This document shows, in pieces, positions 1-64,000 of a stretch of DNA of 64,000 nt. Origin of the DNA: Malacoraja senta (lineage: Eukaryota); contig CM075987.1 of the NCBI GenBank assembly GCA_038087875.1, positions 23,190,001 to 23,254,000 on the forward strand, in the 5' to 3' direction. A program made the translations under genes and the position numbers. The notes beneath the pieces were generated by a model, which saw only the letters and a program-made list of their open reading frames with translations, ran no database searches and was not told the origin of the DNA. Numbering within the stretch: position 1 is the first letter of the stretch; each line of letters starts with the position of its first letter.

Positions 1-347
1 CCCTGGAATTTAGAAGGATGAGAGGATATCTTATTGAAACATATAAGATTATTAAGGGTTTGGACACGCTAGAGGCAGGAAACATGTTCCCGATGTTGGG
101 GGAGTCCAGGACCTGGGGCCACAGTTTAAGAATAAGGGGTAAGCCATTTAGAACGGAGATGAGGAAACACTTCTTCACACAGAGAGTTGTGAGTCTGTGG
201 AATTCTCTGCCTCATAGCGGAGTCAGGGGATATGGGGAGAAGGCAGGAACGGGGTACTGATTGTGGATGATCAGCCATGATCACATTGAATGGCGGTGCT
301 GGCTCGAAGGGCCGAATGGCCTACTCCTGCATCTATTGTCTATTGTC
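1..347 (+). mobile_element. CR1 LINE 3' fragment
   Basis: ORF2 C-terminus LIETYKIIKGLD...FFTQRVVSLWNSLP and (ctattgt)n tail. Confidence 0.9.
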
Positions 348-1372
348 GTTCTCCTGCCTTCTCCCCATAACCCCTGAGACCCGTACTGATCAAAGTAAGA
401 ATAACACATTCATTCATTGTAAATTAATAAATAGGAAAAAAAATGGTCTCTGGGGCAGCCGTTCAACTCAAAACCCTGTGGTTCTGCATCAAGGTGGCCT
501 CTAGTGTTGTAACGATTGAAAGGAGAAGTAAAAGCCTGGGATTTGTAAATGAATCTGGATCCAGTGTGTAGGAAGGGGTTGGAGAGGCTTCAGTGTTTCC
601 ATTCAACCACCTGGTGCCAAACAGGACGATGAGGAATAACAAGCGCCCAGAAGCACGAGTGTGAAAAACATGTTGTTGTTGGTGTGTGTGCGTTTTGCTC
701 GACAGGTGAATGGGTTCGCAGCGGGGCAGAGGCAACAAATGATGTCACGCAGAGGAGCTCTGGGAGTTCTCTCCCCGCGGGGAACCTGTGACTTCACTGC
801 GTTAAATGAAACTGACAATTGTTCTCAGGCTGAACCAGTCACACCAAACAAGTGCCGTCTCCACGTGAGAGTTATCAACCGCCTACCCATGACATACTTC
901 CGTTACAATCCCATCGCAACCACCAGGTTCAAGGATAAATTCTTCCTGACAACCATCATGTTAATTGTACATGGATAAGATAGGTTTGGAGGGATATGGG
1001 CCAAACGCAGGCAGGTGGGACTAGTGTAGATGGGACATGTTGGCCGGTGTGGGAAAGTTGCGCTAAAGGGCCTGTTTCCACACTGTAAGACTCTATGATT
1101 CTGCGACTCTATTACACAACACTAACCTTAACTGTGAACTTCTATGGTTGACTTTGGTTGCACTAAGGACTTTAGCTTTTATTTTGCAAGAGCACTGTGA
1201 TTATAAATTTATAAATTTAATGATTGAAAAAAAATTGTATGATGCTATATTTTTGGAGTCAGTGATTTACCCCCCCACCACCGCAAAGCTCTTCCACAAT
1301 CTACAAAGCACAAGTCAGGAGCGTGATGGGTTAGTGCCCACTAGCCTGGATGAGTGCAGCTCCGACAAGGGT

Positions 1373-1668
1373 CGGCACGGTGGCCCATCGGCAGAGTTGC
1401 TTCCTTACAGCGCCAGAGACCCGGGTTTTATCCCGACTACGGGTGCTGTCTGTACGGAGTTTGTACGTTCTCCCCGTGACCTGCGTGGGTTTTCCCCGGG
1501 ATCTCCGGTTTCCTCCCACACTCCAAAGACGTGCCGGTTTGTAGGTTAATTGGTTTTGGTAAAATTGTCCCTAGTGTGTAGGATAGTGTGTGTGTGTGTA
1601 GGGGTCGCTGGTCGGTGTGGACTAAGTGGGCCCAAGGCCATGCTCCATGCTGTATCACTAAACTAAAC
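1373..1668 (+). mobile_element. tRNA-derived V-SINE (HE1-like)
   Basis: A/B-box head, V-domain gtttgtacgttctccccgtgacctgcgtggg...cctcccacactccaaagac, CR1-like 3' end, (actaa)n tail. More than 20 copies in the window. Confidence 0.85.
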
Positions 1669-3304
1669 TCTCAATATACTCCACACCACCCAGGACAAAG
1701 CAGTCTGCTCGATTGTCATTCCATCAACCACATAAATGGCACAGAGAGCATTGGCCGAAGGGCCCTTCCAAGGAAGCACTGCTCGATGTTCGAAGCAATC
1801 ATTCCATCCAGTGCATGGTGGCTGTAGATCATTCTAAATACAAAACTCATTGTTATCACTCACCTTGGATACTCCACCAGCACCTTCCAAACTCACAACC
1901 TGGACAAACAACGCAAGACCAACATGTATGGCTCTCCTCGAAGTTGCACAACACTTTGACTTGGAAGTATATCACAGGTCTTCATTATCACTGGGTCTAA
2001 ATCTTGAGGGGGAAGATTTAAGAGGAACATTTTCTACACAGAGGGTGGTGGGCATATGGAACGAGTTGCCAGAGGGAGTAGTTGAGGCATGTGCAATAAC
2101 AACGTTTCAAAGATATTTGGACTGATACTGGTTTTGGACAGATTTAGGCGGCTCCGGGCCAAATGCAGGGAAATGGGACTAGTTTAGACGAGGCATCTTG
2201 GTCGGCATGGAAGAGTTGGGCCGAAGGGCCAGTTTCTGTGCTGTACGAATCTATGTGGAATTCACTCCACTGAAGTTGGAACACGGTGAGCCAATTCATG
2301 AATACAATTAAAGACGTTACGAGGATGTGGCCAGGAATCGAAGGCCTGAGTTACAGTACAGCGGGAGGTTAAGCAGGCTACAACTTTATTCCTTGGAGCG
2401 CAGGAGGATAAGGGATGATCTTTTTCGAGATGTGCAAAATCATGAGCGGAATAGATCGGGTAAACGCACTGAGTTTCTTGCCCAGAATCGAGAACCGGAG
2501 GACATTGGCTTAATGTGAGGCGGGAAAGATTTAATAAGAACCTGAGGGGCAACGTTTACTCACAGAGGGTGTGGTGGGTGTATGGAACGAGCTGCCAGGG
2601 GAGGTAGTTGAGACAGGTGCTATGGCAATGTTTAAGAAACATTTGGACAGGTACATGGAGATGGCAGATTTAGAGAGAGATATGGGCCAAACGCAGGCAG
2701 GTGGGACTAGTATAGATGCGACATGTAGGTCGGTGTGGGCAGGTTGGGCCGAAGGGCCTGTTTCTTCACTGGGTGACTCTATGACTATAAGTAAAGAGGT
2801 TCCTAAGTAGGACAAAGGTCTACGATCACACCACATCCAGCTGGGAATGGTGGCAAGCAACCAACAGGAGAAAGAGGCTTCATCCACATTCATCCTCAGT
2901 CTAGATGGAGATCACAGGCTTGTGTGGAGGGGACTATGCTGAACTCTTTGCAAATATATTTCGCTGAAGTGTGGAGGGAATTACCCCACAGCTCCAAATC
3001 CCTGCCCCCCTCCCTCAAGATTGCCATCGCAGAAGAAGCAGATTCTAACGGGTTCTGTCTGTGGACTTTGTAATATCTCATCCGCAGTGCTGACAGCCAG
3101 TGTTAGCTGCTCCAGCACTGCACTGCAATGTCGTAATTCGTAGCCCGAGATCGACAGCTTCTTTCCCAACGAGATAAAAGGAAATGGGGCCAAGGGAGAT
3201 GGATGAAAGAAGACATCAGCTGAGAGTTTGTTGAATGGCAGCAAAGGCTTGGCTGAACAATCTCCAGGTATTATTATCCCCGGCTATAACATTAGCTTAG
3301 TGTC

Positions 3305-3607
3305 GTTTAGTTTAGAGATACAGCGCGGAAACAGGCCCTTCGGCCCACCGAGTCCGTGCCGCCCAGCGATCCACGCACACTAACATTATCCGACACACAC
3401 TTGGGACATTTTTTACAATTTTCACCAAACCAATTAACCTACAAACCTGCGCATCTTTGGAGTGTGGGAGGAAACCGGAGCACCCGGAGAAACCCCACAC
3501 AGGTCACGGGGAGAAGGTACAAGCTCCATACAGAGAGCACCTGCAGTCAGGATCGAACCGGGTCTCTGGAGCTGAAAGGCAGCAACTCAACCGCCGGGCC
3601 ACCGTGC
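3305..3607 (-). mobile_element. V-SINE
   Basis: Full-length copy, reverse orientation. Confidence 0.85.
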
Positions 3608-4685
3608 TGCCCCTGGAAGTTGTTGACTTACCTGGTTCCCTTGAAGTCCTCTGAAACACCGCCTGGACTCGCCACTCCATATTTTTGTAACAGCCTTACC
3701 ACCTTAGCTTTGAGTTCCCTCAATTCTGGGGTAACTCAACGGGTCAGGCAGCATCACTGGAGAAAAGGAATACGTGACGTTTCGGGGTCGAGACCCATCT
3801 TCGGTTTAGTTTAGAGAGACACCGCGGAAACAGGCCCTGTTCTTTGCACGTCTTTGGAGCGTGGGAAGAAACTGGAGCACCCGTGGAAAATTCACGGAGA
3901 ACGTACAAACTCCGTACAGGCCGCACCCGTAGTCAGGATCGAACCAGGGTCTCTGGCGCTGTAAGGCAGCAACGTCACCGGTGCACCACCCGGAATATTG
4001 AGCATTGCTGTCAAGATTGTAACCTCTGCACCATCCTCCCTCATCCTCCCCACTTTCTCCCTCTCTCCCAACCTACAAACTCATTTCTCGGCAAGTTTCA
4101 GGTCACCCATATTTTTTGAAAATTGTAGTTGCCAGAGAAACACATTGGATTGCTTTTCTCCATGGAAGATACGATATAAATGGAAGGTGATGGATTTGTT
4201 TTGAGTGCTACGCTGGCAGGAAGCAGCAACAATAATCACATATCAATTCCACTGCTGCAACCTTTCGAGGTCAATATCCCAAGGGCAGTAGTTGTGGGAT
4301 TTTATCTCTCAGCTAAATACAGAAATAACTGGAAGGTTACTGCTGAGTCTCGTTGGTATTTTGGACAGTCATGGTGAGGTGGCAGAAACAAGGAGAAGAA
4401 ACAAAGGTTCGACCTTGGCATTAAGAGATAAGATGCCCCCCCCCCCCCCACTGTTCACAAAGGACTGGGGAGACCCCTGCCTCTCATGTGGCAAGTCAAC
4501 CTGCAAATCTTGCAGATGCCAGGTATAATGAAGGAATAAAACTTCTTCTCTGCCCCACAAAACATTCCTGGCTGAGACACAGAGTCAAGATCCTACTGCA
4601 CCATCCTATCGAACCTTCAGGTTAGATACTAATCTCTCTCTGCATTGTGATGGCACAGATCTGAGTGAAGAGCTGTCCACTTACA

Positions 4686-5160
4686 TGAGTTCTTAAGTTC
4701 TAGGAGCAGAATTGGACCATTCGGCCCATCAAGTGTACTCCGCCCTTCAATCATGGCTGATCTATCTTTCACTCTCAACCCCATTCTCCTGCCTTCTCCC
4801 CATATCCCCCGACACCCGTACCAATCAAGAATCTGTCTATCTCTGCCTTAAAAATATCCATTCACTTGGCCTCCACAGCCTTCTGTGGCAATGAATTCCA
4901 CAGATTCCCCACCATCTGACGAAACAAATTCCTCCTCATCTCATTCCTAATGGAACGTCCTTTCATTCAGAGTCTATGACCTCTGGTCCTAGATTCTCCC
5001 ACTAGTGGAAACATCCTCTCCACATCCACTCTATCCAGGCCTTTCATTATTTGGTAAATTTCAATAAAGTCCTCCGCCCTCATCCTTCTAAACTCCAGCG
5101 AGTACAGGCCCAGTGCCGTCAAACGCTCATCATATGTAAACTGATGTAAACATATGTACA
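4686..5160 (-). mobile_element. CR1 LINE 3' fragment
   Basis: YDERLTALGLYSLEFRRMR...GESRTRGH. Confidence 0.85.
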
Positions 5161-5759
5161 CTTTGTCCCATCAAACACTCCTAGAAACTCCCACCATTTG
5201 ATGTTTCCCATCTGCAGGTTACAGATGGTGCCTATCAAAGTTTAATATATCAACTTGGTGGGTTGGGATTCATTACCTATGTAGAATGGTTCAGTCAGAA
5301 TGATTGAGTTTGAATAGTTAAGGGAAGAATTGACAAAGGTGTTTGCATTTTATGTAGGACTTTGATAGAGCAAAAATGGACAACTATGTCCACTGGAAGG
5401 TTGGGAACTACAGTTCACAGAGTGTAGATGAATGGCAAAGAGCCAGAGGAAAGATGACAATTTCTTTAACACAGAGAGGTATAATGGTTTGAATGAACAG
5501 TCGACGCAGAAATAAATGTTGAAAGGGATTTGGATAAGTCATGAAGGGAGAAAATGTTCAGGGTTTGTGAGTGGGGCTTTGAAACGCTCTTTCAAAGTGC
5601 TGGTTCAGTGCCAGTGAGGGGAAGGGCCATCGATGCTGCGGGGCTATGATGATTTTGATGCGTGGGTGTGAGAGGTTGCTGTTCCAGGCTCATCATCCAG
5701 CAGCTGAAGGAACATTTTTGCTAAAGGCTTTCGCCACAACACAAGGAGCGAAGGATTCA

Positions 5760-7679
5760 CAGCACATCATTGGACTCCTTTTAATGATAAAATAGAAAGA
5801 GGGAAGTACAGAGGTTGAGTTTAACAGTCGCACCGTTCCCTTCTAACAACAGTCAACAGCAGCACAAGCCGACCTCTGCGTTCATTGATAGTTGTGGAGA
5901 TAAAGTTCAAATACACACACACACCCTGACAATGGATGGACGCACACGCACACACACACACACACACAGCAGTCATGTGGACATTCATGCACACGCACAT
6001 ACACACACTCACATACACAGATAATAGCATGTGTACACACACACACTCACATACACAGATAATAGCATGTGTACACACACACACACGCTCACTCTTATTC
6101 ATATAGACACACATACATACACGCACACGCACACGCACTCACACGCCTAAATAAAGATATGTAGGGGTCCTCCCCAATACATGCATAAACACTCGAATAA
6201 ACATATGCGCACACACACACATAAACACGCACACACATATATACACACACACACATGCACACAGCACAGATAAAGGAATGGGCACACATAAGTGACCAAG
6301 ATATACATACATTAAATATACATACACAGACACACTCACCCCTCATTCACACAAATGCACAGTTTTTGCAAAGGAATTAAACCATATTCTAGCAGCTGAT
6401 AACTGTAGGATTCACTAATGTGATGAAGACATGGTTTGTCCGTCGACACCTTATTGATGGGACTGAAGATGAAACTTCTACAAGCAGTCCTGGGTTGAAC
6501 TTCAGAACCAAACCTTAAAATACCAGGTGCTATGATGGAAAAAAGTACTCCAAGATAATGACGTCTAAATATGATGCACCTCACGTTGCAATATCAACAC
6601 ACATTTGTTAAATGGGCTATAAGACTGTGCCACTGACAACTGCGACACATAGTTCACGATATGACTCACTTAATGCAGAAACCAGTTTTTCGACAATTAC
6701 ATCTCTTCACAATAAATAGCAACCTCCTTCCCGGTGATGATGATGAGGCAGCTGTGTAAGTTTGCAGTAGGGAACAATGAGGGGCAATCCAGCCAAGTCC
6801 AATAGTTCCATCCAGTAGATTCTTCCCGCTCCTTTGGTAGTGGGTTAGTGGTTGCAACCGGTCTTTGTCACCGTCTTCCCCCCCACCCCCCCCCCCCTGG
6901 GTGGTGAGGGGGAGGGAGACAGGGCCTGTGGGTTCATCACCCTGCCTGCCCGCCTTCCCCTGACATCGGCGGGAGTATCGGAGATAGATTGATCAATGGG
7001 CACCGATGCCTCTTGCGCATCAGCTGGGATCGTTGCCGTGGTTTATTCAGGACCCGCTCCCGGTTCGATTCCCACCATGGTTTGGTGGGAAACCGCTCGG
7101 GAGCCCCCCCCCCTCAACATTTGAGGCAACAAATGGAGGGGGGGGGGTGAGGTGAGGAGGGGGAAATGGAGTGGGAATAGAGTGGGAATAGAGTAAAATG
7201 TAGAGTTGGCAGGTGAGGGGAGAGATGAAGTGAGGGGGGAGCGGGCAGAAGGGGAGGGAACGAGGCGAGATCAGGAAGGGTGGGGAGGCAGAGGGATAGA
7301 ATGGAGGGTGAGAGGGGTAGAAGGGAGGGTCGGGCAAAGTGGGTGAGATGAATTGATGGAGCACCCAGATGGAGAAAGCATTGTGAGAGGGAGAGATGGG
7401 GGGGGGGGGGACATGGTGGGGGGGGGGGGGGACGGGGAAGGGGAGGACAAAGATGGTGGACTAGGAGAAGGATGGGCAGGAAAGTGTCCATTCCTGGTTG
7501 ATTCCGACTCCAGTTCTTGTTGTATTGGGAGTCAATGTTTAACGAGAAGCTCGCTCACACGAGGAGAATAACCTAGACAGCTAAGTGTTGTTTCTACAGA
7601 ATATATTTACCTGTACACCTCCACAGATCTATAAATCTGTATATGGACTGCACCACCGCCGTATAAATGAAGGCGAGTT
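5760..7679 (-). other. Probable 3' UTR of the noelin gene
   Basis: Transposon-free sequence after the stop codon. Candidate poly(A) signals are AATAAA at 7047-7042 and ATTAAA at 5785-5780. The end point is inferred. Confidence 0.5.
5911..6340. repeat. Degenerate (CA)-rich tract
   Basis: Direct inspection. Confidence 0.9.
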
Positions 7680-8408
<729 letters not shown>

Positions 8409-9955
8409 TCAATGTGACAGCTGAACCTCCCTGTCCAGTTGGCACAGGGCAAAACCAGGCAGGAGCGGTTAAAATTGCCAAAGGGTTTGACTGGGTAACT
8501 GAATACCCTTCACCTGCATCCACCTATCACTCCCCAGGTCAAATCTCCCTCACCTGCATCCACCTATCACTCCCCAGGTCAAATCTCCCTCAGCTATCAC
8601 TCCCCAGGTCAAATCCCACTCGCCTGTAACCACCTATTACTGGCCACCCACAATAGACCTATATTCTATTGTCTATCCCCCTAACCTGTATTCGCCCATC
8701 ACTTGTGGAAATCTCTGCCTCAGAGGGCGGTGGAGGCAGGTTCTCTGGAGGCTTTCAAGAGAGAGCTAGATAGGGCTCTTAAAATAGCAGAGTCAGGGGA
8801 TATGGGGAGAAGGCAGGAACTGGGTACTGATTGGGGATGATCAGCCATGATCACATTGAATGGCGGTGCTGGCTCGAAGGGCCGAATGGCCTACTCCTGC
8901 ACCTATTGTCTATTGTCTATTGCCAGATCAAATCCCCCTCACCTGTATCGGAGTGCGGGAGGAAACCGGAGCTCCCAAAGAAAACCCACGCAGGTTACGG
9001 GGAGAACGAACAAACTCTGTACAGACAGGCACCCATAATCAGGATCAAACCTGGGTCCCTGGTGCTACAAGGCAGCAGCTCTACCGCTGCGTCACCATGC
9101 TGCCCTTCACTAAACTCAACTAAAATACCAGAGCGCAGAATATATTTTCTCAGCAATGTAGCGTAACCGTTCCAGAGAAGATGTCCTATAAACCGCAAGG
9201 AGGTAGATTGGAAGATCGAGACTGGACCCGAGTTTATGGAAGGATCGTTCAGAAGTCAGATGACAGTTCACCATGCTGGAATGATCAGATGGTGGGCTCA
9301 GCTGGATACTATTACAGCTGAAACCATTAGAACAGCTGGATATTAAACTATGGCCATAGAGACCTATTACTGTGTCAGGAAGTTTTCACTCAGAACTAAA
9401 TATAAGTAACGAGAAATCTATGTGCAGAGCAGCTGATTACTATACACGTAAGATCAATATGTGCACGGTTTCATGTGTTTGCATCACATCTGCTGTAAGT
9501 TGTACCCTAAAGGATATTGGACCAGGCATTTGCAGCTAGCATTTACACTTGCACTACAGCTAACTTCTTTCAGCATCATTCGGGCATGAAATTAGAAATG
9601 GAAAGGAGGACCGACAATCTGGAATTTAGATTTTAAAACTCTGAGCCCAACAGTGTCCAGCCTTGTGGGAAGCGGTTGTACAGCGAGGATTAAAGTATCT
9701 GGGACACCAATGTTTTGCTTTCCGAATGCGGCTGGCTGCATTTTTACTGCTCTGTGCACTCGTTGCTGGGTCATTCATGAGTGCATGGCGATTGCGGGAA
9801 GCACGGCTCATGCATGCACCTTGCATTCGCTGCAGGCTTGCAGCTGCATGACGAGCATTGGGGCGAGCATTAGGGTGAGGGGGATATGATGGCAGACGCG
9901 CGGTGTGTCTCCCTGCCCACTTCAGCATCCCTCCATCGCAACCGTGGTACTGTAC

Positions 9956-10258
9956 TTTAGTTTAGTTTAGAGATACAGCGCGGAAACAGGCCCTTTGGCC
10001 CACCGAGTCCATGCCGACCAGCGATCATTCCGTACACTATCCTACATACACTGGGGACGATTTACAATTTTACTGAAGTCAATTAACCTACAAACCTGTA
10101 CTCCTTTGGAGTGTGGGAAGAAACTGAATCACCCGGAGAAAACCCACACGATCACAGGGAGAACGTGCAAACTCCGTACAGACAGCACCCGTAGTCAGGA
10201 GAGAACCTGGGTCCCTGGTGCTGTGAGGCAGCAACTCTACTGCTGCGCCACCGTGCCG
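9956..10258 (-). mobile_element. V-SINE
   Basis: Full-length copy. Confidence 0.85.
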
Positions 10259-11302
10259 ACTGTACTGTGAGGCCATGGAGGGTGGAGTTTAAGGCACTGC
10301 CTCACTTCCCAGTGACCGGGGGTGGGGGGGGGGGGGGGGGGATGACATGGCTTGGCACCAAGGGAAACACATGGAGGACATTTTATAGAGTCACACTGCG
10401 TGGAAACATTGGCCCCAACGTGCCCACGTTTTAATACAGCAAATCAGGGAGAAACACGCTCAGAAATGTTTAAGGATACATGAATAAAGAATGAATACGT
10501 TTATTGGCCAAGTATTCACATACAAGGAATTTGCCTTGGTGCTCCGCCCACAAGTGACAACATGACATTGGTGACATACATTTCACCAATTTAACATTGT
10601 TTGTGGGTTACCAAAATGGGGTTTAGGGCTAAATAAATAGAATGAGGATACTTCACAATTGTGGGAATGGTCATATGATGGGCCGAATGCAAAGTGCTGG
10701 AGGAACTCAGTGGGTAAGTCAGCATCTGTGAAGGGAATGGACAGACGGGATCCGTCTTCCTGCTCTCCTGCTGTGGTTGCCTAAGCTGGATACTGTAGAG
10801 AATTCATCAGAAAAACTGGATCATTGAGGTTTATCTACAGAGACCCTGCACTGTATCAGAAAGATTTCACTCAACTGGCAAACTAGAAATCTAAAGTGCG
10901 TAGTACCCGATTAATATGTACATAACTTAACGTTGTGCATGTTTTAATGTGCGATTTGTCTACATAAAATTACACACTGAAATTGGGTCAAATCCAATTC
11001 ATCAGTAAGAGTACCTATTCTGATCTCCACACCCGAATTTTTAAAAAAATCGATGGTATAAGGGCTAACATAAATAAAATGTCCTTCGTAACTCAGGCAT
11101 TCCCCGAATGCTCTTTGGTGTAATTACCATTGTGATCTAGAAAGCACAGCAGACAATTTGTAGACAGGACGGCCTCCCAAACGGCAAGGACATGAGTTCA
11201 AGGTAATTTAATTTGCCACATTGCTTAAGGTGTGAATATTGGATGTGATCTTTCACTCCCACTCAGGAGAGCAAGAGGGATTTCAGAAAACACAGCTGAT
11301 AA

Positions 11303-11745
11303 CGGCGGCACGGTGGCGCAGCTGGTAGAGTTACTGCCTTACAGCGCCAAAGAACCAGGTTCGATCCTGACCTCGGGTGCTGTGTTCTATGTTTCTCACG
11401 GGTTATTGATAGGGGACGATCAGCATGATCACGATGAATGGCGGTGCTGGCTCGAAGAGCCGAATGGCCTCCTCCTGCACCTATTTTCTATGTTTTTCTA
11501 TGCACGGAGTTTGTACGTTCTCCCTGTGACCGCGTGGGTTTCCTCCAAGTGCTCTGGGTTCCCCCCACACCCCAAAGACGTGCGGGTTTGTAGGTTAATT
11601 GGCCCTCTGTAAATTGCCCCTAGTGTGCAGGGAGTGGATGAGAAAGTGGAATAACATGGAACGCACTGAACTGGTGATCCATGGTTGGCGTGGACACGGT
11701 GGGCCGAAGGGCCTGTTTCCATGCTGTATCTCAAACCTAAACTCA
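11303..11745 (+). mobile_element. V-SINE interrupted by a CR1 3' tail (about 11387-11499)
   Basis: SINE head and V-domain are split by a CR1 tail ending ttttctatgtttttctatg. Confidence 0.75.
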
Positions 11746-12127
11746 ACTAACAATAAAGGATTCCAGCGGAGCGATATTGAGGAATTTTGCAGAGGATGAA
11801 ATCTTTGGCTTTATGGTTGACCATGGGGAGGAAAGCTTTGAACGGCACAAAGACATCGATGACAGACACAAGAAGCTGGAGTAACTCAGCGGGACAGGCA
11901 GCATCTCTGGAGAGAAGGAATGGGTGACGTTTCGGGTCGAGACCCTTCTTCCGATGGTTTGGACAGTGGGGCAGAGAAGGGACAAACAGAAATGAATGCA
12001 GAGAAGCAGGTGCAATAGGGTGAGGACGTATAGCGGAGGAGGAAGAGGGAGTTGTCATCCACGGGTAGTTAAAGGCAGCAGGACATCTTAACAAGGTGGT
12101 TATGGAGGATGCTGCTGGAGTAGCAGA

Positions 12128-12475
12128 GAGAAAGGGGTTGGACAGGCTAGATGCAGGAAGATTGTTCCCGATGTTGGGGAAGTCCAGAACAAGGGGTCAC
12201 AGTTTAAGGATAAGGGGGAAGTCTTTTAGGACCGAGATGAGGAAGAAAAAAATTCACACAGAGAGTGGTGAATCTGTGGAATTCTCTGCCTCAGAAGGTA
12301 GTTGAGGCCAGTTCATTGGCTATATTTAAGAGGGAGTTGGATGTGGCCTTTGTGGCTAGAGGGATCAGGGGGTATGGAGAGAAGGCAGGTACTGGATACT
12401 GAGGGATGATCAGCCATGATCAAATTGAATGGCGGTGCAGGCTCGAAGGGCCGAATGGCCTACTCCTCCACCTAT
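12128..12475 (+). mobile_element. CR1 LINE 3' fragment
   Basis: KGLDRLDAGRLFPMLGKSRTRGHSLRIRG and CR1 3' UTR. Confidence 0.85.
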
Positions 12476-13061
12476 TTATTTATTAAAGAATATAGCAGAG
12501 AATTGAGGTTTTCCAGGTTTCAACATGTTCTGTCTGTGAGACCCTAACAGCTTGGGTACCTGGATAGGAATGATTTAGAGGGATATGGCTAAATGTAGGC
12601 AGGTGGGACTGGTGTAGATGGGGCATCTTGGTCCGCAGGGCAAAGCTGAGCCCAATACCTGTTTCTGTGCGGTATGGATCGATGGCTATATCTACTGGAT
12701 CTGGAAACGTTAAGTATAAAGTAAGTAATTCCTTCGCGATGGCGCAGTCAATAGAGCCACGCACAATGCCTTGCCTCTGCTATCTTTCACACCTTTAACT
12801 CATTCTTGACATTTAGCGATTTGGCCAATTAGGTCTAATTAGTTCAAGTCCAATCCAACCAAACACAAAATCAATTAAGAAAGCAAAATTGTGAGTGTGT
12901 TTCCTGGTCGACCTCCCTACAAACCGCTGACAACGTTAACTCAAGCAACACATTTACAAAGTGGATGAATGAAAGGAAACATGATCAGCATAACTCAATG
13001 TTGGCCCATTGTGCTTAGAATATCGGCACTTAATTCCTTAGCCCACCAGCCAACCAAGATA

Positions 13062-13340
13062 TTGTGTTCAAAGAAGGAACTGCAGATGCTGGAAAATCGA
13101 AGGTAGACAAAAATGCTGGAGAAACTCAGCGGGTGCAGCAGCATCTATGGAGCGAAGGAAATAGGCAACGTTTCGGGCCGAAACCCTTGGGTTTCGGCCC
13201 GAAACGTTGCCTATTTCCTTAAGGGTTATTTTCTTAAGGGTTGCCTATTCCCTTAAGGGTTTCGGGCCGAAACGTTGCCTATTTCCTTCGCTCCATAGAT
13301 GCTGCTGCACCCGCTGAGTTTCTCCAGCATTTTTGTGTAC
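13062..13340. mobile_element. Penelope-derived hairpin element with central cassette
   Basis: Inverted arms of about 95 bp; flanking direct repeat accagccaaccaagata at 13045-13061 and 13339-13355. Confidence 0.8.
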
Positions 13341-13542
13341 CAGCCAACCAAGATACTCAAGGCCAGAGCCCTCTGGGCTAAATCTGTAAAACTCTATTTT
13401 GCTACTTTATTTCACGTATTTTATGTTCATTTAATAATTAATTATTATCGATTATTAATTTTAAATTATTATTCATCATTATTATTATATTAACATTTTA
13501 TGTAACATTTAGTTCCAGAATAAACAAGAGGTCACTCTCTTA

Positions 13543-13772
13543 AGGGCCTGTCCCACTTTCACCACCTAATTCGCGACCTTTTTTTACTCGTGGACATTTT
13601 TCATCACGCTAGAAAAAACGCCCCGACCTACTTGAATGCCACGAGTACCTACGACTAGCATCACGGCCTCCTACGACCTACCTACGACCTCGTGACGACC
13701 ATGCTGCGAGTAGGAGTCAAGGGCAAACTCGGCAGAGGTCGTGAATTAGGTCGTGAAAGTGGGACGGGCCCT
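13543..13772. mobile_element. PIF/Harbinger-type MITE
   Basis: TIR agggcctgtcccacttt...aaagtgggacgggccct; TTA TSD; internal (ctacgac) repeats. Confidence 0.85.
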
Positions 13773-15403
13773 TTAGGGATCTCTCCGTCATTTCCTCCAG
13801 CTTTATACACCTCATTAAGATCATAAGTGATAGGAGCAGAATTAGGCCATTCGGCCCACAAGTCTACTCCGCCTTTCAAACATGGCTGATCTATCTCTCC
13901 CTCCTAACCCCATTCTCCTGCCTTCCCCCATAGCTCGTGACATCCGTACTAATCAATAATCTATCTATCTCTGCTATAAAAATATCCATTCCTTCTCTCC
14001 AGAGATGCTGCCTGTCCTGCTGAGTCCCTCCAGCTTTTTGTGTCTATGTTCGGTTTAAACCAGCATCTGCAGTTCCTTCCTATATATTCCCTATCATGTA
14101 TCAATGTATACACTGTAAATGCACTGATTGTAATCATGTATTGTCTTTCCACTGACTGGTTAGCACGCAACAAAGCTTTTCACTGTACCTCGGTACACGT
14201 GACAATAAACTAACACTGAACTGAGATACGTCTTCAGCGCTGTTTGAGCCCCAGTGTCTTCAGGATGCGTCTGTTTTTCAGGATGAGCTTTTAGACTCCT
14301 GCCCTACGTTGCTCAGAGTCGAGTTTTGTTTGACACCACCTTCAGCCTCTCCTCATTTCTTCCCCAAGCACAAGGAACATCTTTAATTGCTCCTTCACTT
14401 ATCCTGTTGAAACCTTTCACAATCTTTCACATTTTTTTGAGACACGAGAGACGGCAGATGCTGGAAACTTGAGCAAACAGCAAACTGCTGAGGAAACTCA
14501 ATGGGCCAGGCAGGGTCTGAGGACGGAAATCGACAGACACCGGTTTCGGATTGAGACTGAGTGGGGTCTCGACCCAAACCTCGTCTGTCCATTTCCCTCC
14601 AAGATGCTGCCTGACCCACTGAGTTACTCCGGCACTTTAGTTTATTCTATTCCTTACCAGTTTTCCAAATTTGTGCCATCTTGATTGATTGATTAGATTT
14701 TATTGATTGATTAGATTTTATTGTCATTTGAACCTCAAAGAGGCTCAAACGAAATTCCGTTTCCACAGCCATACAAACAAAACAATTCCTACACGACACA
14801 CAAACAATTCAATTTACAGAAAAACATCCATCGCAGTGAATCTTCTCCTCACTGTGATGGAAGGCAAAGTGCACTGCATACCTAGGCCCGAGGCCTGACA
14901 CATATCGCAATTGGAGCGGTCCCAACACACTTCCATTGAGGACACCATTTTATTCCTCCTCTATGGACATTGACAATAACTCTCTTTCAATCCTGAGCCA
15001 ATTTTGTGCTGCTACTGCTTGCTTGATCCTTTGGGCTTGTTACTCTCTAATGAACCACTTCTCCATAATAAGACCATAAGACATAGGAGCATTCGGCCCA
15101 TCGAGTCAACTCCGCCATTCGATCATGGCTGATGCATTTTTGTCTCTCAACGCTATTCTCCTTCCTTCTCCCGTAACCCTGTGAGGCCCTTACTTCCCTC
15201 CACCCACACCCCCTCCTCCTTCCACCCCCCTTCTCCTTCCACCCCCATATCAATTACTTGTACATTGTCTCCTTGATTCCAGTCCACCCTCCATGGGGTT
15301 AGGTGGTCACCACTGAGTTGTGCGGCAGGTGCTTTGATCGGCGTTTACTGGTCACTGTTCGGTGAGTGTGTGGTCGGTATGTGGACTGGTGATTACTGAT
15401 AAC

Positions 15404-15560
15404 AGTTTAAGAAGGAATGCAGATGCTGGAAAATCGAAGGTAGACAAAAGTGCTGGAGAAACTCAGCGGGTGCAGCAGCGTCTATGGAGGGTTTTTTCCC
15501 TCCCCTTCTTCCATAGATGCTGCTGCACCCGCTGAGTTTCTCCAGCACTTTTGTCTACCT
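15404..15560. mobile_element. Shorter Penelope-derived hairpin element
   Basis: Same arms with a different loop; TSD tactgataac at 15394-15403 and 15566-15575. Confidence 0.7.
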
Positions 15561-15760
15561 TCTACTACTGATAACTGGTTCGTTGCGTGGTGGGTGTGTG
15601 GTAGATACGATGATCGGCGTTTACCAATCACTCTGCGGCGGTTGTGCGGTGGATAGGTTGGCCGGTGTTTACCGGTGACTGCATGGTGCGGTAGGTTTGT
15701 TCGCCGGTCGCTGCTCAGTAGTGCGGTGGGTGCCCAGGACTTGCCGTTTGCCGGGACTTA

Positions 15761-15958
<198 letters not shown>

Positions 15959-16369
15959 TTACACCGAGTGCTGGTGTAACCCAGCGGGACAGGCAGGCAG
16001 CATCTCTGGAGAAAAGGAATAGGTGACGATTCTGGTCTGAAGAAGGGTTTCCGATCCAAAAATGTCACCTATTCCTTTTTCTCAGAGATGCTGCCTGAGC
16101 CGCTGAGTTATATTCTGTCTACCTCTTGCTTGGATGGCCCGTCTTTCTGCAGCAGTGTGTCTGTGGCCTGTCCCACTCAACCCAGCGCTGCGCCAGAGGG
16201 ACCACGAGGGGGTGGCGCTGTGATCGAACTCCCCACCGGGTGTACGCCCCCTAAGGCTGAAGGACGTGCTGGGGTTGGGCTTCAGCTGGTGGGAGCAGTG
16301 CAGCAGCCTGTTGCAGGTGGAGAGGCTCATCCGGGGAAGGGTGCTGGATTCCCTCCAAGATGTGGGCGT

Positions 16370-16995
16370 GGGGTGGGCTTGGATTTGTCCCTATAGAGAG
16401 AGGGATGGGTTGGGATTTGTCCCTGTTGGGAGTGGGATGTTGTGTGAGTTGCCCTGTAGACTGAGGGGTGTGCTGGGATTAGTCCCCATAGAGAGAGGAT
16501 GTGTTGGGATTTTGTCCCTGTTGGGAGTGGGATGTGGTGGGAGTTGCCTGTAGACTGAGGGGTGTGCTGGGATTAGTCCCCATAGAGTGGGGAATGTGCT
16601 GGGATTAGTCCCCATAGGAGAGGGATGTGGTGGGAGTTGCCCTGTAGACTGAGGGGGTGTGCTGGGATTAGTCCCCATAGAGTGGGGAATGTGCTGGATT
16701 AGTCCCATAGGGAGAGGGATGTGGTGGGAGTTGCCCTGTAGACTGATGGGGTGTGGCTGGGATTAGTCCCCATAGAGTGGGGAATGTGCTGGATTAGTCC
16801 CCATAGGGAGAGGGATGTGGTGGGAGTGCCTGTAGACTGAGGGATGTGCTGGATTAGTCCCCGTAGAGTGGGGGATGTACTGGGATTAGTCCCATAGAGT
16901 GGCTGGATGTGCTGGGATTAGAACCGCGTACAGTGGGGAGATGTGCTGGAATTAGTCCAGTGGAGTGGGGGTTGTGCTGGGATTAGTCCCGTACA
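16370..16995. repeat. About 31-bp minisatellite (gtgctgggattagtccccatagag...) with a roughly 3-unit higher-order pattern
   Basis: Direct inspection. Confidence 0.9.
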
Positions 16996-17406
16996 GTGTG
17001 TGTGTGTGTGTGTGTGTGTGTGCTGACATTCCCACCCACCTGATGGCGAGGTGTGCTTTGGTTTCCCAATGTGCTGCTTATCTTTCCCAGGGAGCAACCT
17101 CACTGCCCCATCCTTAACATGGCTGGAGATCCAGTGAAGTCTGTGTGATCAGTCCCTGCTCACCGTGATCGGATCTCACTGGGGTTTAGTTTGGAGATAC
17201 AGTTGCGGAAACTTATACAGAAGTCCAATGACTTCATCATTAACCTAATTTAATGTGTGAGCCAATTGCCAAGTGATTCATAACAACCGCCAATTGGCCC
17301 ACTTCAAATTAATGATGACTTGTTTCCTTGCCACCGAGTCTGCGCTGACCAGCAATCCCTGTACACAAGTGCTAACCTACACACAAGGGAGAATTTATAC
17401 TCCTTA

Positions 17407-17708
17407 AGAGCCTGTCCCACTTACGCGACTTTTTCGGCGACTGCTGGCACCCGTCATAGGGTTGCCAAAATTCAGCGGCGACCAGAAAGACGCCACGACT
17501 CTTTGGGCGACTGAGGAGACGACTCACGACCATACCTGGCAACATGTCGCGGGGTGACGCCTGTATGGTCGTGAGTAGTCGCCCAAAGAGTCGTACCTTG
17601 TCTTGGTCGACGCTGGATTTTCAGCATGTTGACATTTTTCGGCGACCTGTAACGACCTATGACGGGTGCCGGCAGTCGCCGAAAAGGTCGCGTAAGTGGA
17701 CAGGCCCT
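17407..17708. mobile_element. PIF/Harbinger-type MITE inserted in a V-SINE
   Basis: Same TIR; TTA TSD. Confidence 0.85.
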
Positions 17709-18307
17709 TTACTGATTGAAGCCAATTAACCTACAAACGGTACGTCTTTGGAGTGTGGGTGGAAACCGGAGCACCTGGAGAAGACCCACGCAGGTCACGG
17801 GGAGAAACGTCCAAAGAGCAAACGTACATCCAAAGACTGTAGTGGGTTTGTGGGTCAATTGGCCTCTGTAGATTGTCCGTCGTGTTCATGGAGCGTTTGA
17901 TCAAGTAAATTGCCGCTAGTGTGTAGGGAATGGATGAGAATGTGGGATAACATAGAACTAGTGCGAACAGGTGATTGGTGGACAGCATGGACTCAGTGGG
18001 CCAAAGGGCCCGTTTCCATGTGGAGACAAGGAACTGCAGATGCAGGTTTACACAAAAGGACACAAAGTGCTGGAGTATCGGGCCGCGTGTCGGGCAACAT
18101 CTCTGGAGAACGTGGACAGGTGACGTTTCGGGTCGGGCCTGTTTCCATGCTGTGTCTCCAAACTGAACTAAACTAGACTGGGACCCCTGCCACTGCCTGC
18201 GACCCAGCCCTACCCCACAGACCCCGGGGAGAGGGGGGAGGGGGGGCGGGGAGAAGGGGGGTGGAGGAAGCCATCTCCGCACAACCCGCTCAAGTTCGCG
18301 TGATTCA

Positions 18308-18555
<248 letters not shown>

Positions 18556-18926
18556 CTATCAGTCGTAAGTGTGGCAAAATAAACCCCCACCCACCCCTCC
18601 ACCACCCCCCCCCCTCCCCCCCCCCAACAGCTCCCTGCCACCCTGTCTAACCGACTGAAGAAAGAAAAGAAGATAGTTTCTGTTTCTTTCCCACCTTTTG
18701 CAAACTCAGTTACAGCTGCTGGGTTATTATATTGTCACTGTAATGTCGGACACACTACGGTCAACTTGGGCCGAGGAAGCTGCCCACAATCAGAAAGGCG
18801 ACAGTCAGTTTTGTTTAACTGATGCCGCTCGAGGGACAGGGGCAGGGCAGGGCAGAGGGAAGAATTTCCTGGCTATTCTCAAGGTATTAGGGGGCCTTTT
18901 ACCTGCAAGGGGATTATGTGCCTGTC

Positions 18927-18986
<60 letters not shown>

Positions 18987-19034
18987 GTGTGTGTGTGTGT
19001 GTGTGTGTGTTGTGTGTGTGTGTGTGTGTGTGTG

Positions 19035-19066
<32 letters not shown>

Positions 19067-19070
19067 TGTG
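18927..19070. repeat. (TG)n microsatellite at contig end
   Basis: Direct inspection. Confidence 0.98.
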
Positions 19071-19072
19071 CG

Positions 19073-19272
19073 NNNNNNNNNNNNNNNNNNNNNNNNNNNN
19101 NNNNNNNNNNNNNNNNNNNNNNNNNNNNNNNNNNNNNNNNNNNNNNNNNNNNNNNNNNNNNNNNNNNNNNNNNNNNNNNNNNNNNNNNNNNNNNNNNNNN
19201 NNNNNNNNNNNNNNNNNNNNNNNNNNNNNNNNNNNNNNNNNNNNNNNNNNNNNNNNNNNNNNNNNNNNNNNN
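19073..19272. other. Assembly gap (200 N)
   Basis: N run following a long (TG)n tract. Confidence 1.
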
Positions 19273-20199
19273 AAGCTTTTGTTGCGTGCTAACCAGTCAG
19301 CGGAAAGACAACACATGATTACAATCGAGCCATCCACAGTGTACAGAAAGATGCAGGAATAACGTTTAGTGCAAAATAAAGTCCTACCAAAGTTATTCCG
19401 ATGTGATAACGTTCCCTGAAAGAGACTATTAGCAAGTATAAGGGGGATGTGGAACGGGAGGCAAGCTATTAGCTGGAATTGATTTGGAGCTGAGAAATAT
19501 ATAGTGGGGACCCACAGGCAAGTATTCAAGTTAGCAAGACGTGTCTAATGGTCACAAGGAATAGGTTTAGAATTAGGCCATTCAGCCCATCGAGTCTACT
19601 CCACCATTCAATCACGGCTGATCTATCTCTCCCTCCTAACCCCATTCTCCTGCCTTCTCCACATAACCCCTGACACCCGTACGAATCAAGAAAATGTTGA
19701 GACCTGCCGACCATCCCAGGGACTGATCCCTCTTCAGATAATGCTGTGGAAGGAAATGTTGTGTAATCTAAGTTTTCTGAACACACTTGGGTATAAGAGT
19801 TTCAGTTTATTGTCACGTGTACCGAGGTACAGTGAAAAGCTTTTGCTGCGTGCTATCCAGTCAGCAGAAAGACAATACATGATTACAGCCGAGACGTTTA
19901 CAGTGGGTAGATACATGACAAGGGCATAAAGTGTATGGGGAATAGAGTAAGTATCGATGACAACAGAAAGTTATTGGTCGGGAAGTAAAGCAGAGAGTCA
20001 CCAGAATGAGACGTTAGGTTAACAGGTTAAATTAACAGATTAAACACTTCTATTCCCTTGAATATAGAAGATTAAGGGATGCACTTAATAAAGTGTTGAG
20101 GTGATTAAAGTCTCTGGTCAGAGACAGTGATGTATTGATCATAGTCTTCCTGTCTTTAACATTCTCAATTACTCAGTGCAGAACTGAATCATAACACTG

Positions 20200-21660
20200 G
20201 AATTTGGAAAGGCCGCCGTTGATTAGGGATAGTCAGCATGGTTTTGTGTGTGGGAGAAGTCATGCCTCATGAAGTTGATTCATGTTGTGAAGATATAGCC
20301 AAGAAGGATGCTGAGGGCAGGGCTATATGACTTTGGGAAGGCATTTGATAAGGTTCTGCATGGTAATAGCCCTGTCCCACGGTGCGAGTTCATTCCAAGA
20401 GCTCTCCCGAGTTTTAAAAAAATCGAACTCGTGGTAAGCTCACGGAGAATGAACGTAGCGGGTACGTCGGAGCTCGGGGACGTCTCTTAGCGCTAACGGC
20501 AGGTACTCGGGAAGACTCGCTAACGGCAGGTAAGCAGGGGAAGACTCGTGAAGATTTTTCAACATGATGAAAAATGTCCACGAGAGCCCCGAGTACCGAC
20601 GAGTGGCCTTTACCGTAAATCTCCGAGTTCGAACCAGGGCAAACTCGGGAGAGCTCTTGGAATGAACTCGTACCGTGGGACAGGGGTTTCAGTTGTTCCT
20701 GAAGGTTATGTCGCATGGGATACAGGGAGGGCTGGCTAACTGGACACAGAATTGTCTTCATGGTAAGATGCAGAGGATGGTGGTGGAATATTGTTTATCG
20801 GATTAGATGCCTGTGTCTAGTGGTAGACGCCTGTGCCTCATGGATCGGTGCTGGGCCCATTGTTGGTGATGGCTGGTGAAAATATATAAAGCATGATTAA
20901 TACGTTTGCAGGTGACACTAAAATAGGTGGTGCCATAGACAGTGGAGATGGCAAGCAAGAATTGCAGTGGGATCTAAATAAGCAAGGATTGGGGCAGGCA
21001 ATGGCTAATGGAGTTTAATTCAGATAAGTGTGAGGTGAATTTTGGAAAGTCAAAACAGGGCAGGACCTTCGTAGTGAACGGTTGGGTCCGTGTGAGTGTT
21101 TTACATCTGAACGATCTTGGAGAACATGTACATAGTTCCATGAAAGTGGCTTGGGCGGTGAAGCAGGCTTTTGGTACGCTGGCCTTCATCAGTCAGTATA
21201 AGGGTGGCACAGTGGTAGAGTTGCTGCCTTGCTGCGGCAGAGATGCCGGTTCGATCCTGACTACAGGTGCTTGTCTGTACGGAGTTTGTACCTTCTCCCC
21301 GCGACCTGCGTGGGATTTCTCCAGGATCTCCGGTTTCCTCCCACACTCCAAAGATGTACAGGTTTGTAGGCTAATTGGCTTGGTATAACTGTAAATTGTC
21401 CCTAGTGTGCGCATAGGATTTGTGGGGTAAGATTTGTGTGCGGGGATCGCTGAAAAGTCAGGATATTGAGTATAGACTTCTGGACGTTATGTCACAGCTG
21501 TACAAGAGTCTGGTGAGGACACGCCTTTCAGTTTTCATCACCTTGCCATGGGAAGATGCTTTTGAACAAGAAAGAGTGCAGAGAAGATGAATGAGGATAT
21601 TGCCAGGACTGAGCTGCAGGGAGAGGCAAGGTCTACTGAGATTTTATTCCTTGGATTACA
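20200..21660 (+). mobile_element. Old decayed CR1 RT region interrupted by a MITE and a V-SINE
   Basis: Remnants resembling SQHGF, DFGKAFDKV, GSVLGP, FAGDTK and MEFNSDKCEV. Confidence 0.75.
20367..20688. mobile_element. Harbinger-type MITE with about 47-bp TIRs, inside an old CR1
   Basis: ccctgtcccacggt(g/a)cgagttcattccaagagctctcccgagttt inverted at both ends. Confidence 0.8.
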
Positions 21661-22144
21661 GGAGGCTGACTCTGACACTTGGGTCCAACGAATGATTCCG
21701 ACCAGAAACGTCACCCACAGGCGCAACCACAAACGGCTCAGTCTCAGTCTCGGTGGCCGCGGCAGGGAGGGAGGGTTCGACACTGACCCGAGACAGGCCA
21801 AGTCCTTCGTTGCAGTAACTCATGGCTGCGTTCCTAGTTCACATCTTTGTGTCGATCTGCTTTTGTTTGTTTGTTTGTTTGTTTGTGCAGTCAGTCACTG
21901 CATCAACCTGAGTCTGTTGAATAATTCCTTTTCAATTTACCAAGCCGTTGAGTGTTTGTACATTTGCATTCTTGGCCTCTGTCGCTACTTTGGTTGGAAC
22001 TGGGTAGTCAGTCGTGTATCTCAAAGTACTCCAGTTGCTGAAAGGCTTCTGAAGTACAGTCTCCGTCGTAAATCACAAACAGCCGCAGAGGTTTTGCACT
22101 CGTCCAAGTCTGGTTAATAGCAAGGTGGTAGTAACCACACTAAC

Positions 22145-22287
22145 TTCTTCTTCTTCTTGCGTGTGGCGTGCACAGCCTAAAGTTGTAGGACAACTTGTTC
22201 TATTTGATCTTCCGTTTGTGCACGTCGAGTTGATTGCATTCGTCGAAACAGGGTGGACCACGTGAAGGTTGCAATCTCCCACCCCCC
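22145..22287 (-). mobile_element. 143-bp non-autonomous retroelement (Vingi/Ingi- or RTE-like) with a 5' HDV-like ribozyme and (GAA)n tail
   Basis: 10-bp TSD ccacactaac at 22135-22144 and 22288-22297; (ttc)n on the plus strand is the 3' tail; ribozyme fold at the 5' end. Confidence 0.8.
22232..22285 (-). ncRNA. Minimal HDV-like self-cleaving ribozyme (predicted)
   Basis: GGGGUGG-GA-GAUUGCA-ACC-UUCACGU-GGU-CCACCCU-G-UUUCGA-C-GAA-UGCAAUC. P1 has 7 bp with a G1-U wobble, P2 7 bp, P3 3 bp, L3 7 nt, J4/2 is CGAA. Confidence 0.85.
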
Positions 22288-22528
22288 CCACACTAACCGA
22301 TGGCCATAAACAGTACATCCGGCTGAAAGGTAACTGTTTTTCGGGGAGAAGTCCCAGGCTCCCGAAATATTGCCCTGGGTTATTCCATGTTGTACTGATT
22401 GGTTGATTGGGTTAAAACGTGGCCGTTTTCACCTAGCCCATGGTTGACAATGGCCTGTTTCCTTTGTCATCGTAACTTCGTTGCATATATTTAATTCATT
22501 TGTTCCATATCTCTCGTTTCACTTTCCA

Positions 22529-23409
22529 TCGGTGGGCGGCACGACTCTCGTTTGCAGCGGCCTCTGCAGTCCGTCTGTCTTTTATTATTTTTGTCTCGTT
22601 TTTATGTAGTTTTTTATTTATTTTTTTGTCGGGGTATGTGTGTGGGGGGGTGGGGGTGGGGGTGGGGGGGGAAACTTTAAAATCTTTCCCCTGCACGGGA
22701 GACCCGACCTTTTCTTTGTCGGGTCTCCGTTGTCGTTGGGGCTGGGCAACGTGGAGCGGCCTCCAGCAGGAACGACCTGGGGCTCCAGTTGCGGAGCTGC
22801 GGACTACTCACCGTCGCGGGGCTGGCCGAGTCCGGAGCGGGTGGAGCTGTGGTGGAGACAATCGCTGCTGCGACCCGACCCCCGGAGATTCGGAGGCTAC
22901 AACCGCGGGTCTGGCGGACGGCAACACCGGAGGCCCGCGGGTCCCCTGGTGGGAGACCGCCTTTCGGGGCTTCCGCAGCGGCGACTTCTCCCGCCCGAGT
23001 TGCGGGGTTGAAGAGCACCTGGAGCGGGGCTTTACATCGCCGCCCCGCGCGGCTTGGAATGGCCGCCGGACTTTGCGAGCGCGCGCCGGGGCTCTAACAC
23101 CAAGACCCGGTGTGCGACCTTGCATTAACCGGCGTGGCTTTAATGGCCGCGGGATAATCACCATCGCCCGCCGGGGGCTTTGACTTTGACTCTGACATCG
23201 GGGGGGGGGGGAGTGCAGTGGAGAGATACGTTTTTTTGCCTTCCATCACAGCGCTGTGATGGATGTATGTGTAAATTGTGTTGTGTCTCGGGTCTTCTTC
23301 GTTTTGTAACGTATGGCTGCAGAAACGACATTCCGTTTGGACCTCAAGGGGTCCAAATGACAAATTTGTCCAAAAGACAAATAAAATTGTATTGTATTGT
23401 ATTGTATTG
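22529..23409 (+). mobile_element. GC/CpG-rich non-coding retroelement with an (attgt)n LINE-type tail, inserted in a Penelope 3' UTR fragment
   Basis: Host PLE sequence is continuous across the insertion; a related tail fragment lies at about 14690-14870 on the minus strand. Confidence 0.6.
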
Positions 23410-24049
23410 ACTCTCAGTCTGAAGAAGGGACCCAAAACGTCACCTATTCCTTTTCTCCAGAGATACAGCCTGACCTGCTGAGTTACTCCAGCATGTTGTG
23501 TCTATCTCCGGTCTAAGCCAGCATTTGCAGTTCCTCCCTCCAAAGTGACCGAGGGGAGGTGTTAATAAGATGAATCGAAATCAATCTGAAGGAGAAGGGT
23601 TCCGACCCAAAACATCGACCGTCCTTCTCTCCAGAGATGCTGCCTGACCCGCTGAGTTACTCCAGCATTTTGTGTTCTATGCAAGATTCCAGCATCTGCA
23701 AACCCTTGTGTCTCCAGATCTTTATGTTTCCAAGAAAGAACTGCAGATGCGCTGGTTTAAATCAAAGGTGGGCACAAAATGCTAGAGTAACTCAGCGGGA
23801 CGGGCAGCATCTCTGGAGAGAAGGAATAGATAGATGCTGCCTGTCCCGCTGAGTTACTCCAGCATTTTGTGTCTACCTTCTTTTTGCGTCTGTCTTTGAT
23901 TGATTGATTGAAAATACAGCATGGAAACATGCTCTCCAGCCCACTGAATCCAAGCCGACCATCTAGTTCACACTAGTTCTATGTTATTCCACTTTCTCAG
24001 CTGCTCCCTCCACAATAGTCCAACAGGACCTCAGTGTCGAGGAGCTCCT

Positions 24050-24672
24050 AGCAAGTTCCTAGGAGTAGATATCACCAGCAAATTTTCCTGGACTAGCCTT
24101 ATCGAAGCAATGGCCAAGACAGCACACCATCGCCTCTACCTCCTTAGAAGGCTTAGGAAGTTCAGCATGACCTCAACAACTCTCAGCAACATCTACAGAT
24201 GCGCCGTAGAAAGATGCATCACAACTTGGTTAAGGAACAGCTCCATCCAAAACCAACCTCCCTTCCACTGACTCCATCCGCACCTCACGCTGCCTCGGCA
24301 GGGCCAGCAGCATCATCAAGGGCGAGTCTCAACCCGGTCACTCCCACTTCTCCCGCCTCCCATCGGGCAAAAGGTATCGAAGTGTGAAAACGCACACCTC
24401 CGGGCTCAGGGGCAGTACCTTGCCAGCTGTCAGCTGAACCATCCTATCATCAACTGGAGAACAGTCCCGAGCTACCATCTGCCTCATTGGAGACTCTCGG
24501 ACTATCTTTAATCGGATTTTACTGGACTTTATTTTGCACTATACATTATTCCCATTATCCTGTCAACCGCGGACAGCTTGATTGTAATCATTTGCCATCT
24601 TTCCGCGGACTGGATAGCCCACAACAAAAGGTTTCATTGTACCTCGGTACACGTGACAATAAACTAAACTGA
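24050..24672 (+). mobile_element. Rex1/Babar-type LINE 3' fragment
   Basis: KFLGVDIT...AHHRLYLLRRLRKF...IYRCAVE; 3' end gtgacaataaactaaactgaa. Confidence 0.75.
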
Positions 24673-25258
24673 ACAGTTGAAATTCTCCTCTGGAAGATGG
24701 GCTCCTGCAAATGCCGTGTTGCATCAGGTACATCAACTTTGTGCTCAAACCTCTGCATTTGTTCTTAATTCTTGTTCTTACTGGCGGGAGAGTGGAGGAC
24801 CAGAGGCATATCCTCAGATAAAAGGACGTACCCATAGTACGGAGATGAGCAGGGGTTTCTTGGGTCAGAGGGTGGTGAATCAATGGTGGAATTAATTGCC
24901 GCAGACAGCTGAGGAGGCAAAGGCAGGGGATGTTTTTAAGGCAGAGATTGACAGATTAGTACGGGTGTCAGGGGTTATGGGGAGAAGGCAGGAGAATGAG
25001 GTTGAGAGGGAAAGATAGGTCGGCCATGATTGAAGGGCGGAGTAGACTTGATGGGCCGAATGGCCTAATTCTGCTCCTAGAACATAATTCTGTGGCCTCT
25101 TGACTCAATAATATGAGTGCTATGCACCAGCCCCTAGAATAAAACACAAACAAACTTGTGAAACTGTGAAATCTGGATTGGGTATAGACTTTGTATCGTT
25201 GAAACTCGTGTATTGGCCACTGCACTATTGGATTGCAGCAAATTGTATAATCAATACC

Positions 25259-25339
25259 AGAGAATGAAACATCTGTATAACCACTGGGGCAGAGAGAATG
25301 AAACATCTGTATAACCACTGGGGCAGAGAGAATGAAACA
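25259..25339. repeat. 34-bp tandem duplication
   Basis: agagaatgaaacatctgtataaccactggggcag, about 2.3 copies. Confidence 0.9.
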
Positions 25340-26090
25340 GTTACACAGTGCATGGTTAGTCAAAGGGGAGAAAATCTCTTAAATTAAAAGAAGAGGCTGG
25401 AAAATAACTGCAGGAATTACTGGCAATGCTCAGCTAAAAATAAGTGTTAATGCACAGTGCAGTCACCTTTCATCAGAAGGCATGGATGATGGAGATTTAA
25501 CCATTTGTAAGCAAGGAAAGAAATGGACAGGAAGGAACTGCAGACGCTGGTTTACTCCGAAGATAGACACAAAATGCTGGAGTAACTCAGCGGGACAGGC
25601 AGCATCTCTGGACGGTAGACATGGGTGACGTCACCCATTCCTTCTCTCCAGAGATGGTGCCTGTCCCGCCGAATTACTCCAGCATTTTGTGCCTATAAAA
25701 GAAAAGGGCAGGTTGAATCCAGATCGAAACCTCTCGTGTTCTGCAAAGAATCTTTCCTTGTCCTCCTCTCTCCTCAAATTGTGCTTCTGATTTTCTTTTT
25801 TGTGTTTTTGGAAGGAATTCTGTCCCTGATTTGTGTATTGGTCTTTATAACTTTTTTTTTTTTTTAATTCTGATTATATGTTTCCTATAAATCTCTGTAA
25901 GGTGTCCTTGAGACCTCGGTATAAGGCGCCCATAAATAAAATTCATTATTATTATTATTATTATCTACAAGCTGTGTCTCGCACTCTAAGATCGCCCGTG
26001 TGTGTCAGTTGTCCTGGCTGCACTGATACCCAGGTCCCTGCATCAACCCCCCCCCCCTCCACATTCTCTGATCAATACATTGTTTCAATG

Positions 26091-26364
26091 GTAGACAAAA
26101 TTGCTGGAGAAACTCAGCGGGTGCAGCAGCATCTATGGAGCGAAGGAAATAGGCAACGTTTCGGGCCGAAACCCTTAAGGGAATAGGCAACCCTTAAGGA
26201 AATAACCCTTAAGGAAATAGGCAATGTTTCGGGCCGAAACCCAAGGGTTTCGGCCCGAAACTTTGCCTATTTCCTTCGCCCCATAGATGCTGCTGCACCC
26301 GCTGAGTTTCTCCAGCATTTTTGTGTATCCTCGATTTTCCAGCATCTGCAGTTCCTTCTTAAAC
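26091..26364. mobile_element. Penelope-derived hairpin element (reverse complement of the 13062 copy)
   Basis: TSD acattgtttcaatg at 26077-26090 and 26365-26378. Confidence 0.8.
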
Positions 26365-26590
26365 ACATTGTTTCAATGTCCAGTTTGGGGCAGCATGGTG
26401 GCGCAGCGGTAGAGTCACTGCCTCACAGTCCGAGACCCACAGATTCACGAACATTTCCCATATATTCCTGGCCCTGCCTTCTAGTTTCCTCCAAAAATGG
26501 AGACGTGCCTGGCATTACCATCCTGTTGAAAACATCTCACAACTCGAAAAACCTTCACTAGCTTCTCCCTGGTTCAGTGCATCTCACTAA

Positions 26591-26890
26591 GGGCGGCGCG
26601 GTGGCACGACGGGTTGAACTGCTGCCCAACAGCGCCAGAGACCCGGCTTCGATCCAGATTACGATGCAGTTTGTACGTCCTCCCCGTGACCTGCGTGGGT
26701 TTTCACCGGGTGCTCCGGTTTCCCCCCACACTCCAAAGACGCACAGGTTTGTAGGTTAATTGGCTTTGGTAAAATTTGTAATTTGTCCCTCGCGTGTAGG
26801 ATAGTGTTAGTGTGCGGGGATCGCTGGGCGGCGCGGACTCGGTGGGCCGAAAAGTCTGTTTCCGCGCTGAATCTCTAAACTAAACTAAAA
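26591..26890 (+). mobile_element. V-SINE
   Basis: Head, V-domain and (actaa)n tail. Confidence 0.8.
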
Positions 26891-28335
26891 CTTAAAAAAT
26901 CGACAGTATTTCACCCTCCTAACTCCATTCTCCTGCCTCCACCCCATAAACCCTGACACCCCTACGAATCAAGAATCTATCTATGTCTGCCTTAAAAATA
27001 TCCATTGATTTGGTCTCCACAGCCGTCTGTGGCAATTAATTCCACAGATCCATCACCCTCTGACTAAAGAAATTCCTCCTCATCTCTCTCCGAGAGGAAC
27101 GTCCTTTAATTCTGAGGCTATAACATCGAGTCCTAGACTCTCCCACTAGTGTAAACATCCTCGCCACAACCACTCTATCCAGACCTTCACTATTCGGTAA
27201 CTTTCAATGAGGTTCCCCCTCATCCTGCTAAACTCCAGCGAGTACAGGCCCAGTGCCGTCAAACACACGTCATGCATTAACTCACTCATTCCTGGGACCA
27301 TTCACGTAAACCTCCTCTGGACCCTCTCCAGTGCCAGGACACCCTTCCTCAGATATGCTTTTCACTGTACCTCGGTACGCGTGACAATAAACGAAACTGA
27401 TATGGGGGCCAAGATTGCTGGCGATACTACTAAGACCACTGTCCTTACCCATGCTGCTTGTTGACTCGGCCACTCTAAAGACTTCATTGAGCAGGAACCC
27501 CTGCATATTCCCAGCACATCGGGACCGTCCCTCTTGTGTCTTGTGTCTTGTGTTCTTAGAATAAAGGGGAGGCCGTTTAAGACTGAGGTGAGAAAAAACA
27601 TTTTCACCCAGAGAGTTGTGAATTTGTGGAATTCCCTGCCACAGAGGGCAGTGGAGGCCAAGTCACTGGATGGATTTAAGAGAGAGTTAGATAGAGCTCT
27701 AGGGGGGCGGTGGAATCAAGGGATATGGGGAGAAGGCAGGCACGGGTTATTGATTGGGGACGATCATCCATGATCACGATGAATGGCGGTGCTGGCTAGA
27801 AGGGCCGAATAGCCTTCTCCTGCATCTATTTTCTATGTTTCTATGTGTCAGGGTCTGCAGGTCCCCATCGGTCGCCTCGCAACCTACGTGACTTGGAGTG
27901 GAAGCAAAGCAGCCTCTGCCTCGAGGTACTGCCTGAGGAGGGAGGAACTGGGTCCCCTGTGCAGTTACACCTTCTCCTGTGAACCCTTGCATCAAGGCAG
28001 CTCGGGTAATGGAAATACACTCTCTCAGGATTACAAAATCGTTGCCAAATAATTCACATACATAATTTATGTGAGGGGAAAAAAATGACTAAATAAACAC
28101 AAAATGCACAATAAATAATAAATTTTATCGATTTCTGACAAGAGTTTGCAACAACAAAAATCACAACCTGGACAATTTCTTCGGAGCGCAAGCCTTCCAA
28201 CACGCAGAGTGTTCTGAATTTAAAATTCTCCTCCATGTTTTTAAGTCGCTTTTTGGCTTTCTTTCTTCACTCCTACTCTGTTACCTGCTTCAGCCGCACA
28301 ACCCACTGACCTTCCCCTCCCTCCCCTCCCCTCAA

Positions 28336-28632
28336 CGGCACGTGGCGCAGCGGTAGAGTTGCTGCCTCACTGCGCATGAGACCCGGGTTCGATCCTGACT
28401 ACGGGTGCTGCCTGTACGGAGTTTGTACGTCCCCCCCCCCGTGACCCGTGTGGGTTCTCCTCAGGTGCTCCGGCTTCCTCCCGCACGTACAGGTTTGTAG
28501 GTTAATTGGCTTTGGTATATAAATGCAAATTGTCCTCTACTGTGTAGGATTGTGTAAGTGTGCGGGGGTCACTGGTCGGCGCAGACTCGGTGGGCCGAAG
28601 GGCCTGTTTCCACGCTGCATCTCTAAACTAAA
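28336..28632 (+). mobile_element. V-SINE
   Basis: Head, V-domain and tail. Confidence 0.8.
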
Positions 28633-29074
28633 CACTAAGCACTGGCTATAAATAGACGCAAAAGCTGGAGTAACTCAGCGGGTCAGGCAGACTTTTCTCT
28701 CTGGAGAAAAGGAATAGGTGACGTTTCAGGTCAAGACCCTTCTTCAGACTGAGCGTCAGGGGAAAGGGAAACGAGAGATATAGACGGTGATGTAGAGAGA
28801 TAGAGAACAAATGAATGAAAGATATGCAAAAAATGATAAAGGAAACAGGCCATTGTCAGCTGTGGGCCAGGTGAACATTTGCTAGTCCACACTCTCTGCT
28901 GTCTCTACTAACTCTCTCACGATTTCCTCTTTTGGATCGGGACCTGTTTGATGTTTTTTTCTGACGGGTTGGGGGAGGAGGAGAGGGGTTCTGTGATGCC
29001 CCCTGAGACACCCTTCACCACTTATGGGTGAGAGGCAGCAGTGAATTGCTGCTGCCCCCCCCCCCCCCACCTCC

Positions 29075-29577
29075 CTTGCCATAGAGGGAGTACAGAGAAG
29101 GTTCACCAGACTGATTACCGGGATGGCAGGACTTTCATATGAAGAAAGACTGGATAGACTCGGCTTGTACTCGCTAGAATTTAGAAGATTGAGGGGGGAT
29201 CTTATAGAAACTTACAACATTCTTAAGGGGTTGGACAGGCTAGATGCAGGAAGATTGTTCCCGATGTTGGGGAAGTCCAGAACAAGGGGTCACAGTTTGA
29301 GGATAAGGGAGAAGTCTTTTAGGACCGAGATGAGAAAAAAAAATTCATACAGAGAGTGGTGAATCTCTGGAACTCTCTGCCACAAAGTGTGGTTGAGGCC
29401 AGTTCATTGGCTATATTTAAGAGGGAGTTAGATGTGGCCCTTGTGGCTAAAGGGATCAGGGGGTATGGAGAGAAGGCAGGTACAGGATACTGAGTTGGAT
29501 GATCAGCCATGATCATATTGAATGGCGGTGCAGGCTCGAAGGGCCGAATGGCCTGCACCTATTTTCTATGTTTCTAT
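29075..29577 (+). mobile_element. CR1 LINE 3' fragment
   Basis: GLSYEERLDRLGLYSLEFRRLRGDLIETY; (ttctatgt) tail. Confidence 0.9.
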
Positions 29578-31327
29578 GAACACCATGGCCATGTGAGACG
29601 CCCCTCTGCCTCCAGAATGCTATCAATATAGGAGCAACTCGGAATTCACCATCTCTGCTGATCTGATAACATTTCCACAAAGCAGCCAGCATCATTGGAT
29701 CATGATGACTTCCCCCACCTCGGCCTGTAACCTTGCACCGTTAGCACGATCAGCAAAGCACAAGCCAAGCCTTCAGTCTTTGGTATAATCTTACATATTG
29801 TTCAGTACAATTCTTATATCTTCAGTTTAAACCAGCATCTGCAATTCCTTCCTACAACTTCAGTCTCTTCTGTTGGTTCAATGTCCGTCTTGGGACATTT
29901 AACTACATTAAAGGTGTAATTTGCGATTGCCACAATCTTACTGAAAAAAAAAGGTGAGCGATGTTCCCATGGAAACTGAGGGGTACCTGACTTGCCTACA
30001 GATATTTTGTTTGTGTCATTGCAGTTGCACATATGGGCCATGGAGTAGTGCTGCGTTCACTCTGGTCCAACAAGCAATGCTTGGCACGTCTGCCCAGTCC
30101 AACAGAGAGGGCTAATCAATACGTCCTAGACGGCTCAGGAACGGGAACACACTCTGAGCTTGAGTCAACAAAGCCTGTGTTTCTGGGGAAGGCTCTTGAC
30201 ATCCCAACTCTCTCCCTTCGAGGTGCGAAGCCCGGTTACAGGATTTATATCAACAATAGAATTGAAAATGCCATGGAGTGAGCCCCCGGAAAGCAGAGGG
30301 GCGATTGGGATACGAGGAAGGTTGTGGTTTTTCACATATGGTAGATGGCAGGGGTGAGTGGATGGGAAATCTGTGGGAAGAGCATTTTTTCCAAAGATAG
30401 AAATGTCAAAGACCAGAGGGCATAGCTTTAAGGTGAGAGGGGGATACTTTAAAGGAGATGTTTTGTTTAGTTTCGAGATACAGGCCCTTCAGCCCAATGA
30501 GTCCGCCATCCTCGTACATTCACAGTATCCTACACACACTAGGGACAATTTACAATTTTACCCAAGCCAATTGGCCTACAAAACTTGTACGTCTTTGGAG
30601 TGTGGGAGCTCGCGGAGAAAACCCACGCAAGTCACGGTACTTGGTATCGAACCCGGGACTCTGGCGCTGTAAAGCGGCAACTTTACCGCTGCGCCACCGT
30701 GTCGCCCTTTGCTGGGCTTTGTTTTTACACAGAGTGATGGATGCCCGGAACGTGCTGCTGGGGGTGGTGGTGGTGGAGGCAGATATGATATTGTGTTTAA
30801 AAGGCTTTTAGGGACATGCAGGGAATGGAGGAGTGTTGATCACTTACAGACAGAGGAGATTGGTATAACTCGGCATCATGGTTGGCACGAGCATTGTGGG
30901 CCGAAGGGCCTGTTCCTGTACTGTACTATGTTCTCCGTTTAAGATTGCTTAGGTTAGTTTAGAGATACATCGCGGAAACAGTCCCTTCGGCCCACCGACT
31001 CCGTGCCGACCAGCGATCCCCGCACATTAACACTATCCTACACACACTAGGGACAACTTTTACATTTATACCAAGCCAATTAACCTACAAACCTGTACTT
31101 CTTTGGAGTGAGGGAGGAAACTGAAGATCTTGGAGAAAACCCACGCAGGTCACGAGGAGAACTTACAAACTCCGTACGGACAGGATCGAACCCGGGTCTC
31201 TGGCGCTGTAAGGCAATAGCTCTACCGCATGTAGACAAAAACGCTGGAGAAACTCAGCGGGTGCGGCAGCATCTATGGAGCGAAGGAAATAGGCAACGTT
31301 TCGGGCCGAAACCCTTCTTCAGACTGA

Positions 31328-31541
31328 CACTGACCCTCACTGGGGAACAGGTCCCACACACACACACACTGACCCTCACTGGGGTACAGGTCCCACACAC
31401 ACACACACTGACCCTCACTGGGGTACAGGTCCCACACACACACACACTGACCCTCACTGGGGTACAGGTCCCACACACACACACACTGACCCTCACTGGG
31501 GTACAGGTCCCACACACACAGACCCTCACTGGGGAACAGGT

Positions 31542-31574
<33 letters not shown>

Positions 31575-31697
31575 ACCCTCACTGGGGTACAGGTCCCACA
31601 CACACTGACCCTCACTGGGGTACACGTCCCACACACACACACTGACCCTCACTGGGGTACAGGTCCCACACACACAGACCCTCACTGGGGAACAGGT

Positions 31698-31740
<43 letters not shown>

Positions 31741-32319
31741 ACCCTCACTGGGGTACAGGTCCCACACACACACACTGACCCTCACTGGGGTACACGTCCC
31801 ACACACACACACTGACCCTCACTGGGGTACAGGTCCCACACACACACACACACACTGACCCTCACTGGGGTACAGGTCCCACACACACACTGACCCTCAC
31901 TGGGGTACAGGTCCCACACACACACACACACACTGACCCTCACTGGGGTACAGGTCCCACACACACAGACCCTCACTGGGGTACAGGTCCCACACACACA
32001 CACTGACCCTCACTGGGGTACAGGTCCCACACACACACTGACCCTCACTGGGGTACAGGTCACACACACACACACTGACCCTCACTGGGGTACAGGTCCC
32101 ACACACACAGACCCTCACTGGGGTACAGGTCCCACACACACAGACCCTCACTGGGGTACAGGTCCCACACACACACACACACACACTGACCCTCACTGGG
32201 GAACAGGTCCCACACACACACACACTGACCCTCACTGGGGTACAGGTCCCACACACACACACACTGACCCTCACTGGGGTACAGGTCCCACACACACACA
32301 CTGACCCTCACTGGGGTAC
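31328..32319. repeat. Minisatellite ctgaccctcactggggtacaggtcc(ca)n, about 26 units
   Basis: Direct inspection: constant core with a variable CA spacer. Confidence 0.97.
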
Positions 32320-33943
32320 GGATTCCTCAGCCCTCCTGGCATGTTTAGTGTGACTGCAGCGATGTGCGAACAGCAAGCCAGCCGTCAGACTGATGGTTGA
32401 TTCATCCCTTGTGAATATGGTCTAATGTCCATTAATTATTAACAATTTTCCGAGTTTCTTCCCGACCTCCCAGTATCTGTCCCCGCCCTGTGATGGAGGG
32501 ACCAGGATGATTTACCTTGACATGGTTTTTTTTAACTGATAAAAGGGTCCCACACACACACACACTGATTGAGGAGGGTGGTAACCATGGCGACGGCGGG
32601 GCAGTGTTGGGTTGCAACGATCCGTGTGGAAGCGTGAAGCGGTGGGGGTGGGGGTGGGGGTCCGGCTGAGACCTGCTCCCTGCTCCCTGACCCTCCATCC
32701 CCAGATTAGCGCACAAATCCACACGCGGGGGGAAGACTCCGCAAGGAATGTGCGGCAGATTGCAATAGAACAATGAGCAGATGGAAGGAGAATGTTGTAT
32801 CTCCAGCCCCCGTGGTGTGCAAGTGGAGAGGTGCTTGTTCGGGCTGGCAGGCAAGAGAGGGATAGGCTGGAGGCCGTTCAGCCCATCGGACCAGTGCTAT
32901 CATTCAGCCAGATAATAGCCCATCTCCATCACCCCCCCGCCCCCCGCCACGAGTCTTGTCTTCACCCCCAATACCATCCCCATAATTATCATTGTGGTGA
33001 ACCCGTACACAGCAACACCCCCCCCCCCCAAACCCCAACCCCAAGCCTCTCTCCCTCCACCCCCAGGTAAGGGCGGCTCTGCGGCACAGCTTGTGGGACC
33101 TGTTGCCTCACTGTGCCAGAGACCCGGGTTCGATCCCGATCTCCGGCTCTGTGTCTGTGTGGTGTTTGCACGTCCTCCCCGTGAACGCTTGGATTTCCAC
33201 CGGGCGCTTTTGAAATTTTGCTCCCACATCCCCCAAAAGAAGTGAAGGTTCATAGGGTTTCATTGGCCTCAGCAAATCACCCCTAATCCGTAGGCAGTGG
33301 GAGAATATGGAATGAGTGTCAACAGGCGACCGATGGTCAGTCAGCATGGACATGATGGGCCGAAGGGCCTGTTTCCCAAGATGTATTTCTAAACCAGACT
33401 AAATCCAAACCTAAGAAGAAGTATCAAATGAAGCTGCCGCCAGAGGCCGTTGGGGGGACTGTGCAAGGGCAGACCAGGCGGCTGTTGCAATTGTCCCAGT
33501 GGCTGATGAGAACGGAGACCCAATGGCCATGTGCAGCCGTGTGCAACGCCGGGCCTGGTGGGCCGATCCGAAGAAGGGCCTGGTGGGCCGATGCCTGCAG
33601 GGTGAGGCTCGGAAAACCAGAGAGTCCAGAGCTCTGGACTGTTGGCGACAATGGCCTGATGTTTGGTGGTGGGGTCCTCAAAGGGAGGCAGGTGTGAGGA
33701 CGAGTTTAGCAGCGGTGATGAAGTGTCCTAGGTCACCAGCGAGCCCCATACAATAGACAATAGGTGCAGGAGTAGGCCATTCGGCCCTTCGAGCCAGCAC
33801 TATCCCACACACACCAGAGACAATTTACAATTTTACCGAAGCCACTAAGCCTATAACCTGTACGTCTTTGAGTGTGGGAGGAAACCGGAGCACCCGGAGA
33901 AAACCCGTACCCGTAGGCAGGAACGAACCTGGGTCTCTGGTAA

Positions 33944-34326
33944 AGGGCCTGTCCCACTTGGACGACCTAATCCACGAGTTTAGAAGACCCTAGACGAGTT
34001 GAAAAAAATATCACGGTCGTGTTGACTCGCCGAAGTAAAAGACTTCCTACGACCTCCTACAACTATGTCTACGACCTACCTACGACCTACCTACGAGTAA
34101 AAAGTGTCCATTTTTCCCATGTCTTTTTTTACTCGTGGAAATTTTTTATCAGGCTGGAAAAAACGCCGCGACATAATTAAAGCCACGACTACGCGGAGAC
34201 CGCTCACGAGCACGAGGAAGAGTTACGAAGACCTCCTACGACCTCGTGGCGACCATGCTGCGAGTATGAGTCAAGGGTAAACTCGGCAGAGGTCGCCAAT
34301 TAGGTCGTGAAAGTGGGACAGGGGCT
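33944..34326. mobile_element. Harbinger-type MITE inserted in a V-SINE
   Basis: TIR agggcctgtcccactt; flanks taa/tga; SINE sequence resumes after it. Confidence 0.8.
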
Positions 34327-35151
34327 TGAGGCAGCAAGTCCACCGCTGCCCCACCGTGCCACAGCTGTTCTAATGCGATACACACAATTGGTTAGTGAGG
34401 GGATAATGATCACACACACACACACACACGTTGGTCTCAATGGTTGTAGTTGGTCTTTTTATATTTTCCGAGACTTAAGAGGGAGCCGGGTAAAAATAAT
34501 GAGCTACTCAATCTACAGAAGGGCAGATTCCAGATAGTCAGCTGGTCCCAGCCCAGCAAGTACTGGTGCAGATGCACCATGCCTCTCTGAATATTGAGGT
34601 CAGGAGAAAGCCTCATCTGGGACCCATTATATAAGCGGGGAATGAGCTAAAAGCTACACTACACCTTGTCAGTGCTCTCAGCAAGCTCCTGTCATAATTG
34701 GACTTTGATTATCAGCAGTGCAGTGCCCAGCAATGCAGAGTCAAAAGCAGCTGCCATTTTAGACACAGCAACTGAATCGGAAGAAAACATTATTCCTTCA
34801 ACAAGTATAGAGTCATAAATCACACCGTACAGAAATGAGCACGTCAGCCCACTGGCTCCACACCCACCATTGATCATCTGTAGACAATAGACAATAGGTG
34901 CAGGAGTAGGCCATTCAGCCCTTCGAGCCAGCACCAACATTCAATGTGATCATGGCTGATCATCCCCAATCAGTACCCCGTTCCTGCCTTCTCCCCATAT
35001 CCCCTGACTCCGCTATTTTTAAGAGCCCTATCTAGCTCTCTCTTGAAAGCATCCAGAGAACCGGCCTCCACCGCCCTCTGAGGCAGAGAATTCCACAGAC
35101 TCACCACTCTCGGTGAGAAAATGATACCTCTCTAATAATACCTAATCCAAT

Positions 35152-35450
35152 GGGCGGCACGGTGGCGCAGCGGAAGAGACGCTGCTTTACAGTGCCAGAC
35201 ACCCGGGGTTCGATCCTGACTGTCTGTAAGGAGTTTGTATGTTCTCCCCGTGACCATGTGGGTTTTCTCCGGGTGCTCCGGTTTCCTCCCACAATCCAAA
35301 GACCTACAGGTTTGTAGGTTAATTGGCTTTGGTAAAAATTGTGAATTGTCCCGAGTGTGTAGAATAGTATTAGTGTACGGGGATCGCTGGTCGGCACGGA
35401 CACAGTGGGCCGAAGGGCCTGTTTCCACGCTGTATCTCTAAACTAATCTA
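35152..35450 (+). mobile_element. V-SINE
   Basis: Head, V-domain and tail. Confidence 0.85.
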
Positions 35451-37364
35451 AATTATTGTCAATTAAACCACCCTCCTCATTCTTATCTCCATGTCCATGT
35501 GTACTATTCAATCCTTTGGGAGCGACGTTTTATAGTCTTGGGAAGTAAGTTGTTTTTTCTGAATTACCTGCTCTCTGCCCTGCCAATTATTTTCTATTGA
35601 CGGCCTCCTGTGGAAAGAGAAAACTCCAACAAAACCTCTCCTAACAGAAGATCTCGAATGAAAGCACAAATCACCTTCCCTTTTGTAGAGGAGAGAAGCT
35701 CGGTTCATTCATCCCCTTCCCAGTTGGAGTAACCATGAGGGTGATATTCACTTGAAAACATTCAGTGTCCTAAATTCTTTATAAGATCTGTTGAGCGGAA
35801 CATTCTCCAAACTGTTTTTCACAGGGTTCCGTGCAAGGAGTCAGCAACATCTTTCAGTGCAGCTGCTCTGGAAATAAAGTTTATACTTTCTGCAGATTTC
35901 ATCATCTGCAGCCATACTTTTAGCAATGTTGCCTTTGAAATCTCAAATCCCCTTGCAGCTCTGCACACTTGTGGAATCTTATTTTTTCAATAATATATGA
36001 GTTCCCTATTTTCTCATATTTAAATTACAATACCTTGAATTGTACCTTGGTTGAAATTAATGTTCTACTTCGAAGTCCGTTCCGTAGGCTAACACAACTG
36101 TTTCATTTGTTGATGTGCTGCTGACACGTGGCATTTATGGGTTGAGCACTAATTTAGAAATTGCACTTACGATTGTAAAATGGCAGTGTTGTATAAACTG
36201 TGAAAAGTTTGGGTGAAGGTTGAGTCAGGGCACTGGGAATGTCCGCAAGGAGAGAGTTGGAACTTTGGCCAAACGTGTGGGCGAAGTTACATTGGGCCAT
36301 TCACCAAAGCTGCAGAGAGTTTGTGTACATATGCACAAGATCAATATGAGAACTCCCATCCCTTACAGCGATCTTTAATACGTTGGTTGACTAATTTACA
36401 AGGCTGTGGAGGCTGTCAGTGGATAATTTTAAGGCAGAGATAGATAGATTCTTGATTAATACGGATGTCAGACGTCATGGGGAGAAGGCAGGAGAATGGT
36501 GTTAGGAGGGAGATAGATCAGCCATGATTGAATGGCTTGATGGGCCGAATGGCCTAATTCTGCTCCTATCATGATCTTATGATCTATGACCTGAAAGGCT
36601 TGCTTGACCATCTCAAGCCCAATTGGGTCAGGAGATTCTCATTTTTGATTAGTAATAAAGGTTGATTTTCTTTTTTTTAAAACCCTCAAAGTGGTGGAGT
36701 AACTCAGCAGGTCAGGTAGCATCTCGAGAGAACATGGGTAGGTGACATTTCGAGTCAAGACCCTTCTTTAAACGGATCCAAATCTGAAACGTCACCTAAC
36801 CATGTTCTCCCAAGATGCTGCCTGACCCGCTGAGTTACTCCAGCACTTTGGGAATATTCCTAACAACACGAGACCACCAGTCACAGTCACAGTGGACAAC
36901 CTACCTCAGTGATGTGATTGTAATTTATTTCCAGCTGAGTGAATTAGATAAGTTTTAATTAATGAACTGATCAAAGTGGACCGTGATATTCATTTGTTTA
37001 TGTTGATCCCGTTCATGCCAAACATCTGGGTGGGATGATCTGCCTCAGAGTCATTGATTTCTGAGTGCACTCATTTACAATAGACAATAGACAATAGGTG
37101 CAGGAGTAGGCCATTTGGCCCTTCGAGCCAGCACCGCCATTCAATGTGATCATGGCTGATCATCCCCAATCAGTACCCCGTTCCTGCCTTCTCTCCATAT
37201 CCCCTGACTCCACTATCTTTAAGAGCCCTATCTAGCTCTCTCTTGAAAGCATCCAGAGAACCGGCCTCCACTGCCCTCTGAGGCAGAGAATTCCACAGCC
37301 TCACCACTCTCAGTGAGAAAAAGTGTTTCCTCGTCCCCGTTCTAAATGGCTTACTCCTTATTCT

Positions 37365-37693
37365 TAGTTTTGTTTAGTTTAGTTTAGTTTAATTCAGTTT
37401 AGTTTAGAGATACAGCGTGGAAACAGGCCCTTCGGCCCACCGAGTCCGTGCCGACCAGCGATCCCCGCACACTAACACTATCCCACACACTGCGGACAAT
37501 TTACAATTAGACCAAGCCAATTAGCCTGCGAACCTGTACGTCTTTGGAGTGTGGGAGGGAACTGGGGCACCCGGGGAAAACCCGCGCAGGTCACGGGGAG
37601 AACGTACAGACTCGGTACAGGCAGGCGCCCGTAGTCAGGATCGAACCCGGGCCCCTTGTGCTGTTAGGCAGCAACTCTACCACTGTGCCGCCC
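37365..37693 (-). mobile_element. V-SINE
   Basis: Long (ttagt)n tail on the plus strand. Confidence 0.85.
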
Positions 37694-38980
37694 AGAAAGG
37701 AGGTGCGTTTACTGACCTGCAAGAGTACTGGCTGCCGACGTCTTTCATCCGCAGCCGTGTTCGGCCATGGCCGTGTTCCAGACCAGAGGGCCGTACATTC
37801 ACACAGCACAGCACAAGGCCATTCAGCCCTCTGCAGCTGCGATGGATTGTTCCCAATCACACCCTATCCCACTGAAAACTGTTCCTTCCCCCCTCAGACA
37901 TCGGTAACAGCTCTCACACACAGGGCCGAGGCTGACTGCCAAAGCTCCTGAACAATAACCATTTTTGTTAAGAGGATTGTCAATTTCTTGGGCATAATTG
38001 AACTTGTGATCACTTCGCACTTCACAAAGAATTTAATTCCAGTCGGTGAATGATATACAGGAGGAATAATGGGTTATTAAGATGTGATTTTCTACAACCA
38101 GTTTCTTTGTTAGATAATCACACTCACACTATTGAACTGCCTGGCGTCTGTGTGTAATTAGTGTATTGATCTTGGAGGGTTTGCTGAAATAGGCAGCAGT
38201 GTCTGCTTTCTTTTTTGTTGTTGACAGGAGCAGATTTAGGCCATTCGGCCCATCCGGTCTACTCCGCCATTCAATCAAGGCTGATCTATCTCTCCCTCCT
38301 AACCCCGTTCTCCTGCCTTCTCCCCATAGCCCTTGACACCCGTACTAATCAAGACTCTGTCATTTCTGCCTTAAACATAGCCATCACAGCCTTCTGTGGC
38401 AACGAATTCCACAGATTCACCACCCTCTGACTAAAGCTTCTCGTACCTAGTGCTGGAGTTCTGACACTTATAGAACACGTTTATACATGGGATACAGCGC
38501 GGAAACAGGCCCTTCGGCCCAACAAGTCCGTGCCTGCCAGCGATCCCCGCACACCAACACTGCCCTACACACACTAGGGACAATTCACACATACACCAAG
38601 CCAATTAACCTACAAACCTGCACGTCTTTGGAATGCGGGAGGAAACCAAGAAGATCTCGGAGAAAACCCACGCGGTCACGGGGAGAACGTACACATTCCT
38701 GCTGACAGCAGCCATAGTCGGGATCGATCCCGGGTCTCCGGTGCTGCAAGCTCTGTAAGGCAGCAACTCTACCCCTGCGCTACTGTGATCGCACAGGGTA
38801 GTGCCAAGGTAAAGGGTGTGGTTACTGGGGGAGTGAACCTATAGAGGGGAGTTGACTGAGAATGGTTTTGGCATGAGATGGAGAATGTGCTTCTTCATGG
38901 GATCGTGTTTGGAGGTAATGGACATTTTGGAGGATTATCCACTGAATGGGGAGGATGGGGGACTGGAAGACAGAAAGGAA

Positions 38981-39038
38981 TGGACCCAACCTGGACCCAT
39001 CCTGGACCCAACCTGGACCCATCCTGGACCCAACCTGG
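38981..39038. repeat. 11-bp tandem repeat tggaccca(a/t)cc, about 5 copies
   Basis: Alternating a/t variant. Confidence 0.9.
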
Positions 39039-41955
39039 AGGCAAGAGAAGGAAGCAAAACATATTAGGGGACAATAACAATGGGTTAGGGGACAATAGCA
39101 GGTATTATCACAATATTTAAGAAGCAGGTCCATGAATAGGACAGGTTTAGAGGGATATGGGCCGAACGCAGGATGGCGGGACTAGTGTCGATGGGACATG
39201 TTGGTCGGTGTAGGCAAGTTGGGCCAAAGGGCCTGTTTCCATGTTGTATGATTCTATGACTCAATAACAAGTTTGGGGAACCTTCGAATTGCAGTCATGG
39301 GGGAATCCGTTGGGGAAGAATGGAAACAGATCAGAAGGTGGCATCAACAGAACGTATATATTGTAGAAGAATGGGAGACAGACAATTATAACCCAAGTCT
39401 CTGTTGGTTAATTGTTGGTGGTAGTCACTGGGCCTCCTCCTGAGAAGGAAGCTCCAACATTGAGCAAGGAGGGGGGAGAACCAGAAGTGGCCAATCCAAA
39501 CAAGAAGAAGCCAGCAGCTAAACCGAGCTGATTTTCTTCTTCAGGCCGAAAGTGGAAACGGCAGCAATTTACTCGTCAATGGGAGAACAATCTAGCAAGA
39601 GGCATAAAAGGATTGTGCAAGCTGCCGGAAGGATGTGAAAAGGAGAGAGTGGCAATGCAGGCAGGAGAAGTTATGACAGGGAATAAGGAACATGCAGAGA
39701 AGTTAAAGTAGTCTGTGTGTCACAGCTAGTGTTTCTAGAATGATGGCTGCAGAGATAATGGATGAAGGAGATTGGATCTTTGCTGGATCTTTGCAGTGAC
39801 AGCATGAAATACAGGCTGCTGCTGAAGAGACGGAGTGAACAGGGAAGTTCATTGGCAATACACTGGAATCTAGTGTTAGGGACAAGCGGATATGATATTT
39901 GGAGAGAGGCAAACACAAAGCAAGCTTGTGTTTGACTGATCTCTGTTTCCTGAGGTTGGACCTGGCGGAGAGGAGGAATCAGCGGATATTTTATACCTGG
40001 ATTTACAAAAGGCACATGCAAAGTGTTTATCCCATAAAAGCATTGATATGGTGGATAGTCAGAATCTTCTTTCCAGGGTGGAGATAAGTTTAGTTTAGTT
40101 TAGAGATACAGCGCGGTAACAGGCCCTGTGGCCAGGCGAGACCATACCTTTCAGCAATTACCTGTACACTAGTTCCGTCCCACACATGAGGGACAATTGA
40201 CATCACCAGTTAACCTACAATCCTGCATGTCTTTTGAGTGTGGGAGGAAACTGGAGCAGCCGCAGGAAACCCACGTGGTCACAGGGAGAACGCAGCAACC
40301 ATACAGACAGCACCCTTGGTCAGATCAATCTCTGGTGCTGTAAGACAGCAACTCTACCGTGCCACCCCCTAAATGTCAAAGACTTGAGGGCGCAGCTTTA
40401 AGGTAAGAAGGGCAAAGTCCAAGGGAGATGTGCGGGGCAAGATTTTTACACAGAGAGTGGCGGTTGCCTGGAACGTGGCTGGTGGCGGTGGCAGATTGGA
40501 TAGTGGTGTCTAAGAGGCTTTTAGATAGGCACATGGATATGCAGGGAATGGAGGGAAATGGGCCATGTGCACGCAGAGGAGATCAGTACATCTGGGCATC
40601 ATGTTCGGCACAGGCATTGGGGACCGAAGGGTCTATTCCTGTGCTGTACTCTCCTGTGTTCTACGTTCTAAAGTTCAAGGTCATGTGAGTGTTTACTGTT
40701 GAGCCCTGGTGAATAGACAGAGTGCTGGACAGAGTGATTCATGAGGCAATCTGGGTTGGCAGGTTGGACGGACAATTGCTGAGACTTCAGCTGTTTACAA
40801 TCTGTGTTGAAGATAGATTCAAGATTCAAGAGAGTTTCTTGTCATGTGTCCCTGATCAATGAAATTCTTGCTTTGCTTCAACACAACAGAACATAGTAGG
40901 CATTGACTACAGAACTGATCAGTGTGTCCATATACCATTATATACATATATACACACATGAATAAATATACTGATAAAGTGCAAATAACAGATAATGGGC
41001 TATTTGAGCTGACAGTTGTGGGGACTGCTCCTGATAATGGAATGCTGGATGGGAAAGCAAGCTTTGAGGATACAGAGAAGCTGAATGTCCGACAGTGTGC
41101 GGATTTTAAGGGGAGTGATTGGGAAATGTTTGGTTTCAGAGGGCTCTGATGTCCTTGGATTTGAACATCTGAGATGTAATGTGCAGGTGAAGGGGTAAGT
41201 AAGGGGTGAACCAAAGAGGTTGTCAGCCATTATTAGAGTATGCTTCAAATCATACTACCTTTAGTTTAGTTTACAGATACTGTGCGGAGAAAGGCCCCCC
41301 AGCCCACCGAGTCCGCGCCGACCAGCGATCCCCGCACATTAACGCTATCCTACACACACTAGGGACAATTCACACATACACCAAGCCAATTAACCTACAA
41401 ACCTGTATGTCTTTGGAGTGTGGGAGGAAGCCAAAGATCTCAGAGAAAACCCACGTGGTCACGGGGAGAACGTACAAACTCCATACAGACAAGCACCCGT
41501 AGCCGGGATTGAACCCGGGTCTCCGGTGCTGCAAGCACTATAAGGCAGCAACTCTACCGCTGCACCACCATTTCGCTTGTCTAACAGCTGCAGTTGTACA
41601 AGACCTTAGTGAGACTAGGCTGGGAAAACTGTGCTCAATGGTGCTCTCTTTATCCAAGGAGGTTTAGAAACATAGAAAATAGGTGCAGGAGTAGGCCATG
41701 CGGCCCTTCGAGCCAGCACCGCCATTCAATATGATCATGGCTGATCATCCAAAATCAGTACCTCGTTCTGGCATTTTTCCCCATATCCCTTGATTCTATT
41801 AACCCTTAGAGCTAAATCTAACTCTCTCTTGAAAGCATCCAGTGAATTGGCCTCCACTACCTTCTGTGGCAGAGAATTCCACAGATTCACAACTCTCGGG
41901 GTTTATCTTGGGCTTTGATGCATTTCAGAATATTGAGAACATGTGGACCAGTCCT

Positions 41956-42633
41956 GGGTGGCACAGTAGCTCAGCTGGTAGAGCTGCTGCCTCACAGCAC
42001 CTGGAACCCAGGTTCAATCCTGATCACGGGTGCTGACTGTGTGGAGTTTGCACGTCCTCCCTCAGACCGTGCGGCTTTCCTCCGGATTTTCCGGTTTCTT
42101 CCCACAATTCCAAGGACGTGTGGGTCTTTAAGTTAATTGGCCCTCTGTAAAATCGACCCTAGTGTGGGGAGTTGATGAGAAAATGGGATAGAACGAGTGT
42201 GAACGAGTGACCAATGGTTGGTGCAGACTCGGTGGGCCGAAGGGCCTGTTTCCATGCTGTATCTCTAAACTAAACTAACCTTATTGAATAGAGAAGAAGG
42301 CACAAAGGGCCAAATGGCCTGATCCTGCTCAGTTTAGTTTAGTTTAGAGATACAGCGTGGAAACAGGCCCTTCGGCCCACCGAGTCCACGCTGACCAGCG
42401 ATCCCCGCACACTAATACTATCCTACACACACTAGTGACAATGTACACATTTTCCAAGCCAATTAGCCTACAAGCCTGTACGTCTTTGGAGTGCGAGAGG
42501 AAACCGGAGCACCCAGGGAAATGGGTCACGGGGAGAATGTACAAACTCCGTACAGACAGAACCCGTCGACAGGATAGAACCCGGGTCTCTGGCGCTGTGA
42601 GGCAGCAACTCTACCGCTGCACCACCGTGCCGC
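41956..42633. mobile_element. Two V-SINEs tail-to-tail (41956-42278 plus, 42331-42633 minus)
   Basis: Convergent copies with facing tails. Confidence 0.75.
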
Positions 42634-42927
42634 TCTTGTGTCCTTGGGAGTTAACACGGACTCACTGCAGACACGCAGTTCAGGTCCAAGAACACCACAG
42701 GTACACAGGGACTGCTGTTTGACTGATAGGATCTGAAGTTGGCAACAACTGCACTGCGAGAATCTTTCAGAAGTAGAATGACTGAAAGTGCAGCAGTCAC
42801 CTGAGTCTTCACCTTACCTCTCTGAGAGAGGCAAGTACCAACTGCAAGGAAGCAATAGTTTTATCATTGCCATTATATTGGCAGTTATATTGGAACAGCA
42901 ATTATGTGGAGAGACTGGAGAAAGTGA

Positions 42928-43115
42928 AGGGCCTGTCCCACTTGGGCGTCATTTGCGCGTCACACAGATGGCGCGCGAAGATTTTGTACATCCCAAAATC
43001 CTGGGGCGTCGCGCGCGAGCGCGCATCACTGCCTACGTCACCACGCACCATGCGTCCGTCGTGCATCGTGACGCGTAAATGGTCACGTAAATGACGCCCA
43101 AGTGGGACAGGCCCT
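42928..43115. mobile_element. Harbinger-type MITE, CpG-rich
   Basis: TIR agggcctgtcccacttgggcgtcattt; TGA TSD. Confidence 0.85.
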
Positions 43116-44648
43116 TGACAGTTTTCCTTGGAGCAGGAAGAGGTTAAGAGGACACTTGTTTCAACATCCTCCTCATCTCCTTCCTAAAGGAATGTCCTTT
43201 AATTCTGAGTATCGAGATGTTTCACAGTAGCCTAAGCAGACAAACCTTTCGAGTTTGCAAACTGAACTCAGAAACTAAACTCAAGCAAACTTTTTGACTT
43301 TGAACTGTGTAAGGCATGAGTGAATGAAATGTCGATTGTTTTCACCAAATGTGGTGCTGGGACTAACAGCCCAGGCAGGCGAGCCAAAGTAGATGAGAGC
43401 TCAGTACTGCTGCCCCTTCTAACCTTGTGTTTGTTTACCATGTGTGAAAGCAGGTCAGATAGCTGAGGGCATGAGATTGAATCTCAATGTGGATCAGAAC
43501 CAGTGGAAACTACGAACCAGCGACAATCCGTGTATCCCAGAAAATGTTGGTTCCTGCAGGAACAAAGAGAATAGGGATTCGGGGAGAGGCGAAGAGAGAG
43601 GCGTGAATTTGAGGAATGATCCTGCTTTACAGAACTCCACTGATCATTTGAAAAGGCTGGAGTAACTCAGCGGGCCAGACATCATCTCTGGAGGAGAAGA
43701 ATAGGTGACATTTCGGGTCGAGACCCATCTTTTTCTCCGGAGATGCTGCCTGACCTGCTGAGTTCCTCCAGCTTTTTGTGTCTATCTTGGGTTTAAACCA
43801 GCACCTGCAGTTCCTTCCTACACACACTGATTTTTTTTGGTAGATGTCCCACAGAGCTCCACTTCCCTGTCTCCCTGCCAAGCTATTTTTGAATTCTAAT
43901 CACTGTTCATAAATTTAATTAGTAATTGGTGTTTTTTTGACAGATCCATTTGAAAAATAAAACAAATTCACAAAGGACATTTTCAAATCAGTGGCTACTA
44001 ATTACCTCAACCTCACACTGTCAAACTTTAATTACCAGCAGACCAACTCGTCATCTCTTGTCAGCTTTTTAAACCCCGTCGACCCACTCTGCTTATAGCA
44101 GTCCTTGAGAAACAGCTGAGGACTAGTTGGGGCCGTTCCTGACAACGTACGCTGGCATCGGGATGGGTGGGTGAGCCATGCTGGTTTGTGAGTATGGCAA
44201 GCAAGTGATTTCTCCAATGCCACAAGTAATTCAATCATTTCCTCTCCACTGTATTGCAGTCTACGATACAGTATTCTTGATTAGTGCGGGTGTCAGAGGT
44301 TATGGGGAGAAGGCAGGAGAATGGGGTAAGGGGGGAGAGATAGATCAGCCATGATTGAATGGCGGAGTAGACTTGATGGGCCGAATGGCCTAATTCTGTC
44401 CCATATAACCATATAACCATATAGCCATTACAGCACGGATACAGGCCATCTCGGCCCTTCAAGTCCGTGCCGAACATTTTTTTTTTTCTATCACTTATGA
44501 CCCAAGCCGGGACAGATCATCAATGTGTGGCTGCAAGCCCTGCATTACTGCACTTCATTCTGCATTGGTGCGGATGTGAGCCTGGTTGGCACCAGCTAAA
44601 TGCAGCTGCCACATTCTGATGGGCCCATTGTCTTCTGACCAACAACAT

Positions 44649-44965
44649 GGCGGCACGGTGGCGCAGCGGGTAGTGTTGCTGTTTCACCGCGCCAGAGACC
44701 CGGGTTCGATCCTGACCACGTGTGCTATCTGTATGGAGTTTGCACGTTCTCCCTGTGACCGCGTGGGTTTGCCCCGGGTGCTCCAGTTTCCTCCCACACT
44801 CCAAAGAGGTGCAGGTTTGTAGGTTAATTGGCTTCTGTAAATGTTAACTTGTCCCTTGTGTGGGTGGGATAGTGCTGGTGTACGGACTGATCGCTGGTGA
44901 GTGCGGACTTGGTGGGCCGAAGGGGCCGGGTTTCCACGGTGTATCTCTAAGGTCTAAAGTCTAAA
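44649..44965 (+). mobile_element. V-SINE
   Basis: Head, V-domain and tail. Confidence 0.8.
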
Positions 44966-46557
44966 TCGGGGTTCTGAACAATCCTTCCATAAACCTAGGG
45001 TTCAATCTGATTCACCTCCCCCCCATTGAGGACATTGGACTTTGTCTATTGAGCTGATGTGCTACCTGCTGAGAACTATATTCTGCACTCTGTATCTCCC
45101 CCTTTGCTCTGTATCTCTCAGGTCTAAAGACACATCTCAATAAACACAAGCCTGAGACTGCTGAGGTCTTGCAAATTGCAGCAATGGATGACCTCGAAGC
45201 TGCAGCCATAGTGATGGTAAGATGGGCCGTGCCATGCCCTTGCTACCTTGGGCTCTTAAAGATAGCGGAGTCAGGGGATATGGGGAGAAGGCAGGAACGG
45301 GGTACTGATTGGGGATGATCAGCCATGATCATATTGAATGGCGGTGCTGGCTCGAAGGGCCGAACGGCCTACTCCTGCACCTATTGTCTATTGTCTATTG
45401 GTACCAATCCAGAGAGGGCTTCTTCCAGCCCAGGTACCTGCCGTTTCAAAGTGCGTCTCGCACCACAGTTCCAGCAAACAAATTGAATGTTTCCAAAACA
45501 ACCAATGTTGAAGAATCCCTTTAGTATCTCAGGCTGTTGGGGAGGTGGTCCCTCCACGCTGGGAAGACCAACATGGTTCACGTGGTGCGTTAGTTGGCTG
45601 GGCACAGACCAGATGGCAGGGCTGTGGCAGATTGGCAATGCCAATGGATAGTCGCACCTGCAGGCTGTTGTACACACAACACCCACATGGCCCTTTCTAT
45701 TCAACTTGCTGAGAACCGTGAGTCACACAGTAAATGCGCACTCATGAAATGCAAAGGGAATTTGGAGCATTTAAACAGTGATGGCAGTCAGATAAGCTTC
45801 AATGTGTGACCCCCCCCCCCACCATTTTATGAGCATGTTCCTGCGTTGGCTGGACAACTGATCTTGGCCAGAGGGAGATGGATCACCTACAACACTATAA
45901 ATGTGTAGGAAGGAACTGCAGATGCTGGTTTACACCGAAGATAGACACAAAATGCTGGAGTAACTCAGCGGGACAGGCAGCATCTGCAGATAGAAGGAAT
46001 GGGTGACGTTTCGGGTCGAGACCCTTCTTCAGACTCAGGTCCCGCTGAGTTACTCCAGCATTTTGTTTCTATCTTCACCAACAAACACTTGTTGGGTACA
46101 TGATCTGCTGCAAGTGACCAGGAAGGGATTGGTCCCAGATACAGGGGGTCTTCAACAAGTGGCACAGGGTATATGGACATCACCCACAACAGGCCCATGG
46201 AATAATGATCCATTTCTGGCTGCCCAGAATGAGGAATCTCATGTTCATAAGTCATAGGAGCAGAATTAGGCCATTCAGCCCATCAAGTCTACTCCGCCAT
46301 TCAATCGTGGCTGATCTAGCTGTCCCTCTCAACCCCATTCTCCTGCCTTCTGCCCATAACCCTTGACACCCCTGAATCTATTTAAATATCTGAATATCTA
46401 AATATCTGAACCTGAATAAATATTTCTTAAACCTGTGATAATACCTGCATCAATGACCTTCTCCAGCAGCTTGTTCCATACACTTGCCACACTTTGTGTA
46501 AAACATTTGCCCCCTTAGGTTCCTATTGAATCTTTCCCCCCCTCACCTTAAACCTAA

Positions 46558-46897
46558 AGGGCCTGTCCCACTTACGCGACCTTTACAGGTGACTGCCGGC
46601 ACCCGTGACAGGTCGCGGAAATTTTCAACATGTTGAAAATTCAGCAGCGACCAGAAAGTCAAGTCAAGTCAATTTTGTTTCTATAGCACATTTAAAAAAC
46701 AACTCTCGTTGGCCAAAGTGCTTTACATCGGTGGAGGTACTAACGAAAGACGCTACGACTCTTTGGAGACCTCTCACGACCATAGGAGACCTCTCACGAC
46801 CCCGGTCATGGTCGTGAGAGGTCTATCTGAACATTTCGGCGACCTATCACGGATGCCAGCAGTCTCCTGCAAAGGTCACGTAAGTGGGACAGGCCCT
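46558..46897. mobile_element. Harbinger-type MITE carrying an L2-like LINE tail (46659-46744)
   Basis: TAA TSD; nested insert flanked by a gaaag duplication with a (ttgac)n tail on the minus strand. Confidence 0.8.
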
Positions 46898-47544
46898 TAA
46901 GTCCTCTGGTTATCGATACCCTTCCTCCGGGCTAAAGACTCTGTGCATTTACCCGATCTATTCCCCTCATGATCTCGAACACCTCTATAAGATCACCCCT
47001 CAGTCTCCTTGCACTACAAGGAAAATCCCATTCTCCTGCCTTCTCCCCTTAACCTTTACAGTAACCTTTTACTAATCAAGTTTTGTATACTGTCTAGTCT
47101 TATTTATGATTTAGTTTATCAAGAACCTGTCCATCCGCGCTTTAAAATACCCTATGACGTGGCCTACACAGCCTTCTGTGACAACGAATTCCACAGATTC
47201 GCCACCCTCTGGCTAAAGAAGTTCCTCCTCATCTCCTGTCTAAAGGTTTCTTCATTCGAGAGAACAGAAAAGGGTAAAGGATGTTGAGATGCAGAGTGCA
47301 GAATGTAGTTCTCGGCATTGTAGCACACCAGTTCCATAGACAAAGTCCAATGTGCCCTCTGGTCCCAGACTCTCCCACTAGTGGAACAAATCCTCTCCAC
47401 ATCAGCTCCATCCACTGATATCTGCACCAAAGCCCCTTCATGTTCCCTGGATTTCAATGGAGGTCAGTACAATGAAGCTATCGCAGAGAGTCCAGGGAGA
47501 GAGCATTTTTCGGAGATGATCTTGACATTCACCGTCCTATTTTC

Positions 47545-47855
47545 TTTAGTGTACTTTAGAGATACAGTGTGTAAACAGGCCCTTCGGCCCACCGAGTCCA
47601 CGCTGACCAGCGATCCCCGCGCACTAACACTATCCTACACACACTGGGGACAATTTACAATTATACCAAGCCAATTAGCCTATGAACTGGTACGTCTTTG
47701 GAGTGTTTGGGGAAACGAGAGCCTCTCGGAGAAAACCCACGCGGGTCACGGGGAAAATGTACAAACTCCGTACAGACGGCACCCGTAGTCAGGATCGAAC
47801 CCTGGTCCCTGGGGCTGTGAGGCAGCAACTCTGCCGCTGCGCCACCATGCCGCCC
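47545..47855 (-). mobile_element. V-SINE
   Basis: Full-length copy. Confidence 0.8.
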
Positions 47856-47929
47856 TATTCTCTGCCACCATATTCTGCCATCCATGCCCTGCACATACTG
47901 GCAAGCGGAGAGCATTCCCATCAGACTGA

Positions 47930-48395
47930 AACCTTAATGAGGGAAGGTTAATGAGAGAAACCTTAATCCGATCAGCAGAGAAGGTTATTGGCTGCAACCT
48001 TCCCTCCATTGATGAACTGTACACTGCAAGGACCAGGAAGCGAGCGGGCAAGATCATCTCTGACCCCTCTCACCCTGGCCACAAACTCTTTGAATCACTT
48101 CCCTCTGGAAGGCGACTCCGGACTGTCAAAGCTGCCACAGCCAGACATAAAAACAGTTTTTATCCACGAGTAGTTGCTCGACTCAACAGCCAAAAATCTG
48201 TAGCCTCCCTTTGATCTGGTATTTTGTTTGGTTCACATGCTTGATCAATGGTGTTTTATCATTAATGCTTTATTATTATTAACGTTCAGTGTTCTCTGAG
48301 TCATTCGTAACTGTCACTGTATGTCATGTTGTTACTTGTGGGCGGAGCACCAAGGCAAATTCCTTGTATGTGAATACTTGGCCAATAAACTACTT
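47930..48395 (+). mobile_element. Rex1/Babar-type LINE 3' fragment
   Basis: IRSAEKVIGCNLPSIDELY...IISDPSHPGHKLFESLPSGRRLR...RHKNSFYP. Confidence 0.8.
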
Positions 48396-49760
48396 TAAGA
48401 AAGAAGAAAGATTTGCTCTTCTACAGCGCTCTTCTCAACCTCAGGCATCTGGGCAGCCAGAAATGGATCATGATTCCATGGGGCCTGTTGTGGGTGATGT
48501 CCATATACCCTGTGAGATTCCACGGGGCCTGTTATGGGTGATGTCCATATACCCTGTGCCACTTGTTGTAGAATGTCTCAGGCATCTCAACCTCAGGCAT
48601 CTGAAAGGACTGCAGCCAATTTGTGTACAACTGGGGCACACTTGCTGCTTTTTCTGAACCAAAATTAGGTATTAGTTTCTGGCCCGTACTCCAGGAAGAA
48701 CTTACTGCTCTCTTTTGAAATAGCTTTTCTGTGATCTTTAATATTCATTCGAGAGGGCAGGAAAAAGGTTTGTGATTTTACGAGCCCAGTGAGACGGCCC
48801 GAATTTTAATCAGCCCGAACCAGACCAGCAGTGAATTCCCTGAGCCTCTCTGACAGCGGAGCAGCAGCCATTTTGTGATCCCCATGCCTGGGGTGACAAG
48901 TAAGCCCATTATGTTCTGGATGCTTCAGGGACATAAGTTAATTCCAGAATAAAAGCATTGTGTTTTGCCGGGTAACTGTTCGCTTGCATTTTCACGCGGC
49001 CTACAACAAGAGAGAGAGATTTCCTTAGAGTCGAACAATCTGGCGGCAGATAATGGCAAACCGTCAAAGGTAATCTTGATTAAGGATCAGGGGGGGGAAA
49101 CTGATGCAAAGCAAAGCTGGTGTATTCATTAACTGCTGGGAACTGAGTTTTCTGCAAAATATAATGAGTTACCAGCACATTGTGACATCTCTCTGCTTGA
49201 ACTAAAGGCATAGTGACTTCCTATGCCTGCTTCCCACTGCTCAAGTGCTCCCACTGATTTCTTTTGAAAGGAGGAAATGAATTTGTTGAAAGATGTGCGA
49301 TGATGATTTCAGAAAGAAGTGCAGGTGCTCATTCATCTTAATAGTATCACTTGTCGGCCGGCTAAAGGCTAGGATTTATTCCAAGCTTCATCTCTCCACT
49401 GGACTTGACTGAAATTAATATTTGTCACTTACATTGTGATGGTTGCGTTTGCATTGTGACCGGCGAAGAGTTACGATCCCCTTCACAACACGAGGCACCA
49501 TCCATGTTCCCCAGGCACCCTCAGGCTGTAGAATTGTTGAGTGAGTGATATTCATCCCGACTGACCCTGAGATGAGGTGAATCCTGACTGTGATTTTGCC
49601 AACAGGACCGAGAGGGATGTTTCACTACTTTTATCCATTAGTATTCAGGCTGTGCTTGTATATAATCTATCAAGTTAAGCTTTGGCCAAGTAAGAGTTAG
49701 AGAGTCAGGTCCCATTCGAAGAACTTGGTTCTCTTGTTCATACAGTACGTGGGATGTGGG

Positions 49761-49827
49761 GGCCCCACAGCAGAAGCGTCCACGTCGCGGGGCTGGAAGC
49801 TGGAAGTATCCTGAGCTAATTCTACCA
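49761..49827 (+). ncRNA. HDV-like (CPEB3-like) ribozyme, partly decayed
   Basis: GGCCCC-A-CAGCAGAA-GCG-UCCACGU-CGC-GGGGCU-GG-(P4)-C-UAA-UUCUACCA. P1 has 6 bp with G-U; P3 and P1.1 are intact; distal P2 is mismatched. Confidence 0.7.
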
Positions 49828-49955
49828 CCACCGTCATCTATTGCCACAAGTGATGGCTCCTACTGATTGTCGCCGGAAGCTTGCGTCCTTTTCAGGACGG
49901 ACGATGATAGCGATGTCAACATTTGAAACGTGGAAGATGGACAGGAAGGAAGAAG
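49761..49955 (+). mobile_element. 195-bp internally deleted Vingi-like retroelement with a 5' HDV/CPEB3-like ribozyme
   Basis: 12-bp TSD gtgggatgtggg at 49749-49760 and 49956-49967; gaaggaagaag tail; short ATG-initiated remnant (MAPTDCRRKLASFSGRTMIAMS) after the ribozyme. Confidence 0.75.
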
Positions 49956-50489
49956 GTGGGATGTGGGAGTTAATAGTCAATAACGGCTTTAGTGTTTTAT
50001 TTGTCACATATGCAACTGCACGGTGACATTCTTTTTACATCTATTACACATGCGGGCACTGACGATTTTGGTGCCATTATTCAAAGTCCAAAGTCCAGTC
50101 GGCTCATCCGGCCATCTTTGTGTCCCGGGGACACCTCCTGCAGCCGGCCTTGGTGCTGGAGGCATTACCTCGGTTCGCCCCCCTACCGGCCCTTCCTCCT
50201 CCTCGCCTCCGACATCTCTATCTCTCTCCCGGTCCCACCCACCGACCGACCGACGAACCTTCGGGCGGGCCCTGACGAGCCTTAGAGTCACAGAGTCATA
50301 CAGCACGGAAACAGGCACTTCGGCCCAATTTGTTCATACCGACCGACATGCCCCATCTACACTTGTCCCACCTGCCCACGTCCCCCCCCCCCCCCCCACC
50401 CCCCGTATCTCTCTAAACCTGTCCTATCCATGTACCTGTCCAAATGTCTTTTAAATGTTGCTCACTGAACTTGACGATAAGAAATGTTG

Positions 50490-50690
50490 TATCAAGGAAC
50501 TGCAGATGCTGGTTTAAACCCAAGATAGGCACAAAATGCTGGAGTAACTCAGCCGGTCAGGCAGCATCTCTGGAGAAAGGTAACGGGTGATGTTTCAGAT
50601 CTGAAGAAGGGTCTCGACCCGAAACATCACCCACTCCTTTTCTCCAGAGATGCTGCCTGACCTGCTGAGTTACTCCAGCTTTTTGTGTCC
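50490..50690. mobile_element. Second Penelope-derived hairpin subfamily (representative copy)
   Basis: aaggaactgcagatgctggtttaaacc...gctggagtaactcagc arms, inverted. Related copies lie near 14430, 15965, 23730, 25530, 36688, 43650, 45903, 51997 and 61000. Confidence 0.7.
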
Positions 50691-50858
50691 CTCATCAATG
50701 AGAATTGTTCTCTGTCAGCATCTCTTGCCTGTCCTCATTTGCCTCTCAAAAGTTGGGACAAAAGACCTGCTTCCCCACTTTATGACACTATAATTCTCTA
50801 ATACTCTATATCATTCTCAGCCAAACACTGTCACTCTCTCTGGTTTATATTCTGTATT

Positions 50859-51160
50859 GGGGCGGCACGGTGGCGCAGCGGTAGAGTTGCTACCTTACAG
50901 CGCCAGAGTCCCGGGTGCGATCCTAACCGTGGGTGCTGTCTGAATGGAGTTTGCACGTTCTCCCTGAGACCGTGTGGGATTTCTCCGGTGTCGTCCGGTT
51001 TCCTCCCACACTCCAAGGTCGTACAGGTTTGTAGGATAATTGGCTTCTGTAAATTGTAAATTGTTCCTAGTGTGTAGGATATTGCTAGTGTACGGGGTGA
51101 TCGCTGGTCGGCACGGACCCGGCGGGCCGAAGGGCCTGTTTCCATGCTGCACCACTAAAG
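50859..51160 (+). mobile_element. V-SINE
   Basis: Full-length copy. Confidence 0.8.
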
Positions 51161-53275
51161 TGTATAGAATGAAGTTCTGTAATAGGATCTCAACTGTGTT
51201 CATGCCAGAGCCTAACCTCAGCACCAGTGAGTAGGTTATTGATGGGTAAGTGTGGCTTTGCAGTGCTGTCTGTGACAATGTGCCAGCCACTTTGTTTAAA
51301 GCTGAGAGTGTACTGATGGAACACTGATTAGATTGTATTTGCCCTCAGTATCTGGGCTGTTTGAAACACTAACAGGGTGACTTCGGTGCTGTAGCTTTAA
51401 TTGGAACTGCTGGGCTGAAGGGTCGAGTACTTCAGGAGAGCAAATCTCCAGCAGGACAGCGGTGATGATGGCAGGACCTGCTGGCTGGTGTGTGCAACTC
51501 CTACTTCATATCACATGTGGAGTGAATAGAATTGGCTCAACACTGGATTCTGTGATGGTGGAGCCATGTGGCGGAGCGGGGGAGCCAAGCTGGATCATCC
51601 GCTCAGCGTTCCTGAACGTTTTGGGTTGGGAGCAACAGTCTGAAGAAGGGCCCCAACACCAAACCATGCCTATCCATGTCCTCCAGAGATGCTGCCTCAC
51701 CCACTAAGTTGCTCCAGCACTCTGTGTTCTACAGAGCCTCAGAGACACTTTGAAAGCCTGTGATTCGCCTGATAATGGTGCAGGCTGCTCACACAACACC
51801 AGAAATCTCAGACCTGGCGTCATTTTTAGATTCCTCTGCGTTCTTTAATGTTTTATTTTTCATAGTGTGAAACGTTGTGTGCTCCAGTTTCTAGACAGGG
51901 ACTGCCAGTTAACAACTCCCAAAGGTACCATCACGATCTGGTGTACCTACACCAGGTACAGTAGGTTAAGCAGGCTTTTGCTTTGTGTTAAAAAAAATAC
52001 ACAAAATGCTGGAGTAACTCAGCGGGTCAGGCTGCATCTCTTGAGGACATGGGTAGGCAACGTTTCCGGTCAGGACCCTTCTTCGGACTGATTGTAGTAA
52101 GGGGGAGAAAGCTGGAAGAGGGGTAGGGACGGGACAGAGCCTGGCAAATGATAGGTGAAGATAGACACCTATTCCCATTCTCCAGAGAAGCTGCCTGTCC
52201 CGTTGAGTTACTCCAACATTTTGTGTCTATCTTCGGTGTAAACCAGCATCTGCAGTTCCTACACAAACGACAGGTGGATTCAGGTGAGGGAGAGGTGGGA
52301 AGGGGGTAGATTGGCAGATGCATGGACAAAGGCTAGAGATAAAACAAAGAGGTGCAAGATGAGGAGAGGAGTGCAATGTGAAGCTGGAGGAAAGGATACA
52401 GGTAGAAGCAGTCGGTTTAGTCCCTAGCTCAGAACATGCCATAGCACTTTGGAGACAAAGATGAATGATTTTTGAAGGATAATATTATAAAGGAAATGTG
52501 TTGCTAATTGCATAAACAGCAAATCACATCAACAAAATAATACAATAAGTTCTTAAGTTCATGTGATAGGAGCAGAATTAGGCCATTCGGCCCATCAAGT
52601 CTACTCCGCCATTCAATCATGGCTGATCTATCTCTCCTAACCCTTCTCCTGCCTTCTCTCCATAACCCCTGACACCCATACTAATCAAAATATATATAAT
52701 ATCATATCATATATAATATCATATAATATCATATAATATAAGGATGAATGGCAGTGAATGAAGAGGCTGTAAGGGAATAAGAGCAGGGTGACTGTATCAG
52801 AAATATCCTCTTTAATGGAGACTGCCGTCCCGCATGGTATCAGTGGGCAGAATGATAGGTGCTTCTGTTTTTCTTGCACATTGAATGGCGGTGCTGGCTC
52901 GAAGGGCCGAATGGCCTACTCCTGCACCCATTGTCTATTGTCTATTGCTGTGAGCCTGTGTTGCACAGGGTTTCATCATCCAAGATTCTACACAACAGTT
53001 TTAAATTTAGAATAGACCAGTTGTGATAAAATGCTGTTGTTGTTATTGTTGCATAATCAAATCCCTTCCCTGCCAACTCCCAGCAATAACCTATTTATTC
53101 CTGTGAAGATCACAAGGTTTCTGCTCGAAACCACAGAAGTGGATTGAGTGCTGGTTCAGGAGGATAATTTGCTTGGGTTTGTTTTTAACGCCTGCTTAGG
53201 TCAAACTCTGGGTGATGATAAATATTCAGTACCTACCACAGACTTGGGCCTTTCAATTCACCTTTAAATACTGAT

Positions 53276-53579
53276 GTTTAAGAAGGGACTGCAGATGCTG
53301 GAAAATCGAAGGAAGACAAAAATGCTGGAGAATGCTTGGGCAGTTTACACCCCAGCGGTATGAACATTGACTTCTCAAAATTCAGGTAGTCCCTGCTTTC
53401 TCCTCCCCTTCCCAGCTCTCCCTCAGCCCACTGTCTCTGCCTCTTCCTTTCTTCTCCCCCCCCCCCCTCCCCACCCTCACATCAGTCTGAAGAAGGGTCT
53501 CGACCCGAAACGTTGCCTATTTCCTTCTCTCCATTGATGCTGCCTCACCCGCTGAGTTTCTCCAGCATTTTTGTCTACC
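53276..53579 (+). mobile_element. Penelope-like element 3' end (ORF C-terminus, 3' UTR, hammerhead motif) with an inverted short terminal copy
   Basis: LGSLHPSGMNIDFSKFR* (53336-53389) resembles the GIY-YIG C-terminus of vertebrate PLEs; ctgaagaagggtctcgacccgaaacgtt motif; near-perfect direct repeat acctttaaata(c/t)tgatg on both flanks. Confidence 0.8.
53487..53514 (+). ncRNA. Minimal hammerhead ribozyme motif of Penelope-like element
   Basis: CUGAAGA-A-GGGU(cucg)ACCC-GAAAC-GUU. Minus-strand copies ending in GUC lie near 28720-28748, 46005-46033, 53785-53813 and 61068-61097. Confidence 0.65.
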
Positions 53580-53991
53580 TTTAAATATTGATGATTCTGT
53601 TGTTTCGCTGGAACAAAACCATCTTCAAGTAATCTTGAGGCCGACCTAAACCGTCTGCTTGGGAGCTGTAGACGGAGCGTGTCTGGGAAGTCGAGACTGG
53701 AGATTTAGTTCAAACAGTGAGAGTAGTACGAAGATAGACAGAAAATCCCGGGGACAGGCAGCGCCTCTGGAGAGAAGGAATGGGTGACGTTTCGGGTCGA
53801 GACCCTTCTTCAGACTGAGAGTCAGGGGAGCGGGAGACATAGAGATATGGAAGGGTAAGGAGTGAAAACGAGAGATCAAAGGGGATCAAGTTCAAGGAAA
53901 ATGTAGACTGGATCATTGTTAGTTGAAGGGAAGGTGACAATGAGGCAAAAAATCTGTAAAATTTAATCAGGACAGTCAAACTAGTCCGACA

Positions 53992-54398
53992 TAGATACAT
54001 AGAAACATAGAAAATAGGTGCAGGAGGAGGCCATTCAGCCCTTCGAGCCAGCACCAGCATTCATTGTGATCATGGCTGATGGTCCCCTATCAATAACCCG
54101 TGCCTGCCTTCTCCCCATATCTCTTGATTCCACTAGCCCCTAGAGCTCTATCTAACTCTCTCTTAAATCCATCCAGTGATTTGGCCTCCACTGCCCTCTG
54201 TGGCAGGGAATTCCATAAATTCACAACTCTCTGGGTGAAAACGTTTTTTCTCACCTCAGTCTTAAATGACCTCCCCTTTATTCTAAGACTGTGGCCCCTG
54301 GTTCTGGACTCGCCCAACATTGGGAACAATTTTCCTGCATCTAGCTTGTCCAGTCCTTTTATAATTTTATATGTTTCTATAAGATCCCCCCTCATCCT
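53992..54398 (-). mobile_element. CR1 LINE 3' fragment
   Basis: ORF 54090-54395, RGDLIETYKIIKGLD...GYGEKAGTGY-like. Confidence 0.9.
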
Positions 54399-54434
54399 TC
54401 CCCTTCAGCCTACAATGATCCATTCTACAGTTTC

Positions 54435-54634
54435 NNNNNNNNNNNNNNNNNNNNNNNNNNNNNNNNNNNNNNNNNNNNNNNNNNNNNNNNNNNNNNNNNN
54501 NNNNNNNNNNNNNNNNNNNNNNNNNNNNNNNNNNNNNNNNNNNNNNNNNNNNNNNNNNNNNNNNNNNNNNNNNNNNNNNNNNNNNNNNNNNNNNNNNNNN
54601 NNNNNNNNNNNNNNNNNNNNNNNNNNNNNNNNNN
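54435..54634. other. Assembly gap (200 N)
   Basis: N run. Confidence 1.
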
Positions 54635-55671
54635 AGAAAAGTCATGCAGGAAGGAGGAGGGCTGAGGGGGTGGGGGGGGGGGGAGGGGGGTGGGCGCAAA
54701 CAGAGCAAGCAGGAAAAGATGCGGCAGGTGTCAGGACCAGAGCCCATTGCTCTATCCTCTCTTGTCATTGCTCGGGGCAGAATGTACCTATGATGGGAGC
54801 TTCTTCAGAAACCAGACTCATAATGGCCTTTAGTCTTCACCTACGTCGATGGAAGAATGGGACAAGTCCTTCTTCTCTGATCCCGTCATATAAATAAAGT
54901 CCATTACCTGCACCTTTGATAAATCTCCCCTGCAGCCTCTCCAAAGTCAAGACATCTTCTCTAAAACAGAGTGTTGTGAACTGGACACAGTGCTCTAGTG
55001 ATGGCTAGTCTTCGGCCTTCAATAAGGAGTGCCAATGGTAACTAGAGCACCTTGGTTGTGACGTTGGGGCCAGACAGCCCTACAGGTACAATGGTTGGAG
55101 GGTACGATCACTGGGAGGGAGCTTCAGTGGCCTGGAATCGTCACGTCCAAGGTCCCAATATTGATACTCCCCGGGAGAATGACGTCGGTTCTGGGTAGAC
55201 ATAGCTGTAATGGGAGAGACTTGGGAGCGTTTTGCTCTAGTACGCCGTGCAAAGGGATCTCCAGTGGCCTCTTAGTGGGGTGGCCATGGAGATCTTCCAC
55301 ACCTTTCCCCACCCCTCTACCCAGCCATCCCTCTCCTCAACCAACTAACTGCAAGAGCCTGCACTGCACAAATGGGTAGCTCAGACGCAAGTGGGTGAAG
55401 ATCTTGAGACTCACTGCCAAAGCTCAGAGGATAGGGAGTGGGGGAGTCTGCAGACTGGTAGATGACTCTTCACAGCACAGTGAGATAGGAAGAGACTAGG
55501 GGGGGGAGGGCATGGATAGCAGAGGAAGATCAGGGCTGGTGTCAATGAGGTGCCTAGACTGTGTGTCACCCAGTCACTAGCAAATGATGCTTGTTATTTA
55601 CACCATTTTATGACCGTCATCTACGTTGACTTAAAAACAAAAGGCATCCTAGTCAATGGGCAGATCTGACG

Positions 55672-56412
55672 CACACTGACCCTCACTGGGGTACAGGTCC
55701 CACACTCACACACACACTGACCCTCACTGGGGTACAGGTCCCACACTCACACACACACACACACTGACTCTCACTGGGGTACAGGTCCCACACACACACA
55801 CACACACACTGACTCTCACTGGGGTACAGGTCCCACACACACACACACACACTGACTCTCACTGGGGTACAGGTCCCACACACACTGACTCTCACTGGGG
55901 TACGGGTCCCACACACACACACAAACACACACATTGACCCTCACTGGGGTACAGGTCCCACACACACACTGACCCTCACTGGGGTACAGGTCCCACACAC
56001 ACACTGACTCTCACTGGGGTACAGGTCCCACACACACACTGACTCTCACTGAGGTACAGGTCCCACACACACACACACACACTGACTCTCACTGAGGTAC
56101 AGGTCCCACACACACACACACACACTGACCCTCACTGAGGTACAGGTCCCACACACACACACACACTGACCCTCACTGGGGTACAGGTCCCACACACACT
56201 GACCCTCACTGGGGTACAGGTCCCACACACACACACACACACTGACCCTCACTGGGGTACAGGTCCCACACACACACACTGATTCTCACTGGGGTACGGG
56301 TCCCACACACACACACTGACCCTCACTGGGGTACAGGTCCCACACACACACACACACACACTGACCCTCACTGGGGTACAGGTCCCACACACACACACTG
56401 ACCCTCACTGGG
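55672..56412. repeat. Same minisatellite, about 19 units
   Basis: Same core with array-specific variants (gactctc, ctgagg). Confidence 0.97.
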
Positions 56413-56594
56413 TGTGGATTGTGCAGTGTCTGGGTAGAAATAACCGACTGTGTGAGTGTGACTGAGATGAGCAAAGCAAGGGTGACAGTACTGGGCAGCC
56501 AGGTGGGAGAGATCCAGCCTGAGGCAGGTACGGGGGGCAGTTGTGGTGGTGGGGGTGGGGGGGGGGGGGGGATGGGGGTGGTCTAACCACTTAC

Positions 56595-56663
56595 CAGGGC
56601 ACCTCGCTTGTACTGACTATACCATGCACCAGGTTGCTCTTTCGGCCAGCGAGCCATTTTGCT
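56595..56663 (-). CDS. COL5A1: Collagen C-propeptide alternative exon 64B-like (SKMARWPKEQPGAWYSQYKRGAL)
   Basis: 69 nt, phase 0/0, tttacag acceptor and gtaagt donor; paralogous to the neighbouring exon. Not in the ORF track. Confidence 0.9.
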
Positions 56664-56715
56664 CTGTAAAATACGAGACTGGTTACAGAGCAGAAAGGAG
56701 GCAATGCCCGCTTAC

Positions 56716-56784
56716 CAGTTTACCACGCTTGAATTCACTGAACCAGGAGCCTGGTATTTCCTTGGGCCAAGCAGTGACTCTTGC
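56716..56784 (-). CDS. COL5A1: Collagen C-propeptide alternative exon 64A-like ([23 protein letters not shown])
   Basis: 69 nt, phase 0/0, cag acceptor and gtaag donor. Confidence 0.92.
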
Positions 56785-57035
56785 CTGATGTGAGACGAGA
56801 TGGCAAAGGAAAAAAGGAAAAGAAGTTAATGTGGAAACTAACAGTCCGAGGATCCACTGGCGAGCTGAAGAACGACGCAACTCGCTGGAGATGGTAATCA
56901 GTGGCCCAGTCACTGAGCCTTGATGCTACTGGTGTTTAGGGTGCGGACGTCATAGTCCTTGTCACTCTGACCCGCACTGGGGTACCGGTCCCACACACAC
57001 ACTGACCCTCGCTGGGATATGGGTCCCACACACGC

Positions 57036-57325
57036 ACGGCACGGTGGCGCAGCGGTAGAGTTGCTGCCTTACATCCCCAGAGACCCGGGTTCGATCCCGA
57101 CCACGGGTGCTTGTCTGTACGGAGTTTGTACCTTCTCCCCGTGACCTGTGTGGGTTGTCTCCGAGATCTTCGGTTTCCTGACCACCCTCCAAAGACGTAC
57201 AGGTTTGCAGGTTAATTGGCTTGGTATTATTGCAAATTGGGGTACGATAGTGTTAGTGTGGGCGGAGTGGGCTCGTTGGTCCGAAGGGGCTGTTTCTGCA
57301 CTGTTTCTCCAAACTAAACCTAAAT
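57036..57325 (+). mobile_element. V-SINE
   Basis: Head, V-domain and tail. Confidence 0.8.
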
Positions 57326-58152
57326 GAGTAAACTGGCTCCATGCAATCTCACACTCACTGAGGAACAGCCTCCAACACTCTGCCCCTCACTGGGAAGAGG
57401 CTCCTCAAGCATTCTTTCTCACTGGCCCTCTGACACTAAAGGCCCCCCCTGGGATGAAGGCACTCTCCCTGGCTTTGTTGCAGGTTTGCAGCAACTGCGG
57501 CCCTTTCAGTGACTGTCCCTGGGGTTTGAGGTCCGTGCACGGCCTCCTGCTGGAGTATCCGCAAGCTTCCTACCCGCAGGCCTCAGCCCAAGTTAGCCAG
57601 GGTGGGAGAATCACAGAGTGGTACAGCGGGGAAACAGGCCCTTCGGCCTTGAGAGTCCGCGATGACCAACTATTCCCCATTGACACTAATCCCGCTTCAT
57701 TCTCCCCACATTCTCGGCAACTCCCCACACACTATACCGCTCACTCACCCACCCACTCAGAGCAAACCACAGCAGCCAATTAATCGACCAACCCGCAGGT
57801 CTTTGGCATGTGGGAGGAAACTGGAGCACCCAGGGAGAACATGCAAACTCCAACCAGCTGGCTATCACACACCGTGGAAGGTTGGGAGATAAGCCCAGTC
57901 CCCATCTGATATCCACTGGGATGTGCAGAGAAGAACCAGGATTCCCGTTTGATGGCCCAACACTCGGTTGGTTCAGCTTAGTGGACTTAGTGGGCCGAAG
58001 GGCCTGTTTCCATGTTGTACCTCTAAAATCACATCTAAAACAAATTGACCTCAGGAAGCTGGGTGGGCTATACGGCCCAAACTTATCAATGGTGCTGAAG
58101 TCGAGATGGGCGAGAGTTTGGCCAGGGTGCTTTGCTGAGACTAATGGTGCCA

Positions 58153-58370
58153 AGGGCCTGTCCCACTTTCACCACCTAATTCACCACCTTTTTTACTCGT
58201 GGACATTTTTCATCAGGCTAGAAAAAACGCCCCGACCTACTTGATGCCACGAGTACCTACGACTAGCATCACGGCCTACCTACGACCTCCTACGACCTCG
58301 TGACGACCATGCTGCGAGTACGAGTCACGGCAGAGGTCGTGAATTAGGTCGTGAAAGTGGGACAGGCCCT
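58153..58370. mobile_element. Harbinger-type MITE (same subfamily as 13543)
   Basis: Near-identical internal sequence and TIRs. Confidence 0.85.
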
Positions 58371-59189
58371 TTACTAACCAGTCATTGTGGAGGTCTGCAT
58401 GGGGAAAGTTCCATGGCATTTATTGAATGGCTGAGGATCGATGGGATGTCTAGTCTATGATTTGTACCCTGGGGAAAAATCCTAAATTGAAGGATTTCAT
58501 TTCACAGGTTCGATTTTTAAATGGAGTGTTCAAATATAACACTTTTTTTTTATAGATTACCTGGTCATCAGGAAAGGGCCTGAAATCTGATTCCATTGAC
58601 TCGAACACAAATTAAAATTTGGGCAGTTCTGTCACTTGAGATAGCCGTGACATGCCAGGGCAACCATTCAAAATCTATGCGAGAGTCAATAGTCGTACAG
58701 CATGGAAACAGGCCCTTCGGCCCAACTTCCCCACGCCAATGTTTAAATGTTGTGGTAGTACCTGCCTCAACTACCTCCTTTGGCAGCTCATTCCATACAC
58801 CCACCACCCCCCTTTGTGTGAAACAGTTGACCCTCACCTTAAACCCACGTCCTCTGGTTTTGGATTCAACTACTCTGGGTAAAAGACTGAGCATTTACTT
58901 ATAAGTTAACTTACGAGTTTAAATAATGTGATATACAATGCTCAGTCTTTTAATAAATTCAATGAGTTAACATAATGTGATATACAGGGTAAATACCTGA
59001 AAAAGTTGCCTCTCAGGTGCCTACTCAATCTTTCCCCTCTCACCTTAAACCTCTCTCCTCTGGTTCTTGATTCCCCTACCCTGGGGTGAAAGAGTGAGCA
59101 TTTACACTGTATATCACATTGATTTAGTTCTTCTAAGGTTGCATCAATATGAATTAAAAACATTACAATCACAGTAAAGTCCTTTGTAA

Positions 59190-59464
59190 GTAGACAAAAA
59201 TGCTGGAGAAACTCAGCGGGTGAGGCAGCATCTATGGAGCGAAGGAAATAGGCAACGTTTCGGGCCGAAACCCTTGGGTTTCGGCCCAAAACGTTGCCTA
59301 TTTCCTTAAGGGTTATTTCCTTAAGGGTTGCCTATTCCCTTAAGGGTTTCGGCCCGAAACGTTGCCTATTCCCTTCGCTCCACAGATGCTGCCTCACCCG
59401 CTGAGTTTCTCCAGCATTTTTGCCTACCTTCGATTTTCCAGCATCTTGCAGTTCCTTCTTAAAC
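59190..59464. mobile_element. Penelope-derived hairpin element, cassette flipped relative to the tail
   Basis: Direct repeat aaagtcctttgtaagt at 59176-59191 and 59465-59480; inserted about 45 nt from a collagen exon donor. Confidence 0.8.
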
Positions 59465-59507
59465 AAAGTCCTTTGTAAGTTGACAAGAGATTAGGACAGA
59501 GACTTAC

Positions 59508-59620
59508 TCCTTCTGATTTCTTGTCCGGGTAGACGCACGTTTCGCCTCCAGATGTGAAGTTACAGAGGACCTTGAAGGAGTCTCTGGAGCAGCCCTGGTT
59601 TGGATCAATCCAGTATTCAC
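59508..59620 (-). CDS. COL5A1: Collagen C-propeptide (COLFI) exon, (G)[37 protein letters not shown]
   Basis: 113 nt, cag acceptor and gtaagt donor; phase continues the preceding exon. Confidence 0.93.
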
Positions 59621-61535
59621 CTGTCAGGGAGGGAAGAAAGAAACATCCAGTTGAGAGGACTCAGTGCGCCGCTGTGTGGAAGAAGTGCCGTGATAAAGGG
59701 CGGCACCATAACCACCTGCCTCGTTATTAGTTTAGTTTAGAGATGCAGTGTGGAAACAGGCCCTTTGTCCGCACCGACTAACGATCCACATACACTAGTG
59801 CTATCCTACACACTATGGACATTCTGTGGAATTCTCTGCCTGAGAGGGCGGTGGAGGCAGGTTCTCTGGATGCTTTCAAGAGAGAACTAGATAGGGCTCT
59901 TAAAAATAGCGGAGTCAGGGGATATGGGGAGAAGGCAGGAACGGGGTACTGATTGGGGATGATCAGCCATGATCACATTGAATGGCGGTGCTGGCTCGAA
60001 GGGCCGAATGGCCTAATCCTGCGCCTATTGTCTATTGGCTATTGACATCTTACAATTCTTACCAAAGCCATTAACCTACAGATGTCTATGTCTTTGGGAT
60101 GTGGGAGGAAACCGGAGCACCTGGCGAAAACCCACTCGGTCACGGGGAGAACGTACAGACGCCGTACAGACAGCACCCGTAGTCAGGATCAAACCCGGGT
60201 CTCTGGCGCTGTAAGGCAGCAACTCTACCGCTGCGCCACCACGCCTCTTGTTATCTTGCCCCATTCTCCTCACTGCCATCTAATGATGTTTGATCTCACT
60301 CTGTCCAATGTCCAGTTGAACCTCACTGTAAAATGATTTGTTGAACACACACCATCTCATGATCTGTTGTACTTGATACTATTTAATACCTGTTGAACAC
60401 CTAGTGTCCAATGGCCTATTGTATCGCATTGAATTAAATCTACTCTAAAGCCTCATGACCTAGGCAATGATCAGTTGAACCTCATCTCGTCCAGTGAATT
60501 CTCGGACCTCTATGTCGACTGACTTGCAGGATACATTCGGGTCTCGACCCGAAACGCCACCTATTCCTTTTCTCCAGAGATGCTGCCTGACCTGCTGAGT
60601 TACTCCAGAATGTATGTCCATCTTCCCAATCCAATGTCAAATTCTATATGATACCATGGATCATCAGAATATTGGATCATGAGTTATTCCGCAAGTCAAG
60701 TGAGCAATAAAAATCGATCGAGGTTGATATCTAGCCTAACCTCATCCTCCTGTAACATGTGTGATAACAGTCTCAGTTAAAGTCTCCATTTGAATTCAGC
60801 TTCGAGAGATTGTTAAAGGGGAGGGATACAGATTCTCACTACCCGTGCAACAAATATCTCCTGCCATTACCCCTGAAAAACCTTCCAGGGCTGGTGGGTG
60901 GAGGCAGATACGATGGAGGCTTTTAAGAGGCTTTTTGGATAGGCACATGGATATGCAGGGAATGGAGGGATACGGATCACGTACAGGTAGTGATTAGCAG
61001 AAGATAGACACAAAAATGCTGGAGCAGCTCAGCAGGACAGGCAGCATCTCTGGAGAGAAGGAGTGGGTGACGTTTCGGGTCGAGGCCCTTCTTCAGACTC
61101 AGACTCTTCAGGGTCTCGACCCGAAAACATCACCCGTTCCTTCTCTCCAGAGATGCTGCCTGTCCCGCTGAGTGACCCCAGCTTTTTGAGTCTATCTTCG
61201 GTTTAAACCAGCATCTGCAGTTCCTTCCTACACTGGAGATGAGTAGAACTTGGATTGATGTTTGGTGGTGGACATTGTGGATCGAGGGGACTGTTCCTGT
61301 CTTGTACTCTTCTATGTTGTTAACATTACCGACTCCCTTTCCCCTGAGGAAAGGGCCCATCTCCATTGACCCTGTCGCAGTTTATGAGGATCTCCCTTCG
61401 ATCCTCTCCAGGATCCGCTGCTGTGTAAGGGAGTACCCGTCAAGGCAAGCTGCCCTCATTATTGCTGTAAAATGGGTGCCTTGGGTGTGAGGCTGGTGTT
61501 ATTGCAGAGATACAGAGCCGGCGTTCTCGGCCTAC

Positions 61536-61794
61536 CATCGGGGAAGTCGGGGTGGCAGAGATACAGGTCCTTGCAGGTCCGTGCAGGGTTGTTCTGGGTG
61601 CCCATGGGGTGCTTCATCTGTTCTATCTCCAGCTTCAGCGAGTTCAGGGAACCAAAGATCTCCTCCATGCCATCGGCGTAATCCAGGTAATTCTCCGGGT
61701 TCCCTTCTTCTAAAAATTGGCTCGCATCTATGGAACGTTTCGCTCTCCTTGCCGAGTGGTACGGGAGTGATTGAATGACCTCTCCAGTTCGACC
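61536..61794 (-). CDS. COL5A1: Fibrillar collagen (alpha-1(V)-like) C-telopeptide/C-propeptide joining exon
   Basis: [86 protein letters not shown](G). AG/GT boundaries, 259 nt, furin-type RAKR site. The symbol is the best match; a COL5A3 or COL11A2 ohnolog is not excluded. Confidence 0.92.
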
Positions 61795-62118
61795 CTGGGG
61801 ATGAATCCAATTATTTACTTTTAGTAAAACAGAATGGGCAATGGTTCAGTAATGCCTTTTGCCGTGCGTTGGACAGAGAGAGACTCATAAACCACATTCA
61901 GAGACTGGCGAACATTCACAGCAATTGCCTGTTCTTAACCAAGGCTGAAACACAGATGAGAAGCTGAGGTCCACGTTGGGAGAAACACCAGTTGCAGTTT
62001 AGTTTATTGTCACGTGTATCGAGGTACAGTGGAAAGCTTCTGTTCCGTGCCATCCAGTCAGCGGAAACACAACACATGATTACAATCGATCCATTTACAC
62101 CGCAGAGATGAATGATAA

Positions 62119-63028
62119 AACACAAAGCTGGGTGGCAGTGTGAACTGTGAGGAGGATGCTATGAGAATGCACGGTGACTTGGACAGGTTGGGGGAGCGGG
62201 CAGATGCACGGCAGATGAAGTTTAATGCGGATAAATGTGAGGTTATCCACTTTGGTGGCAAAACAGGAAGGCAGATTGCTATCTAAATGGCGTCAAGTTG
62301 GAATAAAGGGGAAGAACAACGGGATCTGGGGGTCCTTGTTCATCAGTCTATGAAAGTAAGCATGCAGGTACAGCAGGCAGTGAAGAAAGCGAATGGCATG
62401 TTGGCCTTTATAACAAGAGGAATCGAATATAGGAGCAAAGAGGTCCTTCTGCAGTTGTACAGAGCCCTAGTGAGACTACACCTGGAGTATTGTGTGCAGT
62501 TTTGGTCCCCTAATTTGAGGAAGGACATTCTTGCTATTGAGGGAGTGCAGCGTAGGTTTACAAGGTTAACTCCCGGGATGGCGGGACTGTCATATGCTGA
62601 GAGAATGGAGCAGCTGGGCTTGTACACTCTGGAGTTTAGAGGATCTCATTGAAACATATAAGATTGTTAAGGGTTTGGACACGCTAGAGGCAGGGAACAT
62701 GTTCCCGATGTTGGGGGAGCCCAGAACCAGGGGCCACAGTTTAAGAATAAGGAGTAAGCCATTTAGAACGGAGACAAGGAAACACTTTTTCTCACCGAGA
62801 GTGGTGAGTTTGTGGAATTCTCTGCCCCAGAGGGCGGTGGAGGCAGGTTCTCTGGATGCTTTCAAGAGAGAGCTAGATAGGGCTCTTAAAAATAGCGGAG
62901 TCAGGGGATATGGGGAGAAGGCAGGAACGGGGTACTGATTGGGGATGATCAGCCATGATCGCATTGAATGGCGGTGCTGGCTGGAAGGGCCGAATGGCCT
63001 ACTCCTGCACCTATTGTCTATTGTCTAT
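62119..63028 (+). mobile_element. 5'-truncated CR1 inserted into a Rex1/Babar-type LINE end
   Basis: ORF2 C-terminal remnants with frameshift; tgataa TSD at 62113-62118 and 63029-63034; host LINE at about 61995-62118 and 63029-63372 on the minus strand. Confidence 0.85.
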
Positions 63029-63376
63029 TGATAAGGGAATAACGTTTAGTGCAAGGTAAAGCCAGCAAAAAATCTGATCAAGGATAGTCCGAGGGTCACC
63101 GATGAGACAGATAGTAGTTCAGCACTGCTCTCTGGTTGTGGTAGGATGGTTTAGCTGCCTGATAACAGCTGGGAAGAAACTGTCCCTGAATCTGGAGGTG
63201 TGCGTTTTCACACTTCTGTACCTTTTGTCTGATGGGAGAGGGGAGAAGAAGGAGTGGCCGGGGTGCGACTCGTCTGTGATTATGTCGAGGCAGCGTGAGG
63301 TATAAATGGAGTCAATGGAAGGGAGGTTGGTTTGTGTGATGGTCTGGGCTGCGTCCACGATTTGCTGCAATGAATG

Positions 63377-64000
63377 AGTTTGAGTATAGGAGCAGTGAGG
63401 TTCTACTGCAGTTGTACAGGGTCTTGGTGAGACCACACCTGGAGTATTGCGTACAGTTTTGGTCTCCAAATCTGAGGAAGGACATTATAGCCATAGAGGG
63501 AGTGCAGAGAAGGTTCACCAGACTGATTCCTGGGATGTCAGGACTTTCATATGAAGAAAGACTGGATAGACTTGGCTTATACTCGCTAGAATTTAGGAGA
63601 TTGAGAGGGGATCTTATAGAAACGTACAAGATTCTTATGGGGTTGGACAGGCTAGATGCAGGAAGATTGTTCCCGATGTTGGGGAAGTCCAGGACAAGGG
63701 GTCACAGCTTAAGGATAAGGGGAAAATCCTTTAAGACCGAGATGAGGAAAAACTTTTTCACACAGAGAGTGGTGAATCTCTGGAACTCTCTGCCACAGAG
63801 GGTAGTTGAGGCCAGTTCATTGGCTATATTTAAGAGGGAATTAGATGTGGCCCTTGTGGCTAAAGGGATCAGGGGGTATGGAGAGAAGGCAGGTACGGGA
63901 TACTGAGTTGGATGATCAGCCATGATCGTATTGAATGGCGGTGCAGGCTCGAAGGGCCGAATGGCCTACTCCTGCACCTAATTTCTATGTATCTATGTAT
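63377..64000 (+). mobile_element. 5'-truncated young CR1
   Basis: Uninterrupted ORF2 C-terminus (63370-63906) and 3' tail. Confidence 0.9.

Follow-up and report, generated by a model that had tools for sequence, protein, structure and literature searches.

A short, high-copy retroelement headed by a predicted P4-less HDV-like ribozyme and probably mobilised by RTE-like LINEs

Ribozyme-headed non-autonomous non-LTR elements are already a known kind of mobile DNA. The R2 SIDEs and the NARTc elements of Trypanosoma cruzi are presented in excerpts of PMC3414825 and PMC3383444 as non-autonomous derivatives of ribozyme-bearing LINEs, and "bipartite nonautonomous LINEs" are attributed to the RTE, Ingi and R2 clades in an excerpt of PMC5786205, which also cites Ruminski et al. 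2011 for RTE-clade LINEs with 5' HDV-like ribozymes. The RTE clade itself is characterised, in a section of PMC2887409, by one open reading frame of about 1,000 aa, a minimal simple-repeat 3'UTR and target-site duplications of 6-12 bp. Two further groups of ribozymes are relevant here. HDV-like ribozymes that have no P4 helix and are active in vitro come almost entirely from Caudoviricetes phages, often 3' of tRNAs, according to PMC10879173; the CPEB3 ribozyme is described in a passage of PMC8233481 as unknown outside mammals.

Here we describe an element at positions 22145-22287, on the minus strand, of a 64-kb stretch of Malacoraja senta DNA, the whole of which was analysed and is called the window. 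We consider it likely that the element belongs to a family of short retroelements that depend on LINEs, and that its predicted ribozyme head processes the 5' end of its RNA. The SIDEs, NARTc and bipartite LINEs share with it a short, non-coding, LINE-dependent organisation, a 5' HDV-like ribozyme that determines where the RNA begins and a 3' end that a LINE enzyme recognises, features that are predicted in the case of the element; unlike the element, they are internal-deletion copies that keep both ends of their parent. What appears to be new is a minimal P4-less ribozyme in an animal genome, on an element of about 9,000 copies and without a matching parent. Searches of open-access papers turned up no published description of such an element.

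Layout and predicted ribozyme fold

Read along the minus strand from 22297 to 22135, the locus consists of a 10-bp repeat, GG, a 141-nt unit ending in AAGAAGAAGAAGAA, and the 10-bp repeat again; the element is thus 141-143 bases long. Its parts are as follows.

22288-22297, minus strand: 5' target-site duplication, GTTAGTGTGG, a perfect 10-bp match to 22135-22144
22286-22287, minus strand: two additional G separating the duplication from the family 5' end; family homology and contig boundaries begin at 22285
22232-22285, minus strand: predicted 54-nt minimal HDV-like ribozyme fold (base pairs checked, descriptor match, genome copies)
22242, minus strand: candidate catalytic cytosine, first base of J4/2, placed from the fold and the CPEB3 consensus line
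22159-22231, minus strand: non-coding body, comprising a linker, an 8-bp stem and then CCACACGC ahead of the tail
22217-22224 with 22167-22174, minus strand: predicted 8-bp stem, enclosing a middle part that varies between subfamilies
22145-22158, minus strand: (GAA)n tail, which together with the preceding ACACG forms the terminal motif
22135-22144, minus strand: 3' target-site duplication, GTTAGTGTGG, a perfect 10-bp match to the 5' copy

The initial annotation had set the cleavage site 2 nt from the 10-bp duplication, and two G at 22287-22286 do lie between them. It had also given about 85 nt followed by (GAA)n downstream of the ribozyme; the tail is present, and the correct length is 87 nt including it. 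ARAGORN detected no tRNA in the element, and a scan with an A- and B-box consensus found neither box within 2 mismatches, both in agreement with the claim that it has no tRNA head or Pol III boxes. The element has several traits of a SINE, being short, non-coding and high-copy, with target-site duplications and a LINE-type 3' end, and does not have the tRNA-, 7SL- or 5S-derived head with an internal Pol III promoter that defines a SINE in the strict sense. We call it SINE-like, and not a strict SINE, because it is without a Pol III head. The nested folding energy of the predicted stem in the 3' domain is not significant against shuffled sequences (z = -0.88).

The head can be drawn as a nested double pseudoknot in the order P1-P2-P3-L3-P3'-P1'-(P4)-J4/2-P2', with standard pairs throughout all of its helices.

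22279-22285 with 22250-22256, minus strand: P1, 7 bp, GGGGUGG/CCACCCU, with G1 (22285) opposite U22250
22277-22278, minus strand: J1/2, GA
22270-22276 with 22232-22238, minus strand: P2, 7 bp, GAUUGCA/UGCAAUC
22267-22269 with 22257-22259, minus strand: P3, 3 bp, ACC/GGU
22260-22266, minus strand: L3, UUCACGU
22249, minus strand: J1/4, G
22243-22248, minus strand: P4 remnant, 6 nt, UUUCGA, with at most one U-A pair
22239-22242, minus strand: J4/2, CGAA

Every one of these pieces, from P1, J1/2, P2 and P3 to L3, the reduced P4 and J4/2, was seen as the initial annotation had described it on the minus strand. In the head, G1 stands opposite U, J4/2 contains a C, and an L3 C could pair with G22249 as a C-G P1.1; we take the roles of these three features to be those that they have in the HDV-like family. 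The P4 domain is absent, as in minimal HDV-like ribozymes. The likeness to drz-Mtgn and to the theta ribozymes of gut phages extends to the nested double pseudoknot without P4, the C in J4/2, which is catalytic in those ribozymes, and a length of about 50-60 nt. In contrast to the minimal ribozymes of phages, this one heads a retroelement, resides in an animal genome and has core bases of the CPEB3 type: L3 UUCACGU, J1/4 G, J4/2 CGAA and the G1 opposite U are identical in the mammalian CPEB3 ribozyme (RF00622). The CPEB3-type L3 and P1.1 had been proposed in the initial annotation, and the Rfam CPEB3 consensus lines, which show that same L3, J1/4 and J4/2, bear the proposal out. The element nevertheless differs from the CPEB3 ribozyme in giving no match to its model at E <= 10, in having no P4 and in the sequences of P1-P3; it is moreover a multi-copy mobile element, whereas the CPEB3 ribozyme occupies one conserved site in an intron.

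A descriptor that we wrote ourselves from the rules of HDV-like folds gave one match in the 64-kb window, at this locus, and none in any of 30 dinucleotide shuffles. This test, together with membership in a high-copy family, makes a chance origin very unlikely. The Rfam models returned no match for the element over 22145-22287 when searched across 21900-22500, even at E <= 10, and hence nothing that reached the 35-bit gathering threshold of RF00622; the consensus of that family, the only one to score related ribozymes here, includes a P4 helix, and its structure line lacks P2 pairing. The folding energy of the 54-nt head, computed for nested pairs with the P1/P2 pseudoknot outside the calculation, is unexceptional (-12.8 kcal/mol; z = +0.59; equalled or bettered by 139 of 200 shuffles).

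Copy number, 5' boundary and variation in the head

The 1.94-Gb genome contains 8,696 matches to 35 nt of the ribozyme core when up to 3 mismatches are allowed, and for 35 nt of the 3' end the count is 9,887; the reversed control gave 0 in both cases. Since the head count comes so close to the tail count, most copies are full length. A query with the whole element yielded 2,248 first-look candidates, and all 40 of those scored were 94-100% identical to it. Junction-specific searches distinguish at least three subfamilies, which keep the head and the last ~35 nt and have middles that cannot be aligned with one another. The target-site duplications differ from copy to copy, and the flanks are unrelated among copies, which means that the element does not carry an upstream promoter along when it moves. 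The variable duplications, the (GAA)n tail, the lack of coding capacity and the roughly 9,000 copies agree with the non-autonomous retroelement that had been inferred from the window alone; the genome-wide count, which the same annotation had suggested making, establishes that the sequence is not single-copy.

The 5' boundary of the family was examined in 72 ungapped heads from fetched loci (88 matches, 82 of them unique), a sample picked for having heads and for that reason uninformative on 5' truncation; a duplication of 6 nt or more is readable for 64 of these heads. It stands immediately next to G1 in 25 of the 64 copies, and in another 18 it overlaps the G run, which is ambiguous and compatible with a start at G1, so that a start at G1 of the predicted P1 fits 43 of 64. 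One or two extra bases precede G1 in 12 copies, as they do in the window, and a larger offset is seen in the other 9, some of which are poly-G or doubtful short matches. The same boundary is evident from four sequencing runs of four other organisms, taken as assembled contigs whose RNA status is guessed and which cover the element only: diverging flanks begin at 22285 in 29, 44, 13 and 463 records. The boundary of the family therefore coincides with the predicted cleavage site, as is expected if a ribozyme processes read-through transcripts. A fixed transcription start would equally be expected to give a sharp 5' end.

Common variants among the 72 heads are confined to positions 8, 32 and 45. 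Position 8, in J1/2, is G or A and differs in 28 heads; position 32, the partner of U5, is A in 23 and G in 49, and is paired in all 72; position 45, the second base of J4/2, is G or U and sometimes A or C, and differs in 34. The remaining changes are rare, several of them at CpG sites. The candidate catalytic C (position 44, 22242) is C in 70 of 72 heads, one exception being locus L036, which reads T. In the four other organisms, ribozyme variants at a frequency of at least 10% fall only at 22254 and 22241, that is, at positions 32 and 45. The common variants are thus structure-neutral, located where the fold tolerates change. Within the 72 heads the pair changes amount to a single one-sided case (U-A to U-G) and no double change, and there is therefore no true covariation inside the family.

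These data bear on the best placed of the alternatives, which we regard as unlikely: the head would be a decayed, P4-less and inactive relic, the sharp 5' end would stem from a fixed transcription start at an unrecognised internal or a fortuitous upstream promoter, and the fold would be kept for some other purpose such as RNA stability or protein binding. A P4 cut down to 6 nt, the lack of an Rfam match, the unremarkable folding energy and the lack of compensatory changes within the family are all what such a relic would show. The promoter that it calls for is hard to place, however, given that there is no tRNA, that no A or B boxes were found and that the flanks of the copies are unrelated. 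The pattern of conservation is also against it, as the bases that are kept are those of the unpaired core (L3, the J1/4 G, and the C and AA of J4/2) and the common variants are limited to those that a ribozyme fold tolerates; furthermore, P4-less relatives are active in vitro, as reported in an excerpt of PMC10879173. We favor a head that processes the RNA of the element over one that has lost this function.

Related LINEs, a sister family and the search for a parent

The terminal motif of the element, ACACG followed by the (GAA)n tail, is common to RTE-like LINEs and to a second family of short elements, which we refer to as the sister family. In the LINEs, a single ORF of about 1,000 aa encodes the endonuclease and reverse transcriptase domains and is followed by a 3'UTR of about 30 nt and an end of the form ACACGAAA(GAA)n. 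Two LINEs are concerned, the parent of the sister family and a related LINE; in the latter, copies of which have open frames of up to 1,014 aa, the 3' end is ACACGAAAA(GAA)n. A near-full copy of the parent LINE, L099, has a sister-type ribozyme, a 5'UTR, the ORF and a flanking duplication; its ORF contains Exo_endo_phos_2 and RVT_1 domains, the terminal motif and (GAA)n close it some 30 nt beyond the stop codon, and the ribozyme of this decayed copy scores 28.9 bits on the CPEB3 model. A single ORF of about 1,000 aa for an AP endonuclease and reverse transcriptase, with a very short simple-repeat 3'UTR, is the structure of the RTE clade, and we presume the partner LINEs to be RTE-like from these structural features as set against the description in PMC2887409. 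The presumed partners also have in common with the RTE-clade ribozyme LINEs the 5' ribozyme, in addition to the endonuclease/RT ORF of ~1,000 aa and the very short simple-repeat 3'UTR. Homologues of the LINE ORF are found as proteins of 970-1,000 aa on contigs of 3.0-3.4 kb from many animals.

Three copies of the related LINE have 5' ribozymes that score well on the CPEB3 model.

L103, 3416-3499, minus strand: related-LINE 5' ribozyme, 52.6 bits
L105, 336-419, plus strand: related-LINE 5' ribozyme, 63.8 bits
L104, 219-302, minus strand: related-LINE 5' ribozyme, 40.7 bits

These ribozymes carry long stretches identical to the mammalian CPEB3 model, have the L3 UUCACGU and J4/2 CGAA of the element, and possess a 7-bp P1 that starts with GGGG. 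Ahead of the complete ribozyme, tandem 26-nt units that repeat the P2/P3/L3 part are present in 6 or 4 copies on the reverse strand of L103 (~186-345) and of L104 (~234-345); L105 has a single unit.

The sister family is represented in the window itself.

49761-49955, plus strand: sister-family copy, with a full HDV-like/CPEB3-type ribozyme, then the RTE-like LINE 5'UTR and ORF start, then the LINE 3' end (Rfam, LINE homology)
49749-49760 and 49956-49967, plus strand: 12-bp duplications flanking this 195-nt element

Its match to RF00622 (49749-49826, 38.5 bits against the 35-bit threshold) is the only gathering-level Rfam match of the window, and three copies of the family score 38.5, 37.2 and 36.7 bits. 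The family has about 2,000 copies or more: among 2,037 first-look candidates, 31 of the 39 scored copies begin at 49761, and in ten further copies the start is the first base of P1, each with a duplication of its own. The family consists of the first ~160 nt of the LINE fused to its last ~38 nt, so that both ends come from one parent LINE, as in a bipartite non-autonomous LINE, and it fits the description of such elements in the excerpt of PMC5786205; the element at 22145-22287 differs from it in having a ribozyme without P4 and in that the junction searches described below found no parent with its head. Pattern searches for the sister junction gave 6 matches, two of which led to the LINE; another such search gave one unrelated match. 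The fold is retained between the element, the sister family and the LINEs while the helices differ completely in sequence, and it is in this comparison that covariation may be sought, although the helices may lack base-for-base homology.

For the element itself, candidate parents were sought with junction-spanning patterns, in which one side had to match the element and the other had to differ from it. The first pattern gave 3 matches, all of them indel variants. The second gave 5,195, which represent the second subfamily; the head is present in 18 of the 20 loci that were read, and the other two are 3' fragments that directly adjoin a different LINE's tail. The 127 matches of the third are deletion variants and the third subfamily, with a whole or partial head in all 11 loci read. 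A fourth pattern gave 95 matches, of which two classes were examined, namely a copy interrupted by an inverted-repeat element and a CR1-like tail joined to the last 27 nt; a fifth gave 4 indel variants; and a sixth gave 19 heterogeneous matches, the three that were read being an insertion, an inverted-repeat element and a deletion. These junction-specific genome searches and their follow-up did not find a LINE carrying the exact 54-nt head, and the likeness of the element to LINEs at the 3' end is confined to the last ~15 nt and the tail. The element does not, then, have both ends copied from one parent LINE as SIDEs and bipartite LINEs do, and for these two reasons its family is not a simple deletion derivative. 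The initial annotation had suggested looking for an autonomous LINE that shares both ends, and the outcome is divided: there is one for the sister family, and for the element the sharing extends to the last ~15 nt and the tail alone.

Two kinds of composite locus emerged alongside. A short element with terminal inverted repeats lies inside family copies at L084 (C1:109880650-109883200) and at L101, in the latter directly after the ribozyme, and an inverted-repeat junction just before the family 3' end recurs in at least 12 matches of the 95-match pattern; this reflects either a favored target for insertion or the spread of a composite subfamily. At L085, L034 and L044, 3' fragments of the family stand directly behind the microsatellite tail of a CR1-like LINE, and one of these junctions is seen 9 times or more among the matches of the 95-match pattern, which could be due to template switching or to insertion into tails.

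Proposed mechanism, the CPEB3 ribozyme and the host genes

In the mechanism that we propose, the element would have no promoter of its own and would be transcribed inside longer transcripts. Its first 54 nt would adopt a P4-less HDV-like double pseudoknot built on a CPEB3-type core, and this fold would cut the RNA immediately 5' of G1 (22285). The 3' terminal motif and (GAA)n of the released RNA would then be recognised by the endonuclease/reverse transcriptase of an RTE-like LINE, which would copy the RNA to its very end by target-primed reverse transcription and leave duplications of 6-15 bp; insertions would start at G1 because the copying proceeds to the very end. The possible fold, the copies and their duplications, the 5' boundary at G1 and the relatives with their shared 3' terminus are observed, and we infer the self-cleavage, the read-through transcription and the identity of the copying LINE. 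In this short element, which is no plain deletion copy of a LINE, a predicted ribozyme seems to take the role of a Pol III head; the ribozyme is of the minimal P4-less type, so far reported almost only from phages, and stands here at the head of an animal retroelement of about 9,000 copies.

A more far-reaching proposal, which we put forward tentatively and think somewhat more apt to fail than to hold, is that the head is an active, naturally minimised HDV-like ribozyme, which would make it the first without P4 to have a clear function in a eukaryote, that it shares a sequence lineage with the mammalian CPEB3 ribozyme, and that the latter is the domesticated 5' end of such an element. If this is true, the LINE and short-element families supply the outgroup that the CPEB3 ribozyme has been missing; judged by sequence likeness, it is possible that the 5' ribozymes of the related LINE are an outgroup for the CPEB3 ribozyme or its source. 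Because the ribozymes of the LINE and of the short elements resemble the CPEB3 sequence, the origin of the CPEB3 ribozyme becomes testable. The genes and repeats of the host suggest a vertebrate other than a mammal.

The host genes in the window were located by Pfam searches.

7680-8408, minus strand: olfactomedin-domain exon (Pfam OLF, 261 bits)
about 15761-15958, minus strand: weak further OLF exon (Pfam)
61459-61845, minus strand: fibrillar-collagen C-propeptide exon (Pfam COLFI, 55.5 bits)

Pfam searches of 134 minus-strand open frames and short-motif scans revealed no host exons beyond the two OLF exons and the one collagen exon. All three are on the minus strand, and the element therefore lies on the same strand as both host genes, as had been noted at the outset. 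This orientation, together with the intact core of the window copy, is what speaks for a host role in which the copy, its retroelement origin notwithstanding, cuts the pre-mRNA of the olfactomedin-type gene in the manner of the intronic CPEB3 ribozyme. We judge such a role very improbable: some 9,000 young insertions nearly identical to this copy exist, the searches located no exon upstream of it, and nothing points to conservation of the insertion. Across the whole family, host transcripts could be affected wherever potentially self-cutting sites, which may number in the thousands, lie within genes in the sense orientation.

We give the least credence of all to a chance resemblance to the HDV-like fold in an ordinary short retroelement, for while short helices can arise randomly and the thermodynamics are unsupportive, the descriptor matches this locus only and none of 30 shuffles, twelve unpaired core bases equal the CPEB3 consensus, the fold begins exactly at the family 5' end, and the LINEs and the sister family that share the 3' terminus have Rfam-significant 5' ribozymes of the same type. 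A LINE-dependent retroelement with a functional ribozyme head remains the reading that we prefer.

Some other features of the window may be recorded. It contains two runs of 200 N each, at 19073-19272 and 54435-54634, the first of them preceded by a (CA)n-type microsatellite. At ~31250-32310, the open frames of both strands read as a repeating peptide, which points to a long GT/CA-rich tandem repeat. C-terminal fragments of an abundant CR1-like LINE occupy 62287-63906 on the plus strand, and the same sequence flanks or interrupts many of the fetched loci.

Follow-up and report, generated by a model that had tools for sequence, protein, structure and literature searches.

Introduction

Mammals have very few conserved self-cleaving RNAs. 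The CPEB3 ribozyme is among them and has been linked to memory. HDV-like ribozymes also occur at the 5' ends of R2, RTE, LOA and L1Tc retroelements, where G1 of the ribozyme is the first base of the inserted DNA and where its presumed role is the release of the element RNA from a longer co-transcript. RTE elements are about 3.2 kb long, have a single ORF, carry HDV-like ribozymes and spawn bipartite derivatives.

In the passages of PMC8233481 and PMC2950038 that concern it, the CPEB3 ribozyme is described as a single conserved copy in the intron of one gene, reported only from mammals. A 2020 review suggests in generic terms, where it deals with conserved vertebrate ribozymes, that these, CPEB3 included, are domesticated mobile elements (PMC7761336). 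We found no literature naming Vingi or any other specific clade as the source of the CPEB3 ribozyme; primary work from 2009–2011 may bear on priority. The parts of PMC5786205 that treat ribozyme-bearing clades list RTE among them and do not list Vingi, and bipartite non-autonomous derivatives are given there as known only for RTE, Ingi, Vingi and R2. NARTc shares the 5' HDV-like ribozyme of L1Tc, as described in the relevant part of PMC3383444.

Here, we analyze a short retroelement with a predicted CPEB3-type ribozyme at its 5' end. It is located in a stretch of 64 kb (hereafter the window) from a skate, thus from a cartilaginous fish and not from a mammal. A 5' HDV-like ribozyme on a non-LTR retroelement is a known kind of object; the value of the present one is evolutionary.

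Results

Besides the element described below, the window contains an olfactomedin-1 exon (7683–8408, minus strand), which is 99% identical to skate, 93% identical to elephant-shark and around 75% identical to mammalian sequences. The element itself spans 195 bp on the plus strand (49761–49955), and inspection of the window shows that it is bracketed by perfect 12-bp target-site duplications: gtgggatgtggg at 49749–49760 is identical to 49956–49967. Family boundaries and copy matches define it as one copy of a non-autonomous, putatively bipartite and Vingi-like retroelement family, named family F. Since the last base of the duplication is G, the window copy alone leaves the start uncertain by 1 nt, while other copies and the contigs of two public runs fix it at 49761. 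The first 67 nt (49761–49827) comprise a predicted CPEB3-type HDV-like ribozyme, identified by its match to RF00622 and by covariation across six families, with the predicted cleavage site 5' of G49761. The ribozyme is followed by a spacer (49828–49939) and by a 3' terminal motif (49940–49955) that reads GACAGGAAGGAAGAAG in the window copy and GACACGAAAGAAGAAG in the family majority, and that is common to the 3' end of the LINE family A described below.

All parts of an HDV-type fold can be located on the plus strand. P1 joins GGCCCC (49761–49766) to GGGGCU (49789–49794) and starts with a G49761–U49794 wobble at the cut site. P3 (49776–49788) is formed by GCG (49776–49778) and CGC (49786–49788) around L3 UCCACGU (49779–49785). 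C49780 and C49781 of this loop pair in P1.1 with G49795 and G49796, the two G that follow the 3' strand of P1 (49789–49796 together). The 5' strand of P2 is CAGCAGAA (49768–49775) and its 3' strand UUCUACCA (49820–49827), while the family majority reads UAGCAGAA and UUCUGCUA. In the 3' strand, two pairs are lost to private changes, at positions 49824 and 49826. The irregular P4 (49800–49815), CUGGA-AGUA-UCC(UG)AG, was drawn by eye with five pairs and a 2-nt bulge and is partly recovered by the minimum-energy fold. It is followed by J4/2 CUAA (49816–49819), of which C49816 occupies the catalytic-cytosine position according to both the RF00622 match and the alignment column. Family F departs from the canonical type by a P1 of six rather than seven pairs, C for U in L3, GGAA instead of GUC in J1/4 and a P4 that is short and bulged. 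On sequence grounds, P1, P3 with L3, P2, P1.1 and the catalytic C identify the window ribozyme as an HDV-like double pseudoknot, for which self-cleavage 5' of G1 is predicted; the exact 5' ends that the copies have in common are indirect evidence of it.

The only Rfam match above gathering that cmscan returned for the 64-kb window is RF00622 (CPEB3_ribozyme) at 49749–49826 on the plus strand, with 38.5 bits (E 9.4e-7) at a gathering cut-off of 35 bits. None of the other HDV-type Rfam models matched 49600–50100 at E ≤ 10. A majority-like family F copy (L007) reaches 38.9 bits with RF00622 and matches no other Rfam family. Within the ribozyme, a 24-nt stretch is one position off the printed Rfam consensus. 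Nested minimum-energy folds were no better than those of shuffles (z from -0.66 to 0.70), as expected for a pseudoknot, and add no support for the fold. ARAGORN detected no tRNA-like head in 49600–50100, and a tRNA-headed SINE was rejected as a candidate, the head of the element being the ribozyme.

An earlier note, drawn up from the letters of the window, had proposed most of this anatomy: the 195-bp insert with its perfect 12-bp duplication, a first base that is G1 of an HDV-type double pseudoknot, P1, the 5' strand of P2, P3, L3, the CC/GG of P1.1, C49816 followed by UAA-UUCU, and a decayed state with a P1 of 6 bp. Each of these was found at the position given there, G49761 being fixed by the other copies and contigs. 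The single difference in 24 nt from the CPEB3 ribozyme, stated in that note, holds against the printed Rfam consensus, and the likeness to CPEB3 is specific in that RF00622 is the only HDV-type model to match at E ≤ 10. The note had further pointed out an ATG remnant in the spacer. The letters are present, but their reading as the relic of a parental ORF is unsupported: the spacer has no convincing similarity to an autonomous LINE or its ORF, and the best match to LINE-type loci covers 16 of 18 nt at E ~1.

Searching the genome with the 195 bp returned 2,039 first-look candidates. All 40 that were scored are 92–100% identical, and 38 of them begin at query base 1. The 30 copies that were fetched have unrelated flanks and all start at the same position, 28 with GGCCCC and two with one substitution. 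They end in ...GACACGAAAGAAGAAG, sometimes with extra AAG units. An exact duplication of at least 7 nt adjoins the 5' end in 21 of the 30 (median 11 nt); the remaining nine have none at this length and exactness, and some mismatched ones are seen by eye. When 12 loci were sampled by their 3' end alone from 325 pattern matches, nine reached G1 and three were 5'-truncated. Copies other than that of the window thus share its first G, as the earlier note had anticipated. A 32-nt ribozyme-core pattern (≤3 mismatches) matches the 1.94-Gb genome 1,449 times and its reversed control not once. In the contigs of the two public runs, unlike flanks stop at 49761 (72 and 56 loose ends) and at 49955 (20 and 12 loose ends), and contig depth between these positions is higher by orders of magnitude. 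Family F is a non-autonomous retroelement family.

The majority of the 30 copies retains a 6-bp P1 with G1–U, a 2-bp P1.1 (CC of L3 with the GG after P1), an 8-bp P2 of UAGCAGAA with UUCUGCUA, P3 GCG/CGC, L3 UCCACGU, a short bulged P4 and a C at the catalytic position followed by UAA. The distal P2, mismatched in the window, is restored in this majority, and the contigs of the two runs likewise read G at 49824 and T at 49826. Compared with the majority, the window copy carries 14 differences, three of which (8U>C, 64G>A and 66U>C) open the distal P2 and leave five of its eight pairs. Because these three distal pairs are lost, the window copy is probably inactive and a decayed relic. Many of the differences among the copies are CpG transitions.

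Family F is accompanied in the genome by further ribozyme families. A search with RF00622 gave 102,231 first-look candidates, which is the count of a loose pre-filter; 59 candidates were scored, with 51 at E ≤ 1e-3, 39 over the cut-off and a best score of 64.2 bits. A strict canonical-core pattern with one mismatch allowed has 39 matches in the genome and none in the control. The 20 best RF00622 loci include at least five families besides F. Across nine loci, scores range from 38.9 to 63.8 bits, the families other than F covering 43.7–63.8 bits. Family A (L032 and others; 63.8 bits) heads an autonomous LINE. Family B (L035, L039) scores 54.5–59.7 bits and family C (L042, L046), with a P4 stem as in mammals, 47.7–51.4 bits. 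The remaining scores are those of family D (L045; 48.2 bits), an unnamed further type (L048; 45.8 bits) and family E (L049; 43.7 bits), which has almost no P4. For the window's own family F (window copy and L007), the range is 38.5–38.9 bits. Family C, the type closest to the mammalian ribozyme, has only four genome matches.

In an alignment of 16 ribozymes from six families, on which the HDV double-pseudoknot structure was imposed, 84.8% of the cells pair, as opposed to 37–46% when the partners are slid by 1–3 columns. Both sides have changed in 16 of the 27 pairs. Neither the observed pairing nor the covariation score was reached by any of 500 shuffles, whereas in further pair types the alignment did not exceed the shuffles (310 of 500). 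P3 has 93.8% of its cells paired, with compensatory changes; the values are 88.3% for P2 (five of eight pairs changed on both sides) and 85.8% for P1 (three pairs changed on both sides). The C–G of P1.1 is retained in all 16 ribozymes, and the catalytic column is C in 15, the exception being a CpG-decayed copy. P4 is the weakest helix (73.1%), largely because the P4 of family F is out of register with that of the other families in the alignment; most unpaired P4 cells belong to family F. P2 illustrates how the letters vary, with AGCAGAA/UUCUGCU, GGUAGAA/UUCUACC, AGCAGGA/UCCUGCU, AGAAGGA/UCCUUCU and GGAAAGA/UCUUUCC all occurring. Two further ribozyme variants were obtained on four contigs in a scan of metagenomes with the core pattern, which yielded no mammalian copy whose flanks could be compared.

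Family A is a LINE of around 3.35 kb in which the ribozyme is followed by a single ORF of about 1,000 aa and a short 3' UTR, with the end ...CAAAGACACGAAAAGAAGAAG. Its ORFs of 940 and 1,014 aa match Exo_endo_phos, Exo_endo_phos_2 and RVT_1, carry a C-terminal Cys/His motif and gave no RNase H match in the domain search. Duplications of 11–13 bp adjoin G1 in four of the nine copies inspected (L031, L034, L036 and L040), and a fifth adjoins a copy without the first two G. The 3' end of family A reads ...GACACGAAAAGAAGAAG: families F and A share the last 16 nt and the type of ribozyme, while the ribozyme variant differs. Since the last 16 nt are shared, we infer that family F is mobilised by family A or a close relative.

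The earlier note had envisaged an autonomous parent with an endonuclease and a reverse transcriptase. A single-ORF LINE with both is indeed resident in the genome; a parent with the family F ribozyme variant was not found among the loci searched. Specifically, a shorter pattern for a longer family F parent gave 325 matches, of which the 12 inspected are all variants of the short element, and BLAST of a majority-like family F copy against 20 LINE-type loci returned only the ribozyme core, one other family F copy and the match of 16/18 nt at E ~1.

Discussion

The best explanation, and a very probable one, is that the insert is the dead copy of a short bipartite retroelement without coding capacity, which relies on a LINE of the Vingi type. 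Three parts make up this element: the 67-nt ribozyme, a spacer of around 110 nt and a 16-nt 3' end, GACACGAAA, followed by AAG repeats. In the proposed mechanism, the element would be transcribed by read-through within longer host transcripts, and the ribozyme would cut just 5' of G1 to yield an RNA that starts exactly at G1. The reverse transcriptase of the LINE would then recognise the 3' end and, by target-primed reverse transcription, copy this RNA into a nicked target. The outcome would be a full-length insert with G1 as its first base and a duplication of about 11 bp on its flanks.

One alternative is that an internal promoter starting at G1 sets the 5' end, in which case the family F module would have lost cleavage and would serve as promoter or RNA-stability element. 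The first 77 nt of L1Tc act as both promoter and ribozyme according to PMC3383444, and the shortened P1 and irregular P4 of family F would fit such a role. Nonetheless, the family majority keeps G1–U, the 2-bp P1.1, the 8-bp P2, P3 and the C at the catalytic position, the core is kept by around 1,450 copies, and related families with canonical cores also have duplications adjoining G1, which makes this promoter unlikely.

The proposed assignment of the LINE to the Vingi clade is supported by its architecture, by printed Repbase 5' ends and by homologues in the same host groups. Family A has the Vingi-type architecture in that it is compact, with one ORF encoding an AP-endonuclease and a reverse transcriptase and lacking RNase H. 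Its length of about 3.35 kb compares with 3,128 bp for Vingi-2_Gav. The supplement of PMC5786205 (Kojima 2018) prints, in the portion relevant here, CENSOR alignments of the alligator SINE2-1_AMi to four Repbase Vingi elements (aligned spans: Vingi-2_Gav 2–74, Vingi-4_Crp 1–64, Vingi-2_SPur 395–451 and Vingi-1_BF 8–69). By eye, all four printed 5' ends carry the core ...AGCAGAAGCGUUCACGUCGCG..CCCCUGUCAG...CUGCGAAUUCUGCUAA or compensated variants of it, and their hosts are gharial, crocodile, sea urchin and amphioxus. These Repbase 5' ends start GGGGCCAUAGCAGAAGCGUUCACGUCGCG..CCCCUGUCAG...CUGCGAAUUCUGCUAA or as close variants, like the skate families, and since the four share the core, the designation of families A and F as Vingi-like is supported. 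In the passages of PMC5786205 concerned, the ribozyme core goes unremarked and the stretches figure only as the 'Vingi 5' parts' that SINEs carry. In the same source, SINE2-1_AMi ends in ...GGACACGAAAAAGGAAAGGA, like the tail of family F. The skate families do differ in sequence from the Repbase Vingi elements, and in family F, P1 is re-paired and shorter and P4 is odd. At the protein level, relatives that are 45–63% identical to family A occur in amphioxus, sea urchins, starfish, psyllids, moths, an aphid, teleosts, Anolis and others, many of them on contigs of 3.0–3.4 kb. The Vingi-like character that the earlier note had ascribed to the family is thereby corroborated, both by the core of the four Repbase 5' ends and by the resident 3.35-kb LINE with its endonuclease and reverse transcriptase.

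Alternatively, the autonomous partner could be a LINE of the RTE clade, which would agree with a compact single ORF with endonuclease and reverse transcriptase and with the mention of RTE, rather than Vingi, among the ribozyme-bearing clades in the pertinent parts of PMC5786205. Yet, exactly this ribozyme core is present in the 5' ends printed for four Repbase Vingi families, a SINE with a Vingi 5' part is printed with the end ...GGACACGAAAAAGGAAAGGA, and the homologues named include sea urchin, amphioxus and Anolis, which are Repbase Vingi hosts. Moreover, the ORF of family A has a C-terminal Cys/His motif, which RTE ORFs are not known to carry. An RTE partner is consequently quite improbable, more so than the promoter considered above, and a Vingi-type LINE remains the preferred partner.

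The likeness to the mammalian CPEB3 ribozyme extends to individual letters. Families A to E have the P3/L3 of the mammalian CPEB3 ribozyme, GCGUUCACGUCGC, from which family F departs by one change. J1/4 GUC is shared with the mammalian ribozyme and so is J4/2 CGAA, which is CUAA in families B and F, while the mammalian P2 letters AGCAGAA/UUCUGCU are identical in family F. The letters of the mammalian P4 stem are shared by family C and by the SINE2-1_AMi module as printed. Counted by hand, family A agrees with the printed Rfam consensus at 44 of the 53 positions that lie outside P4. Of the nine positions that differ, eight make up four compensatory pairs, located in P1 and P2, and the L3, J1/4 and J4/2 of family A are identical to the consensus. 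Even a decayed copy of family C (L042) matches the consensus at 54 of 67 positions, P4 stem included. This identity in unconstrained positions favours common descent over convergence.

Convergence without common descent with the mammalian sequence would be conceivable, given that no more than about six invariant nucleotides are required for an HDV-like ribozyme and that such ribozymes arise in a variety of settings (stated in parts of PMC8256844 and PMC2950038), and family F lies only 3.5 bits above the Rfam cut-off. However, the likeness lies in positions that the fold does not fix, such as the 44 of 53 outside P4 in family A. In addition, family C and the printed SINE2-1_AMi module share the mammalian P4 letters, the P4 stems of families A, B and D being unrelated, and no other HDV-type Rfam model matches at E ≤ 10. 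A convergent origin is therefore very unlikely, slightly more so than an RTE partner. Orthology with the CPEB3 ribozyme was rejected as well. The skate elements are multi-copy, their host is a cartilaginous fish, and of the ribozymes listed (39 canonical cores with one mismatch allowed and 51 model hits out of 59 scored), none lies within 1 Mb of the CPEB zinc-finger exons, which were located on four contigs of the skate genome. The skate elements are thus relatives and not orthologues of the mammalian CPEB3 ribozyme, although a diverged intronic copy may exist.

Since the same type of ribozyme heads Vingi LINEs, the CPEB3 ribozyme would most simply be a Vingi 5' end kept by its host. We lean towards the view that a Vingi LINE, or a short derivative of one, inserted into the CPEB3 intron in an early mammal and that its 5' end was domesticated as the mammalian CPEB3 ribozyme. 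The idea in the earlier note that the skate ribozyme may be a relative of the element that donated the CPEB3 ribozyme gains support from the specificity of the RF00622 match and from the Vingi 5' ends. A trace of Vingi in the human genome, X12_LINE, is listed in the relevant part of PMC5753468 (Kojima 2018 Mob DNA). Finally, that the window copy would itself still function as a ribozyme and serve the host at this locus is hardly credible: it does still score above the Rfam cut-off, but it is one of around 1,450 copies, has 14 private changes of which three open the distal P2, and is not linked to any gene; the one host exon recognised in the window is 41 kb away.

The CPEB3 sequence type thus heads whole retroelement families in a cartilaginous fish and, as far as the printed sequences go, across deuterostomes. 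This offers a concrete donor clade for the CPEB3 ribozyme and provides natural outgroups as well as a large set of natural variants with compensatory changes. The retroelement origin of the mammalian ribozyme becomes directly testable through Vingi remains beside it. If true, the Vingi clade as a whole, from echinoderms to amniotes, would have the CPEB3-type ribozyme as its ancestral 5' module, and the missing outgroup for work on the evolution of the CPEB3 ribozyme would be supplied. Vingi would join the LINE clades with an HDV-like ribozyme in use at the 5' end, which may also have a bearing on the Vingi 5' UTR in current gene-insertion tools, as described in the corresponding part of PMC13708176.

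Among known systems, bipartite elements such as the internally deleted Vingi-1_EE derivatives of hedgehog, RIME and NARTc of trypanosomes (Ingi clade) and the short, internally deleted R2 elements are non-coding, retain only the 5' and 3' ends of a LINE and borrow its enzyme, as described in the portion of PMC5786205 on these elements. Unlike those internal deletions, family F has no longer parent with the same interior among the loci searched, and its spacer may therefore not stem from a simple internal deletion of the resident LINE. With the 5' ribozymes of R2, RTE, LOA and L1Tc, the skate group shares G1 as the first base of the element. Rfam does not score those ribozymes as CPEB3-like, whereas the skate group does score as such, with up to 64 bits. 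Compared with the mammalian CPEB3 ribozyme, the skate ribozymes have the same fold and nearly the same letters; unlike it, they are multi-copy, form the first 54–79 nt of retroelements and vary by compensatory change.

Other features of the window

The only clear host coding exon recognised in the window is an olfactomedin-1 (noelin) exon on the minus strand (7683-8408), which is 99% identical to a skate protein. Most other long open reading frames look like repeat-derived peptides. Downstream of the ribozyme-bearing element, 23 bp from its right duplication, a second high-copy repeat (49990-50205) begins. The contigs of the two public runs compared with the window place the edges of this repeat at about 49990 and 50152 and show many internal deletion joints.

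Target sites and duplicated copies of the short family

Many target-site duplications of family F, the short non-autonomous family to which the window element belongs, start with an A immediately 3' of the ...GAAGAAG tail (L006, L007, L009, L010, L013, L019, L020, L023 and others). This A may reflect a preference of the nick site, or else microhomology of the target with the AAG tail. Two family F copies, L015 and L016, lie around 250 kb apart on the same contig; their identical flanks indicate that a segmental duplication, and not a second insertion, gave rise to the pair.

The resident LINE and its relatives

One copy (L041, a minus-strand locus) of family A, the resident LINE with a CPEB3-type ribozyme at its 5' end, carries approximately five tandem 26-nt repeats of the 5' part of the ribozyme (oriented positions about 186-330), which precede the complete ribozyme by around 140 nt. 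[quoted passage not shown] The protein encoded by L041 has homologues with 45-63% identity in very distant animals (amphioxus, echinoderms, hemipteran and lepidopteran insects, a crab, a tubeworm, teleosts and Anolis), and many of the contigs bearing them are 3.0-3.4 kb long. Because this identity is unusually high for such distant hosts, horizontal spread of the LINE is a candidate reading worth testing.

Relation to the mammalian CPEB3 ribozyme

Only four copies of family C, whose ribozyme most resembles the mammalian one, were found in the genome. One of them (L044, oriented positions about 324-580) is a short element of around 255 bp with a ATAGTTGT duplication and a tail ending in ...GACATGAAAAAAAAAAGA. 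The most mammalian-like ribozyme type therefore also occurs as a short non-autonomous element. Two further CPEB3-type variants are present in eukaryotic metagenome contigs (L063-L066), each in two contigs, and the P2 letters of one variant equal those of both family F and the mammalian consensus.
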